In this document: positions 1-64,000 of the stretch, one piece after another | Layout: every line of letters starts with the position of its first letter | Numbering within the stretch: the stretch's first letter is position 1 | Assembly (NCBI RefSeq): GCF_003334315.1 | Contig: NZ_QOWR01000024.1 | Reading direction: 5' to 3' (one strand) | DNA from: Escherichia coli | Lineage (GTDB): Bacteria > Pseudomonadota > Gammaproteobacteria > Enterobacterales > Enterobacteriaceae | Length of the DNA: 64,000 bases | Program-made: the position numbers and the translations under genes | Notes under the pieces: generated by a model | What the model was told of the DNA's origin: nothing | The model's input: only the letters and a program-made list of their open reading frames with translations | Database searches by the model: none

Positions 1-258
1 TTATCGTGAGAGTAATTCATCGGCACGTTAAATCATATCAGGCGTAATACCACAACCCTTAAGTTAGCGCTTATGGGGTAAAACCCCGCGTACTGAATTG
101 TGATGGTTTGGTCTCCTGCACCCTTTTTTAATTTATATTGTTTATGTGAATATTATGCCTATGTTTATTATTCATATATATTACGGATGAAAATTATTTG
201 ATTATTCATAATGTAAATATTTTATTGAATGATATATATCACAGATAATTTTTAATAT
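1..258. promoter_or_regulatory. AT-rich region upstream of cas3, probable cas3 promoter and nucleoid-protein (H-NS-type) silencing target
   Basis: Bases 120-258 are very AT-rich (runs of tttatt/atatat) directly before the cas3 ATG at 259; AT-rich tracts are typical H-NS targets and cas promoters are known to be H-NS silenced in E. coli. Confidence 0.4.
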
Positions 259-2958
259 ATGCGTAAATATCCTTTAAGTTTACTGAAGGATAAAAATATT
301 GTGACTTTTTTTGATTTCTGGGGAAAAACCCGACGCGGCGAGAAAGACGGGGGCGACGACTATCACCTTCTTTGCTGGCATTCGCTGGATGTAGCCGCGA
401 TGGGCTATTTAATGGTTAAAAGAAATTGCTTCGGGCTGGCTGATTATTTTCGTCAATTAGGGATTTCTGACAAGGAACAGGCGGCTCAATTTTTCGCCTG
501 GTTGCTGTGCTGGCACGATATTGGAAAATTTGCCCGCTCTTTTCAACAACTTTACCTGCCCCCTGAACTCAAGATTCAGGAAGGTGCCAGAAAAAATTAC
601 GAAAAAATCTCTCATTCAACGCTGGGCTACTGGTTGTGGAATCATTATTTAAGTGAATGTCAGGAGTTACTTCCTTCATCTTCGCTCTCTCCGCGCAAAC
701 TTAGGCGAGTGATAGAAATGTGGATGCCCGTGACGACAGGGCATCATGGTCGGCCCCCTGATCGTATGGATGAATTGGATAATTTTCTGCCTGAAGACAA
801 AGCTGCAGCACGAGATTTTCTCCTTGAAATCAAACCACTGTTTCCGCTCATAGAGATCCCCGCATTCTGGGATGATGATGAGGGCATTGAACTTATAAAA
901 CACCTTTCCTGGTATATCTCTGCAACCGTCGTGCTCGCAGACTGGACGGGTTCGTCAACGCGATTTTTTCCACGCGTCGCACACCCAATGGATATTAAAG
1001 GTTACTGGCAGAAAACTTTAATTCAGGCTCAAAACGCCTTAACCGTCTTTCCTCTAAAAGCAAAAGTCGCGCCTTTCAACGGAATTAATACGCTGTTTCC
1101 TTTTATTGAGAATCCGACACCGTTACAGCAAAAGGTGCTGGATCTGGATATCAGCCAGCAAGGACCGCAGTTATTTATTCTGGAAGATGTGACTGGCGCA
1201 GGTAAAACAGAAGCGGCGCTTATCCTGGCGCACAGGTTGATAGCTGCGGGGAAAGCTCAGGGGCTGTTTTTTGGTCTGCCAACAATGGCAACGGCCAATG
1301 CCATGTACGATCGGCTGGTCAAAACCTGGCTTGCTTTCTATTCGCCAGAATCCCGCCCCAGCCTGGTGCTGGCACATAGTGCCCGCACATTAATGGACCG
1401 CTTTAATGAATCACTCTGGTCTGGTGATTTAGTCGGGTCAGAAGAACCGGATGAACAAACGTTCAGTCAGGGATGTGCGGCCTGGTTTGCCGACAGTAAC
1501 AAGAAGGCGTTGCTGGCTGAAATTGGCGTCGGCACGCTGGATCAGGCGATGATGGCGGTGATGCCGTTCAAACATAATAATCTGCGGCTTCTGGGGCTGA
1601 GTAACAAAATCCTGCTGGCTGATGAGATCCACGCCTGTGACGCTTACATGTCGTGCATTCTTGAAGGGTTGATCGAGCGGCAGGCGCGTGGCGGAAACAG
1701 CGTTATTTTGCTTTCTGCCACGTTATCTCAACAGCAGCGCGACAAACTCGTCGCTGCCTTTGCGCGGGGTACAGAGGGCCAGCAAGAAGCTCCGTTCCTG
1801 GAAAAGGATGATTACCCCTGGCTGACGCATGTCACGAAATCCGATGTGAACTCACACCGGGTAGCGACGCGCAAAGACGTTGAGCGTAGCGTCAGCGTGG
1901 GTTGGCTTCATAGTGAACAAGAGTGTATTGCGCGTATCGAATCGGCGGTAAGTCAGGGGAAATGCATCGCCTGGATCCGGAATTCTGTCGATGACGCTAT
2001 TAAGGTTCATCGTCAGCTGCTTGCCCGCGGCGTCATTCCTGCTTCCAGCCTTTCACTTTTTCATAGCCGCTTTGCTTTTAGCGATCGCCAGCGAATTGAA
2101 ACGGAAACGCTGGCACGCTTTGGTAAATATTGTAGTTTACAGAGAGCGTCGCAAGTCATTGTTTGTACACAAGTAATTGAGCAAAGCGTGGATATTGACC
2201 TGGACGAAATGATCTCCGACCTGGCCCCTGTTGATTTGCTGATTCAGCGAGCAGGACGATTACAGCGGCATATCCGCGATATTAATGGTCAGTTAAAGCG
2301 TGACGGAAAGGACGAGCGTTCCCCCCCTGAATTGCTGATTCTGGCTCCCGTCTGGGACGACTCTCCTGGCGACGAATGGTTTGGCAGTGCCATGCGTAAC
2401 AGTGCATTTGTCTATCCCGATCATGGGCGAATCTGGCTGACGCAGCGTGTGCTGCGTGAGCAAGGTGCTATTCAGATGCCACACGCAGCCCGGCTTCTTA
2501 TTGAATCCGTCTACGGTGAGGACGTGGTAATGCCGGAAGGATTTGCCCGCAGCGAGCAGGAGCAAGTGGGCAAATATTACTGTGATCGCGCAATGGCTAA
2601 AAAGTTTGTGCTGAACTTCAGGCCCGGCTATGCCGCCAATATCAACGATTACCTCCCGGAAAAACTGTCGACACGTCTGGCTGAGGAGTCTGTTTCCCTG
2701 TGGCTGGCTACCTGTATTGACGGTGTGGTGAAGCCTTATGCCACCGGTGCTCACGCATGGGAAATGAGCGTTGTCAGAGTGCGCCGAAGCTGGTGGAAAA
2801 AACATCGGGATGAGTTTTCTTTACTGGAGGGAGAGGCGTTCAGGCTGTGGTGCATTGAACAGCGACAAGATCCGGAGATGGCAAACGTGATTTTAGTCAA
2901 CGATGACGAAAGTTGCGGGTATTCGGCTACGGAAGGATTGATTGGCAAGGTTGGTTGA
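259..2958 (+). CDS. cas3: Cas3 HD-nuclease/SF2 helicase, type I-E (899 aa)
   Basis: N-terminal HD motifs (HLLCWHSLDVAAMG, CWHDIGKF), helicase Walker A (TGAGKTEAA) and DEIH box (LLADEIHACD); lies directly upstream of the Cascade genes. Confidence 0.93.
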   Translation: MRKYPLSLLKDKNIVTFFDFWGKTRRGEKDGGDDYHLLCWHSLDVAAMGYLMVKRNCFGLADYFRQLGISDKEQAAQFFAWLLCWHDIGKFARSFQQLYLPPELKIQEGARKNYEKISHSTLGYWLWNHYLSECQELLPSSSLSPRKLRRVIEMWMPVTTGHHGRPPDRMDELDNFLPEDKAAARDFLLEIKPLFPLIEIPAFWDDDEGIELIKHLSWYISATVVLADWTGSSTRFFPRVAHPMDIKGYWQKTLIQAQNALTVFPLKAKVAPFNGINTLFPFIENPTPLQQKVLDLDISQQGPQLFILEDVTGAGKTEAALILAHRLIAAGKAQGLFFGLPTMATANAMYDRLVKTWLAFYSPESRPSLVLAHSARTLMDRFNESLWSGDLVGSEEPDEQTFSQGCAAWFADSNKKALLAEIGVGTLDQAMMAVMPFKHNNLRLLGLSNKILLADEIHACDAYMSCILEGLIERQARGGNSVILLSATLSQQQRDKLVAAFARGTEGQQEAPFLEKDDYPWLTHVTKSDVNSHRVATRKDVERSVSVGWLHSEQECIARIESAVSQGKCIAWIRNSVDDAIKVHRQLLARGVIPASSLSLFHSRFAFSDRQRIETETLARFGKYCSLQRASQVIVCTQVIEQSVDIDLDEMISDLAPVDLLIQRAGRLQRHIRDINGQLKRDGKDERSPPELLILAPVWDDSPGDEWFGSAMRNSAFVYPDHGRIWLTQRVLREQGAIQMPHAARLLIESVYGEDVVMPEGFARSEQEQVGKYYCDRAMAKKFVLNFRPGYAANINDYLPEKLSTRLAEESVSLWLATCIDGVVKPYATGAHAWEMSVVRVRRSWWKKHRDEFSLLEGEAFRLWCIEQRQDPEMANVILVNDDESCGYSATEGLIGKVG

Positions 2959-3055
2959 GATGTCTGCGACAGGACTCTCTGAATAGTTGATACACCGAAA
3001 AGGATGGAAAGATGGACAACCGACCTGGGATGGTCTTTTTTACGAGAGGATGCGT

Positions 3056-4618
3056 ATGAACTCGTTTTCACTTCTGACAACCCCGTGGTTGCCCGTTCGT
3101 TTTAAAGACGGAACGACAGGCAAACTGGCGCCAGTCGATCTGGCGGATGAAAATGTTGTCGATATTTCTGCGCCGCGGGCAGATCTCCAGGGTGCGGTAT
3201 GGCAGTTTTTGCTGGGGCTACTACAAACCAGCTTCGCGCCAAAAGATCATCGTCGTTGGGATGATATCTGGGAAGACGGACTGGAAGCTGAAAAGCTACG
3301 GGAAGCATTGCAGTCATTAGAACATGCTTTCCAGTTTGGGCCAGATTCCCCTTCATTTATGCAGGATTTCGAGGCGCTCACCGGAGATAAAGTTCCGGTC
3401 GCTTCGCTACTGCCTGAGATTCCCGGCGCTCAAACAACGAAGTTTAATAAAGACCACTTTATCAAGCGTGGTGTAACGGAATACCTGTGCCCACATTGTT
3501 CTGCGTTAGCTCTGTTCTCCCTACAGTTGAATGCGCCGTCAGGTGGCAAAGGCTACCGCACCGGTTTACGCGGCGGTGGGCCGATGACCACTCTGATTGA
3601 ATTACAGGAATATCAGGGTAATCAACAAACTCCCTTGTGGCGCAAACTGTGGATCAATGTCATGCCGCAGGATGAAGCCGATTTACCGCTACCCAAAAAA
3701 TTTGACGATCTGGTTTTCCCCTGGCTTGGCCCGACGCGCACCAGCGAACTGGCCGGTGCGGTGGTAACCGATGAGCAGGTCAATAAACTCCAGGCGTACT
3801 GGGGAATGCCTCGCCGTATTCGTATTGATTTTAATACCACGACAGTCGGCAACTGCGATATTTGCGGTGAGCAGAGCGACGCGCTCCTGAGCCTGATGAC
3901 GACCAAAAATTACGGTGCGAATTATGCCATGTGGCAGCATCCCTTAACGCCTTACCGTGTACCACTTAAAGAGGGTGGCGAGTTTTACTCCGTTAAACCA
4001 CAACCGGGCGGTTTAATCTGGCGTGACTGGTTAGGCCTTATCGAAACGGGTAAATCAGAAAACAATACGGAACTTCCCGCGCTGGTGGTGAAACTCTTCA
4101 ATGCCAGCAGTCTCAAGCAGGCAAAAGTGGGCCTGTGGGGATTTGGCTATGATTTCGACAACATGAAAGCGCGCTGTTGGTACGAACACCATTTCCCGCT
4201 GCTGCTCGATAAAAAAGAAGGTCAGATACCGAAGCTGCGGCTGGCTGCGCAAACAGCTTCACGGATTCTAAGTCTGTTACGGAGTGCATTGAAAGAAGCA
4301 TGGTTCTCCGATCCAAAAGGTGCAAGGGGTGATTTTAGTTTTGTGGATATCGACTTCTGGAACAAAACTCAGCATCGCTTTCTGAGGTTAGTGCGCCAAA
4401 TTGAAGAAGGTCAGGATGCGGATGAATTACTCAGCAAATGGAATAAGGAAATTTGGTTATTCGCACGTCAGGATTTTGACGAGCGTGTATTCACCAATCC
4501 TTATGAGCCCGTTGATCTGGAACGCGTCATGACCGCGCGCAAGAAATATTTTACAACATCGGCGGAGAAGCAAAGTGCTAAAGCCGCCAGGGAGAAAAAG
4601 CAGGAGGCTGCTGAATGA
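3056..4618 (+). CDS. cse1: Cse1 (CasA) Cascade large subunit, about 520 aa
   Basis: First gene after cas3 in a I-E operon; start placed at MNSFSLLTTPWLPVRF by analogy with the CasA N-terminus (MNLLIDNWIPVRP) and a GAGG RBS at 3046-3049. The ORF track begins earlier at 2987, and an ATG at 3050 is an alternative. Confidence 0.8.
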   Translation: MNSFSLLTTPWLPVRFKDGTTGKLAPVDLADENVVDISAPRADLQGAVWQFLLGLLQTSFAPKDHRRWDDIWEDGLEAEKLREALQSLEHAFQFGPDSPSFMQDFEALTGDKVPVASLLPEIPGAQTTKFNKDHFIKRGVTEYLCPHCSALALFSLQLNAPSGGKGYRTGLRGGGPMTTLIELQEYQGNQQTPLWRKLWINVMPQDEADLPLPKKFDDLVFPWLGPTRTSELAGAVVTDEQVNKLQAYWGMPRRIRIDFNTTTVGNCDICGEQSDALLSLMTTKNYGANYAMWQHPLTPYRVPLKEGGEFYSVKPQPGGLIWRDWLGLIETGKSENNTELPALVVKLFNASSLKQAKVGLWGFGYDFDNMKARCWYEHHFPLLLDKKEGQIPKLRLAAQTASRILSLLRSALKEAWFSDPKGARGDFSFVDIDFWNKTQHRFLRLVRQIEEGQDADELLSKWNKEIWLFARQDFDERVFTNPYEPVDLERVMTARKKYFTTSAEKQSAKAAREKKQEAAE

Positions 4619-5151
4619 GTATTGTAAAAGAGGAGCACAAAGCCACGCTGCGCAAATGGCACGAGGAATTGCAGGAGAAACGTGGCGAACGTGCCAGTCT
4701 GCGGCGTAGTACGACGGTTAATGATGTTTGTCTGACGGATGGATTTCGCCTGTTTCTGAAGAACAGACAAATAAAGTGGCAGGATGAACCTGAGTGGCGT
4801 ATCACCGCACTGGCGCTGATAGCCGCAGTTAGCGCCAATGTTAAAGCTATTGATGAACGGCAGCCTTTTGCCGCGCAGCTGGCGGCGGTAATGTCAAAGG
4901 GGCGTTTTACTCGTCTGTCGGCAGTAAAAACACCGGATGAATTACTGCGCCAGTTACGCCGCGCAGTCAGATTATTAAACGGTTCCGTCAATCTTGACTC
5001 TCTGGCAGAGGGGGTCTTCCGTTGGTGCCAGGAGAGCGACGACCTGCTCAATCATCACCGCCGCCAGCAGCGGCCAACCGAATTTATCCGTATCCGCTGG
5101 GCGCTGGAATATTACCAGGCTGGCGACGCCGATAACGAACAAAATCAATAA
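4615..5151 (+). CDS. cse2: Cse2 (CasB) Cascade small subunit (178 aa)
   Basis: Small ORF in the Cse2 position; start overlaps the cse1 stop (ATGA-type coupling). Confidence 0.85.
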   Translation: MSIVKEEHKATLRKWHEELQEKRGERASLRRSTTVNDVCLTDGFRLFLKNRQIKWQDEPEWRITALALIAAVSANVKAIDERQPFAAQLAAVMSKGRFTRLSAVKTPDELLRQLRRAVRLLNGSVNLDSLAEGVFRWCQESDDLLNHHRRQQRPTEFIRIRWALEYYQAGDADNEQNQ

Positions 5152-5162
5152 AGGACTATCTC

Positions 5163-6218
5163 ATGACAACATTTATTCAGCTTCATTTGTTAACCGCTTA
5201 CCCTGCTGCCAACCTTAACCGTGATGATACCGGTGCGCCAAAAACTGTGGTGCTGGGTGGAGCAACGCGTCTGCGCGTTTCCTCGCAAAGTCTGAAATGT
5301 GCGTGGCGCACTTCTGCACTTTTTGAACAGGCACTGGCGGGCCATATTGGTATTCGCAGTGGGCGTATTGCGCGTGAGGCGGCAACTATCCTGATTGAGA
5401 AAGGAATCGAAGAGAAAAAAGCCATCGAATGGGCGGCAAAAATTGCAGATTATCTTGGGAAAGCTAAAAACGACAAAAAACCAAAAGATCCGCTCACTAA
5501 CGCCGAAACTGAACAGTTAGTCCATATCAGCCCGGCAGAATTTGACGCCGTAAAAGTGCTGGCCCATCAGCTTGCAGAAGAAAAGCGCGCGCCAAAAGAG
5601 GAAGATCTCGCGTTGTTACGCAAAGACCGTATGGCGGTAGATATTGCCATGTTTGGTCGTATGCTGGCGAATAAACCCGAGTTTAATGTTGAAGCCGCCT
5701 GCCAGGTAGCGCACGCATTTGGTGTCAGTGAAATGATTGTCGAAGATGATTTTTTCACCGCCGTTGATGATTTGCGCCAGGCTTCTGAAGATGCCGGTGC
5801 CGGGCATCTTGGTGAAACCGGATTCGGTTCTGCACTGTTCTACACCTATATCTGCATTGATAAAGATCTGCTGGTCGAAAACCTTGGCGGTGACGAAGCG
5901 TTAGCTAATCAGACCATACGTGCCTTTACGGAAGCCGCACTTAAAGTCTCCCCAACCGGCAAACAGAACAGCTTTGCCAGCCGTGCCTACGCCTCCTGGG
6001 CGCTGGCAGAAAAAGGCACCGATCAACCGCGTTCTCTGGCGGCAGCTTTCTATGAACCCATTAATGGCACCCGTCAGTTAGAGGTGGCGGTGCAGCGTAT
6101 TACAACTCTTCGCGAAAATATGAATACGGTCTACGAACAGAAGACCGATTACGCAAGTTTTGACGTGATGAACAAACAGGGAAGCATGAAGGACGTGCTG
6201 GACTTTATCTGCGCGTAA
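5163..6218 (+). CDS. cas7: Cas7e (CasC) Cascade backbone subunit (351 aa)
   Basis: N-terminus MTTFIQLHLLTAYPAANLNRDDTGAPK matches the Cas7e/CasC N-terminal signature (HLL..YP..NLNRDDTG) and the gene is in the expected position. Confidence 0.9.
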   Translation: MTTFIQLHLLTAYPAANLNRDDTGAPKTVVLGGATRLRVSSQSLKCAWRTSALFEQALAGHIGIRSGRIAREAATILIEKGIEEKKAIEWAAKIADYLGKAKNDKKPKDPLTNAETEQLVHISPAEFDAVKVLAHQLAEEKRAPKEEDLALLRKDRMAVDIAMFGRMLANKPEFNVEAACQVAHAFGVSEMIVEDDFFTAVDDLRQASEDAGAGHLGETGFGSALFYTYICIDKDLLVENLGGDEALANQTIRAFTEAALKVSPTGKQNSFASRAYASWALAEKGTDQPRSLAAAFYEPINGTRQLEVAVQRITTLRENMNTVYEQKTDYASFDVMNKQGSMKDVLDFICA

Positions 6219-6228
6219 GGGGCGGCTT

Positions 6229-6975
6229 ATGAGCCAATATCTGATTTTTCAGCTTCATGGGCCGATGGCGTCCTGGGGTGTCGATGCTCCAGGTGAAGTT
6301 CGTCATACCCATGAACTTCCTTCGCGCTCAGCATTGCTGGGGCTACTGGCTGCCGGGGTAGGGATTCGGCGTGATGATACCGAACGCTTAAACGCGTTTA
6401 ATCGCCACTATTCACTGGTGGTTTGCGCCAGCCGTAACCCGCGCTGGGCACGGGATTATCACACGGTCCAGATGCCAAAAGAGGTGCGTAAAGCACGTTA
6501 TTTCAGCCGTCGCGAAGAGTTGAGCGACCCTGAGCTTTTGAGCGCGATTATCTCCCGGCGCGACTACTACACCGATGCCTGGTGGATGGTGGCGGTGGCA
6601 ACAACCCCCGATGCGCCTTACAGCCTCGAACAGTTGCAGGACGGTTTACGCCATCCGGTTTTTCCGCTTTATCTGGGGCGAAAAAGTCATCCGCTGGCGT
6701 TACCACTTGCGCCGTTACTGCTCGAAGGCAACGCGTCTGATGTCTTACGTAACGCATACCAACAGTATCAGGATCGTTTCCGCGAACTGAAAGTCTCACT
6801 CCCGAAACTTCAGGATGAATGCTGGTGGGAAGGGGAGCACGATGGTTTGGTCGCAAGCAAAATATTACGCCGCCGGGATGTTCCTTTAAATCGTCAGCAG
6901 TGGCTGTTTGGGGAACGCACCATCAATCAGGGGCCGTGGCTCAGCAAGGAGGAACCATGTACCTCTCAAGAATAA
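6229..6975 (+). CDS. cas5: Cas5e (CasD) Cascade subunit (248 aa)
   Basis: N-terminus MSQYLIFQLHGPMASWG resembles the Cas5e signature (MRSYLILRLAGPMQAWG); 3' end overlaps the cas6e start by 19 nt. Confidence 0.9.
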   Translation: MSQYLIFQLHGPMASWGVDAPGEVRHTHELPSRSALLGLLAAGVGIRRDDTERLNAFNRHYSLVVCASRNPRWARDYHTVQMPKEVRKARYFSRREELSDPELLSAIISRRDYYTDAWWMVAVATTPDAPYSLEQLQDGLRHPVFPLYLGRKSHPLALPLAPLLLEGNASDVLRNAYQQYQDRFRELKVSLPKLQDECWWEGEHDGLVASKILRRRDVPLNRQQWLFGERTINQGPWLSKEEPCTSQE

Positions 6976-7603
6976 CCTTACATACCGGCCAGCTTTCGCC
7001 TGCGCAGTTGCTGCATCTGGTGGATCGCGGTGAATATGTGATGCATCAGTGGTTGTGGGATCTCTTCCCTGGCGGCAAAGAAAGGCAATTTCTTTATCGT
7101 CGGGAAGAACTCCAGGGCGCGTTTCGCTTTTTTGTCCTCTCGCAGGAACGCCCGGCAGAAAGTGAAACTTTCACCATCGAATGCCGGTCATTTACGCCCG
7201 AGCTGAGTACCGGACAACAACTTTGTTTCAACCTGCGGGCGAATCCAACAATCTGTAAAGCGGGCAAGCGCCACGATCTGCTGATGGAGGCGAAACGGCA
7301 GGTGAGGGGACAGGCGGAAGGAAGTGATGTCTGGTTGCATCAACAACAGGCGGCGCTGGACTGGCTGGCAGCGCAGGGGGAAAGAAGTGGTTTTACACTA
7401 CTGGATACCTCGGTTGATGCCTACCGACAACAACAACTCCGGCGGGAAAACTCCTGGCAACTGATCCAGTTCAGTAGTGTGGATTATACGGGGATGCTTA
7501 CGGTCACCGATCCTGGGTTATTTCTGCAACGTCTCAGTCAGGGGTATGGCAAAAGCCGGGCGTTCGGTTGTGGTCTGATGCTGATCAAACCTGGAGCAGA
7601 GGC

Positions 7604-7607
<4 letters not shown>
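6957..7607 (+). CDS. cas6e: Cas6e (CasE) pre-crRNA endoribonuclease (216 aa)
   Basis: Start placed at the internal ATG at 6957 (MYLSRITLHTG), matching the CasE N-terminus MYLS; C-terminal GCGLM motif. The ORF track start at 6819 is an artificial 5' extension. Confidence 0.88.
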
Positions 7608-8817
<1,210 letters not shown>

Positions 8818-8912
8818 GTTATCCGTTCTTTAAAAATAAGGAAATGTTTTAATTTAGTTGGTAGATTGTTGATGCGGAATAAATTTGTTTAAAACAGTTA
8901 TGTATGCTTAGT
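8818..8912 (+). promoter_or_regulatory. CRISPR leader (AT-rich), contains the array promoter and probable IHF-bending region
   Basis: About 95 bp of AT-rich sequence between the cas2 stop and the first repeat, the standard I-E leader position. Confidence 0.75.
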
Positions 8913-9429
8913 GTGTTCCCCGCGCCAGCGGGGATAAACCGGAGCGTAGAGATTCTCGAAACCGATCCGGACGGTGTTCCCCGCGCCAGCGGGGATAAAC
9001 CGAATAAATAATAATCCAGTAGCCCCATGTATTAGTGTTCCCCGCGCCAGCGGGTATAAACCGGTAATAAAAAATATTCTATTTCTGCTGAATCAGTGTT
9101 CCCCGCGCCAGCGGGGATAAACCGCTTGCGAGCAAAAGATCCAGGCCGAGAAAGACGTGTTCCCCGCGCCAGCGGGGATAAACCGCGATAACCGCGTCAG
9201 TATTGGACAGGATATCAGTGTTCCCCGCGCCAGCGGGGATAAACCGAATCTATTGTGAATTTGAAATGGTCCAGCACTGTGTTCCCCGCGCCAGCGGGGA
9301 TAAACCGGGTAAAAACACGGTCTGAACCGACATTCATGTGTGTTCCCCGCGTCAGCGGGGATAAACCGGGCGCACTGGATGCGATGATGGATATCACTTG
9401 GAGTTCCCCGCCCCTGCGGTAGAACTCCC
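8913..9429 (+). CRISPR. Type I-E CRISPR array: 9 repeats of 29 bp (last one degenerate) and 8 spacers of 32 bp
   Basis: Repeat GTGTTCCCCGCGCCAGCGGGGATAAACCG at 8913, 8974, 9035, 9096, 9157, 9218, 9279, 9340 with a strict 61-bp period; repeat 3 has GGGTATAAACC, repeat 8 has GCGTCAGC; terminal degenerate repeat GAGTTCCCCGCCCCTGCGGTAGAACTCCC at 9401-9429. Spacers at 8942-8973, 9003-9034, 9064-9095, 9125-9156, 9186-9217, 9247-9278, 9308-9339, 9369-9400. Confidence 0.97.
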
Positions 9430-9449
9430 AACTCCCATTTTCATACCCA

Positions 9450-10487
9450 TCAAGACGCCTTCGCCAGCTCCTTCACCAGCGGTAGCATTATCCGCATAAC
9501 ATCACGGCAGCGACGTTCTATTCTTCCTGGAAGTGCCTTATCAATATGTTGTTGATTATCCAGTCTTACGTCATGCCAGCTATTTCCCGCAGGGAATGCA
9601 GCTGTTTTTGCGCGTTGCTGATAACCATCCTTATTCCCAAGATTCCAATTTGTTGCTTCTACCGAAAGTACGGCAATACCGGCTTTGTCGAAAACTTCGG
9701 CGTCATTACAACAGCCAGTACCCTTCGGATAATTTTTATTCAAACCCGGATTGGTCGTTGCGGCAATTCCATGACTACGCGCAATTGCCAGTGCCCTGTC
9801 GCGCGTTAATTTCCTTACTGCTTCAGGGGTTTTTACACCACTGTTGAAATACAATTTATCGCCAACAATTAAGTTATCGAGATTAATCACCAGCAGCGTA
9901 TTTTTCTTTTCGGTGTCACTCATCCGCTTGAGTAAATTCTCAGCGCCTAATTTCCCTTCCTCTTCACCGCTGGTCGCTACAAATCGAATACCATACTCGG
10001 TAGGCGTATTTTTCAGGCGTTCTGCCAATTCCAGCATGACACCTAAACCTGCGGCGTTATCATCCATTCCTTGTAACGTCAGCCCGCCGAGATTGGCATC
10101 GGCGTCAGCATCGCTCAGCGGGGCGTAAGTATCCAGATGCGCCATAATGATGATCTGCTGCGGCGCTTTGCCTTCATGAGCGGCAATCACCGTACTTCCC
10201 GTCACGTTATGCCAGCTCTTACGATTATCGCGGGCGGTATAAATATACCGACTATTAAATGTCCGAATATCACTGCGATAACCCATTTGCTGAAACTGTT
10301 GGCGAATATAATCGGCAGATAACATTTCTGCAGGAGTTCCGGTCATGCGTCCCGGAAAGAAAGTAGCAATATGTCGTGCCTGAGTATTAGCAAAATCGCC
10401 AGGTTTAGGTGACGAGGCGTGTACGGGGAGAATAAAGCATACGCCGAGCGCCAGGGCAGCGGTACGGTGGCGCAATGCGGAAAACAT
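9450..10487 (-). CDS. iap: Alkaline phosphatase isozyme conversion aminopeptidase Iap (345 aa)
   Basis: Signal peptide followed by an M28-type aminopeptidase sequence; the conserved neighbour of this CRISPR array in E. coli. Confidence 0.9.
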   Translation of the reverse strand: MFSALRHRTAALALGVCFILPVHASSPKPGDFANTQARHIATFFPGRMTGTPAEMLSADYIRQQFQQMGYRSDIRTFNSRYIYTARDNRKSWHNVTGSTVIAAHEGKAPQQIIIMAHLDTYAPLSDADADANLGGLTLQGMDDNAAGLGVMLELAERLKNTPTEYGIRFVATSGEEEGKLGAENLLKRMSDTEKKNTLLVINLDNLIVGDKLYFNSGVKTPEAVRKLTRDRALAIARSHGIAATTNPGLNKNYPKGTGCCNDAEVFDKAGIAVLSVEATNWNLGNKDGYQQRAKTAAFPAGNSWHDVRLDNQQHIDKALPGRIERRCRDVMRIMLPLVKELAKAS

Positions 10488-10738
10488 AGTGAGTCCTTAA
10501 ATACCATGCAAATTTTTTTACCGCCATAGTATGAAACTGCCGCTGCGCTAAAACAATTTCAAATCTTCCTAAACGCCCGAAATCCGGTGCCTTAAGCACT
10601 TTTTGATATTAGCTTTGCCAAATCGTTATTCCGTTAAGGAACTACTCATTCTAATTGGTAATTTCATTCGTTCTCTTACGCTCCCTATAGTCGAAACATC
10701 TGATGGCAAGAAAATAGCGGTATTGCAAAGGAACGGTT

Positions 10739-11647
10739 ATGGATCAAATACGACTTACTCACCTGCGGCAACTGGAGGCGGAAAGCATCCACATTATTCG
10801 CGAGGTGGCGGCAGAATTCTCAAATCCGGTGATGCTCTACTCTATCGGTAAAGATTCCAGCGTCATGCTGCATCTGGCGCGCAAGGCGTTTTATCCAGGT
10901 ACGCTGCCTTTCCCGTTGCTGCATGTCGATACCGGCTGGAAATTCCGCGAGATGTATGAGTTCCGCGATCGTACGGCGAAAGCCTACGGCTGCGAGCTGC
11001 TGGTGCATAAAAACCCGGAAGGCGTGGCGATGGGGATTAATCCATTCGTGCACGGCAGCGCGAAACATACCGATATTATGAAAACTGAAGGCCTGAAACA
11101 GGCGCTGAACAAATACGGTTTTGATGCCGCCTTCGGTGGTGCGCGCCGTGACGAAGAGAAATCCCGCGCTAAAGAGCGAATCTACTCTTTCCGTGACCGC
11201 TTCCATCGCTGGGATCCGAAAAATCAGCGCCCAGAGCTGTGGCACAACTACAACGGGCAAATTAACAAAGGCGAAAGCATCCGCGTCTTCCCGCTCTCTA
11301 ACTGGACCGAGCAGGATATCTGGCAATACATCTGGCTGGAAAATATCGACATTGTGCCGCTGTATCTCGCTGCGGAACGTCCGGTTCTGGAACGCGACGG
11401 TATGTTGATGATGATTGATGACAACCGTATCGACCTGCAACCGGGCGAAGTGATTAAAAAACGGATGGTGCGTTTCCGTACGCTGGGCTGCTGGCCGCTG
11501 ACCGGTGCGGTGGAGTCAAATGCACAAACACTACCGGAGATCATCGAAGAGATGCTGGTTTCTACCACCAGTGAACGTCAGGGCCGCGTGATTGACCGCG
11601 ACCAGGCGGGGTCTATGGAGCTGAAAAAACGTCAGGGGTATTTTTAA
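10739..11647 (+). CDS. cysD: Sulfate adenylyltransferase subunit 2 CysD (302 aa)
   Basis: PAPS-reductase-like fold motif ([12 protein letters not shown]) and position upstream of cysN and cysC. Confidence 0.95.
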
Positions 11648-11648
11648 G

Positions 11649-13076
11649 ATGAACACCGCACTTGCACAACAAATCGCCAATGAAGGCGGCGTCGAAGCCT
11701 GGATGATTGCGCAACAACATAAAAGCCTGCTGCGTTTTCTGACCTGTGGTAGCGTCGATGACGGCAAAAGTACCCTGATTGGTCGCCTGCTGCACGATAC
11801 CCGCCAAATCTACGAAGATCAGCTCTCATCGCTGCATAACGACAGTAAACGTCACGGCACCCAGGGCGAAAAGCTGGATCTGGCACTGCTGGTGGACGGC
11901 CTGCAAGCTGAGCGCGAACAGGGCATCACCATTGACGTGGCTTACCGCTATTTCTCTACCGAGAAGCGTAAATTTATTATCGCCGACACCCCAGGGCACG
12001 AGCAGTACACCCGCAATATGGCGACTGGCGCATCGACATGTGAACTGGCGATCTTACTGATCGATGCCCGTAAAGGCGTGCTCGATCAAACCCGTCGTCA
12101 CAGTTTTATCTCCACACTGTTGGGGATCAAACATCTGGTCGTGGCGATCAACAAAATGGATCTGGTGGATTACAGTGAAAAGACGTTCACCCGTATTCGT
12201 GAAGATTATCTGACCTTTGCCGGGCAGCTGCCGGGTAATCTGGATATCCGCTTTGTGCCGCTCTCTGCACTGGAAGGCGACAACGTGGCTTCGCAAAGTG
12301 AAAGTATGGCGTGGTACAGCGGTCCAACACTGCTCGAAGTGCTGGAAACCGTGGAGATCCAGCGAGTGGTGGATGCTCAGCCAATGCGCTTCCCGGTGCA
12401 GTACGTTAATCGCCCGAATCTCGATTTTCGTGGTTACGCCGGAACGCTGGCATCCGGTCGCGTAGAAGTCGGGCAACGAGTCAAAGTGCTGCCCTCTGGT
12501 GTGGAATCAAACGTCGCCCGGATCGTGACTTTTGATGGCGATCGCGAAGAAGCCTTTGCCGGAGAAGCGATCACCCTGGTGCTGACGGATGAGATCGACA
12601 TCAGCCGTGGCGATCTGCTGCTGGCGGCAGACGAAGCGTTACCAGCTGTGCAGAGCGCGTCGGTGGATGTGGTATGGATGGCGGAACAGCCGCTTTCCCC
12701 GGGCCAGAGTTATGACATCAAAATTGCCGGTAAGAAGACGCGTGCTCGTGTTGATGGCATTCGTTATCAGGTTGATATTAATAACCTTACCCAACGCGAA
12801 GTTGAAAACCTGCCGCTGAACGGCATCGGCCTGGTGGATCTCACTTTTGACGAGCCACTGGTGTTAGATCGTTATCAGCAAAACCCGGTTACCGGTGGGC
12901 TGATTTTTATCGATCGCCTGAGCAATGTGACCGTAGGTGCCGGTATGGTGCATGAGCCAGTTAGCCAGGCAACTGCTGCGCCATCTGAATTTAGTGCATT
13001 CGAACTGGAATTGAATGCCCTGGTTCGCCGCCACTTTCCACACTGGGGCGCGCGCGATTTGCTGGGGGATAAATAA
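11649..13076 (+). CDS. cysN: Sulfate adenylyltransferase subunit 1 CysN, GTPase (475 aa)
   Basis: GTPase G1 motif [15 protein letters not shown] and DTPGH motif; starts 2 nt after cysD. Confidence 0.95.
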
Positions 13077-13681
13077 TGGCGCTGCATGACGAAAACGTCG
13101 TCTGGCATAGCCATCCGGTCACTGTGCAACAACGCGAGCTACACCACGGTCATCGTGGTGTAGTGCTGTGGTTTACCGGCCTCTCCGGGTCCGGTAAATC
13201 AACGGTCGCCGGGGCGCTGGAGGAGGCGTTACATAAACTCGGCGTCAGTACGTATCTGCTGGATGGCGATAATGTTCGCCACGGATTATGCAGCGATCTC
13301 GGTTTTAGCGATGCCGATCGTAAAGAGAATATCCGTCGCGTCGGTGAAGTGGCGAATTTGATGGTTGAAGCCGGACTGGTGGTGCTGACCGCATTTATCT
13401 CGCCACACCGCGCCGAACGCCAGATGGTTCGTGAACGCGTAGGAGAAGGGCGCTTTATCGAAGTGTTTGTCGATACGCCGCTGGCGATTTGCGAAGCCCG
13501 CGATCCAAAAGGCTTATATAAGAAAGCGCGTGCCGGTGAACTGCGCTACTTTACGGGAATAGATTCCGTTTACGAAGCGCCTGAATCGGCAGAAATTCAT
13601 CTCAATGGTGAACAATTAGTAACAAATTTGGTACAGCAATTATTAGATCTGTTGAGACAGAACGATATTATCAGATCCTGA
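13076..13681 (+). CDS. cysC: Adenylylsulfate (APS) kinase CysC (201 aa)
   Basis: P-loop GLSGSGKST; start overlaps the cysN stop by 1 nt. Confidence 0.95.
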
Positions 13682-13730
13682 GACACCACCGGGTTTCCAT
13701 GCCCGGTTCGTCAAAGTAACAGGATCAAAT

Positions 13731-14054
13731 ATGCGTAATAGCCATAACATTACACTAACAAATAACGACAGCCTTACTGAGGATGAAGAAACCACATGGT
13801 CACTGCCTGGTGCCGTGGTCGGTTTTATCTCCTGGTTATTTGCGCTGGCGATGCCGATGTTGATTTATGGCTCTAACACGCTGTTCTTCTTTATCTACAC
13901 CTGGCCTTTCTTTCTTGCGCTGATGCCCGTCGCGGTAGTGGTGGGGATTGCGCTGCATTCATTGATGGACGGAAAGCTACGCTACAGTATTGTTTTCACC
14001 CTGGTGACAGTAGGCATTATGTTTGGCGCACTGTTTATGTGGCTACTGGGCTAA
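13731..14054 (+). CDS. ygbE: Small inner-membrane protein YgbE (DUF3561, 107 aa)
   Basis: Hydrophobic 107-aa ORF between cysC and ftsB, as in E. coli. Confidence 0.8.
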   Translation: MRNSHNITLTNNDSLTEDEETTWSLPGAVVGFISWLFALAMPMLIYGSNTLFFFIYTWPFFLALMPVAVVVGIALHSLMDGKLRYSIVFTLVTVGIMFGALFMWLLG

Positions 14055-14247
14055 TTTGTACTTTCCCGTCTCCTCTGTTCATAATTCAAACCGTAACTAA
14101 TAATGAGATTATGTTCTGCACGCCCTGGGTATACGTAACAATGGACAAATGTGGTACATTTGCCCGCGTTGTCGCGGTATCCCCAACAGAGGATGTAGAG
14201 TCGTCTTCGGATGCATGGGATGATGATGCCGTTTTTCAGGGGGCAGG

Positions 14248-14559
14248 ATGGGTAAACTAACGCTGCTGTTGCTGGCTATTCTGGTCTGGCTACAGTATTC
14301 GCTGTGGTTCGGTAAGAACGGTATACATGACTATACCCGCGTCAATGATGATGTGGCGGCACAGCAAGCTACAAACGCGAAACTTAAAGCGCGAAACGAT
14401 CAACTTTTTGCCGAAATTGACGATCTCAATGGCGGCCAGGAGGCGCTCGAAGAGCGTGCGCGTAATGAACTCAGCATGACCAGGCCGGGCGAAACTTTTT
14501 ATCGTCTGGTGCCTGACGCGTCGAAGCGCGCACAGTCTGCGGGGCAAAACAATCGATAA
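14248..14559 (+). CDS. ftsB: Cell division protein FtsB (103 aa)
   Basis: N-terminal transmembrane segment followed by a coiled-coil; upstream of ispD. Confidence 0.9.
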
Positions 14560-14577
14560 ATCAGCCCGGGAATTAAC

Positions 14578-15288
14578 ATGGCAACCACTCATTTGGATGT
14601 TTGCGCCGTGGTTCCGGCGGCCGGATTTGGCCGTCGAATGCAAACGGAATGTCCTAAGCAATATCTCTCAATCGGTAATCAAACCATTCTTGAACACTCG
14701 GTGCATGCGCTGCTGGCGCATCCCCGGGTGAAACGAGTCGTCATTGCCATAAGTCCTGGCGATAGCCGTTTTGCACAACTTCCTCTGGCGAATCATCCGC
14801 AAATCACCGTTGTAGATGGCGGTGATGAGCGTGCCGATTCCGTGCTGGCAGGTCTGAAAGCCGCTGGCGACGCGCAGTGGGTATTGGTGCATGACGCCGC
14901 TCGTCCTTGTTTGCATCAGGATGACCTCGCGCGATTGTTGGCGTTGAGCGAAACCAGCCGCACGGGGGGGATCCTCGCCGCACCAGTGCGCGATACTATG
15001 AAACGTGCCGAACCGGGCAAAAATGCCATTGCTCATACCGTTGATCGCAACGGCTTATGGCACGCGCTGACGCCGCAATTTTTCCCTCGTGAGCTGTTAC
15101 ATGACTGTCTGACGCGCGCTCTAAATGAAGGCGCGACTATTACCGACGAAGCCTCGGCGCTGGAATATTGCGGATTCCATCCTCAGTTGGTCGAAGGCCG
15201 TGCGGATAACATTAAAGTCACGCGCCCGGAAGATTTGGCACTGGCCGAGTTTTACCTCACCCGAACCATCCATCAGGAGAATACATAA
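14578..15288 (+). CDS. ispD: 2-C-methyl-D-erythritol 4-phosphate cytidylyltransferase IspD (236 aa)
   Basis: Conserved N-terminus ([11 protein letters not shown]) and operon position. Confidence 0.93.
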
Positions 15289-15767
15289 TGCGAATTGGAC
15301 ACGGTTTTGACGTACATGCCTTTGGCGGTGAAGGCCCAATTATCATTGGTGGCGTACGCATTCCTTACGAAAAAGGATTGCTGGCGCATTCTGATGGCGA
15401 CGTGGCGCTCCATGCGTTGACCGATGCATTGCTTGGCGCGGCGGCGCTGGGGGATATCGGCAAGCTGTTCCCGGATACCGATCCGGCATTTAAAGGTGCC
15501 GATAGCCGCGAGCTGCTACGCGAAGCCTGGCGTCGTATTCAGGCGAAGGGTTATACCCTTGGCAACGTCGATGTCACTATCATCGCTCAGGCACCGAAGA
15601 TGTTGCCGCACATTCCACAAATGCGCGTGTTTATTGCCGAAGATCTCGGCTGCCATATGGATGATGTTAACGTGAAAGCCACTACTACGGAAAAACTGGG
15701 ATTTACCGGACGTGGGGAAGGGATTGCCTGTGAAGCGGTGGCGCTACTCATTAAGGCAACAAAATGA
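15288..15767 (+). CDS. ispF: 2-C-methyl-D-erythritol 2,4-cyclodiphosphate synthase IspF (159 aa)
   Basis: [14 protein letters not shown] signature; overlaps the ispD stop by 1 nt. Confidence 0.95.
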
Positions 15768-16793
15768 TTGAGTTTGATAATCTCACTTACCTCCACGGTA
15801 AACCGCAAGGCACCGGGCTGCTGAAAGCCAATCCGGAAGACTTTGTGGTGGTGGAAGATTTGGGCTTTGAGCCTGATGGTGAAGGTGAGCATATTCTGGT
15901 TAGAATCCTCAAAAACGGCTGCAATACCCGTTTTGTGGCGGATGCACTGGCGAAATTCCTGAAAATTCATGCCCGTGAAGTCAGCTTCGCTGGGCAAAAA
16001 GACAAACATGCTGTTACGGAACAGTGGTTATGCGCTCGCGTGCCGGGCAAGGAAATGCCCGATCTGAGCGCCTTTCAACTGGAAGGCTGCCAGGTGCTGG
16101 AGTATGCGCGGCACAAGCGCAAGCTGCGTTTAGGCGCGCTGAAAGGTAACGCCTTTACCCTGGTTCTGCGCGAAGTGAGCAATCGCGATGACGTTGAACA
16201 ACGTCTGATCGATATTTGCGTAAAAGGTGTACCGAACTACTTCGGTGCCCAACGTTTTGGGATTGGCGGTAGCAACTTGCAGGGGGCGCAGCGCTGGGCG
16301 CAAACCAATACTCCGGTGCGCGATCGCAATAAACGGAGTTTTTGGTTGTCGGCAGCCCGCAGTGCGTTGTTTAATCAGATTGTTGCTGAGCGCCTCAAAA
16401 AAGCAGACGTTAATCAAGTTGTTGACGGCGATGCGCTACAATTAGCCGGACGTGGTAGCTGGTTTGTAGCAACCACCGAAGAACTGGCGGAATTACAGCG
16501 TCGCGTCAACGATAAAGAGTTGATGATAACCGCCGCATTGCCAGGCAGTGGCGAATGGGGAACTCAGCGTGAAGCGCTGGCATTCGAACAAGCAGCTGTC
16601 GCCGCAGAAACTGAATTACAAGCTTTACTGGTGCGCGAAAAAGTTGAAGCCGCGCGCAGAGCGATGCTGCTGTATCCGCAACAATTAAGCTGGAATTGGT
16701 GGGATGACGTCACCGTAGAGATCCGTTTCTGGCTTCCGGCGGGTAGTTTTGCAACCAGCGTTGTCAGGGAACTTATCAACACAACAGGTGATT

Positions 16794-16813
<20 letters not shown>
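15764..16813 (+). CDS. truD: tRNA pseudouridine-13 synthase TruD (349 aa)
   Basis: Full-length ORF in the conserved position; 4-nt overlap with ispF. Confidence 0.92.
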
Positions 16814-18175
<1,362 letters not shown>

Positions 18176-18313
18176 AACGTGAGGAAATACCTGGATTTTT
18201 CCTGGTTATTTTGCCGCAGGTCAGCGTATCGTGAACATCTTTTCCAGTGTTCAGTAGGGTGCCTTGCACGGTAATTATGTCACTGGTTATTAACCAATTT
18301 TCCTGGGGGATAA

Positions 18314-19453
18314 ATGAGCGCGGGAAGCCCAAAATTCACCGTTCGCCGCATTGCGGCTTTGTCACTGGTTTCGCTATGGCTGGCAGGCTGTTCTGACACT
18401 TCAAATCCACCGGCACCGGTCAGCTCCGTTAATGGCAATGCGCCTGCAAATACCAATTCTGGTATGTTGATTACGCCGCCGCCGAAAATGGGGACGACGT
18501 CTACAGCCCAGCAACCGCAAATTCAGCCGGTACAGCAGCCACAAATTCAGGCTACTCAACAACCGCAAATCCAGCCAGTGCAGCCAGTAGCTCAGCAGCC
18601 GGTACAGATGGAAAACGGACGCATCGTCTATAACCGTCAGTATGGGAACATTCCGAAAGGCAGTTATAGCGGCAGTACCTATACCGTGAAAAAAGGCGAC
18701 ACACTTTTCTATATCGCCTGGATTACTGGTAACGATTTCCGTGACCTTGCTCAGCGCAACAATATTCAGGCACCATACGCGCTGAACGTTGGTCAGACCT
18801 TGCAGGTGGGTAATGCTTCCGGTACGCCAATCACTGGCGGAAATGCCATTACCCAGGCCGACGCAGCAGAGCAAGGAGTTGTGATCAAGCCTGCACAAAA
18901 TTCCACCGTTGCTGTTGCGTCGCAACCGACAATTACGTATTCTGAATCTTCGGGTGAACAGAGTGCTAACAAAATGTTGCCGAACAACAAGCCAGCTGCG
19001 ACCACGGTCACAGCGCCTGTAACGGTACCAACAGCAAGCACAACCGAGCCAACTGTCAGCAGTACATCAACCAGTACGCCTATCTCCACCTGGCGCTGGC
19101 CGACTGAGGGCAAAGTGATCGAAACCTTTGGCGCTTCTGAGGGGGGCAACAAGGGGATTGATATCGCAGGCAGCAAAGGACAGGCAATTATCGCGACCGC
19201 AGATGGCCGCGTTGTTTATGCTGGTAACGCGCTGCGCGGCTACGGTAATCTGATTATCATCAAACATAATGATGATTACCTGAGTGCCTACGCCCATAAC
19301 GACACAATGCTGGTCCGGGAACAACAAGAAGTGAAGGCGGGGCAAAAAATAGCAACCATGGGTAGCACCGGAACCAGTTCAACACGCTTGCATTTTGAAA
19401 TTCGTTACAAGGGGAAATCCGTAAACCCGCTGCGTTATTTGCCGCAGCGATAA
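18314..19453 (+). CDS. nlpD: Lipoprotein NlpD, LysM/M23-peptidase-family divisome amidase activator (379 aa)
   Basis: Lipobox (LAGCS), Q/P-rich repeats, LysM segment and C-terminal M23-like domain; contains the rpoS promoter region in E. coli. Confidence 0.93.
18509..18575 (+). repeat. In-frame tandem repeat inside nlpD encoding (QQPQIQ) x3
   Basis: Three near-identical units of about 21-24 bp (cagcaaccgcaaattcagccggta / cagcagccacaaattcaggct / caacaaccgcaaatccagcca). Confidence 0.7.
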
Positions 19454-19515
19454 ATCGGCGGAACCAGGCTTTTGCTTGAATGTTCCGTCAAGGGATCACG
19501 GGTAGGAGCCACCTT

Positions 19516-20154
19516 ATGAGTCAGAATACGCTGAAAGTTCATGATTTAAATGAAGATGCGGAATTTGATGAGAACGGAGTTGAGGTTTTTGACGAAAAGG
19601 CCTTAGTAGAAGAGGAACCCAGTGATAACGATTTGGCCGAAGAGGAACTGTTATCGCAGGGAGCCACACAGCGTGTGTTGGACGCGACTCAGCTTTACCT
19701 TGGTGAGATTGGTTATTCACCACTGTTAACGGCCGAAGAAGAAGTTTATTTTGCGCGTCGCGCACTGCGTGGAGATGTCGCCTCTCGCCGCCGGATGATC
19801 GAGAGTAACTTGCGTCTGGTGGTAAAAATTGCCCGCCGTTATGGCAATCGTGGTCTGGCGTTGCTGGACATCCTGGCCGATGAAAAAGAGAACGGTCCGG
19901 AAGATACCACGCAAGATGACGATATGAAGCAGAGCATCGTCAAATGGCTGTTCGAGCTGAACGCCAAACAGCGTGAAGTGCTGGCACGTCGATTCGGTTT
20001 GCTGGGGTACGAAGCGGCAACACTGGAAGATGTAGGTCGTGAAATTGGCCTCACCCGTGAACGTGTTCGCCAGATTCAGGTTGAAGGCCTGCGCCGTTTG
20101 CGCGAAATCCTGCAAACGCAGGGGCTGAATATCGAAGCGCTGTTCCGCGAGTAA
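19516..20154 (+). CDS. rpoS: RpoS (sigma-S/sigma-38) allele with an in-frame internal deletion: 212 aa instead of about 330
   Basis: N-terminal ([14 protein letters not shown]...[12 protein letters not shown]) and C-terminal ([13 protein letters not shown]...[10 protein letters not shown]) parts match RpoS, but the central part (regions 2.2-3) is absent; junction at the direct-repeat sequence GCGTTGCTGGAC (19858-19869). Confidence 0.85.
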
Positions 20155-20171
20155 GTAAGCATCTGTCAGAA

Positions 20172-20200
20172 AGGCCAGTCTCAAGCGAGGCTGGCCTTTT
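20172..20200 (+). terminator. Rho-independent terminator downstream of rpoS
   Basis: GC-rich imperfect hairpin (ggccagtctc...gaggctggcc) followed by TTTT. Confidence 0.7.
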
Positions 20201-20211
20201 CTGTGCACAAT

Positions 20212-20243
20212 AAAAGGTCCGATGCCCATCGGACCTTTTTATT
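20212..20243. terminator. Bidirectional intrinsic terminator between rpoS and ygbN
   Basis: Perfect hairpin ggtccgatg-ccc-catcggacc flanked by an A-run and a T-run. Confidence 0.7.
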
Positions 20244-20247
20244 AAGG

Positions 20248-21612
20248 TCAAATTACCGCCCATACGCACCAGGTAATTAAGAATCCGGTAAAACCGAGAA
20301 TGGTCGTTAACACTGTCCAGGTTTTCAGACCGTCTGCTACCGACAACCCCAGATATTTGGTCACAATCCAGAACCCTGAGTCATTAATATGTGACGCACC
20401 AAGCCCACCAAAGCAGGCTGCCAGCGTCACCAATACGCACTGAATCGGATTCAATCCCATCACCGCTTCTGAGAGTAACCCGCCGGTTGTCAGTATTGCT
20501 ACGGTTGCTGACCCCTGCGATGCACGCAGCGCCAGTGAAATAATAAATGCGGCTGGTAACAGAGGCAGGTCAATCATTTGTAGCATGTTGGCAAGGGCTT
20601 TGCCGACGCCCGATTCCACCAGCACTTTGCCAAATACCCCTCCAGCACCAGTAACCAAAATCACTACCGCCGCAGTGGGAAGGGCTGAGCCCATAATGTC
20701 GCTGGTGTGTTGTAAGCTCCAGCCGCGACGTAAAGCCAATAACCAGAATGCCAGCACCAGCGCAATCATTAGAGCTACCATTGGTGAGCCGATCAGCTGT
20801 AGCGTACCAAGCAGGGGATGCGAAGGCGGCATCAGTGTTGCGGAAACCGTACCCGCCATGATAATCGCGATAGGAATAACAATTAGCGAGGTGACCAGCG
20901 CGACGCCCGGTGGATTTATTTTATCGCTTAATTTTGTCGCGCCTTCCTCACTGGCCGGAGCCAGTTGCATCTGTTCCAGTACTTCCACCGACATCGCATA
21001 TTGGTGCTTATTGATTATTTTCGCTGCAAAGTAGCCAACAATCCCTACGGGAATAGAAATCGCAATACCGATGATGGTTAGCCAGCCGATGTCTGCGTGG
21101 AGTAACCCCGCTGCGGCGACAGGGCCTGGATGCGGCGGTACCGCCACATGTACAGTTAGCATGATCCCAGCGACAGGCAGGCCAAATTTGAGTGGCGATA
21201 TTTTGGCAACCTTGGCAAAACCGTAAATGATTGGCGCAAGAATAATAAAGCCGACATCAAAGAAGACGGGAATACCGAGGAAGAACGCTGCCAGAGTCAG
21301 CGCAGCGATAGTTCGTTTGTCACCTAACTTGCGACTGAAATAATTAGCCAGTGACTCTGCACCACCAGAGTGTTCGATCATACGCCCCAGCATAGCGCCC
21401 AGACCAATAATAATAGTGACGGAACCAAGCACACCGCCCATCCCGGCGATCATCACTTTACCCACTTCGCCCGCCGGTATACCCGCCGCAAGTGCGACTA
21501 ACAGGCTGACGAGGAGCAGAGCAACGAATGGTTGTACCTTTGCCTTGATGACCAGCAGCAACAGCATGATTACGCCAGCTAACGCAATGCATAACAATGT
21601 AATTGTGGACAT
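20248..21612 (-). CDS. ygbN: GntP-family acid-sugar permease YgbN (454 aa)
   Basis: Polytopic membrane protein with gluconate-permease-like sequence; last gene of the ygbJKLMN cluster. Confidence 0.9.
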   Translation of the reverse strand: MSTITLLCIALAGVIMLLLLVIKAKVQPFVALLLVSLLVALAAGIPAGEVGKVMIAGMGGVLGSVTIIIGLGAMLGRMIEHSGGAESLANYFSRKLGDKRTIAALTLAAFFLGIPVFFDVGFIILAPIIYGFAKVAKISPLKFGLPVAGIMLTVHVAVPPHPGPVAAAGLLHADIGWLTIIGIAISIPVGIVGYFAAKIINKHQYAMSVEVLEQMQLAPASEEGATKLSDKINPPGVALVTSLIVIPIAIIMAGTVSATLMPPSHPLLGTLQLIGSPMVALMIALVLAFWLLALRRGWSLQHTSDIMGSALPTAAVVILVTGAGGVFGKVLVESGVGKALANMLQMIDLPLLPAAFIISLALRASQGSATVAILTTGGLLSEAVMGLNPIQCVLVTLAACFGGLGASHINDSGFWIVTKYLGLSVADGLKTWTVLTTILGFTGFLITWCVWAVI

Positions 21613-21700
21613 GGGAAACCCTGTCTGAAAGTTATAGTTAACCTACCCCATCCGTAGATGGGGGGATGTATGGGTACGTTGTAATTAGGGATTTAACGAA

Positions 21701-22477
21701 TTAGCGCCAGGCGTCAAACCAGCCAAGCCCTTCTTCGGTGAGGCCACGAGGTTTATATTCACAACCGATCCAGCCCTGATATCCCACCTCATCGAACAGG
21801 CGGAACAGCCACGGATAGTTGATTTCTCCATCGTCCGGTTCATGTCGATCAGGTAGTCCGGCAATTTGTACGTGCGCATATTTCCCGGCGTAGTCGCGGA
21901 TTAAATGCGTCAGGTTGCCATCTACTTTTTGCGCATGAAAAGTATCTAGTTGAATAAACACGTTATCTCGCGCAACCTCTTCAACAATAGCCAGTGCCTG
22001 ATACTGGCTGGAGAAGAGATAATGAGGCTTAACGTCGGGGCTGAGTGCTTCAACTAATATTCGCTTGCCGTGTAGCGCAAAGCGGTCGGCAGCGTAGCGG
22101 AGATTATCGATAAATACTGCCCGGTACCGTTCAGCGTCTTCGCCAGCGGGCACGACGCCTGCCATCACATGGACTTGTTCACAATTGAGCGCCAATGCAT
22201 ATTCCAGTGCCAGGTCGATGTCTGCGTGTGCTTCGTGCTCACGTCCGGGAAGGGCGGATAATCCCCATTCCCCCGCATTAATATCTCCGGGAGCGGTATT
22301 GAACAGCGCCAGTGTCAGATGGTTTTGCTCCAGTTGCTTTTGGATTTGCAGGGTGGAGTAGTCATAGGGAAACAGAAATTCCACAGCATCGAACCCGGCT
22401 TTTCGCGCTGCGGCGAAGCGTTCAATAAAAGGCACTTCGGTGAACATCATGGATAAATTAGCTGCAAAACGAGGCAT
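21701..22477 (-). CDS. ygbM: Xylose-isomerase-like TIM-barrel protein YgbM (2-oxo-tetronate isomerase, OtnI) (258 aa)
   Basis: Hydroxypyruvate-isomerase-like sequence; conserved cluster position. Confidence 0.85.
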
Positions 22478-22481
22478 TGCA

Positions 22482-23120
22482 TTAACTCCTTAATTCCGCA
22501 ATTTCACCTGCGGTCAGATAACGGATCGGGCGGTCACCGAGAATAAAAATCAGCTTTGCCGTTTCCTCCAGCTCTTCCATATTGTTGGCGGCTTCTTGCA
22601 GGCTTTCACCGCAAACCACTGGGCCATGATTTGCCAGTAAAAAAGCCTGATTGTCTGCTGCCAGTTCCGCCAGATCCTGTGCGATGCGTTTATCGCCCGG
22701 TCGGTAATAAGGCACCAGCGGGACATTTCCCATCCGCATCACCACGTATGGTGTGAACGGACGAATAACGTTGCTGCTGTCCAGCCCTTGCAGGCAGGAA
22801 AGCGCCGTCGACCATGTGCTGTGCAAATGCACCACCGCTTTACAACGCGGATTGTTGCGATACAGCGCCAGATGAAAGAGCACCTCTTTCGAGGGTTTGT
22901 CACCACTTAACCATTCGCCATCCGCGGCGACTTTGGAAAGCCGCTGCGGATCGAGATTGCCCAGGCATGAACCTGTCGGTGTCGCCAGTAAATTCCCGTC
23001 AGGTAAAAGCAGCGACAGATTGCCAGCCGAACCGGTTGCATAGCCGCGCTGAAAGAATGAACTGGCAATCCGCGTCATCTCCTCTCGCAAAGACTGCTCT
23101 ACTTTTGCGAAATCGCTCAT
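22482..23120 (-). CDS. ygbL: Class II aldolase/adducin-family protein YgbL (3-oxo-tetronate 4-phosphate decarboxylase, OtnC) (212 aa)
   Basis: Class II aldolase-like motifs (HLHS, ANHG); cluster position. Confidence 0.85.
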
Positions 23121-24379
23121 GATAAAAACTCTCTTTGGGCTCGTGAAAAAAAGGCGTCATCACCGAAGTTGCCAGATTTAAGGGCGAGTGAGACAGGCTT
23201 ATCCAGTGCGTTTACCCACGGCACGCCGGGGGAAATGGTTGGGCCAATATGAAACCCTTTTATGCCCAGGCTCTGTGTGACTACGCCGGAGGTCTCACCG
23301 CCTGCGACAATAAAGCGTGCCACGCCTTCCGCCGCTAACCGCGCCGCTAGTTGAGAAAACAGTGTTTCTACTGCCTGACTGGCTTTTTGTGCACCGTATT
23401 GCTGTTGAATTGCTGCCAATGCGTCAGTGCTGGCGGTGGCAAAAACCAGTGGAGCAAGTACACTTTCCTGGCCCAGAACCCACTCTGCCAGTTCGTGTGC
23501 ATAAGTGGCCAGAGTTTCAGTTGAGAGGCAGCGTGCCACATCAACTTCACGGGCTGGTGCAATTTGACGGTAATGTGCTACCTGGCGGTTGGTCATTTGA
23601 GAGCATGAACCGGAGAGCACTACGCCGCGCCCAGCGAGCGGATGCCCTGCTTCGCGAGCCTGGTTACCGTTTTCTTGCGTCCACTGCCGGGCCAGGCCAA
23701 TCGCCAGACCAGAACCGCCCGTTACCAGTGGGGCATCGCGCAAGGCTTCTCCCTGAATTTCCAGATGGTGTTCGGTCAGCGCATCAAGCACCGCGTAGCG
23801 GTAGCCCTCTTGCTGTAAGCGAGCCAGCTCTTGACGAACGGCATCCACACCTTGTTCGAAAACATGTGCCGAAACGACGCCGCAGCGCCCTGTGGATTGC
23901 GCTTCAACCAGACGGGGAAGATAGCTGTCGGTCATGGGATTTACCGGGTGATGGCGCATCCCGGATTCGGCCAGCAGTTGATTCATTACGAACAAATACC
24001 CCTGATAAACCGTACGTCCGTTGACCGGCAGGGCCGGAGAGAAGACCGTAAACGGCGTGTCGAGAGCATCCATTAATGCATCGGTAACCGGGCCGATATT
24101 ACCTTTAGCCGTACTGTCGAAAGTAGAGCAGTATTTGAAATAGATCTGTTTGCAACCTTGCTGTTGCAACCAGCTCAGAGCCGCCAGCGATTGCTGTGTG
24201 GCTTCAACCACCGGACAGGAACGCGTTTTCAGGCTGATCACCAGTGCGTCGATTGCTTCCGGCATTTTACCTGTTGGAACACCGTTAATTTGTACCGTTG
24301 GTAGACCGTTTTCCACCAGAAAACTGGCGATATCCGTTGCGCCGGTAAAATCATCGGCGATAACGCCAATCTTGATCAT
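23117..24379 (-). CDS. ygbK: DUF1537-family four-carbon acid-sugar kinase YgbK (3-oxo-tetronate kinase, OtnK) (420 aa)
   Basis: N-terminal IADDFTGA motif typical of DUF1537 kinases; 4-nt overlaps with both neighbours. Confidence 0.85.
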   Translation of the reverse strand: MIKIGVIADDFTGATDIASFLVENGLPTVQINGVPTGKMPEAIDALVISLKTRSCPVVEATQQSLAALSWLQQQGCKQIYFKYCSTFDSTAKGNIGPVTDALMDALDTPFTVFSPALPVNGRTVYQGYLFVMNQLLAESGMRHHPVNPMTDSYLPRLVEAQSTGRCGVVSAHVFEQGVDAVRQELARLQQEGYRYAVLDALTEHHLEIQGEALRDAPLVTGGSGLAIGLARQWTQENGNQAREAGHPLAGRGVVLSGSCSQMTNRQVAHYRQIAPAREVDVARCLSTETLATYAHELAEWVLGQESVLAPLVFATASTDALAAIQQQYGAQKASQAVETLFSQLAARLAAEGVARFIVAGGETSGVVTQSLGIKGFHIGPTISPGVPWVNALDKPVSLALKSGNFGDDAFFSRAQREFLS

Positions 24380-25284
24380 GATTTCGCTCCCGGTAGAGTG
24401 ATGCCAGAGAAAATCTTGATAACTGCGCTATCGTCTTCTTTCCCGTAACCCGCGTTACTGGCGCTGGTGAACATATTCAATGCTGTTGAGGCCAATGGCA
24501 GCGGGAAGTGCAGGGCTTTGGCTGTATCGGCAACCAGGCCAAGATCCTTAACAAAAATATCGACGGCTGAATGCGGGGTGTAATCGCCATCCACCACATG
24601 ACGCATCCGGTTTTCGAACATCCAGGAATTTCCGGCGGCATTGGTCACGACGTCATACATCACATCCAGCGGGATCCCCGCACGGGCTGCAAGTGCCATC
24701 GCTTCGGCTCCGGCAGCAATATGTACGCCCGCTAACAACTGGTGAATAATTTTTACGGTCGAACCTAGTCCCGGTTCTGCACCTATGCGATAAACTTTTC
24801 CGGCAACGGCTTCCAGCACGGGTGCCAGTCGTTCAAAGGCAATATCGCTACCGGAGGCCATGACAGTCATTTCACCGTTAGCGGCTTTTACTGCACCACC
24901 AGAAACTGGCGCATCCAGCATTTCCAGATCGAATCCAGCCAGAGCGGTAGCAATTTCTTGCGCATCAGCACTAGCGATAGTGGAAGAAACCATTACTGCC
25001 GTACCGGGTTTCAGATGTTGTGCAACGCCTGTTTCACCAAACAGCACCTGTTTAACCTGGGCCGCATTGACCACCAGCACCAGCAGAGCGTCCAGTTTTT
25101 CGGCAAACGTCGCGGCGTTATCAGAAACCCCGCAAGCACCTGCCTCTTTCAACGTAGCGCAGGCATTGCTGTTCAGGTCTGCGCCCCAGGTAGAAAGACC
25201 TGCGCGGACACATGACAGTGCTGCTCCCATTCCCATTGACCCTAAGCCAACGATACCGACATGAAACTCAGATCCCGTTTTCAT
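24376..25284 (-). CDS. ygbJ: NAD-dependent 3-hydroxyisobutyrate-dehydrogenase-family enzyme YgbJ (L-threonate dehydrogenase, LtnD) (302 aa)
   Basis: Rossmann motif GIVGLGSMGMGAA at the N-terminus; first gene of the operon. Confidence 0.88.
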   Translation of the reverse strand: MKTGSEFHVGIVGLGSMGMGAALSCVRAGLSTWGADLNSNACATLKEAGACGVSDNAATFAEKLDALLVLVVNAAQVKQVLFGETGVAQHLKPGTAVMVSSTIASADAQEIATALAGFDLEMLDAPVSGGAVKAANGEMTVMASGSDIAFERLAPVLEAVAGKVYRIGAEPGLGSTVKIIHQLLAGVHIAAGAEAMALAARAGIPLDVMYDVVTNAAGNSWMFENRMRHVVDGDYTPHSAVDIFVKDLGLVADTAKALHFPLPLASTALNMFTSASNAGYGKEDDSAVIKIFSGITLPGAKS

Positions 25285-25365
25285 CTGCTCTCCTTGTTAA
25301 TTTAAGTGATATTTTGTTTGATATTGTGAATATAAGCGCTGGAAGATAACGATATGGTGAGCTGA

Positions 25366-25402
25366 TTCACATAAATTAACATTGTGTGTTATTTTATGTG
25401 AA
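25366..25402. promoter_or_regulatory. Candidate operator (inverted repeat) in the ygbJ-ygbI divergent promoter region
   Basis: TTCACATAAA (25366-25375) and its reverse complement TTTATGTGAA (25393-25402), 17 bp apart, in the intergenic region between the DeoR-family regulator gene and the operon. Confidence 0.35.
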
Positions 25403-25479
25403 CTAAGCGTTAGTTGCGCCGCGCACGTTTCGCAGGCAAATAGCGTAGAATGTCAGCAGGACAAAGGAAGGAGCAAAAG

Positions 25480-26247
25480 TTGATACCCGTAGAGCGTCGC
25501 CAAATCATCCTTGAGATGGTAGCTGAAAAAGGCATTGTCAGTATTGCTGAACTAACGGACAGAATGAATGTGTCACATATGACCATTCGTCGGGATTTAC
25601 AAAAACTGGAGCAGCAGGGAGCCGTTGTGCTGGTGTCCGGAGGCGTCCAGTCTCCGGGACGCGTGGCGCATGAACCTTCTCATCAGGTAAAAACTGCGCT
25701 GGCAATGACGCAAAAAGCGGCTATTGGCAAGCTGGCGGCAAATCTTGTTCAGCCGGGAAGTTGTATCTATCTGGATGCGGGAACGACCACGTTAGCGATA
25801 GCACAGCATCTGATTCACATGGAGTCACTGACTGTGGTCACAAACGATTTCGTTATTGCAGACTACTTGCTCGACAACAGTAATTGCACAATTATTCACA
25901 CTGGCGGTGCAGTGTGTCGGGAAAACCGTTCCTGTGTCGGGGAAGCCGCTGCGACCATGCTGCGCAGCCTGATGATTGATCAGGCTTTTATTTCTGCATC
26001 GTCATGGAGTGTGCGGGGGATTTCTACGCCAGCGGAAGATAAAGTCACGGTGAAACGGGCGATTGCCAGTGCCAGCCGCCAGCGAGTTTTGGTCTGTGAT
26101 GCGACGAAATATGGTCAGGTGGCGACATGGCTGGCGTTACCATTAAGCGAGTTTGATCAGATTATCACAGACGACGGTTTGCCGGAGAGTGCCAGTCGCG
26201 CGCTGGCGAAGCAGGATCTCTCTTTGCTGGTAGCGAAAAATGAATAA
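25480..26247 (+). CDS. ygbI: DeoR-family transcriptional regulator YgbI (255 aa, probable TTG start)
   Basis: HTH (IAELTDRMNVSHMTIRRDL) plus sugar-binding domain; strong RBS aggaaggag 7 nt before the TTG at 25480. The track ORF starts at the ATG at 25450, which has no comparable RBS. Confidence 0.85.
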   Translation: MIPVERRQIILEMVAEKGIVSIAELTDRMNVSHMTIRRDLQKLEQQGAVVLVSGGVQSPGRVAHEPSHQVKTALAMTQKAAIGKLAANLVQPGSCIYLDAGTTTLAIAQHLIHMESLTVVTNDFVIADYLLDNSNCTIIHTGGAVCRENRSCVGEAAATMLRSLMIDQAFISASSWSVRGISTPAEDKVTVKRAIASASRQRVLVCDATKYGQVATWLALPLSEFDQIITDDGLPESASRALAKQDLSLLVAKNE

Positions 26248-26270
26248 TGGCCTGCAATAACATTTGGTTA

Positions 26271-26296
26271 CTCATGCTTCACAGAAGAAGCATGAG
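26271..26296. terminator. Convergent-gene hairpin between ygbI and pphB
   Basis: Perfect 10-bp inverted repeat ctcatgcttc-acagaa-gaagcatgag, followed by actactttatttta. Confidence 0.6.
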
Positions 26297-26297
26297 A

Positions 26298-26954
26298 CTA
26301 CTTTATTTTATAAAATGACAGCCGCCCGCTTTTCGGCGTGCCGGTATCAATATAAATCTGGTTAGCGAACGTCTGAATGTTATCAAACATCATATGTCCA
26401 AATATAAAATAATCAGCGCCGTTTATTTGTTGTAACTCGCCATTAAGCGATTTCTGCACACGATCAACAGGCCAGAGTAATTCGCTTTCTGCTATTTCTT
26501 TACCAAACTGATATTCATCACCCGGATAATCTGCATGTGCGATGGCATATTTTATGTTGTCATTAATGATTTCAATAATATGTGGAAGGTGATGGAATTT
26601 CAGCAACAGATCTATTGCCTCTTGTTGCTCTGAATCATTTAAATCGAAAAACCAGTCACCACCGCTGGCAAGCCACATATTTCCATCGCCAGTTTCGAAT
26701 GCATCCAACGCCATCGCTTCGTGGTTGCCTTTAACCGACGTAAACCAGGGTTGGTTTAGCAGGCGCAGCACGTTAAGACTCTTCGGCCCACGATCAATAT
26801 TATCGCCGACAGAAATAAGTAAGTCGATTTCGGGGAAAAAAGAGAGTTGATGTAAGCGGGATTGTAATAACTGATATTCACCATGAATATCACCAACGAC
26901 CCATATATGGCGATAGTGATGGGCATTGATTTTTTGATAGCGTGTAGATGGCAT
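26298..26954 (-). CDS. pphB: Serine/threonine protein phosphatase 2 PphB (218 aa)
   Basis: Metallophosphoesterase motifs (GDIHG, GDNIDRG, GNHE). Confidence 0.92.
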   Translation of the reverse strand: MPSTRYQKINAHHYRHIWVVGDIHGEYQLLQSRLHQLSFFPEIDLLISVGDNIDRGPKSLNVLRLLNQPWFTSVKGNHEAMALDAFETGDGNMWLASGGDWFFDLNDSEQQEAIDLLLKFHHLPHIIEIINDNIKYAIAHADYPGDEYQFGKEIAESELLWPVDRVQKSLNGELQQINGADYFIFGHMMFDNIQTFANQIYIDTGTPKSGRLSFYKIK

Positions 26955-27059
26955 GGTTTTACCCTGTAAAATAAGCTTTCCTATTATACAGGGTGTTTTT
27001 ATTTTATTCGTCAGTTGTCGTTAATATTCCCGATAGCAAAAGACTATCGGGAATTGTTA

Positions 27060-29621
27060 TTACACCAGGCTCTTCAAGCGATAAATCCACTCCAGCGCCT
27101 GACGCGGGGTGAGTGAATCCGGATCAAGATTTTCCAGAGCTTCGACCGCAGGCGAAGTTTCTTCTGGTACTGACAGCAAAGACATTTGCGTACCATCCAC
27201 TTGCGTAGCGGCGGCGTTCGGCGAAATGCTTTCCAGCTCACGCAGCTTTTGCCGTGCGCGCTTAATAACCTCTTTTGGCACGCCTGCCAGAGCTGCAACC
27301 GCCAGGCCGTAGCTTTTGCTCGCCGCGCCATCCTGCACGCTGTGCATAAAGGCAATGGTGTCGCCGTGCTCCAGTGCATCGAGATGCACGTTAGCGACGC
27401 CTTCCATTTTCTCCGGTAACTGGGTCAGCTCGAAATAGTGGGTAGCAAACAGCGTCAATGCCTTAATCTTATTCGCCAGATTTTCTGCGCACGCCCACGC
27501 CAGCGACAGACCATCGTAAGTGGACGTTCCACGCCCGATCTCATCCATCAATACCAGACTGTACTCGGTGGCGTTATGTAAAATATTGGCGGTTTCGGTC
27601 ATCTCCACCATAAAGGTTGAGCGCCCGGACGCCAGGTCATCTGCCGCGCCTACGCGGGTAAAGATGCGATCGATAGGTCCAATCTCGACTTTTTGTGCCG
27701 GTACATAGCTGCCGATGTAGGCCATCAGCGCAATCAGTGCGGTCTGGCGCATATAGGTACTTTTACCGCCCATGTTCGGACCGGTGATGATCAACATGCG
27801 GCGCTGCGGCGACAGATTCAGCGGGTTGGCGATAAATGGCTCATTCAGTACTTGTTCAACTACCGGATGGCGACCTTCGGTAATGCGAATGCCCGGTTTA
27901 TCAATGAAGGTCGGGCAGGTGTAGTTCAGGGTATAGGCGCGTTCCGCCAGGTTCACCAGCACGTCGAGTTCCGCCAGCGCGCTCGCGCTCTGTTGCAACG
28001 CTTCCAGATGCGGCAACAGCAGGTCGAACAACTCTTCATAAAGCTGTTTTTCCAGTGCCAGTGCTTTGCCTTTTGAGGTGAGAACTTTATCTTCGTACTC
28101 TTTTAGCTCTGGAATGATGTAGCGCTCGGCGTTTTTCAGCGTCTGGCGACGCATGTAGTTGATGGGTGCCAGATGGCTTTGCCCACGGCTGATTTGAATG
28201 TAGTAGCCGTGCACCGCATTAAAGCCAACTTTCAGCGTGTCCAGGCCGGTACGTTCACGCTCGCGGACTTCCAGACGCTCCAGATAATCGGTCGCGCCGT
28301 CAGCCAGCGCGCGCCACTCATCCAGCTCTTCGTTATAGCCCGATGCGATAACACCACCGTCGCGTACCAGCACCGGCGGTGTGTCGATGATTGCTCGCTC
28401 CAGCAGATCGCGCAGCTCGGCAAACTCGCCCATCTTCTCACGTAGCGCCTGTACCGGTGCACTATCGACAGTTTCTAACTGCGCACGCAGCTCCGGCAGT
28501 TGCTGGAAAGCGTGGCGCATACGGGCCAGATCGCGTGGGCGAGCAGTTCGTAAAGCCAGACGTGCCAGAATACGTTCCAGGTCGCCGACCTGACGCAGTA
28601 CCGGCTGTAGCCCGGCGGTGAAATCCTGCAATGCGCCAATAGTTTGCTGGCGCTCAAGCAACACGCGGGTATCGCGCACTGGCATATGCAGCCAGCGTTT
28701 CAGCATACGGCTGCCCATCGGCGTGACGGTGCAGTCGAGCACAGAAGCCAGCGTATTTTCCGCACCACCCGCCAGGTTCTGGGTGATTTCCAGATTACGA
28801 CGCGTCGCGGCATCCATAATGATGCTGTCCTGCTCACGTTCCATGGTGATGGAACGAATATGCGGCAGAGTCGTACGTTGGGTATCTTTCGCATACTGCA
28901 ACAGACAACCGGCAGCACAAAGTCCGCGCGGCGCGTTCTCGACGCCAAAACCGACCAGATCGCGGGTCCCAAATTGCAGATTCAACTGCTGGCGCGCGGT
29001 GTCGATTTCAAACTCCCACAGCGGGCGACGGCGCAGGCCGCGACGGCCTTCAATTAACGACATTTCAGCAAAATCTTCTGCATACAGCAGTTCCGCAGGA
29101 TTAGTGCGTTGCAGTTCTGCCGCCATCGTTTCGCGGTCAGCCGGTTCGCTCAGGCGAAAACGCCCGGAACTGATATCCAGCGTCGCGTAGCCGAAACCTT
29201 TGCTGTCCTGCCAGATAGCCGCCAGCAGGTTGTCCTGACGCTCCTGCAACAGGGCTTCATCGCTGATGGTGCCTGGCGTAACGATACGCACAACTTTGCG
29301 CTCAACCGGACCTTTGCTGGTCGCCGGATCGCCAATTTGTTCGCAGATGGCAACGGACTCTCCCTGATTCACCAGTTTGGCGAGATAGTTTTCCACCGCA
29401 TGGTAGGGAATCCCCGCCATCGGGATCGGCTCTCCCGCCGAAGCACCGCGTTTGGTCAGTGAAATATCCAGCAGTTGCGACGCGCGTTTTGCGTCGTCAT
29501 AAAACAGTTCATAAAAATCACCCATCCGGTAAAACAGCAGGATCTCGGGATGCTGGGCTTTCAGCCTGAGATACTGCTGCATCATGGGCGTATGGGCGTC
29601 GAAATTTTCTATTGCACTCAT
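27060..29621 (-). CDS. mutS: DNA mismatch repair protein MutS (853 aa)
   Basis: Full-length MutS with Walker A (GPNMGGKST) and the conserved N-terminal mismatch-binding region. Confidence 0.97.
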
Positions 29622-29867
29622 GGGGTTATGTCCGGTTCCCTGATATTAAATGGGGTGTGATGGTTTTTATTTTCGTTGTAATCACATAAGGCGCACATGA
29701 TACCGGAGTTAATCATTTCAGGGGAAGAAGCGAACGGCGAGTTCTTGATGCTGGTTCCGGGAAAGATGCTGTTTTGCAGCTTTTGCGTGATGCTTATGAA
29801 GCAAGTACGCAAAATTGTATCGGTTGGCGAACCCTTCTTCTTTGGAGTCATAGTGCCCTTTAAGATT

Positions 29868-29890
29868 AAGATGTAATATAAATACATCTT
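29868..29890. promoter_or_regulatory. NsrR-type operator in the ygbA promoter
   Basis: AAGATGTAATATAAATACATCTT, a perfect inverted repeat (AAGATGTA / TACATCTT) 18 bp upstream of the ygbA start; matches the NsrR consensus AAGATGyATTTnAAATrCATCTT. Confidence 0.75.
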
Positions 29891-29907
29891 AATGAGGTGG
29901 AGGCAGC

Positions 29908-30261
29908 ATGTCCGGCAAGCGTATCTCTCGTGAAAAACTGACGATTAAAAAAATGATCGATCTTTATCAAGCGAAATGCCCGCAGGCGTCAGCGGAGCCG
30001 GAGCATTACGAGGCGTTGTTTGTTTACGCGCAAAAGCGGCTGGATAAATGTGTGTTCGGCGAAGAGAAACCAGCCTGTAAGCAGTGTCCGGTGCACTGTT
30101 ACCAGCCTGCAAAGCGTGAAGAGATGAAACAGATTATGCGTTGGGCCGGGCCGAGAATGCTGTGGCGTCATCCGATCTTAACCGTGCGTCATCTCATCGA
30201 TGACAAGCGTCCGGTGCCAGAACTGCCGGAAAAATATCGTCCGAAAAAACCTCATGAATAG
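29908..30261 (+). CDS. ygbA: Cysteine-rich protein YgbA (NsrR regulon, nitrosative stress) (117 aa)
   Basis: 117-aa ORF with multiple Cys, located between mutS and fhlA with an NsrR box upstream. Confidence 0.85.
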   Translation: MSGKRISREKLTIKKMIDLYQAKCPQASAEPEHYEALFVYAQKRLDKCVFGEEKPACKQCPVHCYQPAKREEMKQIMRWAGPRMLWRHPILTVRHLIDDKRPVPELPEKYRPKKPHE

Positions 30262-30297
30262 TATGCCGGACAGGCAGATCTGTCCGGCAATTTGCAG
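30262..30297. terminator. Bidirectional hairpin between ygbA and fhlA
   Basis: Inverted repeat gccggacag-gcagat-ctgtccggc immediately after both stop codons. Confidence 0.65.
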
Positions 30298-32376
30298 TTA
30301 AATCAATGCCGATTTATCAATTCCCAGCCGCTTCATCCGTGACAGCAGGGTCGTGCGTTTCAGCCCCAGACGTTGCGCAGCGCCTTTAGGCCCGGCAACC
30401 ACGCCGTTGGTTTCTTTCAGCACGCGCACAATCAACTGATATTCATCTTCGCCCTCCAGGGCGACAACCGTTGCGGCAGGCGGCGTTTCAGGTTCCGGTA
30501 AAACAATATCTGGCAATGACAGCTGCAGCACGTTACCGCGTGTTAGCAATACCGCGCGCTCAATGACGTTTTCCAGTTCGCGTACGTTACCCGGCCACTC
30601 CATGTTGCTCAAGGTGCGCAGCGTCTCGGCAGGAATGCTGTCGATATTGCGCCCCAGACGACGGGCAATTTTGAAGGTAAAGGCTTTCGCCAGCAGCGGA
30701 ATATCTTCCGGACGCTCGCGTAGTGGCGGCAGGTGAATCGGGAATACGTTCAGGCGGTAATAGAGATCGCTACGGAACTCACGGTCGGCGACCATTTTTT
30801 TCAGATCGCGGTTAGTCGCGGCGATTAGACGCACGTCCGTCTGAATGATTTTGTTGCTGCCGAGACGTTCAAACTCCTGTTCCTGCAATACACGCAGCAA
30901 CTTCGGCTGTAACTCCAGTGGCATATCGCCCACTTCGTCGAGGAACAGGGAGCTTTTATCCGCCAGTTCAAAACGACCGATACGCTGGGCGCTGGCACCG
31001 GTAAAAGCCCCACGCTCATGACCAAACAGATCGCTTTCCAGCAATCCGGCAGGCATCGCCGCGCAGTTCATTTTGACCATGCGGCGATTATTACGCCCAC
31101 TGAGATTATGGATCGCACGGGCAATCAGCTCTTTACCCGTGCCAGTTTCACCGAGGATCAGCACGGTACTGTCACTTTGCGCCACCATTTCAACTTGTTT
31201 AAGCACGCTGTACATGGCTTCGCTGCGGCCAATAATCTCGCCAAATTCACTATCAACATTGTTGAGCTGCTCGGTCAGGGCGAGGTTTTCATCAACCAGC
31301 CGTTCTTTCAGACGATGGATTTCCTGATAGGCGAGGGCGTTATCGACAGCGATTGCCACACGTTCGGCAATCTGGCGCAGTAAATTCAGATTGGTAGTGG
31401 TAAACACTTTCTCTTCGCATTGCGCCAGTTTCAGCACGCCCAGCATGGTGTCGCCAGACATCAGCGGTAACAGGCACAAGGTTTGAATCTGGTTGCCCCA
31501 GGTGTCGAACAACATGCGTTCATAGGGGGCTAAATCGTCCCGCTCGTGGAGATTGATCAGCAGCATCTCTTTACTTTTGAACACGCGTTCGGTGAGGGTT
31601 CCGGCTTCATCGACTTCGCTCTGTTCGTGGGCGGGATGCTGTTTATCAAGATAGTGAGTGGAGTAGATGTTGAGTTTGTTTTTACGGTGGCTGCGTAAGA
31701 CGATACTGATATCGTCAATGTCGAAATAGTAATGGATTTCTTTGGCGACTTCGCTGACCAGTTCGTCCATATCCAGGCGGGAAAGCACCGCGTTGGTGAT
31801 GGCGACCAGGATGCGGAAGTTATCGCGTTCCCGGCATAACAACTCATAGTCGACATTGTTAACGACGCGGCTCTGGATTTGTTCGGTGACGACAGAAACG
31901 ATCTGCGTAAATGTTTGCAGACGATTGAACTCTTTTTCGCTCCAGGGGCGATCGTCATAACGAATAAATTCACAGCCACCAAAAATATGCCCTTCCGCCG
32001 CCAGTGGCATCAGGCAATAGTGACCAAATTTTGGGTATAGCCCACCTGCGTCCAGCTGCGGCCAGGTTTCACAAAATTCTTCGTAACTGCAATGCAGCGT
32101 ATCAGGGCGCGACAAAATGCTGCGTACCGGACCGTGTGCCAGAACAGTTTCGTCTTCATATTTAATGGGGGTGTCTTTTTCACGCGACGCGTAATAAGAC
32201 GCACGTTGAGTCTGCGCTTGCCACAACACAATAGCCGCGTTGTCGGCGAGCGCAGAACGCTTTACCAGTTGCGAAAGAGCCTCACACAGCGAGGCCAGAT
32301 CGGGCTGCTGCAATAGTGTCCGAGTGATGTCGAACAACCCTTGTTGTCCGAGATCACTCATCGGTGTATATGACAT
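30298..32376 (-). CDS. fhlA: Formate hydrogenlyase transcriptional activator FhlA (sigma-54 bEBP, 692 aa)
   Basis: N-terminus MSYTPMSDLGQQG, AAA+ sigma-54 interaction domain ([14 protein letters not shown]) and C-terminal HTH; the track ORF carries a 12-codon upstream extension. Confidence 0.95.
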   Translation of the reverse strand: MSYTPMSDLGQQGLFDITRTLLQQPDLASLCEALSQLVKRSALADNAAIVLWQAQTQRASYYASREKDTPIKYEDETVLAHGPVRSILSRPDTLHCSYEEFCETWPQLDAGGLYPKFGHYCLMPLAAEGHIFGGCEFIRYDDRPWSEKEFNRLQTFTQIVSVVTEQIQSRVVNNVDYELLCRERDNFRILVAITNAVLSRLDMDELVSEVAKEIHYYFDIDDISIVLRSHRKNKLNIYSTHYLDKQHPAHEQSEVDEAGTLTERVFKSKEMLLINLHERDDLAPYERMLFDTWGNQIQTLCLLPLMSGDTMLGVLKLAQCEEKVFTTTNLNLLRQIAERVAIAVDNALAYQEIHRLKERLVDENLALTEQLNNVDSEFGEIIGRSEAMYSVLKQVEMVAQSDSTVLILGETGTGKELIARAIHNLSGRNNRRMVKMNCAAMPAGLLESDLFGHERGAFTGASAQRIGRFELADKSSLFLDEVGDMPLELQPKLLRVLQEQEFERLGSNKIIQTDVRLIAATNRDLKKMVADREFRSDLYYRLNVFPIHLPPLRERPEDIPLLAKAFTFKIARRLGRNIDSIPAETLRTLSNMEWPGNVRELENVIERAVLLTRGNVLQLSLPDIVLPEPETPPAATVVALEGEDEYQLIVRVLKETNGVVAGPKGAAQRLGLKRTTLLSRMKRLGIDKSALI

Positions 32377-32449
32377 TTTGTTCTTCCAGGAAAGCACCGC
32401 AAAGCGGTGCAAAAGGTCATTGACTAACTATAGGAGATTTAGAATTTTA

Positions 32450-33460
32450 TTAGCATATACGCGGAAGCGGTTCGGCGTGTGGTAAATCGAGGGTTCGTTT
32501 CACGCCATACAGACCGGCAAGACGAACACCTTTACGTTCCACCACTTCACCAATCAGCGCCGCGTCTTTCCCCAGTGGATGGGAATGTAACGCTGCCAGC
32601 ACTTGCTCTGCCGCGTTGCGTTCAACAGCTATTACTAGTTTGCCTTCGTTGGCAAAGTTCAGGGCGTCCAGTCCCAGCAATTCGCAAACGCCACGCACGG
32701 CAGGTTTAACAGGCAGTGCCGCTTCTGAAAGTTCAATACCACAACCGCAGGCTGCCGCGAACTCATGAACCACCGCGTTTACACCACCACGGGTGGCATC
32801 ACGCAGCGCTTTCACGCCGGGAATGTCACGCAGCGTCTGAATAAGCGGCGTCAGCACCGCGCAGTCGCTGACCAGTTCGCCATCCAGCCCCAGCTGCTCA
32901 CGCAGGTTAAGGATAGTCGCCCCGTGGTCGCCGAGTGTACCGCTCACCAGCAATACATCGCCTGCGGTTAGCGTCTGTGCGCCCCAGTGAATATTCGCCG
33001 GAATTGCGCCCATGCCAGCGGTGTTGATAAACAGTTTATCTACCGCGCCGCGCTGCACCACTTTAGTATCGCCAGTAACGATGGCAATGCCTGCCGCGCG
33101 GGCGGTTTCTGCCATGCTGGTCACTACGGCTTTCAGTGTCTCCATCGGCAATCCTTCTTCGAGGATAAAGCCACAGGAGAGATAGCGCGGAATAGCGCCA
33201 CTGACCGCAACGTCATTGGCTGTGCCGCAAATCGCCAGCTTGCCGATATTACCACCAGGGAAGAACAGCGGGTCAATAACGTAACTGTCGGTGGAGAACG
33301 CCAGACGGTCGCCTTCCGCTACCAGCTGCGCCAGATCAAGACGTGCCTGATCTTCCTGCTCTGCCAGCCACGGGTTGGCAAAGGCTTCCATAAACAGGCT
33401 GTTGATTAATTGCTGCATCGCCTGGCCGCCGCTACCGTGGGCGAGTTGGATATTATTCAC
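32450..33460 (-). CDS. hypE: Hydrogenase maturation protein HypE (336 aa)
   Basis: AIR-synthase-like fold with the conserved C-terminal PRIC. Confidence 0.93.
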   Translation of the reverse strand: MNNIQLAHGSGGQAMQQLINSLFMEAFANPWLAEQEDQARLDLAQLVAEGDRLAFSTDSYVIDPLFFPGGNIGKLAICGTANDVAVSGAIPRYLSCGFILEEGLPMETLKAVVTSMAETARAAGIAIVTGDTKVVQRGAVDKLFINTAGMGAIPANIHWGAQTLTAGDVLLVSGTLGDHGATILNLREQLGLDGELVSDCAVLTPLIQTLRDIPGVKALRDATRGGVNAVVHEFAAACGCGIELSEAALPVKPAVRGVCELLGLDALNFANEGKLVIAVERNAAEQVLAALHSHPLGKDAALIGEVVERKGVRLAGLYGVKRTLDLPHAEPLPRIC

Positions 33461-34578
33461 GCTTCACTCTCCTGCTGACGATACTGATACCACGCGGCGC
33501 ACGCTCCTTCGGAGGAAACCATCAGCGCACCAAACGCGGTTTGAGGATTACAGGTGTTACCAAACAGCGGGCATTGATGCGGCTTACATTTGCCCGTTAA
33601 TACCTCACCACAACGCGCGCGCGGGTCATCGCAGACCTGCTGCGGTGCCGGGCGGAAATGTGCTTCGGCATCGAATCGTTGATAATCCGGCGTCAGGTGC
33701 ACGCCAGAAGATTCAATCACGCCTAAGCCGCGCCATTCGCTGTCGCCGTTGACACAGAACACATCGGCAATCGCCTGTTGCGCCAGCAGGTTACCGGCAT
33801 CCGGTACCACTCGACGATACTGATTCTCTACCTTGCTGTGGGCCGCTATTTTCTGCTCCACCAGCATCACCACGCCTTGCAGTAGATCAAGGGGTTCGAA
33901 ACCAGCGACCACCAGCGGACGATGAAAATCGCTGGCGATAAAATTATAGGCATCAGTGCCGATAACCATACTAACGTGGCCCGGCGCGAGGAACGCGTCG
34001 ATACCGTTATCCGGCTGTTCCAGCAAACTGCGCAGCGTCGGGATAAGCGTAATGTGCTGGCAGAAGAAGTAAAAATTCTGCACATCACGCGCTTTCGCCT
34101 GTTGCAGAGTGATAGCGGTGGTCGGCATAGTGGTTTCAAAACCTAAGCCGAAGAACACCACTTTGCGGGTTGGATTCTCCTGCGCCAGTTTCAACGCATC
34201 CATCGGCGAGTAAACGATGCGCACATCGGCACCGCGTGCTTTTGCCTGCAACAGCGATCCCTGTTTCCCCGGCACGCGCATGGCGTCGCCAAAGGTACAG
34301 AAGATGACTTCCGGATGGCTGGCAATCTCCACGCAGGTGTCGATTCTACCCATCGGCAGTACGCACACCGGGCACCCCGGACCGTGGATAAACTCAACGT
34401 TTTCCGGCAGTAACTGGTCGAGGCCGAATTTAAAGATAGCGTGGGTATGACCGCCACACACTTCCATAATCCGCAGAGGGCGTTCGGCGGTGTAAGAGAG
34501 ATGTGAAGCACGTTCGCGCAGATGCTCAATTAACTGCATCACCTGTTCCGGCGCGCGATATTCATCAACAAAACGCAT
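33457..34578 (-). CDS. hypD: Hydrogenase maturation protein HypD (373 aa)
   Basis: Conserved CGXH and CPVC motifs; 4-nt overlap with hypE. Confidence 0.93.
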   Translation of the reverse strand: MRFVDEYRAPEQVMQLIEHLRERASHLSYTAERPLRIMEVCGGHTHAIFKFGLDQLLPENVEFIHGPGCPVCVLPMGRIDTCVEIASHPEVIFCTFGDAMRVPGKQGSLLQAKARGADVRIVYSPMDALKLAQENPTRKVVFFGLGFETTMPTTAITLQQAKARDVQNFYFFCQHITLIPTLRSLLEQPDNGIDAFLAPGHVSMVIGTDAYNFIASDFHRPLVVAGFEPLDLLQGVVMLVEQKIAAHSKVENQYRRVVPDAGNLLAQQAIADVFCVNGDSEWRGLGVIESSGVHLTPDYQRFDAEAHFRPAPQQVCDDPRARCGEVLTGKCKPHQCPLFGNTCNPQTAFGALMVSSEGACAAWYQYRQQESEA

Positions 34579-34850
34579 TATTTTTCCTCGCCATACAACA
34601 GCGCGCCGACATCCGGCTCAACGTCAAACATGTTTTGTAAGGCGTCGAGAGTGTCGCGTGCTTCGGCTTCATTAATTACGCTCATGGCAAAGCCAACGTG
34701 TACCAGTACCCACTGGCCCACGCGCGGCTGACCGTTTTCATCGCAGCTGCCGACTAACGTTAAATCGACATCGCGCTGAATGCCGCAGACGTCGACTTTC
34801 GCCTGGTTGCCGTCAATGGTGCGGATCTGGCCGGGAACGCCTATGCACAT
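34578..34850 (-). CDS. hypC: Hydrogenase maturation chaperone HypC (90 aa)
   Basis: Start at MCIGVPGQI (the HypC signature N-terminal Cys); the track ORF is extended 9 codons upstream. Confidence 0.9.
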
Positions 34851-35713
34851 CGCTGTGTCTCCAGCCAGTTCAGCCACTGGTCCATCCCTTCGCCGCTGGT
34901 GGCGGAAATAAGGATGATTTCAATTTCTGGATTGACTTCGCGGGCGCAGGCGATGCACTTTTCAACGTCAAAGTTGAGATACGGCAACAGGTCAACTTTG
35001 TTGAGCAGCATCAGCGAGGCGGCGGCAAACATATGCGGATATTTCAGCGGTTTGTCTTCACCTTCGGTAACGGAAAGCACCGCCACTTTGTGTTTTTCAC
35101 CGAGATCGAAGCTGGCCGGGCATACGAGGTTGCCAACGTTTTCGATAAACAGAATACCGTTATCGTCCAGTGGCAGACGCGGTGCGGCGTCGGCAATCAT
35201 CTGTGCGTCAAGATGGCAGCCTTTACCGGTGTTCACCTGAATCGCTGGTGTGCCGGTAGCGCGAATGCGTGCGGCATCGTTCACGGTTTGCTGGTCGCCT
35301 TCAATAACTGCGCACGGAACGCTGTCTTTCAGGCGCATTAGGGTTTCCGTCAGCAGGGTGGTTTTACCGGAACCAGGGCTGGAAACCAGGTTGAGCACCA
35401 GTTGCTTGCGGGCAGCAAAGCGCGCGCGGTTGCGTTCAGCCAGACGGTTATTTTTGTCCAGCACGTCAATTTCGACTTCCAGCATCCGACGCTGGCTCAT
35501 GCCCGGTGCGTGAGTACCCGCTTCGCCATGACCGTAATGCAGGTCGCCTTCTTCAGTCTGGCTGGGGGTAAATTCAGGCGCTTTAATGCCGGTGATTTTC
35601 ATCTTCGGGCGTGCCGCCGGGGCAAATGGCGCGCTACGAAACGCGGAATGAGGGTTATGTTCATCACCCTCGATATACAGGTTGCCTTCACCGCAACCGC
35701 ATGTTGTACACAT
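34841..35713 (-). CDS. hypB: Hydrogenase nickel-incorporation GTPase HypB (290 aa)
   Basis: N-terminal [10 protein letters not shown] metal-binding motif and GTPase P-loop (GSGKTT). Confidence 0.95.
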
Positions 35714-35716
35714 CGC

Positions 35717-36067
35717 TCACTCCTGGTCTATTTCTATCCGCCGAATCTGTAAACCGTCGTCTGCCACAATCTGCAGCATGTCACCATGACACTGTGGACA
35801 GCGGCGGACGCGCTGGGTCAGTAGCGTCACATACTGTTGGCATGTTTCACACCAGCATTCGGCCTCTTGTTCTTCGAGGTGCAGTTTACAACCTTCCGCC
35901 ACGCTGCCGCGGCAAACCAGATCAAAACAAAAGGCAAGAGAGCTGGTTTCGACACAAGAAAATGCGCCAATTTTGAGCCAGACCCCAGTTACGCGTTTTG
36001 CGCCGTGTTTTGCGGCCTGCTGTTCGATCAATTCCAGTGCCCGTTGGCAGAGGGTTATTTCGTGCAT
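35717..36067 (-). CDS. hypA: Hydrogenase nickel-insertion protein HypA (116 aa)
   Basis: MHEITLCQ N-terminus and CxxC...CxxC zinc site; the track ORF has a 4-codon extension. Confidence 0.93.
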   Translation of the reverse strand: MHEITLCQRALELIEQQAAKHGAKRVTGVWLKIGAFSCVETSSLAFCFDLVCRGSVAEGCKLHLEEQEAECWCETCQQYVTLLTQRVRRCPQCHGDMLQIVADDGLQIRRIEIDQE

Positions 36068-36097
36068 ATCGCCTCCCATTAACTATTGCCAGCTACA

Positions 36098-36114
36098 AGC
36101 AATAATTGTGCCAG
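36098..36114 (-). promoter_or_regulatory. Sigma-54 (-24/-12) promoter for the hyp operon
   Basis: Reverse complement reads CTGGCAC-aatta-TTGCT (GG-N10-GC spacing), about 30-45 bp upstream of hypA. Confidence 0.7.
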
Positions 36115-36129
36115 TGTTGATTATCCCTG

Positions 36130-36180
36130 CGGTGAATAATGTCGATGATGTCGAAATGACACGTCGACACGGCGACGAAA
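36130..36180. promoter_or_regulatory. Candidate FhlA upstream activating sequences between the hyp and hyc promoters
   Basis: Repeated GTCGA / CGAAAT motifs (tgtcgaaatgacacgtcgacacggcgacgaaattc) midway between the two divergent sigma-54 promoters. Confidence 0.4.
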
Positions 36181-36224
36181 TTCATCTTTAGCTTAAAAAT
36201 CTCTTTAATAACAATAAATTAAAA

Positions 36225-36241
36225 GTTGGCACAAAAAATGC
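36225..36241 (+). promoter_or_regulatory. Sigma-54 (-24/-12) promoter for the hyc operon
   Basis: TTGGCAC-aaaaa-ATGCT with GG and GC at the canonical spacing, about 40 bp upstream of hycA. Confidence 0.7.
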
Positions 36242-36278
36242 TTAAAGCTGGCATCTCTGTTAAACGGGTAACCTGACA

Positions 36279-36740
36279 ATGACTATTTGGGAAATAAGCG
36301 AGAAAGCCGATTACATCGCACAGCGGCATCGTCGCCTACAGGACCAGTGGCACATCTACTGCAATTCGCTGGTTCAGGGGATCACGTTATCGAAAGCGCG
36401 CCTGCATCACGCCATGAGCTGCGCGCCGGACAAAGAACTCTGTTTCGTCCTTTTTGAACATTTTCGCATTTACGTCACCCTGGCGGATGGCTTTAACAGC
36501 CACACCATCGAGTATTACGTCGAAACAAAAGATGGCGAAGACAAACAGCGGATTGCGCAGGCGCAACTGAGCATTGACGGCATGATTGATGGCAAGGTCA
36601 ACATCCGCGATCGCGAACAGGTTCTGGAACACTATCTCGAAAAAATCGCTGGCGTTTACGACAGCTTATACACCGCTATTGAAAACAATGTGCCGGTGAA
36701 TTTAAGCCAACTGGTAAAGGGACAAAGCCCGGCAGCATGA
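36279..36740 (+). CDS. hycA: Formate hydrogenlyase regulatory protein HycA (153 aa)
   Basis: First gene after the divergent hyp/hyc promoter region. Confidence 0.9.
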   Translation: MTIWEISEKADYIAQRHRRLQDQWHIYCNSLVQGITLSKARLHHAMSCAPDKELCFVLFEHFRIYVTLADGFNSHTIEYYVETKDGEDKQRIAQAQLSIDGMIDGKVNIRDREQVLEHYLEKIAGVYDSLYTAIENNVPVNLSQLVKGQSPAA

Positions 36741-36864
36741 GCTGAGGCTTTGCCCGTTTTGCAGGCGTTACGCCTGTTTGGGGATGGGCGTGTCGATGAG
36801 TGTCGAAAATGACATTTCATCGGCATGTTTTCGTCAAAAATGACAATCACCTGAGGAATGCCTG

Positions 36865-37476
36865 GTGAATCGTTTTGTAATTGCTGACTCCACGCTCTGT
36901 ATCGGCTGCCACACTTGTGAGGCCGCCTGTTCAGAGACGCATCGCCAGCACGGCCTGCAATCAATGCCGCGCCTGAGAGTGATGCTGAATGAAAAAGAAT
37001 CTGCGCCGCAGCTCTGTCACCACTGTGAAGATGCACCCTGCGCGGTGGTCTGCCCGGTTAACGCCATCACCCGCGTTGATGGGGCCGTGCAGTTGAATGA
37101 AAGCCTGTGCGTAAGCTGCAAGCTGTGCGGCATCGCCTGCCCGTTTGGCGCAATTGAATTTTCCGGCAGCCGTCCGCTGGATATTCCGGCAAACGCCAAT
37201 ACCCCGAAAGCGCCACCGGCACCGCCTGCTCCGGCGCGTGTCAGCACATTGCTTGACTGGGTGCCAGGTATTCGCGCGATCGCCGTCAAATGTGACCTTT
37301 GTAGCTTTGATGAACAAGGTCCGGCCTGCGTGCGGATGTGCCCGACTAAAGCCCTGCATCTGGTGGATAACACTGATATCGCCCGCGTCAGCAAACGTAA
37401 GCGTGAGCTGACTTTTAACACGGACTTTGGCGATCTCACCTTGTTTCAGCAGGCTCAAAGTGGAGAGGCTAAATGA
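36865..37476 (+). CDS. hycB: FHL complex 4Fe-4S ferredoxin-type subunit HycB (203 aa)
   Basis: Multiple CxxCxxCxxxCP ferredoxin motifs. Confidence 0.95.
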   Translation: MNRFVIADSTLCIGCHTCEAACSETHRQHGLQSMPRLRVMLNEKESAPQLCHHCEDAPCAVVCPVNAITRVDGAVQLNESLCVSCKLCGIACPFGAIEFSGSRPLDIPANANTPKAPPAPPAPARVSTLLDWVPGIRAIAVKCDLCSFDEQGPACVRMCPTKALHLVDNTDIARVSKRKRELTFNTDFGDLTLFQQAQSGEAK

Positions 37477-39299
37477 GCGCAATTTCCCTGATCAATAGCG
37501 GCGTGGCGTGGTTTGTCGCCGCCGCTGTTCTGGCATTTCTCTTTTCTTTTCAAAAAGCGTTAAGTGGCTGGATAGCTGGAATTGGCGGCGCGGTTGGTAG
37601 TCTGTATACGGCAGCCGCGGGCTTCACTGTACTGACTGGCGCGGTTGGCGTGAGCGGTGCGCTGTCGCTGGTAAGCTACGATGTGCAAATTTCTCCGCTT
37701 AACGCGATTTGGCTGATTACGCTCGGTCTGTGCGGTCTGTTTGTCAGCCTCTACAACATTGACTGGCATCGCCACGCGCAGGTGAAGTGCAACGGCTTGC
37801 AGATCAATATGTTGATGGCTGCCGCCGTCTGCGCCGTCATTGCCAGCAACCTCGGCATGTTCGTGGTAATGGCCGAAATCATGGCCCTGTGCGCGGTGTT
37901 CCTCACCAGCAACAGCAAAGAGGGCAAACTGTGGTTTGCGCTGGGGCGTCTTGGCACTCTGCTGCTGGCGATTGCTTGCTGGCTGCTGTGGCAGCGTTAT
38001 GGCACGCTGGATCTGCGCCTGCTGGATATGCGTATGCAACAGCTGCCGCTCGGTTCCGATATCTGGCTGCTCGGTGTGATTGGCTTTGGCCTGCTGGCCG
38101 GGATTATTCCGCTGCACGGCTGGGTGCCGCAGGCACATGCTAACGCCTCTGCGCCAGCTGCCGCGTTGTTTTCTACGGTAGTCATGAAAATTGGCCTGCT
38201 GGGCATTTTAACCCTGTCACTGCTGGGCGGTAATGCACCGCTGTGGTGGGGGATCGCGCTGCTGGTGCTCGGCATGATCACCGCGTTCGTCGGTGGTCTG
38301 TATGCGTTGATGGAACACAACATCCAGCGCCTGCTGGCTTACCACACCCTGGAAAATATCGGCATTATCCTGCTGGGGCTGGGCGCTGGCGTAACGGGTA
38401 TCGCGCTCGAACAACCGGCACTGATTGCTCTTGGCCTGGTCGGTGGTCTGTACCATCTGCTTAACCATAGCCTGTTCAAAAGCGTACTGTTCCTCGGAGC
38501 GGGGAGCATCTGGTTCCGTACCGGTCATCGCGATATCGAAAAACTCGGTGGTATTGGCAAGAAAATGCCGGTTATCTCCATCGCCATGTTAGTCGGGCTG
38601 ATGGCAATGGCTGCGCTGCCGCCGCTGAATGGTTTTGCCGGGGAATGGGTTATCTATCAATCCTTCTTCAAACTGAGCAATAGTGGCGCGTTTGTTGCCC
38701 GTCTGCTGGGGCCGCTGCTCGCCGTGGGTCTGGCAATTACCGGTGCGCTGGCGGTGATGTGTATGGCGAAAGTCTATGGCGTCACGTTCCTCGGCGCGCC
38801 GCGTACCAAAGAAGCCGAAAACGCCACCTGTGCACCGCTCCTGATGAGCGTAAGCGTAGTGGCACTGGCGATTTGCTGCGTAATTGGCGGTGTTGCTGCG
38901 CCGTGGCTGCTGCCGATGCTGTCTGCTGCTGTACCTCTGCCGCTGGAGCCTGCTAACACCACCGTTTCTCAACCGATGATCACGTTGCTGCTGATTGCCT
39001 GCCCGCTGCTGCCATTCATCATTATGGCGATTTGCAAAGGCGATCGTTTGCCATCGCGTTCCCGCGGCGCGGCCTGGGTGTGCGGCTACGACCACGAAAA
39101 ATCAATGGTGATTACCGCTCACGGTTTTGCCATGCCGGTGAAACAGGCGTTTGCGCCAGTGCTGAAACTGCGCAAATGGCTGAATCCGGTGTCGCTGGTG
39201 CCGGGCTGGCAGTGCGAAGGTAGTGCGTTGCTGTTCCGCCGGATGGCGCTGGTTGAACTGGCGGTACTGGTGGTGATTATTGTTTCACGAGGAGCCTGA
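37473..39299 (+). CDS. hycC: FHL complex membrane subunit HycC (NuoL/antiporter-like, 608 aa)
   Basis: Polytopic hydrophobic protein; 4-nt overlap with hycB. Confidence 0.95.
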   Translation: MSAISLINSGVAWFVAAAVLAFLFSFQKALSGWIAGIGGAVGSLYTAAAGFTVLTGAVGVSGALSLVSYDVQISPLNAIWLITLGLCGLFVSLYNIDWHRHAQVKCNGLQINMLMAAAVCAVIASNLGMFVVMAEIMALCAVFLTSNSKEGKLWFALGRLGTLLLAIACWLLWQRYGTLDLRLLDMRMQQLPLGSDIWLLGVIGFGLLAGIIPLHGWVPQAHANASAPAAALFSTVVMKIGLLGILTLSLLGGNAPLWWGIALLVLGMITAFVGGLYALMEHNIQRLLAYHTLENIGIILLGLGAGVTGIALEQPALIALGLVGGLYHLLNHSLFKSVLFLGAGSIWFRTGHRDIEKLGGIGKKMPVISIAMLVGLMAMAALPPLNGFAGEWVIYQSFFKLSNSGAFVARLLGPLLAVGLAITGALAVMCMAKVYGVTFLGAPRTKEAENATCAPLLMSVSVVALAICCVIGGVAAPWLLPMLSAAVPLPLEPANTTVSQPMITLLLIACPLLPFIIMAICKGDRLPSRSRGAAWVCGYDHEKSMVITAHGFAMPVKQAFAPVLKLRKWLNPVSLVPGWQCEGSALLFRRMALVELAVLVVIIVSRGA

Positions 39300-39301
39300 G
39301 A

Positions 39302-40225
39302 ATGAGTGTTTTATATCCGTTAATTCAGGCGCTGGTGTTATTTGCCGTTGCGCCGCTGCTCTCCGGTATTACCCGCGTGGCGCGCGCCCGTCTGCATAAC
39401 CGTCGTGGGCCGGGTGTGTTGCAGGAGTATCGTGACATTTTCAAACTGCTGGGCCGCCAGAGCGTTGGCCCGGATGCCTCCGGCTGGGTGTTCCGCCTGA
39501 CGCCGTATGTGATGGTGGGCGTCATGCTGACTATCGCTACTGCGCTGCCGGTGGTGACCGTCGGTTCTCCGCTGCCGCAACTGGGTGATTTGATCACCTT
39601 ACTGTATCTCTTTGCCATCGCGCGTTTCTTCTTTGCCATTTCTGGTCTGGATACCGGTAGCCCGTTTACCGCTATCGGCGCGAGCCGTGAAGCGATGCTT
39701 GGCGTGCTGGTCGAACCGATGCTGCTGCTTGGTCTGTGGGTTGCCGCACAGGTTGCCGGTTCCACCAACATCAGCAACATCACCGACACCGTTTATCACT
39801 GGCCGCTGAGCCAGAGCATCCCGCTGGTACTGGCGCTTTGTGCCTGTGCGTTCGCCACCTTTATCGAAATGGGCAAACTGCCGTTCGACCTGGCGGAAGC
39901 CGAGCAGGAGCTGCAGGAAGGCCCGCTCTCTGAATACAGCGGCAGCGGCTTTGGCGTCATGAAATGGGGTATCAGCCTGAAACAGCTGGTGGTGTTGCAG
40001 ATGTTCGTCGGGGTGTTTATTCCGTGGGGACAAATGGAAACCTTCACCGCCGGTGGACTGCTGCTGGCGCTGGTGATTGCCATCGTAAAACTGGTGGTCG
40101 GCGTCCTGGTTATCGCGCTGTTCGAAAACAGCATGGCCCGTCTGCGTCTTGATATTACTCCGCGCATTACCTGGGCTGGGTTTGGCTTTGCATTTTTAGC
40201 GTTCGTCTCCTTGCTGGCGGCGTGA
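39302..40225 (+). CDS. hycD: FHL complex membrane subunit HycD (NuoH-like, 307 aa)
   Basis: Hydrophobic, NuoH-like; operon position. Confidence 0.95.
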   Translation: MSVLYPLIQALVLFAVAPLLSGITRVARARLHNRRGPGVLQEYRDIFKLLGRQSVGPDASGWVFRLTPYVMVGVMLTIATALPVVTVGSPLPQLGDLITLLYLFAIARFFFAISGLDTGSPFTAIGASREAMLGVLVEPMLLLGLWVAAQVAGSTNISNITDTVYHWPLSQSIPLVLALCACAFATFIEMGKLPFDLAEAEQELQEGPLSEYSGSGFGVMKWGISLKQLVVLQMFVGVFIPWGQMETFTAGGLLLALVIAIVKLVVGVLVIALFENSMARLRLDITPRITWAGFGFAFLAFVSLLAA

Positions 40226-40242
40226 TTAAAGAGAGTTTGAGC

Positions 40243-41952
40243 ATGTCTGAAGAAAAATTAGGTCAACATTATCTCGCCGCGCTGAATGAGGCATTTCCGG
40301 GCGTCGTGCTGGACCACGCCTGGCAGACCAAAGATCAGCTGACTGTCACCGTAAAGGTGAACTACCTGCCGGAAGTGGTGGAGTTTCTTTACTACAAACA
40401 GGGTGGCTGGCTGTCGGTGCTGTTTGGTAACGACGAACGCAAACTGAATGGTCATTACGCCGTTTACTACGTACTGTCGATGGAGAAGGGCACTAAGTGT
40501 TGGATTACGGTTCGCGTCGAAGTTGACGCCAACAAACCGGAATATCCGTCCGTGACGCCGCGCGTTCCGGCGGCGGTGTGGGGCGAGCGTGAAGTGCGCG
40601 ATATGTACGGTTTGATTCCGGTTGGTCTGCCGGATGAACGTCGTCTGGTGCTGCCGGATGACTGGCCGGATGAACTTTATCCGCTGCGTAAAGACAGCAT
40701 GGATTATCGTCAGCGTCCGGCACCGACCACCGATGCTGAAACCTACGAGTTCATCAACGAACTGGGCGACAAGAAAAACAACGTCGTGCCGATTGGTCCG
40801 CTGCACGTCACTTCTGATGAACCGGGCCACTTCCGTCTGTTCGTCGATGGCGAAAACATTATCGACGCCGACTACCGTCTGTTCTACGTCCATCGCGGCA
40901 TGGAAAAACTGGCGGAAACCCGTATGGGTTATAACGAAGTGACCTTCCTCTCTGACCGTGTGTGCGGGATCTGCGGCTTTGCCCACAGCACCGCCTACAC
41001 CACGTCGGTGGAAAACGCGATGGGGATTCAGGTGCCAGAACGTGCGCAGATGATCCGCGCCATTCTGCTGGAGGTAGAACGCTTGCACTCGCATCTGCTC
41101 AACCTTGGCCTGGCCTGTCACTTTACCGGCTTCGACTCCGGCTTTATGCAGTTCTTCCGCGTGCGTGAAACCTCCATGAAAATGGCAGAGATCCTTACCG
41201 GTGCGCGTAAAACCTACGGCCTGAACTTGATCGGCGGGATTCGTCGCGATCTGCTGAAAGACGACATGATCCAGACCCGCCAGCTGGCACAACAGATGCG
41301 TCGTGAAGTGCAGGAGCTGGTGGATGTGCTGCTGAGCACTCCGAACATGGAACAGCGCACTGTCGGCATTGGTCGTCTGGACCCGGAAATCGCTCGCGAC
41401 TTCAGTAACGTCGGCCCGATGGTCCGTGCCAGCGGTCACGCCCGTGATACCCGCGCCGATCACCCGTTTGTCGGCTATGGCCTGCTGCCAATGGAAGTCC
41501 ACAGCGAGCAGGGCTGCGACGTTATTTCCCGTCTGAAAGTGCGTATCAACGAAGTCTATACCGCGCTGAACATGATCGACTACGGTCTGGATAACCTGCC
41601 GGGTGGCCCACTGATGGTGGAAGGCTTTACCTACATTCCGCACCGCTTTGCGCTGGGCTTTGCCGAAGCGCCGCGCGGCGATGATATCCACTGGAGCATG
41701 ACCGGCGACAACCAGAAGCTGTACCGCTGGCGCTGCCGTGCCGCGACCTACGCGAACTGGCCGACCCTGCGCTACATGCTGCGCGGCAACACCGTTTCCG
41801 ATGCGCCGCTGATTATCGGTAGCCTCGACCCTTGCTACTCCTGTACCGACCGCATGACCGTGGTCGATGTGCGTAAGAAGAAGAGCAAAGTGGTGCCGTA
41901 CAAAGAACTCGAGCGTTACAGCATTGAGCGTAAAAACTCGCCGCTGAAATAA
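40243..41952 (+). CDS. hycE: Hydrogenase 3 [NiFe] large subunit HycE (569 aa)
   Basis: N-terminus MSEEKLGQHY, N-terminal RxCGxCxxxH and C-terminal DPCxxCxxR Ni-Fe ligand motifs; start at the ATG at 40243 (the track begins at 40222). Confidence 0.95.
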   Translation: MSEEKLGQHYLAALNEAFPGVVLDHAWQTKDQLTVTVKVNYLPEVVEFLYYKQGGWLSVLFGNDERKLNGHYAVYYVLSMEKGTKCWITVRVEVDANKPEYPSVTPRVPAAVWGEREVRDMYGLIPVGLPDERRLVLPDDWPDELYPLRKDSMDYRQRPAPTTDAETYEFINELGDKKNNVVPIGPLHVTSDEPGHFRLFVDGENIIDADYRLFYVHRGMEKLAETRMGYNEVTFLSDRVCGICGFAHSTAYTTSVENAMGIQVPERAQMIRAILLEVERLHSHLLNLGLACHFTGFDSGFMQFFRVRETSMKMAEILTGARKTYGLNLIGGIRRDLLKDDMIQTRQLAQQMRREVQELVDVLLSTPNMEQRTVGIGRLDPEIARDFSNVGPMVRASGHARDTRADHPFVGYGLLPMEVHSEQGCDVISRLKVRINEVYTALNMIDYGLDNLPGGPLMVEGFTYIPHRFALGFAEAPRGDDIHWSMTGDNQKLYRWRCRAATYANWPTLRYMLRGNTVSDAPLIIGSLDPCYSCTDRMTVVDVRKKKSKVVPYKELERYSIERKNSPLK

Positions 41953-41961
41953 GGAATCGCC

Positions 41962-42504
41962 ATGTTTACCTTTATCAAAAAAGTCATCAAAACCGGCACG
42001 GCGACCTCGTCTTATCCGCTGGAGCCGATTGCGGTTGATAAAAACTTCCGTGGTAAGCCAGAGCAGAACCCGCAGCAGTGCATCGGCTGCGCGGCCTGCG
42101 TCAATGCCTGCCCGTCAAACGCCTTAACGGTTGAAACTGACCTCGCCACAGGAGAGCTTGCCTGGGAGTTTAATCTTGGGCGCTGCATCTTCTGTGGACG
42201 CTGCGAAGAAGTCTGCCCGACGGCGGCGATCAAACTGTCGCAAGAGTACGAACTGGCGGTGTGGAAGAAAGAAGACTTCCTGCAACAGTCCCGCTTCGCG
42301 CTGTGCAACTGCCGCGTCTGCAATCGTCCTTTCGCCGTCCAGAAAGAGATCGACTACGCCATTGCGCTGCTTAAGCACAACGGCGACAGCCGCGCGGAAA
42401 ACCACCGCGAAAGCTTTGAGACTTGCCCGGAATGTAAGCGCCAGAAATGCCTGGTGCCGTCCGACCGTATTGAACTGACTCGCCATATGAAAGAGGCCAT
42501 CTGA
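41962..42504 (+). CDS. hycF: FHL complex 4Fe-4S subunit HycF (180 aa)
   Basis: Two CxxCxxCxxxCP motifs. Confidence 0.95.
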
Positions 42505-43271
42505 TGAGCAATTTATTAGGCCCCCGTGACGCCAACGGCATTCCGGTCCCCATGACGGTGGATGAATCCATCGCCAGCATGAAGGCGTCGTTACTGAAAA
42601 AAATCAAACGTTCTGCCTATGTTTACCGCGTGGACTGCGGCGGCTGCAACGGTTGCGAAATCGAAATTTTCGCCACTTTATCGCCGCTGTTTGATGCAGA
42701 ACGCTTCGGCATTAAAGTCGTTCCTTCACCGCGTCATGCGGATATTTTACTGTTTACCGGCGCGGTCACCCGTGCAATGCGATCCCCTGCGCTGCGTGCG
42801 TGGCAGTCCGCGCCGGACCCGAAAATTTGTATCTCCTACGGTGCCTGCGGTAACAGCGGCGGGATCTTCCACGATCTCTACTGCGTGTGGGGCGGTACGG
42901 ATAAAATTGTCCCTGTGGATGTTTATATCCCTGGCTGCCCGCCAACGCCTGCCGCCACGCTGTACGGCTTTGCAATGGCGCTCGGCCTGCTGGAGCAGAA
43001 AATTCACGCCCGTGGGCCGGGTGAACTGGATGAACAACCGGCGGAGATCCTGCATGGCGATATGGTGCAGCCGCTGCGCGTGAAAGTGGATCGCGAAGCA
43101 CGTCGCCTGGCGGGTTATCGTTACGGTCGTCAGATTGCCGATGATTACCTTACACAGTTAGGGCAGGGCGAAGAACAGGTTGCACGCTGGCTGGAAGCGG
43201 AAAACGATCCGCGTCTGAACGAGATTGTCAGCCATCTGAATCATGTTGTTGAAGAGGCGCGTATCCGATGA
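42504..43271 (+). CDS. hycG: Hydrogenase 3 small subunit HycG (NuoB-like, 255 aa)
   Basis: NuoB-like Cys motifs (CGGCNGC, GCPP). Confidence 0.95.
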
Positions 43272-43678
43272 GTGAAAAGGTGGTGTTCAGTCAACTGAGC
43301 CGTAAATTTATTGATGAGAACGATGCCACGCCCGCCGAGGCGCAGCAGGTGGTCTATTACAGCCTGGCGATTGGTCACCACCTTGGGGTTATCGATTGCC
43401 TGGAAGCGGCGCTCACCTGCCCGTGGGATGAATATCTGGCATGGATTGCCACTCTGGAGGCAGGCAGTGAAGCCCGCCGCAAAATGGAAGGCGTGCCGAA
43501 ATATGGTGAGATCGTCATCGACATTAACCATGTGCCGATGCTGGCCAACGCATTCGATAAAGCCCGGGCAGCGCAAACTTCGCAGCAGCAGGAATGGAGT
43601 ACAATGCTGTTAAGTATGCTGCATGATATTCATCAGGAAAACGCCATCTATTTGATGGTGAGGAGACTGCGTGACTGA
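43268..43678 (+). CDS. hycH: FHL maturation protein HycH (136 aa)
   Basis: Conserved position; 4-nt overlap with hycG. Confidence 0.9.
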
Positions 43679-44141
43679 CGTTTTACTCTGTGTTGGCAAT
43701 AGCATGATGGGCGATGATGGCGCAGGTCCGCTGCTGGCGGAAAAGTGCGCCGCCGCGCCGAAAGGTAACTGGGTGGTGATTGACGGCGGTAGCGCACCGG
43801 AAAACGACATCGTCGCTATCCGTGAACTGCGCCCGACACGACTGCTGATTGTCGACGCCACGGATATGGGGCTAAACCCCGGCGAGATCCGCATCATCGA
43901 CCCGGATGATATCGCCGAGATGTTTATGATGACTACCCATAACATGCCGTTGAATTACCTTATCGACCAGTTGAAAGAAGATATTGGCGAAGTGATTTTC
44001 CTCGGCATTCAGCCGGATATCGTCGGCTTTTACTACCCGATGACCCAGCCGATTAAAGATGCGGTAGAAACCGTTTATCAACGACTGGAAGGCTGGGAAG
44101 GAAATGGCGGCTTCGCGCAGTTAGCGGTGGAAGAAGAGTAG
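43671..44141 (+). CDS. hycI: Hydrogenase 3 maturation endopeptidase HycI (156 aa)
   Basis: N-terminus [20 protein letters not shown] is typical of hydrogenase maturation proteases. Confidence 0.93.
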   Translation: MTDVLLCVGNSMMGDDGAGPLLAEKCAAAPKGNWVVIDGGSAPENDIVAIRELRPTRLLIVDATDMGLNPGEIRIIDPDDIAEMFMMTTHNMPLNYLIDQLKEDIGEVIFLGIQPDIVGFYYPMTQPIKDAVETVYQRLEGWEGNGGFAQLAVEEE

Positions 44142-44211
44142 TTTTTCATTAAGGAATCAGGACAGGGATGTTCTTGATGGGGTGAACCAGCTCTGATGCC
44201 AAATGCTAAAT

Positions 44212-44292
44212 TGCCCGATGCGCTGCGCTTATCGGGCCTTCATGGTTCGTGCGACATGTAGGCCGGATAAGGCGTTCACGCCGCATCCGGCA
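44212..44292. repeat. REP/BIME element (two REP palindromes) between hycI and ascB
   Basis: gcccgatgcgctgcgcttatcgggcc and gtaggccggataaggcgttcacgccgcatccggca, the canonical REP consensus (GCCGGATAAGGCGTT...). Confidence 0.85.
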
Positions 44293-44299
44293 CTGTTAC

Positions 44300-47190
<2,891 letters not shown>

Positions 47191-47273
47191 CGGATTTTAT
47201 CCTGTTATCAGTAGGGTAGATGTAGTTGTTATCAGTCGACGTGACGGAAAAATGCCGATGCTGAAACGGAATT

Positions 47274-47289
47274 AAGAAACCGGTTTCAC
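47274..47289. promoter_or_regulatory. AscG-type operator palindrome in the ascF-ascG divergent promoter region
   Basis: Perfect 12-bp palindrome GAAACCGGTTTC at 47276-47287; a related half-site TGAAACCGGTCAC lies at 47351-47363. Confidence 0.6.
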
Positions 47290-47449
47290 AAAATCATGAA
47301 TAGTTGTCACTAAATAAGCAAGAGAGTGAATTGTTCATTTTTTATATTTGTGAAACCGGTCACCTGAATATTTTTCCCGCCGATTGTGCAAGGACAATCG
47401 GCAAACGGTGCAGTACACTGCGTTGATTGCGTGTAAAGGGATGAAAATG

Positions 47450-48460
47450 ATGACGACGATGCTGGAAGTGGCGAAGCGCGCCGGGGTTTCAAAAGCGACC
47501 GTTTCCCGCGTGCTTTCAGGTAATGGCTACGTCAGCCAGGAGACTAAAGATCGCGTGTTTCAGGCGGTAGAAGAGAGCGGTTACCGTCCAAACTTGCTGG
47601 CGCGCAATCTGTCGGCGAAGAGTACTCAGACGCTGGGGCTGGTAGTGACCAACACGCTTTACCACGGCATTTATTTTAGTGAATTACTCTTTCATGCCGC
47701 GCGAATGGCGGAAGAGAAAGGGCGGCAGTTGCTATTGGCAGATGGTAAACACAGCGCAGAAGAAGAGCGCCAGGCGATTCAGTATCTGCTGGATCTGCGC
47801 TGCGACGCGATCATGATTTACCCGCGTTTTTTAAGCGTGGATGAGATCGATGACATCATTGACGCGCACAGTCAGCCGATAATGGTGCTTAATCGCCGCC
47901 TGCGCAAAAACAGCAGCCATAGCGTCTGGTGCGATCATAAACAGACCAGTTTTAACGCCGTGGCAGAGTTGATAAACGCCGGGCATCAGGAGATTGCTTT
48001 CCTTACCGGCTCGATGGATTCCCCCACCAGCATTGAACGTCTTGCCGGGTATAAAGACGCGCTGGCGCAGCATGGTATTGCGCTCAATGAAAAACTTATC
48101 GCTAACGGTAAATGGACGCCTGCCAGCGGGGCCGAAGGGGTAGAAATGTTGCTCGAACGTGGGGCTAAATTTAGCGCGTTAGTTGCCAGTAACGACGATA
48201 TGGCGATAGGTGCGATGAAAGCGTTACACGAGCGCGGCGTAGCGGTGCCAGAGCAGGTGTCAGTTATCGGATTCGATGATATCGCTATTGCCCCCTACAC
48301 CGTTCCGGCGCTCTCCAGCGTAAAAATTCCGGTGACTGAGATGATTCAGGAAATTATTGGACGGCTGATTTTTATGCTCGATGGCGGGGATTTCTCACCG
48401 CCGAAAACCTTCAGCGGAAAACTGATCCGCCGCGACTCACTCATTGCTCCTTCGCGATAA
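47450..48460 (+). CDS. ascG: LacI/GalR-family repressor AscG (336 aa)
   Basis: N-terminal HTH (MLEVAKRAGVSKATVSRVL) and periplasmic-binding-protein-like effector domain; reading frame intact. Confidence 0.93.
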   Translation: MTTMLEVAKRAGVSKATVSRVLSGNGYVSQETKDRVFQAVEESGYRPNLLARNLSAKSTQTLGLVVTNTLYHGIYFSELLFHAARMAEEKGRQLLLADGKHSAEEERQAIQYLLDLRCDAIMIYPRFLSVDEIDDIIDAHSQPIMVLNRRLRKNSSHSVWCDHKQTSFNAVAELINAGHQEIAFLTGSMDSPTSIERLAGYKDALAQHGIALNEKLIANGKWTPASGAEGVEMLLERGAKFSALVASNDDMAIGAMKALHERGVAVPEQVSVIGFDDIAIAPYTVPALSSVKIPVTEMIQEIIGRLIFMLDGGDFSPPKTFSGKLIRRDSLIAPSR

Positions 48461-48608
48461 ACATTGTCATCACATGTCATCGTCACTAGTGTCGATGACA
48501 TCGTTTTTCCTGCATTACAGAAATTAATTTCCTTAAATAACAGTAAATTAAAAACTGGCATGATTTGTGAATGTATCGGCGCATTAACTGTCATTGCTGG
48601 AGAATTTG

Positions 48609-49136
48609 ATGAACCGTTTCATCATTGCTGACGCGAGTAAATGTATTGGTTGCCGTACCTGTGAAGTAGCGTGCGTGGTTTCTCATCAGGAAAATCAGGA
48701 TTGTGCATCGCTGACCCCGGAAACTTTTTTACCGCGTATCCATGTCATTAAAGGTGTGAACATTTCCACGGCGACAGTTTGCCGTCAGTGTGAAGATGCA
48801 CCGTGCGCTAACGTCTGCCCGAATGGTGCTATCAGCCGTGATAAAGGGTTTGTTCATGTGATGCAGGAACGTTGCATTGGTTGCAAAACCTGCGTTGTGG
48901 CTTGCCCGTATGGTGCGATGGAAGTGGTGGTACGTCCGGTGATCCGCAACAGCGGCGCGGGTCTGAATGTACGGGCTGACAAAGCCGAAGCCAATAAATG
49001 CGACCTGTGCAACCATCGTGAAGACGGCCCGGCGTGTATGGCGGCTTGCCCGACTCATGCGCTGATTTGTGTCGATCGTAATAAACTTGAACAACTGAGC
49101 GCAGAAAAACGCCGCCGTACGGCGCTGATGTTCTAA
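48609..49136 (+). CDS. hydN: Formate dehydrogenase-H associated ferredoxin-type electron transfer protein HydN (175 aa)
   Basis: Four Cys clusters of 4Fe-4S type; [23 protein letters not shown]-terminus. Confidence 0.93.
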
Positions 49137-49288
49137 AAATCTTACAGAACTGTTCTGGCATCAAAGGAATTCCCGGAAATATTCGTAGAATACGGAGCGG
49201 GCGGTATCGCCGACCTGTGACTGCCGGATGCGACGCTGTCGTGTCCGGCAGGGCGGGTTACGCAATTCATGATGGCGGGAATAACTCA

Positions 49289-51541
49289 ATGGCAAAAAAC
49301 ACATCTTGCGGTGTCCAACTGCGTATTCGTGGCAAAGTGCAGGGCGTCGGTTTTCGTCCGTTTGTCTGGCAGCTGGCACAGCAATTAAATCTTCACGGCG
49401 ATGTCTGTAATGACGGCGATGGCGTAGAAGTCCGGCTGCGGGAAGACCCGGAAACGTTTCTTGTTCAATTGTATCAGCACTGCCCGCCGCTGGCGCGTAT
49501 TGATAGCGTCGAGCGTGAGCCGTTTATCTGGTCACAACTGCCCACCGAGTTCACTATACGCCAGAGCACAGGCGGCACCATGAATACGCAAATTGTTCCC
49601 GATGCCGCTACTTGCCCTGCTTGCCTTGCCGAAATGAATACCCCAGGCGAACGGCGTTATCGTTATCCGTTTATCAACTGTACCCACTGCGGCCCGCGTT
49701 TCACCATTATTCGCGCCATGCCTTACGACCGCCCGTTTACCGTGATGGCGGCGTTTCCGCTATGTCCGGCCTGTGACAAAGAGTACCGTGACCCGCTCGA
49801 TCGTCGCTTCCACGCCCAGCCGGTGGCCTGCCCGGAGTGTGGCCCGCATCTTGAATGGGTAAGTCATGGTGAACATGCGGAACAAGAGGCGGCATTACAG
49901 GCAGCTATCGCACAGTTAAAAATGGGCAAAATTGTCGCCATCAAAGGGATTGGCGGATTTCATCTTGCCTGCGATGCACGTAACAGTAACGCGGTGGCGA
50001 CACTTCGGGCGCGCAAACATCGCCCGGCGAAACCGCTGGCGGTCATGTTGCCAGTGGCTGACGGTTTACCAGACGCTGCGCGCCAGTTGCTTACCACGCC
50101 CGCCGCGCCGATTGTGCTGGTGGATAAAAAATACGTTCCTGAGCTTTGTGATGATATCGCCCCTGACCTTAACGAAGTCGGGGTAATGTTGCCTGCGAAC
50201 CCGCTCCAGCATTTGCTGTTACAGGAACTGCAATGCCCGCTGGTGATGACCTCCGGCAACCTGAGCGGTAAACCACCAGCTATCAGCAACGAACAGGCGC
50301 TGGCGGATTTGCAGGGCATTGCCGACGGATTTTTGATACATAACCGCGACATCGTGCAGCGGATGGATGATTCGGTGGTGCGCGAAAGCGGCGAAATGCT
50401 GCGCCGTTCGCGGGGGTATGTGCCGGATGCGCTGGCTTTGCCTCCGGGCTTTAAAAATGTTCCGCCTGTGCTGTGTCTCGGCGCGGATCTGAAAAATACC
50501 TTCTGCCTGGTGCGCGGTGAACAAGCGGTGTTGAGTCAGCATCTGGGCGATTTAAGTGACGATGGCATCCAGATGCAGTGGCGCGAAGCGTTACGCCTGA
50601 TGCAAAACATCTACGATTTCACCCCGCAATACGTTGTGCATGACGCACATCCGGGCTATGTCTCCAGCCAGTGGGCGCGCGAAATGAATCTGCCGACGCA
50701 AACGGTGCTGCATCATCATGCCCACGCAGCGGCGTGTCTGGCAGAGCATCAGTGGCCGCTGGATGGCGGTGATGTCATTGCTTTGACGCTCGACGGTATC
50801 GGTATGGGGGAGAATGGCGCTTTGTGGGGCGGCGAGTGCCTGCGGGTGAACTATCGCGAATGTGAGCACCTGGGCGGCTTGCCTGCAGTGGCGCTTGCTG
50901 GTGGCGATTTGGCGGCGAAGCAGCCGTGGCGAAACCTGCTGGCGCAGTGCCTGCGCTTTGTGCCGGAGTGGCAGAATTATCCCGAAACAGCGAGTGTGCA
51001 ACAGCAAAACTGGAGCGTGCTGGCGCGGGCCATTGAGCGTGGAATTAACGCGCCGCTGGCGTCATCGTGTGGGCGTTTTTTCGATGCAGTGGCGGCGGCA
51101 CTGGGCTGTGCGCCAGCCACGTTAAGTTATGAAGGTGAAGCGGCTTGTGCTCTGGAGGCGCTCGCAGCCTCATGCCACGGAGTGACGCATCCGGTGACAA
51201 TGCCGCGGGTGGACAATCAACTGGATCTCGCCACTTTCTGGCAGCAGTGGCTGAACTGGCAGGCACCGGTTAATCAACGCGCGTGGGCGTTTCATGATGC
51301 GCTGGCGCAGGGTTTTGCCGCGTTGATGCGTGAGCAGGCCACGATGCGTGGTATCACTACGCTGGTATTTAGCGGCGGGGTTATTCATAACCGTTTGCTG
51401 CGTGCACGTCTGGCGCATTATCTCGCTGATTTCACATTGCTCTTTCCACAGAGTTTACCGGCGGGTGATGGCGGTTTGTCTCTGGGGCAGGGGGTTATTG
51501 CTGCGGCGCGTTGGTTAGCGGGTGAAGTCCAGAACGGATAA
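49289..51541 (+). CDS. hypF: Carbamoyltransferase HypF (hydrogenase maturation, 750 aa)
   Basis: Acylphosphatase-like N-terminus ([18 protein letters not shown]), two Zn-finger CxxC pairs, YrdC-like and Kae1-like domains; start at MAKNTSCG (the track is extended 24 codons). Confidence 0.95.
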
Positions 51542-51564
51542 AACGTGTTGCATTTGGACACCAT

Positions 51565-51648
<84 letters not shown>

Positions 51649-51668
51649 TTTTAGGCACAGTAGCCCAC

Positions 51669-52802
51669 CTACATCGGCAATGTTTTCAACAATCCAAATG
51701 CCTCTTTCATCCGATCCTCACTGACCACAAAGGCGCGAAGCTGGTCAGCATCGTCAACGCCGCGCGCCACCATTCCCTGGCGTTCGGTATTAATTTGCCA
51801 GCGTAAATCCTGACGCTGGGTTTCGCCTGCCAGATGCAGCGGTAATTCCGGCGTTTTGATTTTCACCAGCATCGCCGGGAGTTTCAGCGGCGTGTTATTG
51901 CCGAGAAGATTTTTTGCCAGCACCATCGCGCTAAGTTGAATCGGCTGGAGGAACGGCAATACCTGACCGTTAATTTCCGCGCAATCGCCCAGCGCGTAAA
52001 TATCGGTATTACTGGTTTGCAGATAACTATCGACGCAAACGCCGCGATTAATCGTCAGCCCGGCGCGTCGTGCCAGGGCGGTTTCCGGGCGCAGTCCGGT
52101 GGCGGCAATTACCGCATCCACTTCGATATTGCGCTGGCGGTCCAGCGTTGCCTGAATGCCAGAATCCGTTTTTTCCAGCCCCTGTAACTGAGATTTCAAC
52201 AGCAGATGAACGCCCATCTCCGTCAACCGATGCTGCAAGCGGCTGCTTACTTCCGGTGGCATTAACGACGCCAGAATACTGGCAGCGTTGTCGATTAGCG
52301 TGACCGCTTTGCCTGCACGACAAAAATCCATCGCCAGTTCGCTACCAATCAAACCACCGCCAACAATCAACACGCGTCGGGCATCCCGCAGTTGCGTTTC
52401 ACAGGCGCGATACTCTTGCTGACTATTTAACGTCAGCATTAACTCACGCCCAGGCACAGGCGGGACAAAGGCACTGGCACCGGTTGCCAGTACTAGCTTG
52501 TCGTATTGCCACTGATTATTCTGGCTTTTCACCACACGGGCTTCGGCATCGATATCCGTCACCCAGGTTTGTGGAAACAGGTGCAGATTAAACTGCTCGG
52601 CAAATTCACCCGCCGTCTGGCGGGTAAGGTCATCGGCACGTTGCCCCTGACTGATAACATGGCTGATGTCAGGTTTGTTGTACTCATCCATGCTGTCGGC
52701 GGCAATCAAGGTTAATGGAATAGTGGCGTCCTGTTTGCGAATATTTTTCACCAGTTGTCGGGCGGCGAAGCCCGAACCAATGATCACAATGCCGTTGCTC
52801 AT
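51669..52802 (-). CDS. norW: NADH:flavorubredoxin reductase NorW (377 aa)
   Basis: FAD/NAD Rossmann motifs ([22 protein letters not shown]). Confidence 0.95.
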
Positions 52803-54238
52803 TTTGCCTCCGATGCCAGTTCGTCAAAGACGTCTTTGCCGAGGGAGCATTCCGGGCAGAGGAAGTTATCCGGAACTTCACTCCACGGCGTTCCTGGCGC
52901 AACGTCCTGCATTGGCTCGCCTTTTGCCGGATCGTAAATCCACTGGCAGACGCTGCACTGCATCCGTGGGCCGAGGTCAGCCGTCGTGGTGGCAGAGGTT
53001 TCTTCTTTAACCACCGAATTCACCGTGCTCTGCGGCAGCGGCGCGAGCGCCCACTGACGGGCGATTTCGCGACCGTGTTCACGGCATAACTCCAGAGCGT
53101 CCTGGTCTGGTCGCCATTTGGCTTTCAGGCTGAGCGACATTTCGAAACCCGCATCCTGCAGGCGCGTGGAAAGACGATCCACCGCACCGCCGCTCCAGCC
53201 GTGAGATCCGAAAGCACTGGCGCGTTTGTTACGGAAGCGTAATCCGGTCATCTCCTCCACCAGCCCGGCGATTTTCGGCATCATCACGTTATTCATCGTC
53301 GAAGTGCCGACCAGCACGCCTTTTGAGCGGAAGACATTGGTCAGGATTTCGTTTTTATCGCTTCGGGCGACGTTGAAAATTTTCACCGCCACGCGTGGGT
53401 CGGTTTCCGCAATTCCCTGGGCGATAGCGTCAGCCATCATGCGGGTGTTATTCGACATGGTGTCGTAGAAAATGGTGATTCTGTCTTCCTGATAATCAGC
53501 CGCCCATTTCAGGTACAGCTCGACAATTTGCGTCGGGTTATCGCGCCATACCACGCCGTGGGAAGTGGCTATCATATCGACTGGTAAGTTAAAGCCCAGG
53601 ATCTCGGTAATTTTCGGCGTTACCAGGCGGCTGAACGGCGTCAGGATATTGGCGTAGTAACGTTGGCACTGCTCGAAAAGCTCCGTCTGATCCACTTCAT
53701 CGTTGAACAGATGCTCGTCGCAGTAGTGCTGACCGAAAGCATCGTTACTGAACAGCACCGCGTCGCCTGTCAGGTAAGTCATCATGCTGTCCGGCCAGTG
53801 CAGCATTGGTGTTTCGACAAAAATGAGCTGTTTGCCGTTGCCGATATCCAGCGTGTCGCCAGTTTTCACCACATTAAAATTCCACTCCGGATGATGGTGA
53901 TGACCATTTATCGAGTCGATAGCGTTGGCAGTACAGTAGATCGGCGTATCGGGAATTTGTGCCATCAGTTCGGTCAGCGCCCCAGCGTGGTCCTCTTCTG
54001 CATGGTTAATCACGATGTAATCGATATCCGCCAGATCGATTTCATTACGCAGGTTCTGCACAAATTCGCGGCTGAATTTATGGTCGACGGTGTCGATCAG
54101 CACGTTTTTTTCTTCGCGGATGAGGTAGCTATTGTAGCTGCTGCCGCGCAGCGTTTTATATTCCGTGCCGTGAAAATCACGCACTTCCCAGTCACGTTGA
54201 CCAACCCAATGAATGTTATTTTTCACCACAATAGACAT
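52799..54238 (-). CDS. norV: Anaerobic nitric oxide reductase flavorubredoxin NorV (479 aa)
   Basis: Metallo-beta-lactamase-like diiron domain (HAEEDHAG), flavodoxin domain and C-terminal rubredoxin (CxxC...CPxC). Confidence 0.95.
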
Positions 54239-54284
54239 AGCAACCTCAATTTATTCAGCGTGTTCTAAAAAGATGTCTTGCTAA

Positions 54285-54302
54285 TTGCAGATTGCGTGCC
54301 AG
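54285..54302 (-). promoter_or_regulatory. Sigma-54 promoter for norVW
   Basis: Reverse complement reads CTGGCAC-gcaat-CTGCA (GG-N10-GC), about 45-65 bp upstream of the norV start. Confidence 0.7.
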
Positions 54303-54356
54303 TTTTTTATCTGATTGTTTTTACTCTATAAATAAAATTATGCCCATTAATGAGTA

Positions 54357-54412
54357 GTCAAAATGACTATCAATCAAATGGTCGATATGACAATATCTAT
54401 AGTCAAATTGAC
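54357..54412. promoter_or_regulatory. Three NorR binding sites (GT-N7-AC inverted repeats)
   Basis: GTCAAAATGAC (54357-54367), GTCGATATGAC (54381-54391), GTCAAATTGAC (54402-54412), the classic triple NorR enhancer immediately upstream of norR. Confidence 0.85.
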
Positions 54413-54424
54413 AGTGAGGCAAAG

Positions 54425-55939
54425 ATGAGTTTTTCCGTTGATGTGCTGGCGAATATCGCCATCGAATTGCAGCGTGGGATTGGTCATCAGGATCGTTTTC
54501 AGCGCCTGATCACCACGCTACGTCAGGTGCTGGAGTGCGATGCGTCTGCGTTGCTACGTTACGATTCGCGGCAGTTTATTCCGCTTGCCATCGACGGTCT
54601 GGCAAAGGATGTACTCGGTAGACGCTTTGCGCTGGAAGGGCATCCACGGCTGGAAGCGATTGCCCGCGCCGGGGATGTGGTGCGCTTTCCCGCAGACAGC
54701 GAATTGCCCGATCCCTATGACGGTTTGATTCCTGGGCAGGAGAGTCTGAAGGTTCACGCCTGCGTTGGTCTGCCATTGTTTGCCGGGCAAAACCTGATCG
54801 GCGCACTGACGCTCGACGGGATGCAGCCCGATCAGTTCGATGTTTTCAGCGACGAAGAGCTACGGCTGATTGCTGCGCTGGCGGCGGGAGCGTTAAGCAA
54901 TGCGTTGCTGATTGAACAACTGGAAAGCCAGAATATGCTGCCAGGCGATGCCACGCCGTTTGAAGCGGTGAAACAGACGCAGATGATTGGCTTGTCCCCT
55001 GGCATGACGCAACTGAAAAAAGAGATTGAGATTGTGGCGGCGTCCGATCTCAACGTCCTGATCAGCGGTGAGACTGGAACCGGTAAGGAGCTAGTGGCGA
55101 AAGCGATTCATGAAGCCTCGCCACGGGCGGTGAATCCGCTGGTCTATCTCAACTGTGCTGCACTGCCGGAAAGTGTGGCGGAAAGTGAGTTGTTCGGGCA
55201 TGTGAAAGGAGCGTTTACTGGCGCTATCAGTAATCGCAGCGGGAAGTTTGAAATGGCGGATAACGGCACGCTGTTTCTGGATGAGATCGGCGAGTTGTCG
55301 TTGGCATTGCAGGCCAAGCTGCTGAGGGTGTTGCAGTATGGCGATATTCAGCGCGTTGGCGATGACCGTTGTTTGCGGGTCGATGTGCGCGTGCTGGCGG
55401 CGACTAACCGCGATTTACGCGAAGAGGTGCTGGCAGGGCGATTCCGCGCCGATTTGTTTCATCGCCTGAGCGTGTTTCCACTTTCGGTGCCGCCGCTGCG
55501 TGAGCGGGGCGATGATGTCATTCTGCTGGCGGGGTATTTCTGCGAGCAGTGTCGTTTGCGGCAGGGGCTCTCCCGCGTGGTATTAAGTGCCGGAGCGCGA
55601 AATTTACTGCAACACTACAGTTTTCCGGGAAACGTGCGCGAACTGGAACATGCTATTCATCGGGCGGTAGTTCTGGCGAGAGCCACCCGCAGCGGCGATG
55701 AAGTGATTCTTGAGGCGCAACATTTTGCTTTTCCTGAGGTGACGTTGCCGCCGCCAGAAGTGGCGGCGGTGCCCGTTGTTAAGCAAAACCTGCGTGAAGC
55801 GACAGAAGCGTTCCAGCGTGAAACTATTCGTCAGGCACTGGCACAAAATCATCACAACTGGGCTGCCTGCGCGCGGATGCTGGAAACCGACGTCGCCAAC
55901 CTGCATCGGCTGGCGAAACGTCTGGGATTGAAGGATTAA
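54425..55939 (+). CDS. norR: NO-responsive sigma-54 activator NorR (504 aa)
   Basis: GAF domain, AAA+ sigma-54 interaction domain ([14 protein letters not shown]) and HTH; start at [15 protein letters not shown] (the track ORF is extended across the enhancer). Confidence 0.95.
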
Positions 55940-56901
55940 ATAATCCCGGCCTGATAGAAATCCTGCAGGTTTATTGCGCCGGTGAGTTTGCCGTTTTCAT
56001 CCACCACCGGTGCGGCAGTGATTTTGCGCTTCATCAGGATCTCTTTGGCGTCGATGGCGCGACTTTGCGATTGCAACGTGGTGCCGCCGACCGTCATCGC
56101 TTCATTGACTGGCGTGGTGAGTGCGCCGCCGCCAACCAGCCAGCGACGTAAATCGCCGTCGGTAAAGACGCCTTGTACCTGTTGTTGAGCGTCACATACC
56201 GCCACCAGCCCCAGACCGGTGCGGCTGAGTTCCAGCATCGCATCCATCACGCTGGCGGTTAACGCCACCTGTGGGATGGCATCGTCACGGCGCATCAGAT
56301 GATGCACTTTATTCAGCAAGCGAGCGCCCAGTGCCCCGGCTGGGTGGGAGCGGGCAAAATCTTCTTCATTAAATCCGCGCGCCTGCATGACCGCCATCGC
56401 CAGCGCGTCACCCATCATCAGGGTATTGACGGTGCTGGAGGTCGGCGCAAGGTGCATCGGGCAGGCTTCGCGTTCTACGGAGATATCCAGCACCGCTTTT
56501 GCCGCCAGGCCCAGCGGTGACGTCGGTTTGCCGGTCATCGCCAGCAGCGCGATAGATTTATCTTCCAGACGCGGAATAATCAGATCCAGTTCCTTCGCGC
56601 CACCGGAGTAAGAGATAAACAGCATCACATCGCGGCTTTCGATCATCCCCAGATCGCCGTGCAGCGCTTCTGCCGGATGGACAAAAAAAGCCGGAGTGCC
56701 GGTACTGGCAAGCGTTGCGGCGATTTTCTTACCAATGTGGCCCGATTTGCCAATTCCCGAAACCACCACTTTGCCTTCACAGTGCAGGATGATATTGGCG
56801 GCGCGAACAAAATCATCGCCCAGACGTTCCGGTAAACGGCTTGCTTCCTGCAACTCCAGCATTAACGTCTGACGTCCCGCGTTCAGTAGTGCTTCACTCA
56901 T
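55936..56901 (-). CDS. gutQ: D-arabinose 5-phosphate isomerase GutQ (321 aa)
   Basis: SIS domain followed by tandem CBS domains. Confidence 0.93.
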
Positions 56902-57667
56902 TGCTCTCTCCGGTTATGATCACATCGATCCCTTTCTCTTCCAGCGCCTGACGAAACGCCGGATCGATACCTGCGTCGGTAATCAGCTTATCGACGCTTT
57001 CAAGACTGCAAACTACGTTGGGGCTTTTACGGCCAAACTTTGATGAGTCCGCCATCAAAATCACTTCGCGCGCGGCATTGCACATTGCCTTACTGACGGT
57101 ATAAACCTCGTTAAAGGTGGTTACGCCCGCATTGAGATCGATGCCGTCGGTGCCCATAAACAATTTATCGAAGGTGAAATGCTCGAAGGCATTCTCTGCC
57201 AGTTGCCCGTGAAATGAGGCCGATTTTTTGCGAAACGTTCCGCCTGGCATCAGGATAGTTTGTTCGTTATCCAGTTCGGATAGCGCATTGACGATATGCA
57301 GGCTGTTGGTCATCACCGTGATGTTATTAAAGCGCGAGAGCAGGGGAACCATCTGCAAAACGGTACTGCCAGCATCAAGAATGATCGAATCGCCATCATG
57401 GATAAAACTAACGGCAGCTTCTGCAATCAGCTCTTTCTTGTGGGTGTTGATGAGTGTTTTATGATCGATAGGCGGATCGGATTCCTCTTTATTCAACACC
57501 ACTCCGCCATAAGTACGAATGACGGTTCCTGCATGTTCCAGAATGACCAGATCTTTGCGAATGGTTGTGCCTGTGGTGTCAAAGTATTGCGCCAATTCTT
57601 CAACCGAGCATTTACCCTGCTTTTGCAGATACTCCAGAATGGCGGCCTGACGCTGACGAGGTTTCAT
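56894..57667 (-). CDS. srlR: DeoR-family glucitol operon repressor SrlR/GutR (257 aa)
   Basis: DeoR HTH N-terminus ([14 protein letters not shown]) and sugar-binding domain. Confidence 0.93.
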
Positions 57668-57733
57668 GGGCGTGATTACCTGATTTAGGTTTCAAAATGA
57701 TAACTTCGCAAGCAAGTAACATTCACAACGAAA

Positions 57734-58093
57734 TTATCCACGTTTCAGTTTAAGCGCCAATGATAGAGCATTCTGTGATAGTGGATCATGGGGAAAGATC
57801 ACATCGGGTTGTAAATCACCCGCATGCATGCCGGTAATTGCGGGAATTTTTTGCGGTCGGGCGAAGATGGTCAGTCCTTTCATAAACAAGGTGTCGACGA
57901 TGCGCTGCTGATCGTCCAGCGCGATGGCGACCACGACCCGCGGTTTAAAGCGCCCGCTGGAACGGCCCACGCCAACCCGACCTTGCTGGCATAGTGTGTC
58001 GAAGGCACGGTTAAAACGAGAAATTTGCCAGCCGCCTAAGGCCAGTTGCGCACACCAGGCGATAACGGCGACAGTGATGAGTGCGGATACCAT
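57734..58093 (-). CDS. gutM: Glucitol operon activator GutM (119 aa)
   Basis: Small ORF between srlD and srlR. Confidence 0.88.
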   Translation of the reverse strand: MVSALITVAVIAWCAQLALGGWQISRFNRAFDTLCQQGRVGVGRSSGRFKPRVVVAIALDDQQRIVDTLFMKGLTIFARPQKIPAITGMHAGDLQPDVIFPHDPLSQNALSLALKLKRG

Positions 58094-58198
58094 AACTTTT
58101 CCTTAATGTAGTGGCGGAAGTCCTGTAGGCCTGATGAGCGTAGCGCATCAGGCATTCTATTAGTCTCACGGAGATCCTTAACGGATCTCCGCTGTTGA

Positions 58199-59353
<1,155 letters not shown>

Positions 59354-59363
59354 GTTTCAGCCT

Positions 59364-60901
<1,538 letters not shown>

Positions 60902-61138
60902 TTATTGTTTTATTACCAAACGGCAACCTAATCTAATCAGATCGAAAGATTTAAAAGTGTTATTTTGATCGCAAAATGAAAGATAAATATTTTAATTTAA
61001 AAGTTTGAATGAAAGGATAGCGAGGAGAATGAGTTGAGTTATGTAAAGTCCGTATCGGGCAGTGACTACCGCTTCCTTGTGCGGGGCGTGATGCTTTACC
61101 ATACTTGCCCCTGGTTGAATCTGTTAAATGGACTCCTC

Positions 61139-62224
61139 ATGTTCAAGCGTCGTTATGTAACATTGCTTCCCCTTTTTGTGTTGCTTGCCGCCTGTAGCAG
61201 CAAGCCAAAACCTACTGAGACTGAAACGACCACCGGAACGCCGTCTGGCGGCTTCCTGCTTGAGCCGCAGCACAATGTGATGCAGATGGGCGGCGATTTC
61301 GCTAATAACCCGAATGCCCAGCAGTTCATCGACAAAATGGTGAACAAACACGGTTTCGATCGTCAGCAGTTGCAGGAAATTCTCTCCCAGGCGAAGCGTC
61401 TGGATTCGGTACTGCGGCTGATGGATAACCAGGCACCAACCACATCGGTGAAACCGCCATCAGGTCCGAACGGCGCATGGCTGCGTTATCGCAAAAAATT
61501 TATTACGCCGGACAACGTGCAGAACGGTGTGGTTTTCTGGAATCAGTATGAAGATGCGTTGAATCGCGCGTGGCAGGTGTATGGTGTACCGCCGGAAATT
61601 ATCGTCGGGATTATCGGCGTTGAAACCCGCTGGGGGCGCGTGATGGGGAAAACTCGCATCCTCGATGCGCTGGCAACGCTGTCATTTAACTACCCACGCC
61701 GCGCGGAGTATTTCTCTGGCGAGCTGGAAACCTTCCTGTTGATGGCGCGCGACGAGCAGGACGATCCGCTCAATCTGAAAGGTTCCTTTGCCGGGGCGAT
61801 GGGCTACGGACAGTTTATGCCGTCGTCTTACAAACAATATGCGGTAGATTTCAGCGGCGACGGGCATATCAACCTGTGGGATCCGGTTGATGCGATCGGT
61901 AGCGTGGCGAACTATTTCAAAGCACACGGCTGGGTGAAAGGCGATCAGGTCGCGGTAATGGCAAACGGTCAGGCTCCAGGCTTGCCAAATGGCTTCAAAA
62001 CCAGGTACAGCATTTCGCAGCTTGCCGCGGCAGGTTTAACGCCACAGCAGCCGCTGGGCAACCATCAACAAGCCAGCCTGCTGCGTCTGGATGTCGGTAC
62101 CGGTTACCAGTACTGGTACGGTCTGCCGAACTTCTACACCATCACCCGTTATAACCACAGCACCCATTACGCAATGGCGGTCTGGCAGTTAGGACAAGCC
62201 GTGGCGCTGGCGCGCGTACAGTAA
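61139..62224 (+). CDS. mltB: Membrane-bound lytic murein transglycosylase B MltB (361 aa)
   Basis: Lipobox LLAACSS after the signal peptide; start at MFKRRYVTLLPLFVLLAACSS (the track ORF is extended 35 codons). Confidence 0.93.
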   Translation: MFKRRYVTLLPLFVLLAACSSKPKPTETETTTGTPSGGFLLEPQHNVMQMGGDFANNPNAQQFIDKMVNKHGFDRQQLQEILSQAKRLDSVLRLMDNQAPTTSVKPPSGPNGAWLRYRKKFITPDNVQNGVVFWNQYEDALNRAWQVYGVPPEIIVGIIGVETRWGRVMGKTRILDALATLSFNYPRRAEYFSGELETFLLMARDEQDDPLNLKGSFAGAMGYGQFMPSSYKQYAVDFSGDGHINLWDPVDAIGSVANYFKAHGWVKGDQVAVMANGQAPGLPNGFKTRYSISQLAAAGLTPQQPLGNHQQASLLRLDVGTGYQYWYGLPNFYTITRYNHSTHYAMAVWQLGQAVALARVQ

Positions 62225-62368
62225 CTATTTGCAAGAGGGGGGCGTGAGCTTCCCTCTGGCTAATCAGCTTTTTTCTGAATCCTCCTCGTAAAATTGCAAC
62301 GCCAACACCATCTTCCTGACGAAAGTGTTATCTTGTCCGGCATAAATTTTTGACTGACAGAGGTTGTG

Positions 62369-62866
62369 ATGACTGACAGTGAACTGATGCAGTTAAGCGA
62401 ACAGGTTGGGCAGGCGCTGAAAGCCCGTGGCGCAACCGTAACAACTGCTGAGTCTTGTACCGGCGGTTGGGTAGCGAAAGTGATTACCGATATTGCCGGT
62501 AGCTCCGCCTGGTTTGAACGCGGATTTGTCACCTACAGTAACGAAGCCAAAGCGCAGATGATCGGCGTACGTGAAGAGACGCTGGCGCAGCATGGCGCGG
62601 TGAGTGAACCCGTCGTGGTGGAAATGGCGATAGGTGCACTGAAAGCGGCTCGTGCTGATTATGCCGTGTCTATTAGTGGTATCGCCGGGCCGGATGGCGG
62701 CAGTGAAGAGAAGCCTGTCGGCACCGTCTGGTTTGCTTTTGCCACTGCCCGCGGTGAAGGCATTACCCGGCGGGAATGCTTCAGCGGCGACCGTGATGCG
62801 GTGCGTCGTCAGGCTACTGCGTATGCATTGCAGACCTTGTGGCAACAATTTCTACAAAACACTTGA
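62369..62866 (+). CDS. pncC: NMN amidohydrolase PncC (CinA-C domain protein, YgaD, 165 aa)
   Basis: CinA C-terminal domain motif (TAESCTGGW); directly upstream of recA. Confidence 0.93.
   Translation: MTDSELMQLSEQVGQALKARGATVTTAESCTGGWVAKVITDIAGSSAWFERGFVTYSNEAKAQMIGVREETLAQHGAVSEPVVVEMAIGALKAARADYAVSISGIAGPDGGSEEKPVGTVWFAFATARGEGITRRECFSGDRDAVRRQATAYALQTLWQQFLQNT

Positions 62867-64000
<1,134 letters not shown>

Follow-up and report, generated by a model that had tools for sequence, protein, structure and literature searches.

What turns on two operons that run in opposite directions from the few hundred base pairs between hypA and hycA in Escherichia coli? The spacer lies in a 64-kb window (the whole stretch of DNA analysed here, 64,000 nucleotides), and a first-pass annotation made from the letters alone had read it as a pair of divergent sigma-54 promoters with a candidate enhancer for the activator FhlA between them. 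The region is the master switch of fermentative hydrogen production (formate hydrogenlyase) in enterobacteria, and is a classic case of enhancer-dependent bacterial transcription. We consider it highly probable (approximately 93%) that divergent transcription of the E. coli formate regulon is controlled here, through two sigma-54 promoters and FhlA enhancers.

The locus and its two sigma-54 promoters

A 1061-bp stretch around the hypA–hycA spacer matches E. coli chromosomes at 100% identity and occurs in 5426 of 5426 complete genomes. With RefSeq gene coordinates carried over from an E. coli record of identical sequence, the spacer measures 211 bp and occupies exactly positions 36068–36278, between the annotated hypA coding sequence (35717–36067, read on the minus strand as MHEITLCQ...) and hycA (36279–36740, plus strand). 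The latter, which has homologues in Pfam family PF11046, encodes an anti-activator of FhlA and is the first gene of hycABCDEFGHI, while fhlA itself (30298–32376, minus strand in the same annotation), which closes the hypABCDE-fhlA unit, encodes the sigma-54 activator that senses formate. The annotated gene order in the window is mutS, ygbA, fhlA, hypEDCBA, hycABCDEFGHI, ascBF, ascG and hydN-hypF. The position of fhlA at the end of the hyp operon, which had been put at about 4 kb from the spacer, is borne out (its start codon lies 3.7 kb away). The further statement that the window holds a self-contained formate-responsive regulon is wrong, because fdhF (at 4.30 Mb in K-12) and hyf lie elsewhere on the chromosome; hydN-hypF is inside the window, 12 kb from the spacer. 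No Rfam family was matched between positions 29000 and 50000, and a scan for sigma-70 promoters and terminators gave results at chance level only, with no competing sigma-70-like promoter.

For comparison across the family, 80 loci from distinct Enterobacteriaceae species were fetched via an alignment of HycA homologues (63–100% HycA identity). In all 80, a divergent hypA lies 188–223 bp from hycA, and conservation is reported below for 81 aligned spacers.

The GG-N10-GC elements described for both strands are present, at 36098–36114 on the minus strand (CTGGCAC-aatta-TTGCT) and at 36226–36242 on the plus strand (TTGGCAC-aaaaa-ATGCT). The hyp promoter TGGCACAATTATTGCT (36098–36113, minus strand) has its GG at 36111–36112 and its GC at 36099–36100, and the hyc promoter TGGCACAAAAAATGCT (36227–36242, plus strand) has its GG at 36228–36229 and its GC at 36239–36240. 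Placing the transcription start approximately 12 nt downstream of the GC predicts starts near 36087 for hyp and 36253 for hyc, with leaders of 20 and 26 nt, respectively. The consensus TGGCAC-N5-TTGCW is matched exactly at hyp and with one mismatch at hyc. This loose consensus has no significance alone (4 matches with at most one mismatch in the window versus 3.7 expected) and was therefore replaced by a matrix of 186 RpoN sites from a published table, with which both strands of the whole window were scanned (approximately 128,000 positions). The hyp promoter ranked first (score 19.0) and the hyc promoter third (15.3); a site upstream of norV came second, and fourth place (15.05) went to a site inside hycA.

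Both promoters are also constrained across the family. In the 81 aligned spacers, the GG and GC of the hyp promoter and the TGGCA and TGC of the hyc promoter are invariant, as is the hypA ribosome-binding site GGAGG (36072–36076, minus strand), and the lowest RpoN scores are 15.2 on the hyp side and 13.6 on the hyc side. The distance from the end of the 16-mer to the start codon is 35–38 nt for hycA, in the correct orientation, and 28–35 nt for hypA with one exception.

Published binding data identify the same two sites. In the sigma-54 ChIP-seq study of Bonocora et al. (2015), OS27 is assigned to hycA (TTGGCACAAAAAATGCT, FAT 91) and OS28 to hypA (CTGGCACAATTATTGCT, FAT 201); the leaders are put there at 26 and 20 nt, and both sites count as experimentally confirmed in EcoCyc. 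The corresponding 17-mers in the window are identical to OS27 and OS28, and the published leader lengths reproduce exactly, giving starts at 36253 and 36087. Both promoters are thus published sigma-54 sites. In addition, the orthologous sites in Salmonella are bound by sigma-54 in ChIP-chip experiments, with hyc and hyp transcripts that are sigma-54-dependent and assigned to FhlA, and the hypA–hycA spacer is a gSELEX target of the RpoN holoenzyme.

Taken with their start regions, the two promoters (36087–36113 and 36227–36253) form a 27-nt inverted repeat that is 81% complementary and continues beyond the -12 elements into the start region (GCTTnnAGCTGGCA). The extension beyond -12 is weakly conserved outside Escherichia.

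Candidate activator sites in two spacers

The tract between the promoters (36130–36180) had been proposed as the FhlA upstream activating sequence on the strength of its repeated GTCGA (at 36141, 36150 and 36163) and CGAAAT (at 36152 and 36176) motifs. Clustering of GTCGA has no significance alone, as a comparable cluster arose in 141 of 200 shuffles. A matrix of 13 FhlA sites, taken from a published table and built from characterised FhlA-dependent promoters, was scanned over both strands of the whole window and placed TGTCGATGATGTCG (36140–36153, score 16.1) second in 64 kb. This match belongs to a predicted enhancer, here termed UAS1 (36139–36169), which also contains an overlapping near-palindrome TGTCGAAATGACA (36149–36161) and GTCGAC (36163–36168). 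UAS1 is strongly conserved in the 81 spacers, with the family consensus GTGACGATGTCGACGnTGACGAAATGACACGTCG. The adjoining linker (36170–36195), which includes the second CGAAAT (36176–36181), is unconserved, and many genera have a shorter version of it or lack it. The proposal thus holds for 36139–36169 and fails for the second CGAAAT.

A 16-nt FhlA consensus, CATTTCGTACGAAATG, is given in a review quoting Leonhartsberger 2000. Allowing up to three mismatches, it finds no match in the whole window, both enhancers included. Its half-site CGAAATG/CATTTCG is present, lying at 36152–36158 in UAS1, and because UAS1, UAS2 (described below) and the hydN upstream region all show the half-site only, the consensus looks idealised rather than diagnostic. 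Binding of FhlA upstream of fdhF and hyc has been described in a preprint.

Between UAS1 and the hyc promoter, 18 nt upstream of the hyc TGGCAC, lies an IHF-like element TAACAATAAATTA (36209–36221, plus strand) with one mismatch to WATCAANNNNTTR. Such one-mismatch matches are common by chance (59 found versus 45 expected). At the same offset from the hyc -24 element, the match is perfect in 27 of the 81 spacers and has one mismatch in a further 30 (57/81 together). On the other side of the promoter, the hycA leader TCTCTGTTAAACGGGTAACCTGAC (36253–36278, plus strand), which contains GTTA-N6-TAAC, was unexpectedly found to be conserved more than most of the spacer; folding of the leader RNA gave no significant structure (z = 0.56).

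A second predicted enhancer, UAS2 (36789–36847), was missed by the first-pass annotation. It lies in the hycA–hycB spacer, approximately 730 bp upstream of the hyp start, and comprises site A TGTCGATGAGTGTCGAAAATGACA (36791–36814) and, 31 nt further on, site B TTTCGTCAAAAATGACA (36829–36845). The best FhlA-matrix match in the window, TGTCGAAAATGACA (36801–36814, score 17.5), falls here, together with the related CGTCAAAAATGACA 31 nt downstream (36832–36845, score 12.2), and the block contains the direct repeat D1. The left half of UAS2, TGTCGATGAGTGTCGAAA, nearly duplicates TGTCGATGATGTCGAAA of UAS1: a core of 17–18 nt is common to the two, 650 bp apart, and the shared pattern is confined to the two enhancers, against a chance expectation of 0. 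The UAS2 block is near-invariant in 77 distinct hycA–hycB spacers (67–146 nt long) whose remaining sequence is unconserved. Both enhancers are strongly conserved across at least 17 genera, and UAS2 is conserved at least to the same degree as UAS1, if not better.

Upstream of UAS2, an imperfect hairpin (36711–36764) straddles the stop codon of hycA, with GTTTTG after it. The 5' half of the hycA–hycB spacer, where the downstream arm of the hairpin lies, is unconserved and is confined to Escherichia, Salmonella and Citrobacter as a group.

How the enhancers may be divided between the promoters

These elements would fit the following scheme. Sigma-54 RNA polymerase would form closed complexes on the back-to-back promoters, facing leftward into hypABCDE-fhlA and rightward into hycABCDEFGHI, and both promoters would remain silent until FhlA, an AAA+ activator itself activated by formate, binds an enhancer, loops the DNA and remodels the closed complex with ATP. 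The general sigma-54 enhancer and looping model, and formate sensing by FhlA, come from published sources; occupancy of these particular sites by FhlA and IHF, and the pairing of each enhancer with a promoter, we infer or take from the literature. At hyc, the enhancer would be the cluster of TGTCGA and TGTCGAAATGACA at 36139–36169, with the IHF-like bend at 36209–36221 aiding the looping. The centre of UAS1 (approximately 36151) lies at about -100 relative to the predicted hyc start, within the range of approximately 70–150 bp given in the literature as usual for enhancers of sigma-54 promoters. At hyp, UAS2 most likely serves the promoter from approximately 730 bp. With fhlA closing the hyp operon and hycA, whose product antagonises FhlA, opening the hyc operon, the arrangement would combine positive autoregulation with negative feedback.

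This division of labour, with UAS2 as the enhancer activating hyp from approximately 0.7 kb and UAS1 as the enhancer activating hyc with IHF, reportedly goes back to deletion and footprint work by Lutz in 1990 and by Schlensog and Hopper in 1994. No statement placing a hyp enhancer between hycA and hycB was found in the texts searched.

The alternative that survives best is a single shared enhancer, in which 36139–36169 drives both promoters, as the first-pass annotation implied, and the hycA–hycB element is auxiliary or serves another purpose. UAS1 does sit between the two promoters, and its spacing to each changes in a suggestive manner: among genera, 49, 60–63 or 71–72 nt separate the UAS1 core from the hyc -24 element, and 44–46 or 56–57 nt separate it from the hyp -24 element. 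These steps of approximately 11 bp, roughly one helical turn, suggest compatibility with face-of-helix constraints toward both promoters. However, no more than about three independent indels lie behind them, one being the gain of an extra repeat unit, so that they are weak evidence for a shared enhancer. UAS1 also lies closer to hyp than is usual, approximately 64 bp from the predicted start and 27 bp from the -24 element, and the conservation of UAS2, at least as strong as that of UAS1, implies that it has a function of its own. Deletion and footprint work, as mentioned above, reportedly gave UAS2 to hyp. Being so near to the hyp -24 element, UAS1 may also influence hyp. We therefore regard a single shared enhancer as unlikely, at perhaps a fifth of the weight that certainty would carry, and retain the reading in which each promoter has its own.

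Two further observations concern the same spacers. In the part aligned to 36113–36227, an extra TGTCGATGAC-type repeat unit is found in Kluyvera, Pseudocitrobacter and Superficieibacter, and in Klebsiella and Raoultella the enhancer itself contains 12 inserted nucleotides.

Two variants of the scheme with separate enhancers are, even taken jointly, improbable. In the first, UAS1 would be phased with both promoters and would modulate hyp positively or sterically, making the spacer a true bidirectional enhancer. In the second, the sigma-54-like site TGGCACATCTACTGCA inside hycA (36348–36363, plus strand, sense) would be a real promoter, yielding hycB–I transcripts without the anti-activator gene hycA, possibly driven from downstream by UAS2. 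Its RpoN score is as good as that of the hyc promoter, and a score of at least 12 is kept in 43 of 80 orthologues. As a promoter, however, this site was rejected: its GG and GC coincide with the codons for the invariant Trp24 and Cys28, TGC is no more favoured over TGT at Cys28 (62:18) than it is at Cys48 (58:22), His is found at codon 25 in only 41 of 80 orthologues, and the site is missing from published sigma-54 ChIP lists. Coding constraint is the simplest and best account of the site.

A different regulator of hyc, such as ModE-molybdate, could in principle be the main protein bound at the conserved tract in place of FhlA. ModE is reported to be needed, with FhlA and formate, for maximal expression of fdhF and hyc, and other conserved blocks of the spacer, such as GTTA-N6-TAAC in the leader, have no assigned factor. 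However, the motif recurs at UAS2 and partly upstream of hydN and fdhF, which are members of the FhlA regulon, and the published matrix that detects it derives from characterised FhlA-dependent promoters, so that binding mainly by another factor appears very improbable. Least tenable is the reading of the GTCGA and CGAAAT repeats as a chance or compositional feature with no regulatory role, which could draw on the shuffling result, the unconserved second CGAAAT and the unmatched 16-nt consensus but appears effectively refuted by conservation, given that the tract is near-invariant across genera in which the flanking spacer has diverged, holds the second-best FhlA-matrix match in 64 kb and has 17 nt of core sequence in common with another site, where chance would give 0.

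Comparison with known sigma-54 systems

The scans also returned sites outside the two spacers. High FhlA-matrix matches far from any sigma-54 site, TGTCGATGGTGTCA (59810–59823, plus strand, score 14.9) and TGAAAATGATGACG (47442–47455, plus strand, score 13.7), are probably chance matches. A perfect FNR/CRP-type palindrome, TTGATCTTCATCAA, was found at 63513–63526, downstream of a pncC-like open reading frame; judging from the K-12 map, it presumably lies inside recA. Within hypA, the FNR consensus had no match at two or fewer mismatches.

The second-best RpoN match in the window is the norV promoter TGGCACGCAATCTGCA (54286–54301, minus strand), which matches published OS25. Like hyc/hyp, the norR-norVW locus places a sigma-54 promoter and several enhancer sites (three for NorR) in a divergent spacer, with IHF, for which hyc/hyp has a candidate element. 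In contrast to hyc/hyp, only one of its two divergent promoters is sigma-54-dependent, and both the activator and its motif (GT-N7-AC) differ.

The window contains a third FhlA-dependent unit, hydN-hypF, whose sigma-54 promoter TGGCATGATTTGTGAA (48556–48571, plus strand) matches published OS26. Both this promoter and that of fdhF resemble hyc/hyp in combining a -24/-12 element with an upstream cluster of TGTC/GACA-type repeats, but unlike hyc/hyp they are single and unidirectional. The hydN -12 element (TGTGAA) also lacks the GC found at hyc and hyp, and the RpoN score is weak (11.0). Upstream of hydN (approximately 48464–48503), TGTCA/TGTCGATGACA-type repeats are present with poor FhlA-matrix scores. 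Upstream of hydN and fdhF the matrix gave at most 8.1. Strings in common with the enhancers can nevertheless be seen: TGTCGATGA is common to the hydN upstream region and the hyc/hyp enhancers, and CGTCAAAA(A/C)TGAC to the fdhF upstream region and site B of UAS2.

The closest known system is the locus itself. The divergent NtrA-dependent promoters are said to have been originally described by Lutz, Böhm, Beier and Böck in 1990 (Mol Microbiol 4:13), and the FhlA enhancers at hyc/hyp reportedly by Schlensog in 1994 and Leonhartsberger in 2000. The first-pass observation is confirmed and its interpretation is essentially correct, for a region already known since 1990–2000 that is experimentally characterised textbook material and offers nothing new for the field; the confirmation mainly shows that sigma-54 promoters and activator sites can be recognised by that reader from raw sequence. 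A modest addition is the family-wide footprint, across 80 genomes, of constrained bases in both enhancers, at the IHF-like site and in the leader of hycA. The E. coli hyc/hyp system of divergent NtrA (sigma-54) promoters with FhlA enhancers and the region described here are the same locus with the same sequence, and do not differ.

Follow-up and report, generated by a model that had tools for sequence, protein, structure and literature searches.

REP/BIME elements at two convergent gene ends in the hyc-asc-hydN-hypF-nor region of Escherichia coli

Stabilisation of mRNA is established for REPs in general, and catalogues of REP/BIME elements in E. coli K-12 go back decades; the copies described here behave as that literature predicts. 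REPs are also reportedly the target of the insertion sequence IS621, as Choi is said to have described in 2003. The definitions of REPs and BIMEs that we follow, including the division of E. coli REPs into types y, z1 and z2, come from a study in which the RayT protein was found to cleave and recombine BIMEs in vitro and to need, for binding, an AA-opposite-GC mismatch or bulge in the stem (PMC3333891). Two arrangements are most relevant to this locus. BIME-2 elements join y and z2 REPs in inverse orientation with their tails facing across a short linker and occur as tandem units whose number varies, and BIME-1 elements (also called RIP or RIB) are single copies of y and z1 REPs that enclose a long L motif with an IHF site. 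Published effects of such elements include gyrase cleavage, which is enriched in a subset of BIME-2 elements and mostly at y REPs (PMC6379681), and lowered translation of an upstream gene when a REP lies fewer than 16 nt after its stop codon, a result of Liang (2015) as cited in another article (PMC12306157). For IS621, a member of the IS110 family, both the bridge RNA and the target are known, and the REP target is given as ATCAGGCCTAC / ATCGGGCCTAC (PMC11208160).

The window, by which we mean the whole 64-kb stretch of DNA that was analysed, contains the E. coli hyc-asc-hydN-hypF-nor region. A 9.3-kb part of it (43600-52900) is found unchanged (100% identity) in E. coli strain 14EC001 and at 99.8% identity in K-12, where the genes of the stretch are hycI, ascB, ascF, ascG, hydN, hypF, norW and norV. 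A first-pass annotation placed canonical REP palindromes at 44212-44292 and 51565-51648, and both are indeed there as paired BIMEs at convergent junctions. At site 1, hycI on the plus strand ends at 44141 and faces ascB on the minus strand, which ends at 44300 (stop codon 44300-44302). At site 2, hypF on the plus strand ends at 51541 and faces norW on the minus strand, which ends at 51669 (stop codon 51669-51671). These are the only spacers in the region at which two transcription units converge. The K-12 RefSeq record has no repeat features in the hycI-norV stretch, and a search of the whole 64-kb window with Rfam at gathering thresholds returned no match. The features are collected in Table 1.

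Table 1. Coordinates of the REPs, their linkers and associated features in the window
Feature	Position	Strand	Remarks
z1-type REP, site 1	44212-44241	-	4 errors vs z1 consensus; 34.0 bits, E 2.2e-7
Linker between site-1 REP tails	44242-44257	.	16 nt; no IHF consensus
y-type REP, site 1	44258-44292	+	0 errors vs y consensus; 58.3 bits, E 3.5e-14
y-type REP, site 2	51565-51599	-	1 mismatch; 58.8 bits, E 2.5e-14; plus strand reads TGCCGGATGCGGCGTAAACGCCTTATCCGGCCTAC
Linker between site-2 REP tails	51600-51611	.	12 nt
z2-type REP, site 2	51612-51648	+	4 errors vs z2 consensus; 50.3 bits, E 6e-12
Single z1-type REP between srlD and gutM	58125-58154	+	1 error; 35.2 bits, E 1e-7
REP-head-like perfect hairpin without CTAC tail, hydN-hypF spacer	49223-49249	+	19.3 bits, E 0.003
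32-nt islet remnant, a deletion scar	44165-44196	+	100% identical to L004 1509-1540, 3' end of hypothetical gene
Spurious 79-aa ORF with RPDKAFTPHPA	44203-44442	+	through y REP, antisense into ascB 3' end
Spurious 74-aa ORF with RPDKAFTPHPA	51418-51642	-	through y REP, antisense into hypF 3' end

Both sites hold ordinary REPs of the E. coli family, imperfect palindromes of about 35 nt that are paired in head-to-tail-inverted fashion as BIMEs. Read on the plus strand, site 1 consists of TGCCCGATGCGCTGCGCTTATCGGGCCTTC, the linker and GTAGGCCGGATAAGGCGTTCACGCCGCATCCGGCA; its z1 REP has the GTAG-first orientation on the minus strand. Site 2 consists of TGCCGGATGCGGCGTAAACGCCTTATCCGGCCTAC, the linker and GTAGGTCGGATAAGACGCGCCAGCGTCGCATCCGACA. 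The 34-nt y consensus GCCGGATGCGGCGTGAACGCCTTATCCGGCCTAC matches positions 44258-44291 on the minus strand without mismatch and positions 51566-51599 on the plus strand with one, and the number of matches expected by chance is 0 (100 shuffles). The site-2 y copy, which in K-12 lies at about 2,835,050-2,835,170, is moreover identical at 35/35 positions to the y sequence that Durrant et al. 2024 give in their Methods (PMC11208160). When the y, z1 and z2 consensus sequences were scanned with up to 6 errors allowed, exactly five REPs were found in the 64 kb, all of them extragenic.

The first-pass annotation had proposed a search with REP models as a check. For this purpose we used a covariance model, R1, built from 18 independent K-12 REPs taken from three 50-kb pieces distant from the locus. 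In the alignment of these 18 REPs, 96.9% of the stem cells are paired, sliding the partners lowers this to 27-40%, and covariation is seen at two pairs. With filters off, R1 aligned the five window REPs end to end at 34.0-58.8 bits (E 2.5e-14 to 2.2e-7), and all five stand out from the background. Beyond the five REPs and the hairpin in the hydN-hypF spacer, every R1 hit over the 64-kb window has E > 0.5. The family is present in high copy: E. coli genomes have a median of at least 29-39 places that match, and 19 REPs were found in 150 kb of K-12 sequence elsewhere. The rayT gene lies outside the window; in K-12 it is located at 247637-248134 and is flanked by y+z2 pairs.

The window copies resemble the described y, z1 and z2 types (PMC3333891) in palindrome, mismatch or bulge, foot, extragenic site and copy number, and they differ from their type consensus at 0-4 positions. 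They are 30-37 nt long. The stem mismatch GGAT-AA-GGCG / CGCC-GC-ATCC is found in both y copies and in the z2 copy, and the z1 copies have an AA bulge. Where the z1 and z2 copies depart from their consensus within stems, the changes are compensatory (C:G for T:A, T:A for C:G and G:C for T:A); the z2 REP of site 2 has two such changes, and the stem of the site-1 z1 REP has a T>C / A>G change that is compensatory on reading the sequence. Folding of both strands at both sites gave -41 to -50.6 kcal/mol, with z-scores of -3.0 to -5.5 relative to shuffled sequences. A GTAG/CTAC foot is present in 4/5 copies (the y REPs at 44258 and 51565, the z2 REP at 51612 and the z1 REP at 58125). The exception is the site-1 z1 REP at 44212, in which the family-conserved CTAC is replaced by CTTC (GAAG on the complement) in the window and in K-12 alike, whereas other Escherichia alleles have CTAC. 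Because this copy has neither CTAC nor GTAG, RayT would not be expected to bind it on its own strand by the rules established in vitro (PMC3333891).

Two features were missing from the first-pass list, namely the full REP at 58125-58154 and the REP-like hairpin at 49223-49249. The genes that flank the former, srlD and gutM, are co-directional and belong to the glucitol operon. The latter is a hairpin of 14 bp that resembles the head half of a z2 REP and folds with -29.6 kcal/mol (z -5.1). In Citrobacter and Salmonella the hydN-hypF spacer is occupied by a full y+z1 pair, and the hairpin, which lies inside the hydN-hypF operon, is therefore probably what remains of a REP that has decayed.

With regard to classification, site 2 agrees with BIME-2 in having a y REP on the minus strand and a z2 REP on the plus strand, in inverse orientation with tails facing across the 12-nt linker. 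The window carries one such unit and other strains carry more, and on this arrangement site 2 is classed as a single-unit BIME-2. Site 1 agrees with BIME-1 in being a single copy of y and z1. However, it has a 16-nt linker in place of the long L motif with an IHF site, and a scan with the IHF consensus WATCAANNNNTTR found no match in or near either BIME. A canonical BIME-1/RIP at site 1 was ruled out on the latter result, and, given the short linker and the lack of the IHF consensus, site 1 is best called an atypical y+z1 BIME on the basis of its sequence.

Both junctions are polymorphic, and the arrangement seen in the window is kept in only about half of the 5426 complete E. coli genomes at either site. 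At site 1, the contiguous form of the window (>=80%) was recovered in 2704 of the 5426. Many E. coli strains carry an islet of 0.7-1.7 kb between hycI and the site-1 BIME (L003 767-2429, L088 1407-2652 and L089 4229-4956, with 44162-44211 as the window counterpart). Three products are encoded there: a HigB-family toxin with a match to PADLOC PD-Lambda-2_A (E 1e-15), an HTH protein that aligns with PD-Lambda-2_B over the N-terminal part of the latter (E 2e-14), and a hypothetical protein of about 250 aa. Neither the window nor K-12 has the islet, and the 32-nt segment that both retain (Table 1) is its deletion scar. Smaller changes affect the BIME itself: loci L004 and L006 lack the 16-nt linker, and L089 lacks the y REP. 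The linker also occurs in two orientations. Its window sequence is ATGGTTCGTGCGACAT, which is inverted to ATGTCGCACGAACTAT at L088 3985-4002. The inverted form belongs to the IS621-bearing allele described below and to its empty form; the window orientation is found in K-12, E. albertii and Escherichia sp. L012.

REPs had been described by the first-pass annotation as hotspots for IS insertion, and site 1 confirms this. In strain FWSEC0008, a 1279-bp IS621 (L088 2706-3984) interrupts the tail of the z1 REP at site 1, exactly after ATCGGGCCT. The insertion point is ATCGGGCC^T, within the CT core of the z1 tail, and its window equivalent is 44239/44240. By eye, the 5' end of this IS621 corresponds to the wild-type bridge RNA of Durrant et al. 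The same junction with the site-1 z1 REP is present in 1215 of the 5426 complete E. coli genomes (~22%). The reconstructed empty site, in which the z1 tail is ATCGGGCCTAC, is matched exactly (100% identity) by at least 30 genomes, and 462 records match it at >=99%. In other strains, the z1 tail allele ATCGGGCCTAC matches the target loop of the bridge RNA at 11/11 positions; the window allele ATCGGGCCTTC matches the 11-nt target ATC(A/G)GGCCTAC at 10/11, is empty and has the linker in the opposite orientation. Insertion of IS621 at a perfect bridge-RNA target is a common part of the polymorphism.

A further proposal would be that the site-1 z1 REP serves as a preferred 'home' site of IS621, with the allele of the window and K-12 being resistant or with the flipped linker being a footprint of recombination. 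We regard this as rather improbable. The idea draws on the 11/11 match of the CTAC allele and its occupancy by IS621 in about 22% of complete E. coli genomes, and, in the BL21(DE3) insertion map, ATCGGGCCTAC is reported at only two sites (PMC11208160). The supplements of Durrant 2024 (PMC11208160) contain no mention of ascB, hycI, hypF or norW. If the linker was flipped by recombination between the inverted REP tails, the event could have been mediated by IS621 or by RayT, or it could reflect template switching in the palindrome. What might be considered mildly new is how commonly IS621 sits in the fully matching z1 target here, and that the inverted linker goes with it. The polymorphism may be of interest to those who use IS621 or who type strains.

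At site 2, the single-unit form (>=80%) was found in 3058 of the 5426 genomes, a count that includes a few two-unit forms. Loci L002, L005 and L006 carry an extra unit composed of a degenerate y REP and a z2 REP, and Escherichia sp. L012 has four REPs at this site. In HCP5S3_I2 (L087 3880-4010), a hairpin (CCCTCGCCC...GGGCGAGGG) takes the place of the site-2 BIME and the last codons of hypF; it resembles a repeat of another type, putatively boxC-like. The variation at the two sites is the behaviour that has been described for BIMEs (PMC3333891) and for insertion sequences that seek REPs (PMC11208160, PMC1525189).

We favor the view, with a probability of roughly 0.88, that these are ordinary REP/BIME elements at convergent gene ends whose roles are inferred from other REPs and which do not border an inserted block. 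At the level of RNA, the G+C-rich hairpins, or a long hairpin between y and z REPs, would give the hycI, ascB, hypF and norW transcripts their 3' structure, and by analogy such hairpins may slow 3'-to-5' exonucleases and thereby stabilise the upstream message. The distances from stop codon to REP are 7 nt for ascB, 20 nt for norW, 23 nt for hypF and 70 nt for hycI. Only the first of these is shorter than 16 nt, and the y REP that follows ascB might lower AscB translation in the manner reported for other genes. Since asc is annotated as cryptic in K-12, such an effect on AscB may matter little. At the level of DNA, the y REP of the site-2 BIME-2 could offer a preferred gyrase site where convergent transcription builds positive supercoils. 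Finally, REPs would be substrates of the RayT/TnpA-REP transposase and of REP-seeking insertion sequences, the activity of which would account for the variation from strain to strain. The RNA, translation and gyrase roles at these two sites are extrapolations from REPs studied elsewhere.

It might instead be that the elements are selfish or neutral passengers that RayT has copied and reshuffled and that are tolerated at convergent ends, with no selected role at either locus, whether for RNA, translation or supercoiling. This is a possibility to which we give some weight, while considering it clearly the lesser one. At convergent ends the REPs disrupt no promoters, RayT is active on BIMEs in vitro (PMC3333891), structural polymorphism is high among the 5426 E. 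coli genomes, and whole REPs or a whole BIME have been lost in some strains. Indeed, the absence of the y REP in L089 and the replacement of the site-2 BIME in L087 mean that the elements are not essential. The type of REP at the ascB end also differs among genera. Against this stands the position of these structures. An E. coli-type REP head lies no more than 15 nt from the ascB stop codon in 13 of 50 asc-positive loci, which come from other species and genera, and most of the remaining loci have, by inspection, another strong G+C-rich palindrome about 5-12 nt after the stop, whether a genus-specific REP, a boxC-like element or a simple hairpin. That a palindrome is kept at this place while the kind of element varies suggests a positional role. 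In addition, neither junction has another terminator-like structure; a hairpin followed by a T tract, as in an intrinsic terminator, was found on neither strand of 44142-44299 or 51542-51668, and the REP hairpins at both sites have no T runs after them. Effects of REPs at other loci have also been published (PMC6379681, PMC12306157). A different reading of the same DNA, that the ORFs passing through the y REPs are real small protein genes, has next to no chance of being correct. Both begin with ATG and stay open for 74-79 codons. However, the peptide RPDKAFTPHPA that they share is the exact translation of the y REP in one frame, and outside this peptide the two products are unrelated. Each ORF overlaps the 3' end of a conserved gene on the opposite strand, RefSeq has no gene at either place in K-12 or the other strains examined, and the DNA that encodes the peptide is present in dozens of spacer copies per genome. 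The two ORFs, which the first-pass annotation had rightly attributed to the REPs, can be removed from consideration.

The same annotation also took the presence of the two BIMEs as consistent with an insertion of the asc-hydN-hypF block between the hyc and nor loci, of which the BIMEs would be the borders. Some observations are in keeping with this idea. One BIME does lie at hycI/ascB and the other at hypF/norW, the presence of asc varies among Escherichia and other genera, and BIMEs near strain-specific loops have been reported (PMC1525189). Nevertheless, synteny, remnants of asc, base composition and the REP-free border between ascG and hydN all contradict it, and we consider it very unlikely. 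We compared the HypF locus with its 10-kb flanks in 80 enterobacterial species by placing the window proteins on each. The order hycI-ascB-ascF-ascG-hydN-hypF-norW-norV, with the same orientations, is that of most of the 80 species and is common to many genera, among them Citrobacter, Klebsiella, Raoultella, Kluyvera, Kosakonia, Enterobacter, Phytobacter and Pseudocitrobacter, as well as Superficieibacter, Yokenella, Trabulsiella and Lelliottia. In other species asc is absent and hydN-hypF still follows hycI, as is the case for Salmonella arizonae and diarizonae, E. albertii, E. whittamii, some Citrobacter, Intestinirhabdus, Buttiauxella and Serratia. The comparison with asc-less relatives that had been suggested as a check therefore points to ascGFB alone as the variable unit, since hydN-hypF comes after hycI in every locus that has both. 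The other border of ascGFB, the ascG/hydN spacer of 136-167 bp, contains no REP in any locus of the 80-locus scan. Furthermore, hypF and norW are also adjacent in Salmonella, Citrobacter and Kosakonia, and GC content stays at 0.50-0.59 across the region with no step.

Within E. coli the picture is similar. The whole stretch (>=80% in one place) is present in 4694 of the 5426 complete genomes; at most 732 (~13%) are without the contiguous stretch, and those sampled lack only ascGFB. The parts concerned are 44350-48455 in the window and 1061-2650 in L002. The asc-less strain 2/0 (L002) has kept 51 bp from the 3' end of ascB together with half of the y REP, and next comes what appears by inspection to be a diverged 3' end of ascG. 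In E. albertii, the z1 and y REPs are kept together with a remnant of the ascB 3' end. These remnants, in the one asc-less E. coli examined and in E. albertii, indicate that asc was lost there by deletion from an asc-positive ancestor and that the loci are not empty sites. The data thus do not support the notion that the REPs delimit a horizontally inserted asc-hydN-hypF block, and the evolutionary scenario is corrected to an indel of ascGFB that has been deleted in some lineages. At most, asc may have been gained deep in the family at a position between hycI and hydN, not between the REPs.

Asc-less strains carry an 83-bp filler that was considered as foreign DNA. It has no significant blastn match; it is probably not foreign and, as judged by inspection of its likeness to ascG, would consist of a diverged ascG 3' end and, after it, a normal ascG-hydN spacer. 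Extra DNA of other kinds is found elsewhere along the region. About 2.2 kb lies between hydN and hypF in Kluyvera, Kosakonia, Phytobacter, Buttiauxella and others (L024-L038 among other loci), and 1-5 kb lies between hypF and norW in many genera (L026-L049).

Two additional repeats were noticed in the window. A CRISPR array at 8897-9374 has 8 copies of GTGTTCCCCGCGCCAGCGGGGATAAACCG at a spacing of 61 nt. At 18509-18584, three in-frame 24-nt tandem repeats resemble CAGCAACCGCAAATTCAGCCGGTACAGC and probably represent a Gln/Pro-rich coding repeat.

Follow-up and report, generated by a model that had tools for sequence, protein, structure and literature searches.

The 64,000-nt stretch of Escherichia coli DNA analysed here (the window) carries an asc locus which is very probably the ordinary E. 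coli ascG/ascFB system in its wild-type, repressed configuration. Reading of the sequence together with the listing of its open reading frames gave a divergent order, with ascB-ascF on the minus strand, ascG on the plus strand and a 259-bp gap between the two transcription units. The locus is placed in the hycI/hydN interval, matching the annotated order and coordinates of MG1655. Nothing new was found at the locus itself, both the observation and its interpretation being already known from textbooks. Routine annotation is thus confirmed: the asc system is of the K-12 type, and no fermentation of salicin, arbutin or cellobiose via asc is to be expected without a mutation in ascG.

When positions 44200-48600 were compared by megablast with 5426 complete E. 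coli genomes, all of the 4401 bases (4401/4401) were aligned without gaps and with 100% identity to many strains. These included K-12 MG1655, C600 and J53, in which the genes are annotated as ascB, ascF and ascG. In a comparison with the matching 64 kb of MG1655, zero differences were observed over positions 43059-48700, a segment which comprises ascB, ascF, the control region and ascG. A first, sequence-only reading of the window had held that no insertion interrupts the locus, and the two alignments bear this out. The three coding sequences and the 259-bp control region are base-identical to the K-12 asc operon (Hall & Xu 1992; Ishida, Kori & Ishihama 2009). As the locus is sequence-identical to that of K-12, the published K-12 results apply directly to it.

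The window as a whole comes from E. coli but not from K-12, since positions 19858-64000 share 99.42% identity with MG1655. The asc locus, coding and non-coding parts alike, is therefore a K-12 allele inside the chromosome of another strain. Unlike the locus, at which no difference from K-12 was found, the surrounding chromosome is about 99.4% identical elsewhere and carries another type I-E CRISPR-Cas allele at 1-9340. Clusters of SNPs were observed on both flanks of the asc locus, with 14 differences in 50332-50992 (hypF) and 36 over the 38-39 kb bins. This mosaic structure of the chromosome is consistent with recombination. Positions 1-9340, which encode the type I-E CRISPR-Cas system (cas3, casA-E, cas1, cas2), gave no BLAST alignment to K-12 MG1655, and the allele present there is 99.9% identical to that of ET490, DAM and ANT, among others. 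The CRISPR array (8974-9124) is very short, with about 2.5 repeats (GTGTTCCCCGCGCCAGCGGGGATAAACCG).

Among the 5426 complete genomes, ascG and the control region were recovered as one uninterrupted match in 4699 (87%). In about 727 others (~13%) the asc locus was entirely missing and only the hydN-proximal flank was kept. Matches split over ascG and the control region occurred in only 2 records, so that natural disruption of ascG by insertion sequences is rare in this collection. In E. coli ATCC 25922 (locus L007, positions 1605-3770), the slot between hycI and hydN was occupied by a hypothetical gene, a HigB-family toxin with its HTH antitoxin (higBA-like) and another hypothetical gene.

The three genes of the locus are intact, as judged from their translations and from the MG1655 annotation. 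On the minus strand, ascB (44300-45724) encodes a 6-phospho-beta-glucosidase of family GH1 (474 aa) and ascF (45733-47190) a PTS cellobiose/arbutin/salicin IIBC component (485 aa). On the plus strand, ascG (47450-48460) encodes a repressor of the LacI/GalR family (336 aa). AscB matched the NCBIfam model NF007356 over its full length with 1088 bits (cut-off 623), as a GH1 6-phospho-beta-glucosidase, and AscF the equivalog model NF007311, also over its full length, with 1025 bits (cut-off 722), as a IIBC transporter; a IIA domain is absent from AscF. The complete reading frame ascribed earlier to ascG was verified: its 336 codons contain no stop, and the product is 100% identical to PDB entries 3DBI and 3BRQ, which are crystallised AscG, the latter bearing that name. 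The precomputed Pfam assignments of the AscG cluster are PF00356, PF00532, PF13377 and PF13407, that is, Peripla_BP domains beside a LacI-type HTH. Furthermore, AscG was aligned over its full length with the CcpA, PurR and LacI structures and shows the LacI/GalR domain layout. Among the NCBIfam models there is none specific for AscG, and the best match was GalR, with 222 bits, below the cut-off of 557 of that model. The G+C content of the asc genes (0.47-0.60) corresponds to ordinary E. coli composition, with no AT-rich island. An E. coli-like metagenome scaffold (L137, positions 1-2421) combined a K-12-type control region with an ascG shortened to 306 aa and an ascF split into calls of 159 aa and 290 aa, so that both genes are true pseudogenes or else products of misassembly.

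For the analysis of the control region, two sets of related promoters were used. A protein search yielded AscG orthologues with 76-86% identity in Citrobacter, Kosakonia, Klebsiella, Leclercia, Yokenella, Brenneria, Kluyvera, Lelliottia and Raoultella. All nine orthologue contigs that were fetched (9/9) have the divergent ascB-ascF / ascG arrangement, and in six of the nine a hydN-like ferredoxin gene adjoins ascG. The protein-anchored alignment comprised 11 orthologous intergenic regions from 10 genera and revealed three conserved islands amid diverged DNA. In the 11 regions, the first island, AAACCGGTTyCACAAAATCATGAATAGTT, holds the operator O1 described below. The second, ATTTTTTATATTyGTGA-N6-ATCAC, lies at the second site, and the third, GTGmAGTACACTGCG, is located about 30 bp upstream of ascG. 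A wider sample was obtained by scanning DNA, one genome per species, with a pattern derived from the first block, which returned at least 120 loci. Among those listed, 117 were enterobacterial asc-type promoters and 3 were chance matches, and 115 regions were usable. Some bases of O1 and of the -10 element are fixed by the scan pattern, and their independent conservation is read from the protein-anchored alignment only.

The divergent control region (47191-47449; 259 bp, 40% G+C) is identical to that of MG1655. Its limits had been correctly set by the sequence-only reading: the ascF start codon ends at 47190, the ATG of ascG is at 47450, and RefSeq MG1655 agrees. The operator O1, AGAAACCGGTTTCA, occupies 47275-47288, and its 12-nt core at 47276-47287 is the perfect palindrome GAAACCGGTTTC that had been pointed out there, of which no other exact copy exists in the 64-kb window. 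O1 agrees with the AscG consensus TGAAACCGGTTTCA at 13 of 14 positions. In Table S3 of PMC8667592, the AscG site of PascF is given as TGAAACCGGTTTCT, which is the reverse complement of window positions 47275-47288. In that work, AscG acting through the PascF site repressed a synthetic promoter strongly if the site stood at +1, and hardly at all if it stood at -61. On the basis of these data, obtained with the identical 14-mer, O1 is a functional AscG site.

The conservation of O1 was high in both sets. The core AACCGGTT is invariant in 11/11 protein-anchored orthologous regions, and the 12-nt palindrome in four aligned E. coli alleles. The symmetrised first-site consensus of the 115 regions among the matches listed is TGTGAAACCGGTTTCACA. 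The operator consensus TGTGAAACC/GGTTTCACA is palindromic with a central CG step, as in the operators of LacI/GalR systems, which span 14-18 bp, and O1 contains the perfect 12-nt core. Chance occurrence was estimated with dinucleotide shuffles of the intergenic region. The idea that a 12-nt palindrome would be statistically striking by itself was rejected, because 7.6% of the shuffles have one and 15 are present in the window. Further AscG-like matches at 5813, 8232, 39181, 61449 and 3057, with 2-3 mismatches and located in coding regions, were set aside as due to chance.

The putative ascF promoter, PascF, was located on the minus strand by conservation. Its -10 element, CATGAT (47293-47298), corresponds to ATCATG, which is found in 9/11 protein-anchored regions, and is separated by a 17-nt spacer from a putative -35 element, TTGCTT (47316-47321). 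In the protein-anchored alignment CAAG (47319-47322) is invariant, and among the matches listed nearly all of the 115 regions have a TTGnnn hexamer in the -35 register; the separation between the TTG-containing -35 and the ATCATG -10 is fixed. These predicted elements would place the start of ascF transcription near 47286, the centre of O1 at about +5.5 and the CRP box, described below, at about -70.5. O1 would consequently overlie the predicted start. Class I CRP boxes have the form TGTGA-N6-TCACA and are centred near -61.5, -71.5 or -82.5, so the CRP box of PascF would be close to a class I position. A scan with the sigma-70 consensus detected no promoter in the control region and none near the reported internal ascB start. 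For PascF, such a null result is expected of a weak, activator-dependent promoter. The position of O1 near the predicted start would allow an effective block by AscG, matching the +1 result of PMC8667592.

Two further start regions deserve mention. Upstream of ascG, the plus-strand block GTGCAGTACACTGCG (47408-47422) is conserved in 10 genera, with T47409, G47410, A47412-A47415, A47417-T47419 and C47421 invariant. This block probably holds the -10 element of the ascG promoter (TACACT, 47414-47419, with AGGACA at 47391-47396 as -35); alternatively, it may be a site for another factor. An imperfect inverted repeat, GCAGT-AC-ACTGC, is present within the block in E. coli only. Within ascF, an internal start located 1419 nt from the start codon is reported to drive ascB (PMC4488073). 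This corresponds approximately to position 45772 on the minus strand, where the window has the sequence of the ascB_RBS oligo of that work. No AscG-like site near this internal start was found in the window scan.

The second site of the control region had been described as a site related to the palindrome, TGAAACCGGTCAC, at 47351-47363. Its location was right; its nature is chiefly that of a conserved CRP box containing an AscG half-site, and not that of a second palindrome. The CRP box TGTGAAACCGGTCACC (TGTGA-N6-TCACC, 47349-47364) agrees with the consensus at 9/10 half-site positions and is one of three matches with at most one mismatch within the 64 kb. It overlaps the AscG-like site O2, TGAAACCGGTCACC (47351-47364), which agrees with the AscG consensus at 11/14 positions and lacks the right half-site. 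The AscG consensus given in the 2009 Ishida abstract is reportedly TGAAACC-GGTTTCA, and one AscG site is said there to overlap a CRP box. The overlap of CRP and AscG binding at O2 is proposed here from that description together with the sequence.

Among the matches listed, a GTGA-N6-TC box was present in 115/115 related promoters of Enterobacterales, and its distance to the centre of O1 was 74-75 bp in 110/115 regions. The six bases between its half-sites vary greatly, and 66 different hexamers occur there in the 115 regions among the matches listed. Since the half-sites are kept in every region whereas the spacer is hypervariable, it is the CRP box that is conserved at the second site. The spacer AACCGG was found in only 4 sequences, all of Escherichia, and AACCGA in 5 sequences of Kluyvera, among the matches listed. 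When scored on the box with the first-site matrix, the Escherichia sequences reached 13.3 bits and those of Kluyvera at most 6.3 bits, and the best second-site score had a median of -20.8 over the regions, again among the matches listed. The AACCGG spacer is unchanged between Escherichia lineages even where their AscG sequences diverge by as much as ~5%; additional sampling of Escherichia gave only E. coli-like variants with an unchanged control region. E. coli O145 RM9872 has a change in the second site (GAAGCCGG / TGTGAAGCCGGTCACC) at the equivalent of window position 47355, by which the AscG-like half-site is weaker and the CRP half-sites are unaffected.

The asc-type loci of Citrobacter, Klebsiella, Enterobacter, Kosakonia, Leclercia, Pantoea, Serratia and further Enterobacterales share the layout of the E. 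coli locus, the O1 block and a CRP box 74-75 bp away. They differ in the second site, as these loci, among the matches listed, have no AscG-like spacer in the CRP box and hence no O2; only Kluyvera has such a spacer in part. The Escherichia AscG proteins also differ from their orthologues by four substitutions, A55S, V74I, I185L and G194S. With conservation of at least 95% as the criterion, A55, V74, I185 and G194 were found in 98-100% of 104 orthologues from other genera. In the window, the corresponding plus-strand codons (47612-47614, 47669-47671, 48002-48004 and 48029-48031) code for S, I, L and S. The position after Leu54, residue 55, would belong to the DNA-contacting hinge helix, which repressors of the LacI/PurR type insert at the centre of the operator, and residue 194 would adjoin the positions that contact the inducer in LacI. 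In 'Escherichia sp. ESNIH1', S55 is present and the other three Escherichia substitutions are absent. The operator/promoter/CRP-box layout is thus common to Enterobacterales, whereas O2 and the four AscG substitutions are, among the matches listed, restricted to Escherichia. The restricted features offer a testable handle on why E. coli retains an apparently silent operon.

The repression mechanism that we propose is as follows. AscG, the product of its own divergent gene, is a dimeric repressor of the LacI/GalR type. By binding to O1 (47275-47288), over the start predicted for the ascF promoter, which is taken to be weak and CRP-dependent, it would block RNA polymerase. In Escherichia, a second AscG dimer would also occupy the weaker site O2 (47351-47364), inside the spacer of the CRP box ~70 bp upstream, and would there compete with the cAMP-CRP activator. 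As AscG has no known inducer and the AscF transporter is itself repressed, arbutin, salicin and cellobiose would not switch the operon on as long as ascG is active.

This proposed arrangement resembles that of the lac operon, in which a LacI-family repressor acts on a palindromic operator at or over the start of a CRP-activated promoter, with an auxiliary operator upstream. The two differ in that LacI has a known inducer, is a tetramer and loops DNA, whereas AscG is without a known inducer and the auxiliary site of asc sits within the CRP box itself. With a LacI-AscG chimera, there was no evidence for looping (PMC3505978). The bgl operon is also comparable to asc, as it serves arbutin and salicin, is silent in the wild type and is activated by IS insertions. 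However, bgl is silenced by H-NS, its activating insertions lie upstream of the promoter, and BglG acts by antitermination, whereas asc has a dedicated repressor, is activated by knockout of that repressor and shows no AT-rich composition.

The role assigned to O2 has to be weighed against the view that O1 is the sole real operator and that O2 is a pure CRP site with a chance AscG-like half-site and no part in repression. The CRP half-sites are kept while the spacer is unrelated in 106/115 promoters among the matches listed, and O2 itself is imperfect, with 11/14 positions and no right half-site; moreover, AscG hardly influenced the test promoter from a site at -61 (PMC8667592). Against this stand the two AscG binding sites reported for ascFB (PMC3505978, citing Ishida 2009). 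In addition, O1 and O2 have in common a 14-nt perfect inverted repeat (ACCGGTTTCACAAA / TTTGTGAAACCGGT), with a perfect match, TTTGTGAAACCGGT, between O2 and the right half of O1, a coincidence reproduced by no more than 4 of 20000 shuffles. The AACCGG spacer has also been retained in the Escherichia lineages despite a divergence of AscG of up to ~5%. A single functional operator is considered quite unlikely, and the reading with an AscG contact at both O1 and O2 is retained. A bolder extension of it is that the Escherichia-only O2, by which the repressor would evict its own activator, could together with A55S and G194S of AscG lock an otherwise inducible operon, crypticity then being an innovation of the Escherichia lineage; this proposal is speculative, and we regard it as unlikely.

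How cryptic asc is in fact depends on the substrate, and crypticity is not absolute. According to PMC3505978 (citing Hall & Xu 1992) and PMC4403981, ascFB is transcribed only on disruption of ascG, for instance by IS186. The earlier statement that ascFB is silent unless ascG is disrupted holds, on this cited K-12 work, for arbutin, salicin and cellobiose; it is too strong for ascB, given the growth on cellobionic acid and the internal promoter. Cellobionic acid supports growth of MG1655, BL21 and XL1-Blue without any mutation, and in strain AL17, which has no asc mutations, deletion of ascB abolishes this growth (PMC4403981). Some expression, of ascB at least, therefore takes place in the presence of an intact AscG. 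These observations on K-12 and B strains also favour the possibility that asc is not truly cryptic, but a normal catabolic operon with an inducible AscG whose true substrate or inducer (cellobionate, cellobiose-6-P) was merely not tested. A comparative genomics study assigned cellobiose-6-phosphate as the effector of AscG (PMC4052901), by which the system would be inducible in principle. The intact locus in 87% of the 5426 genomes, the near lack of split copies and a promoter architecture conserved in many genera point in the same direction, since such retention argues for selection on function. On the other hand, PMC3505978 states that no effector of AscG is known and that induction needed mutation, the reported AscG-independent internal promoter could supply ascB without derepression of PascF (PMC4488073), and the cellobionate transporter is not known (PMC4403981). 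An ordinary, inducible asc operon is regarded as possible though doubtful. The view that nucleoid proteins are the main silencers, with AscG secondary, draws on the silencing of bgl by H-NS (PMC2646131, PMC9678765) and on the 40% G+C of the asc intergenic region. However, the asc genes have an ordinary G+C content (0.47-0.60) with no AT-rich island, which makes silencing of the bgl type unlikely, and disruption of ascG alone activates the operon (PMC3505978, PMC4403981). We hold a leading role of H-NS at asc to be extremely improbable.

Repression by AscG thus remains the preferred reading for the strain studied. The predicted repression of arbutin, salicin and cellobiose use via asc found support in the K-12-identical locus, the intact ascG and the known operator O1, and the strain is expected, from its sequence, to use none of the three sugars by this route. 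As the window carries no information on bgl and chb, this prediction covers only the phenotype 'via asc'.

The combination of operator, -10 element and CRP box also occurs on large plasmids, namely of Pantoea agglomerans, of P. ananatis (pPANA1) and of an entry filed as Pseudomonas sp. T1-3-2 (plasmid p1). A distinct subtype of the module, CATGAGAAACCGGTTTCAC...ATATGAAATC, was observed in Pantoea, Erwinia and Enterobacter. The plasmid copies and this subtype suggest paralogous or mobile asc-like operons.

Follow-up and report, generated by a model that had tools for sequence, protein, structure and literature searches.

The ascG-hydN spacer and its setting

The window, by which we mean the whole 64-kb stretch of DNA that was analysed, is chromosomal DNA of E. 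coli. A 451-nt query around the ascG-hydN spacer matched 5426/5426 complete E. coli genomes, where the locus is annotated as ascG followed by hydN, and the 171 nt from 48455 to 48625 are 100% identical to K-12 and were found at 90% identity or better in every one of these genomes. The RefSeq annotation of the identical E. coli locus gives the gene order fhlA(-), hypEDCBA(-), hycA-I(+), ascB(-), ascF(-), ascG(+), hydN(+), hypF(+), norW(-), norV(-) and norR(+), with hydN and hypF previously described as an operon (PMC6004506, PMC11841067). The spacer between ascG and hydN measures 148 bp and is wholly covered by the segment 48461-48608, which the original prediction had put forward as a possible sigma-54/FhlA-type control region. 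The features considered here are listed below, with genes taken from the RefSeq annotation of the identical locus (for hydN also from the list of open reading frames) and with the distal half-site and the Shine-Dalgarno motif read directly from the sequence.

30298-32376, minus strand: fhlA, annotated as 'formate hydrogenlyase transcriptional activator'
ending at 48460, plus strand: ascG
48465-48471, plus strand: TGTCATC, putative distal enhancer half-site
48474-48501, no strand assigned: 28-bp palindrome ATGTCATCGTCACT/AGTGTCGATGACAT, an inverted repeat of 14+14 nt that is 93% complementary, putative core enhancer (UAS)
48538-48550 (-44 to -32), plus strand: IHF-like site TAACAGTAAATTA, two mismatches to WATCAANNNNTTR
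48555-48571, plus strand: sigma-54 (-24/-12 class) promoter CTGGCATGATTTGTGAA, identical to the published ChIP-seq motif OS26
48582, plus strand: predicted transcription start, placed by the rule of 19 bp downstream of the motif centre (PMC4591121); 48582 + 27 = 48609, the hydN ATG
48599-48602, plus strand: GGAG, Shine-Dalgarno motif of hydN
48609-49136, plus strand: hydN, 4Fe-4S ferredoxin-type protein, first gene of the operon
49289-51541, plus strand: hypF, carbamoyltransferase for [NiFe]-hydrogenase maturation, second gene of the operon

All of the motifs that had been described in the spacer are present, namely CTGGCATGATTTGTGAA at 48555-48571, TGTCATC at both 48465 and 48475, and GTCGATGACATCG at 48491-48503. 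FhlA, whose gene lies 16 kb away in the same window, is presumed to be the formate-sensing, enhancer-binding activator that acts on the region upstream of hydN.

In E. coli the asc genes (ascB, ascF and ascG; 44300-48460 in the window) sit between hycI and hydN, and an ascG-like gene is likewise found upstream of hydN in Citrobacter koseri. The direct upstream neighbour of hydN in Salmonella arizonae (L010 1839-2309) and Cedecea (L057 1876-2355) is hycI and not ascG, so that the asc cluster seems to have been inserted into an ancestral hyc-hydN-hypF array.

Several other repeats were observed around hydN. A perfect 7-bp inverted repeat, TGATGAA-CCGT-TTCATCA (48607-48624), encloses the hydN start codon and may be a simple by-product of the conserved N-terminus MNRFII. 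A REP-like palindrome, CTGCCGGATGCGAC/GTCGTGTCCGGCAG, occupies 49221-49251 in the hydN-hypF spacer; its core GCCGGATGCGRCG occurs in 5 copies, where 0.42 would be expected, and is found also after hycI/ascB (44279) and after hypF/norW (51566 and 51635). A search of 47300-49400 against Rfam matched no family.

The sigma-54 promoter of hydN

As a reference for sigma-54 promoters we used the consensus YTGGCACGrNNNTTGCW, in which GG lies at -24 and GC at -12 with exactly 10 bases between them. At hydN the GG falls at 48557-58 (-25/-24), TGGCAT is present, and the spacing from GG to -12 is correct. The -12 position itself is A48570, giving GA and not GC. The original prediction had the -12 GC replaced by GTG, which is roughly right, although when aligned exactly it is the consensus TTGC that reads GTGA (C to A at -12 and T to G at -15). 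It also called the -12 match poor, and as a description this is correct: using a PSSM trained on 38 published intergenic sigma-54 sites, from which the 4 sites in this window had been left out, we obtained 10.15 bits for the hydN 17-mer, where the training sites themselves range from 9.1 to 18.9 with a median of 15.8. Moreover, among 42 published intergenic-sense sigma-54 sites hydN is the only one with an A at -12. The 17-mer ranks 19th of the 127,968 window positions, and about 20 equal or better matches are expected per 64 kb of first-order random sequence; the motif is not above chance and cannot be called on sequence alone. By arithmetic from the same scan, a correctly oriented match as good as this would turn up in a given 40-nt span with a probability of about 0.006. 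The case for the hydN promoter thus rests on its position, its conservation and the published binding data, and the predicted leader that follows from this position is 27 nt long.

Two other sigma-54-like 17-mers on the plus strand score above the hydN promoter, these being GTGGCACATCTACTGCA (36347-36363, inside hycA; 16.1 bits) and CTGGCACAACAGATGCG (41284-41300, inside hycE; 14.1 bits). We did not find GTGGCACATCTACTGCA in the main text of PMC4591121 or in those of its supplements that were searched, nor CTGGCACAACAGATGCG in that main text, the sole place searched for it. The former lies about 120 bp from the very strong hycA/hypA ChIP peaks, which could mask it.

Published work bears directly on this element. 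In the sigma-54 ChIP-seq study of Bonocora et al. 2015 (PMC4591121, Table 1) the site OS26 is CTGGCATGATTTGTGAA, assigned to hydN at a distance of 27 bp upstream; its signal is 11, expressed as fold above threshold, and its flag 'C' denotes a promoter experimentally confirmed in EcoCyc. Conservation of the OS26 score across species had already been tabulated in the supplement to that study (PMC4591121). Genomic SELEX with RpoN-holoenzyme gave a peak in the hydN/ascG spacer (PMC8743547), and binding of sigma-54 both in vivo and in vitro, together with promoter status, has been shown by others on the identical K-12 sequence. Additional support comes from Salmonella Typhimurium, where the orthologous site TGGCACGATTCGTGTATA was enriched 23-fold by ChIP-chip (Samuels et al. 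2013, PMC3844500), with a promiscuous activator supplied, wild-type cells expressed hydN-hypF 13-fold more strongly than an rpoN mutant did (PMC3844500), and FhlA is the listed activator for the operon (PMC3844500, PMC4987338). According to a 2025 review, formate-FhlA enhances hydN-hypF expression as part of the formate regulon (PMC11841067), and the formate-dependent co-regulation with hyc that had been suggested from the sequence is accordingly documented (PMC11841067). The binding data, the EcoCyc confirmation, the Salmonella results and the review together bear out a sigma-54/FhlA-type control region upstream of hydN-hypF. This region is the already known hydNp, the sigma-54/FhlA promoter of E. 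coli K-12, and what we describe is a rediscovery and not a new promoter.

The upstream palindrome, its conservation and alternative readings

The TGTCATC/GTCGATGACA tract proved to be a 28-bp palindrome, to the arms of which both the second TGTCATC (48475-48481) and GTCGATGACATCG belong. The palindrome is unique in the window and had 0 matches in 100 shuffles, and is far beyond chance. Its centre lies at about -94.5 from the predicted start. The distal TGTCATC precedes the palindrome's own copy of this heptamer by 10 nt, or one helical turn, and the whole putative enhancer (48465-48501) spans -117 to -81. The palindrome is presumed to be the FhlA binding site, and the A/T-rich IHF-like site between enhancer and promoter is presumed to be a DNA-bending site.

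The repeated motifs had been said to resemble the hyc UAS tract, and the density of their half-sites agrees with this. Counting YGTCR/YGACR pentamers (window mean 0.55 per 60 nt), we found clusters of at least 5 half-sites per 60 nt in only four places in the 64 kb: the hyc-hyp spacer (6), the hycA-hycB spacer (5), the region upstream of hydN (5) and a stretch inside hycI (5). The two dense tracts flanking hycA we take to be the known FhlA enhancers for hyc and hyp (Schlensog 1994, Hopper 1994). The likeness extends to the 9-mer TGTCGATGA, present in 7 copies in the window where 0.52 would be expected, with 3 of the 7 lying in the hydN tract and the two tracts that flank hycA. The other four copies (1986, 28382, 43515 and 61326) are outside these three half-site-dense tracts, and the excess of the 9-mer is therefore not fully explained by them. 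The fourth half-site cluster, in the hycI coding sequence (43801-43860), consists of CGACATCGTCG, CGACACGAC and TGTCGACG and is probably due to chance or driven by codons.

Three stricter descriptions of the enhancer were also tried. The published FhlA consensus CATTTCGTACGAAATG (Leonhartsberger 2000, as quoted in PMC4987338), taken as a contiguous 16-mer, differs from its best hydN match at 8 of 16 positions and from the hyc tracts, also poor, at 5-7; fitting neither as a contiguous string, it was dropped as a discriminator. The pattern YGTCR-N4-YGACR matches the hycA-hycB tract twice, but a single right-arm mismatch keeps it from matching hydN of E. coli, and it was likewise rejected. Scanning with the 11-nt arm TGTCATCGTCA at up to 2 mismatches gave no match in the hyc or fdhF tracts, and the kinship therefore lies in the pentamer half-sites and the 9-mer and not in the whole arm.

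To follow the region across species we collected 80 HydN loci from separate species (L003-L082), with 165-260 nt upstream of each, which with the window make 81 Enterobacteriaceae species. We found that conservation is concentrated in islands within otherwise diverged spacers: the palindrome, GTCnTCA, an A/T-rich block, TGGCA, TG.AT at -12 and the Shine-Dalgarno motif. The palindrome, as TGTCATCGTCA-N4-TGWCGATGACA, is at least 90% conserved and nearly invariant in 80/81 species of more than 15 genera, with a variable 4-nt centre; it is perfect in most genera, and E. coli carries one mismatch in the right arm. The same level of at least 90% is reached by TGGCA at -24 and TG.AT at -12, compared with 60-90% for the GTCnTCA columns at the distal half-site and 90-99% for CTGGAGA around the Shine-Dalgarno motif. 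At the offset of the IHF-like site, the IHF consensus WATCAANNNNTTR is matched with at most one mismatch in 35/81 orthologues and exactly in 13 of the 81. The palindrome is kept upstream of hydN in Salmonella arizonae and Cedecea, where hycI replaces ascG, and the element therefore belongs to hydN.

The -24 G sits 48-53 nt from the hydN ATG in 81/81 species. Measured from the centre of the palindrome, the -24 G lies 69-72 bp away in 50 sequences and 59-62 bp away in 30, and no sequence falls at 63-68. These two classes are about one helical turn apart, which suggests a helical-face constraint; the spacing in Klebsiella/Raoultella differs by up to 13 bp, and phasing is therefore not strict.

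Within the promoter itself, none of the 81 species combines a consensus -24 with a consensus -12 element. TGGCAC or TGGCAT always occurs with TGAA or TGTA, and TGCA always with TGGAAC, TGGCTC, TGGCGC or TGGCGT, so that a non-consensus -12 or -24 is itself conserved among species, and for this reason the poor -12 at hydN does not speak against function. The PSSM scores of these promoters run from 8.9 to 17.0 bits, against 15-20 were both elements consensus. On a neighbour-joining tree of hydN-hypF DNA we counted about three coupled -24/-12 switches, alongside numerous single changes that never restore the full consensus. These coupled states hint at selection for a sub-optimal promoter, with three coupled events being thin evidence for it. 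We can only tentatively propose that selection holds the hydN promoter below consensus and that in Escherichia the palindrome perhaps serves also as an ascG terminator, a combination that we rate as somewhat improbable. If it were true, weak sigma-54 occupancy would be a tuned property, for example one that keeps HydN/HypF output low relative to hyc.

Alternatively, the palindrome with its following TTTTT (48472-48508) could be an intrinsic terminator of ascG, instead of an enhancer or (in Escherichia) besides one: the RNA of 48472-48504 folds at -13.6 kcal/mol (z = -2.8 against shuffles) into a hairpin that begins 14 nt past the ascG stop codon and runs straight into UUUU. However, the T-run is confined to Escherichia and a handful of other species, and in most of the 80 palindrome-bearing orthologues the next 10 nt contain at most 4 T; the arms are invariant in sequence and do not covary, our terminator pattern scan did not flag the palindrome, and, as noted above, it persists in Salmonella and Cedecea with hycI as the neighbour and ascG absent. 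This conservation pattern contradicts termination as the sole role and leaves at best a secondary one, and overall we consider the terminator reading unlikely. The absence of ascG from such loci also weighs against the palindrome being an operator for AscG, the LacI-family repressor whose gene it adjoins. In its YGTCR half-sites the palindrome agrees with the tracts preceding hyc, fdhF and hyf, and these half-sites are presumably unlike a LacI-type operator with its central CG; we give this reading practically no weight.

The weakness of the sigma-54 motif, together with the caution of Bonocora et al. that many sigma-54 binding sites may never yield transcripts (PMC4591121), could be taken to mean that the site is non-productive and that hydN-hypF is really transcribed from a sigma-70 promoter. 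Our pattern scan of 48300-49400 gave 0 sigma-70 sites, however, and both the EcoCyc confirmation (PMC4591121) and the 13-fold rpoN dependence in Salmonella (PMC3844500) argue against it, as does a site lying 27 nt before the ATG and conserved in 81 species, making this reading very improbable. A further question is whether the FhlA paralogue HyfR also acts at the hydN enhancer and so ties HydN supply to hydrogenase 4. A palindrome upstream of the hyfA sigma-54 promoter, GCGACACGGGTGTCGAAT (K-12, L084 184-201), resembles the hydN core TCGTCACTAGTGTCGATG at about 12/18 positions by count, which suggests that FhlA and HyfR sites may be of one type, and HydN has been reported as a component of a Hyf-type complex in Trabulsiella (unpublished data cited in PMC11841067). 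Against this stands that the resemblance is one short alignment made by eye, and we think a role for HyfR at hydN improbable, if less so than a sigma-70 promoter.

Proposed control of hydN-hypF and comparison with known systems

Taken together, the published data and our comparisons make us highly confident that hydN-hypF is controlled, as an operon of the formate regulon, from the 148-bp ascG-hydN spacer, by the following mechanism. Sigma-54 RNA polymerase holoenzyme would wait as a closed complex at 48555-48571, while formate-bound FhlA would occupy the enhancer at 48465-48501, with the 28-bp palindrome as its core. Bending of the DNA at the A/T-rich IHF-like site (-44 to -32) would carry FhlA to the polymerase, where ATP hydrolysis by FhlA would open the promoter and allow transcription from near 48582. 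In this way the production of HydN and of the maturation enzyme HypF would go along with that of hydrogenase 3 (hyc) and with expression of the hyp genes and fdhF. In this scheme we infer that FhlA contacts the palindrome, that IHF binds and where exactly transcription starts. Our own analysis contributes the evidence on conservation, on geometry and on the relationship to the hyc tracts. A reading of the raw sequence alone had correctly picked out a control region of textbook architecture (enhancer, IHF bend and sigma-54 promoter), by which hydN-hypF is linked to the formate regulon, and we have added little that is new to it. Of practical value are the exact positions assigned to the enhancer (48465-48501) and to the IHF-like site; modest leads on the tuning of sigma-54 promoter strength and of looping geometry come from the coupled -24/-12 changes and from the existence of two spacing classes.

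Compared with hydNp as previously described (EcoCyc; Maier, Binder and Böck 1996; OS26), the element is the same, with an identical 17-mer, orientation and 27-nt distance and no difference between them. The orthologous Salmonella Typhimurium promoter TGGCACGATTCGTGTATA, bound in ChIP-chip and rpoN-dependent, is also without the -12 C, but has T and not A at this position, and hycI in place of ascG upstream (as seen at the S. enterica arizonae locus). With fdhF the likeness is in the enhancer core, the fdhF form CGTCA-AAAC-TGACG being the same as that of the hydN core in most genera, CGTCA-CTAG-TGACG, from which the E. coli right arm TGTCG departs by one mismatch. The fdhF upstream tract in K-12 is similarly dense in half-sites (6 per 60 nt, against 5 in the E. 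coli hydN tract), and the fdhF leader (41 nt) is longer than that of hydN.

The closest comparison within the window is with the hycA promoter region, which has its half-site tract at 36140-36177, an IHF-like site at 36209-36221 and its sigma-54 site at 36226-36242. An ungapped alignment of the whole hydN region with hycA gives 56/153 identical bases, about 3.3 sd above the window mean of 37.5, but unrelated windows reach 59-64, and we therefore rejected whole-region similarity; the real likeness is confined to -49 to -21, where 24/29 bases are identical. The hycA promoter differs in being near consensus (17.2 bits against 10.2 for hydN) and in its ChIP signal (91 against 11), and the hyc tract is built of TGTCG-AAA(A)-TGACA units with GAAATG spacers, whereas hydN has a compact, perfect-type palindrome without those spacers. 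Both regions nevertheless share dense YGTCR half-sites and the 9-mer TGTCGATGA, and the same three-part layout of enhancer, IHF-like site and -24/-12 promoter at the same distances: the half-site tract lies at about -113 to -76 in hycA and -117 to -81 in hydN, the leaders measure 26 nt and 27 nt, respectively, and the hycA IHF-like site TAACAATAAATTA occupies -44 to -32, the identical position to TAACAGTAAATTA of hydN.

Follow-up and report, generated by a model that had tools for sequence, protein, structure and literature searches.

Three copies of a GT-N7-AC motif lie between the divergent genes norV and norR in the 64,000-nt stretch of Escherichia coli DNA analysed here (the window), and the longest open reading frame that a program draws for norR runs straight through them. 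The locus raises the question of what these boxes do and where norR begins. In the RefSeq annotation of an identical E. coli record, with which that of K-12 MG1655 agrees, norW (51669-52802, minus strand) encodes the 377-aa NADH:flavorubredoxin reductase and is the second gene of the regulated operon, norV (52799-54238, minus strand) encodes the 479-aa anaerobic NO reductase flavorubredoxin and is the first gene behind the sigma-54 promoter, and norR (54425-55939, plus strand) encodes a 504-aa NO-sensing sigma-54 enhancer-binding protein. Each product scored far over the cut-off of its NCBIfam equivalog: NorW with 683.9 bits for NF003437 (cut-off 392), NorV with 1046.6 bits for NF003954 (cut-off 711; residues 1-479 of 479 covered), and NorR with 821.9 bits for NF003451 (cut-off 476). 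NorR has a GAF domain, an AAA+ domain with GAFTGA at residues 262-267, and a C-terminal HTH (Pfam matches to GAF, Sigma54_activat, AAA_lid_14, and, weakly, HTH_8). The locus thus shows what marks a norVW-type system, a divergent adjoining norR of GAF–AAA+(GAFTGA)–HTH layout and target genes for an NO-detoxifying enzyme.

The norV–norR spacer is 186 bp long (54239-54424) and 100% identical to that of K-12 MG1655, an identity that extends over window positions 54229-54434. Every one of the 5426 complete E. coli genomes matched a 501-bp query around it, and the genes at the match are annotated norR and norV. Strain background of the flanks aside, we found no difference from the K-12 locus, which has the same sequence, the same three sites, and the same genes on both sides. 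The feature is almost certainly the E. coli control region shared by the divergent norR and norVW, the same as in K-12, and nothing we found contradicts this explanation. That region is already known in full detail, with its sites 1-3, the sigma-54 promoter PnorV, and IHF (Tucker et al., 2004; Tucker et al., 2010; Gardner et al., 2003; Justino et al., 2005). We take NorR binding, the need for all three sites, the role of IHF, and NO sensing from the literature; our analysis established where the elements lie, that the boxes are the published sites, how the region is conserved, and at which codon norR starts, and it is a matter of annotation hygiene and little more for a textbook sigma-54 enhancer system and popular NO biosensor part. 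No RNA family was returned by Rfam for 54100-54550 (E ≤ 1), and a search of the control region for a terminator-like site found none.

The original prediction had placed three GT-N7-AC boxes within 54357-54412, just upstream of norR and 55-125 bp from a sigma-54 promoter. Pattern matching located them exactly there: site 1 (GTCAAAATGAC) at 54357-54367, site 2 (GTCGATATGAC) at 54381-54391, and site 3 (GTCAAATTGAC) at 54402-54412, centred at about -87, -111, and -132, respectively. The distance from the start of site 1 to the TGGCAC of the promoter is 56 nt and that from the end of site 3 to the far end of the promoter is 126 nt, close to the predicted range; on the other side, 12 nt separate site 3 from the norR ATG. 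All three boxes also fit a longer palindrome, GTC-N5-GAC, and site 1 extends to a full palindrome, TAGTCA-AAA-TGACTA, at 54355-54369.

In a previous report, NorR sites 1, 2, and 3 were each mutated from GT-(N7)-AC to GG-(N7)-CC (Tucker et al., 2010; PMC2831303). The Site1, Site2, and Site3 primers of that report are identical to window positions 54349-54376, 54372-54397, and 54395-54424, save for the engineered GT-to-GG and AC-to-CC changes, so the boxes are exactly the published NorR enhancer sites 1-3. Each site proved essential for nitrite-induced expression of norV-lacZ, with the GG/CC mutation abolishing induction, and both the enhancer-stimulated ATPase activity of NorRΔGAF and the formation of open complexes required each of them; NorR protected G residues from -137 to -84 and formed rings on a 266-bp fragment (PMC2831303). 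A genomic SELEX (gSELEX) experiment with NorR gave a single strong peak in the norR/norV spacer (Shimada et al.). A repeat finder related sites 1 and 3 as 14-nt inverted and as 24-nt direct repeats, the latter with 45-bp spacing; it also listed a 9-nt repeat pair (54309-17 and 54371-79), which we judged to be chance.

How much weight the motifs can bear by themselves is a separate matter. GT-N7-AC occurs 190 times in the 64-kb window (191 ± 12 expected), three copies fall within 46 nt in 221 of 300 dinucleotide shuffles, and TGGCAC-N5-TTGCA with one mismatch is found three times where 2.4 are expected. These chance-level frequencies of both patterns, with minimal-core triple clusters in 74% of shuffles, are what one would cite for the view that neither the boxes nor the promoter-like element has a function and that they match by chance. 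The minimal GT-N7-AC and sigma-54 patterns are indeed not significant alone, and the signal is the longer palindrome: GTC-N5-GAC occurs 15 times in 64 kb, and a triple within 46 nt was absent from all 300 shuffles, where the maximum was two, reached in 16 of 300. The chance view also has to face positions kept across about 30 genera and invariant in the E. coli alleles examined, and it is refuted by published mutagenesis and footprinting on exactly these bases; we consider it to have practically no probability left. Cross-species conservation and published experiments thus mark the boxes as functional. As a lesson for prediction, the minimal GT-N7-AC consensus is of no value by itself; it has to be read together with the longer palindrome, the spacing, and the genomic context. 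A second GT-N7-AC cluster at 62097-62158 (starting at 62097, 62103, 62121, and 62148), none of whose members is of the GTC...GAC form, is presumably chance.

The conservation was evaluated with a NorR query against one genome per species, which gave 80 loci from about 30 enterobacterial genera (78-99% protein identity). The boxes are found at -68, -44, and -23 from the norR ATG (sites 1, 2, and 3) in nearly all 80 loci, and their start-to-start spacing of 24+21 bp is kept in 76 of 79 distinct enterobacterial sequences. The TGGCA of the -24 element is present in every one of the 79 distinct upstream regions (three have TGGCAT), and TGGCAC lies 54-57 nt from site 1 in 74 of 76. The -12 element is more varied: of the 79 distinct upstream sequences, 29 (including those of Escherichia, Citrobacter, and Salmonella) have CTGCA, and 40 (including those of Enterobacter, Klebsiella, and Kosakonia) have TTGAT, in which GA replaces the canonical GC at -13/-12. 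Within E. coli, the seven alleles sampled and aligned had substitutions only in the promoter-to-site-1 and site-1/site-2 spacers, leaving both the boxes and the promoter invariant.

One of the 5426 complete E. coli genomes departs from this layout. The blood-culture isolate AF3 (NZ_OZ547117.1; 1501-1641 of the locus) carries a 45-bp deletion equivalent to window positions 54368-54412, which leaves one NorR box directly before the norR ribosome-binding site, with norR and norV annotated as intact. The deletion looks as if the direct repeats at sites 1 and 3 had recombined. Given the published three-site requirement, AF3 should be unable to induce norVW. Among plasmids, a 32.8-kb E. coli plasmid (NZ_CP146656.1) encodes at 1806-3245 a homologue of NorR with 79% identity, which aligns only from residue 25 onwards. 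The norR–norV spacer itself has a match in one E. coli plasmid record. Of the PLSDB "plasmids" with NorR matches, several have a length of 4-5 Mb and are evidently chromosomes.

A fourth GTC-N5-GAC box, GTCACGTTGAC, lies inside norV at 54191-54201, about +75 to +85 from the inferred transcript start. It codes for the conserved residues G-Q-R-D and recurs at around -234 to -238 from the norR ATG in about 25 of the 80 loci. Read against the coding sequence, it is probably a by-product of coding constraint.

The sigma-54 promoter of norVW was found on the minus strand at 54286-54301 as a pattern match with one mismatch, TGGCAC-gcaat-CTGCA (TGGCACGCAATCTGCA, read 54301→54286). Its -24 GG is at 54300/54299 and its -12 GC at 54288/54287, and the -12 element is CTGCA, not TTGCA. 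The original prediction had named CTGGCAC-gcaat-CTGCA, which lies at 54302→54286, as this promoter, in agreement with the position, with the numbering of the footprint, and with the peak that RpoN gave by gSELEX in the norR/norV spacer. In Salmonella, norV has been found to be RpoN-dependent. The norV ribosome-binding site, read from the sequence, is GAGG at 54244-54247 (minus strand), 5 nt before the norV ATG, and the AACCTC beside the norV start is kept across genera.

For the norV transcript start, we compared candidates at 54274, 54275, and 54276 by hand with the sequence and with the ends of the published footprint. The two ends, -84 and -137, both fall on G:C pairs (54359 and 54412) with 54275 and with neither of the others, and 54275 also places GC at -13/-12 and GG at -25/-24. 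On these grounds, and from secondary statements in the literature, we infer +1 at 54275, a C on the norV strand that would give a 36-nt leader; converted to K-12 coordinates, this is position 2832439. A transcript from this position begins with CA, which fits the CTP plus ATP of published open-complex assays. With +1 at 54275, protection from -137 to -84 corresponds to window positions 54412 to 54359, and the comparison with the published NorR footprint that had been proposed along with the boxes comes out as a match.

IHF binds between the norV start site and the NorR enhancers (PMC2831303). No match to the strict IHF consensus was found in the norR–norV spacer, and the best candidate is AAACAATCAGATA at 54308-54320 (minus strand, about -33 to -45), which has two mismatches to WATCAANNNNTTR and a conserved T-tract before it. 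Of 76 orthologous sequences, 68 have their best IHF match at the same offset, 6-7 nt beyond TGGCAC on the minus strand, and in 66 the best match has 0-1 mismatches, versus two in the window allele. On this basis 54308-54320 is proposed as a candidate IHF site. The K-12-type allele is off the enterobacterial norm both here and at the -12 element, and one might speculate that lineage-specific tuning of looping or of the closed complex explains the strict three-site dependence; we think this improbable. Natural material bearing on the tuning idea exists in the EC556 and AF3 alleles, both of which have TTGAT instead of TTGTT in the IHF-like site, which restores one consensus position; AF3 in addition has its 45-bp deletion.

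The mechanism described in the literature fits the rigid site geometry measured here. Three NorR dimers would sit on the three inverted repeats in tandem, the centres of which lie about 87, 111, and 132 bp before the norV start, and NorR bound to all three sites would form a DNA-stabilised hexameric AAA+ ring poised at the promoter, where sigma-54 RNA polymerase would wait in a closed complex on TGGCAC-N5-CTGCA. By bending the AT-rich DNA between the sites and the promoter, IHF would allow the ring to reach the polymerase. NO bound at the GAF iron centre would release the AAA+ domain, and ATP hydrolysis would then open the promoter for transcription of norVW, which encodes the flavorubredoxin NO reductase and its reductase. 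The same three sites directly precede norR, which is translated from the ATG at 54425 behind GAGG.

That last point depends on the start codon of norR. The mechanical open reading frame spans 54350-55939 and encodes 529 aa, since ATGs at 54350 and 54425 share one frame; the 25 extra codons noted in the original prediction (54350-54424, plus strand) hold all three enhancer sites and are called by the ORF tool only, being unannotated in the RefSeq records examined. The prediction had favoured 54425 on the ground that NorR sites are incompatible with a coding extension. We find this argument weak, because a binding site may overlap a reading frame, and it does not decide the start. The conclusion itself held up on other evidence, drawn from annotation, the ribosome-binding site, the conserved ATG, stops in the extension, the profile alignment, and residue numbering, as set out below.

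A ribosome-binding site read from the sequence, GAGG at 54416-54419 (plus strand), stands 5 nt before the ATG at 54425, and GAGG or GGAG is found at this position in almost all 80 orthologous loci. The sequence before the ATG at 54350 (AAAATTATGCCCATTA) has no Shine-Dalgarno and no purine run comparable to GAGG. An ATG aligned to 54425 is present in 80 of 80 loci, with a conserved N-terminus MSFSV(D/E)VLA, and RefSeq/PGAP uses 54425 in every record examined. In the alignment with the NorR equivalog, profile position 3 falls on residue 2 of the 504-aa protein, so that the profile opens at the Met of 54425, and no Pfam domain touches residues 1-46 of the 529-aa form, hence none its extra 25. Residues discussed in the literature (R75, R81, D96, D99, C113, D131, G266 in GAFTGA, and Q304) come out right only in the 504-aa numbering.

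Translation from 54350, which would put the three boxes within the coding sequence of a 529-aa NorR, could appeal to the open frame in the window and in the most frequent E. coli allele, that of the K-12 type (the window's 74-nt allele, 3732 of 5426 record matches), and to 16 of 78 other species in which the frame is likewise open and a start codon stands at -75. The frame of the 75-nt extension is, however, interrupted by a stop in 35 of 78 species, and in E. coli itself the change C54375A turns TCA into TAA at 54374-54376 in 615 of 5426 record matches, counted over complete E. coli genomes as exact matches to the TAA-bearing 74-nt allele; these include the type strain ATCC 11775, and norR is annotated as intact. 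The ATG at 54350 becomes GTG or ATT in close relatives, and conservation within the extension tracks the palindromic half-sites and not codons. Together with the lack of a Shine-Dalgarno, the profile, the published numbering, and the PGAP start, these observations have effectively refuted a start at 54350 already, and we regard it as very improbable. Translation of norR starts at 54425, and the 529-aa frame is merely the longest mechanical one; the useful outcome is that it is wrong and that the 504-aa NorR from 54425 is right.

The codon at 54374-54376, in the spacer between sites 1 and 2, is polymorphic in a further way, with TCA in the window and K-12, TCC in one O157:H7 strain, and TAA elsewhere. 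At 30 nt upstream of the norR start (equivalent to 54395-54397, between sites 2 and 3), E. coli has ATC, whereas an in-frame ATG is present in most species outside Escherichia. This ATG has no ribosome-binding site, is probably part of a conserved ATATG spacer motif, and could mislead gene callers. In the same window, hypF (49217-51541) shows the same kind of 5' over-extension, with a mechanical frame of 774 aa from GTG against 2253 nt and 750 aa in RefSeq.

With the start at 54425 and site 3 ending only 12 nt before it, the NorR sites must overlap the norR promoter or leader, and a second role in autoregulation is therefore plausible. A simple sigma-70 scan for the norR promoter found nothing on the plus strand; a weak minus-strand match (54393→54366) was within shuffle expectation and was dismissed. 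Hutchings and colleagues are said to have reported, in 2002, a modest negative autoregulation of norR. One may go further and propose that the boxes are mainly operators for NorR self-repression, with norVW activation secondary. Besides the overlap with the norR promoter or leader, this proposal can point to the K-12 annotation, which terms NorR a "dual regulator", to the statement that NorR regulates both norR and norVW (Shimada et al.), and to the negative autoregulation via a single site proposed for the paralogue NorR2 (Rodionov et al.). Mutation of any one site, however, abolishes norV induction, ATPase stimulation, and open-complex formation, so activation is a primary role that has been demonstrated. 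A spacing as rigid as 24+21 and a fixed promoter distance (74-76 of 76-79 sequences) also suit a scaffold for a hexamer and not a simple operator. We thus hold the proposal to be possible but on the whole doubtful, and self-repression is best seen as a function additional to norVW activation and not as an alternative to it.

Beyond the enterobacteria, NorR homologues 51-65% identical on large replicons of Aeromonas, Photobacterium, and Ralstonia also have three tandem GT-N7-AC boxes. A divergent GG-N10-GC promoter was called by the scan in Aeromonas and Photobacterium, and a TGGCAT-like motif was read by eye in Ralstonia. These boxes agree with published comparative work, in which Ralstonia eutropha norR–norAB and other proteobacterial NorR regulons have the same three tandem GT-N7-AC repeats upstream of a sigma-54 promoter and a divergent norR. 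Regulons described elsewhere include hmp in Pseudomonas and Vibrio cholerae and norVW in Salmonella, Erwinia, and Vibrio, and the GTC...GAC half-sites are typical of the enterobacterial or NorR1 type (Rodionov et al.). The other systems differ from norR–norVW in their targets (norAB, hmp) and in the flanks of the half-sites, the spacing, and the promoter distance. On the Pantoea agglomerans plasmid pCFSAN047154_1 (453-900 of the locus), a DUF1971 gene lies between norR and norV, a TGGCAT-N5-ATGC promoter-like element can be read by eye, and the 450 nt scanned upstream of norR have no E. coli-type three-box cluster; we set this locus aside as of no use for the comparison.

Among other activators, NtrC at the glnA enhancer and TyrR at its three boxes resemble NorR as AAA+ activators that are tethered upstream of a sigma-54 promoter and oligomerise on multiple sites. 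TyrR, like NorR, places three dimers on three boxes to form a hexamer. For NtrC, in contrast, two sites suffice and control is exerted via oligomerisation after phosphorylation, whereas NorR strictly requires the full set of three sites and is under control when it is already assembled on the DNA. Also comparable is the FhlA-dependent hyc/hyp system in the same window (about 36098-36242), which likewise has a GAF–AAA+–HTH activator and divergent sigma-54 promoters but differs in the identity of the activator, in its formate signal, and in its site arrangement. In the hypA/hycA spacer, the promoters are TGGCACAATTATTGCT at 36098-36113 (minus strand, to hypA) and TGGCACAAAAAATGCT at 36227-36242 (plus strand, to hycA). 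Between them, at 36150-36160, GTCGAAATGAC has the NorR-box pattern, is one base off NorR site 2, and is presumably part of the upstream activating sequence of FhlA. Within hycA there is one more sigma-54-like match, TGGCACATCTACTGCA, at 36348-36363 (plus strand).
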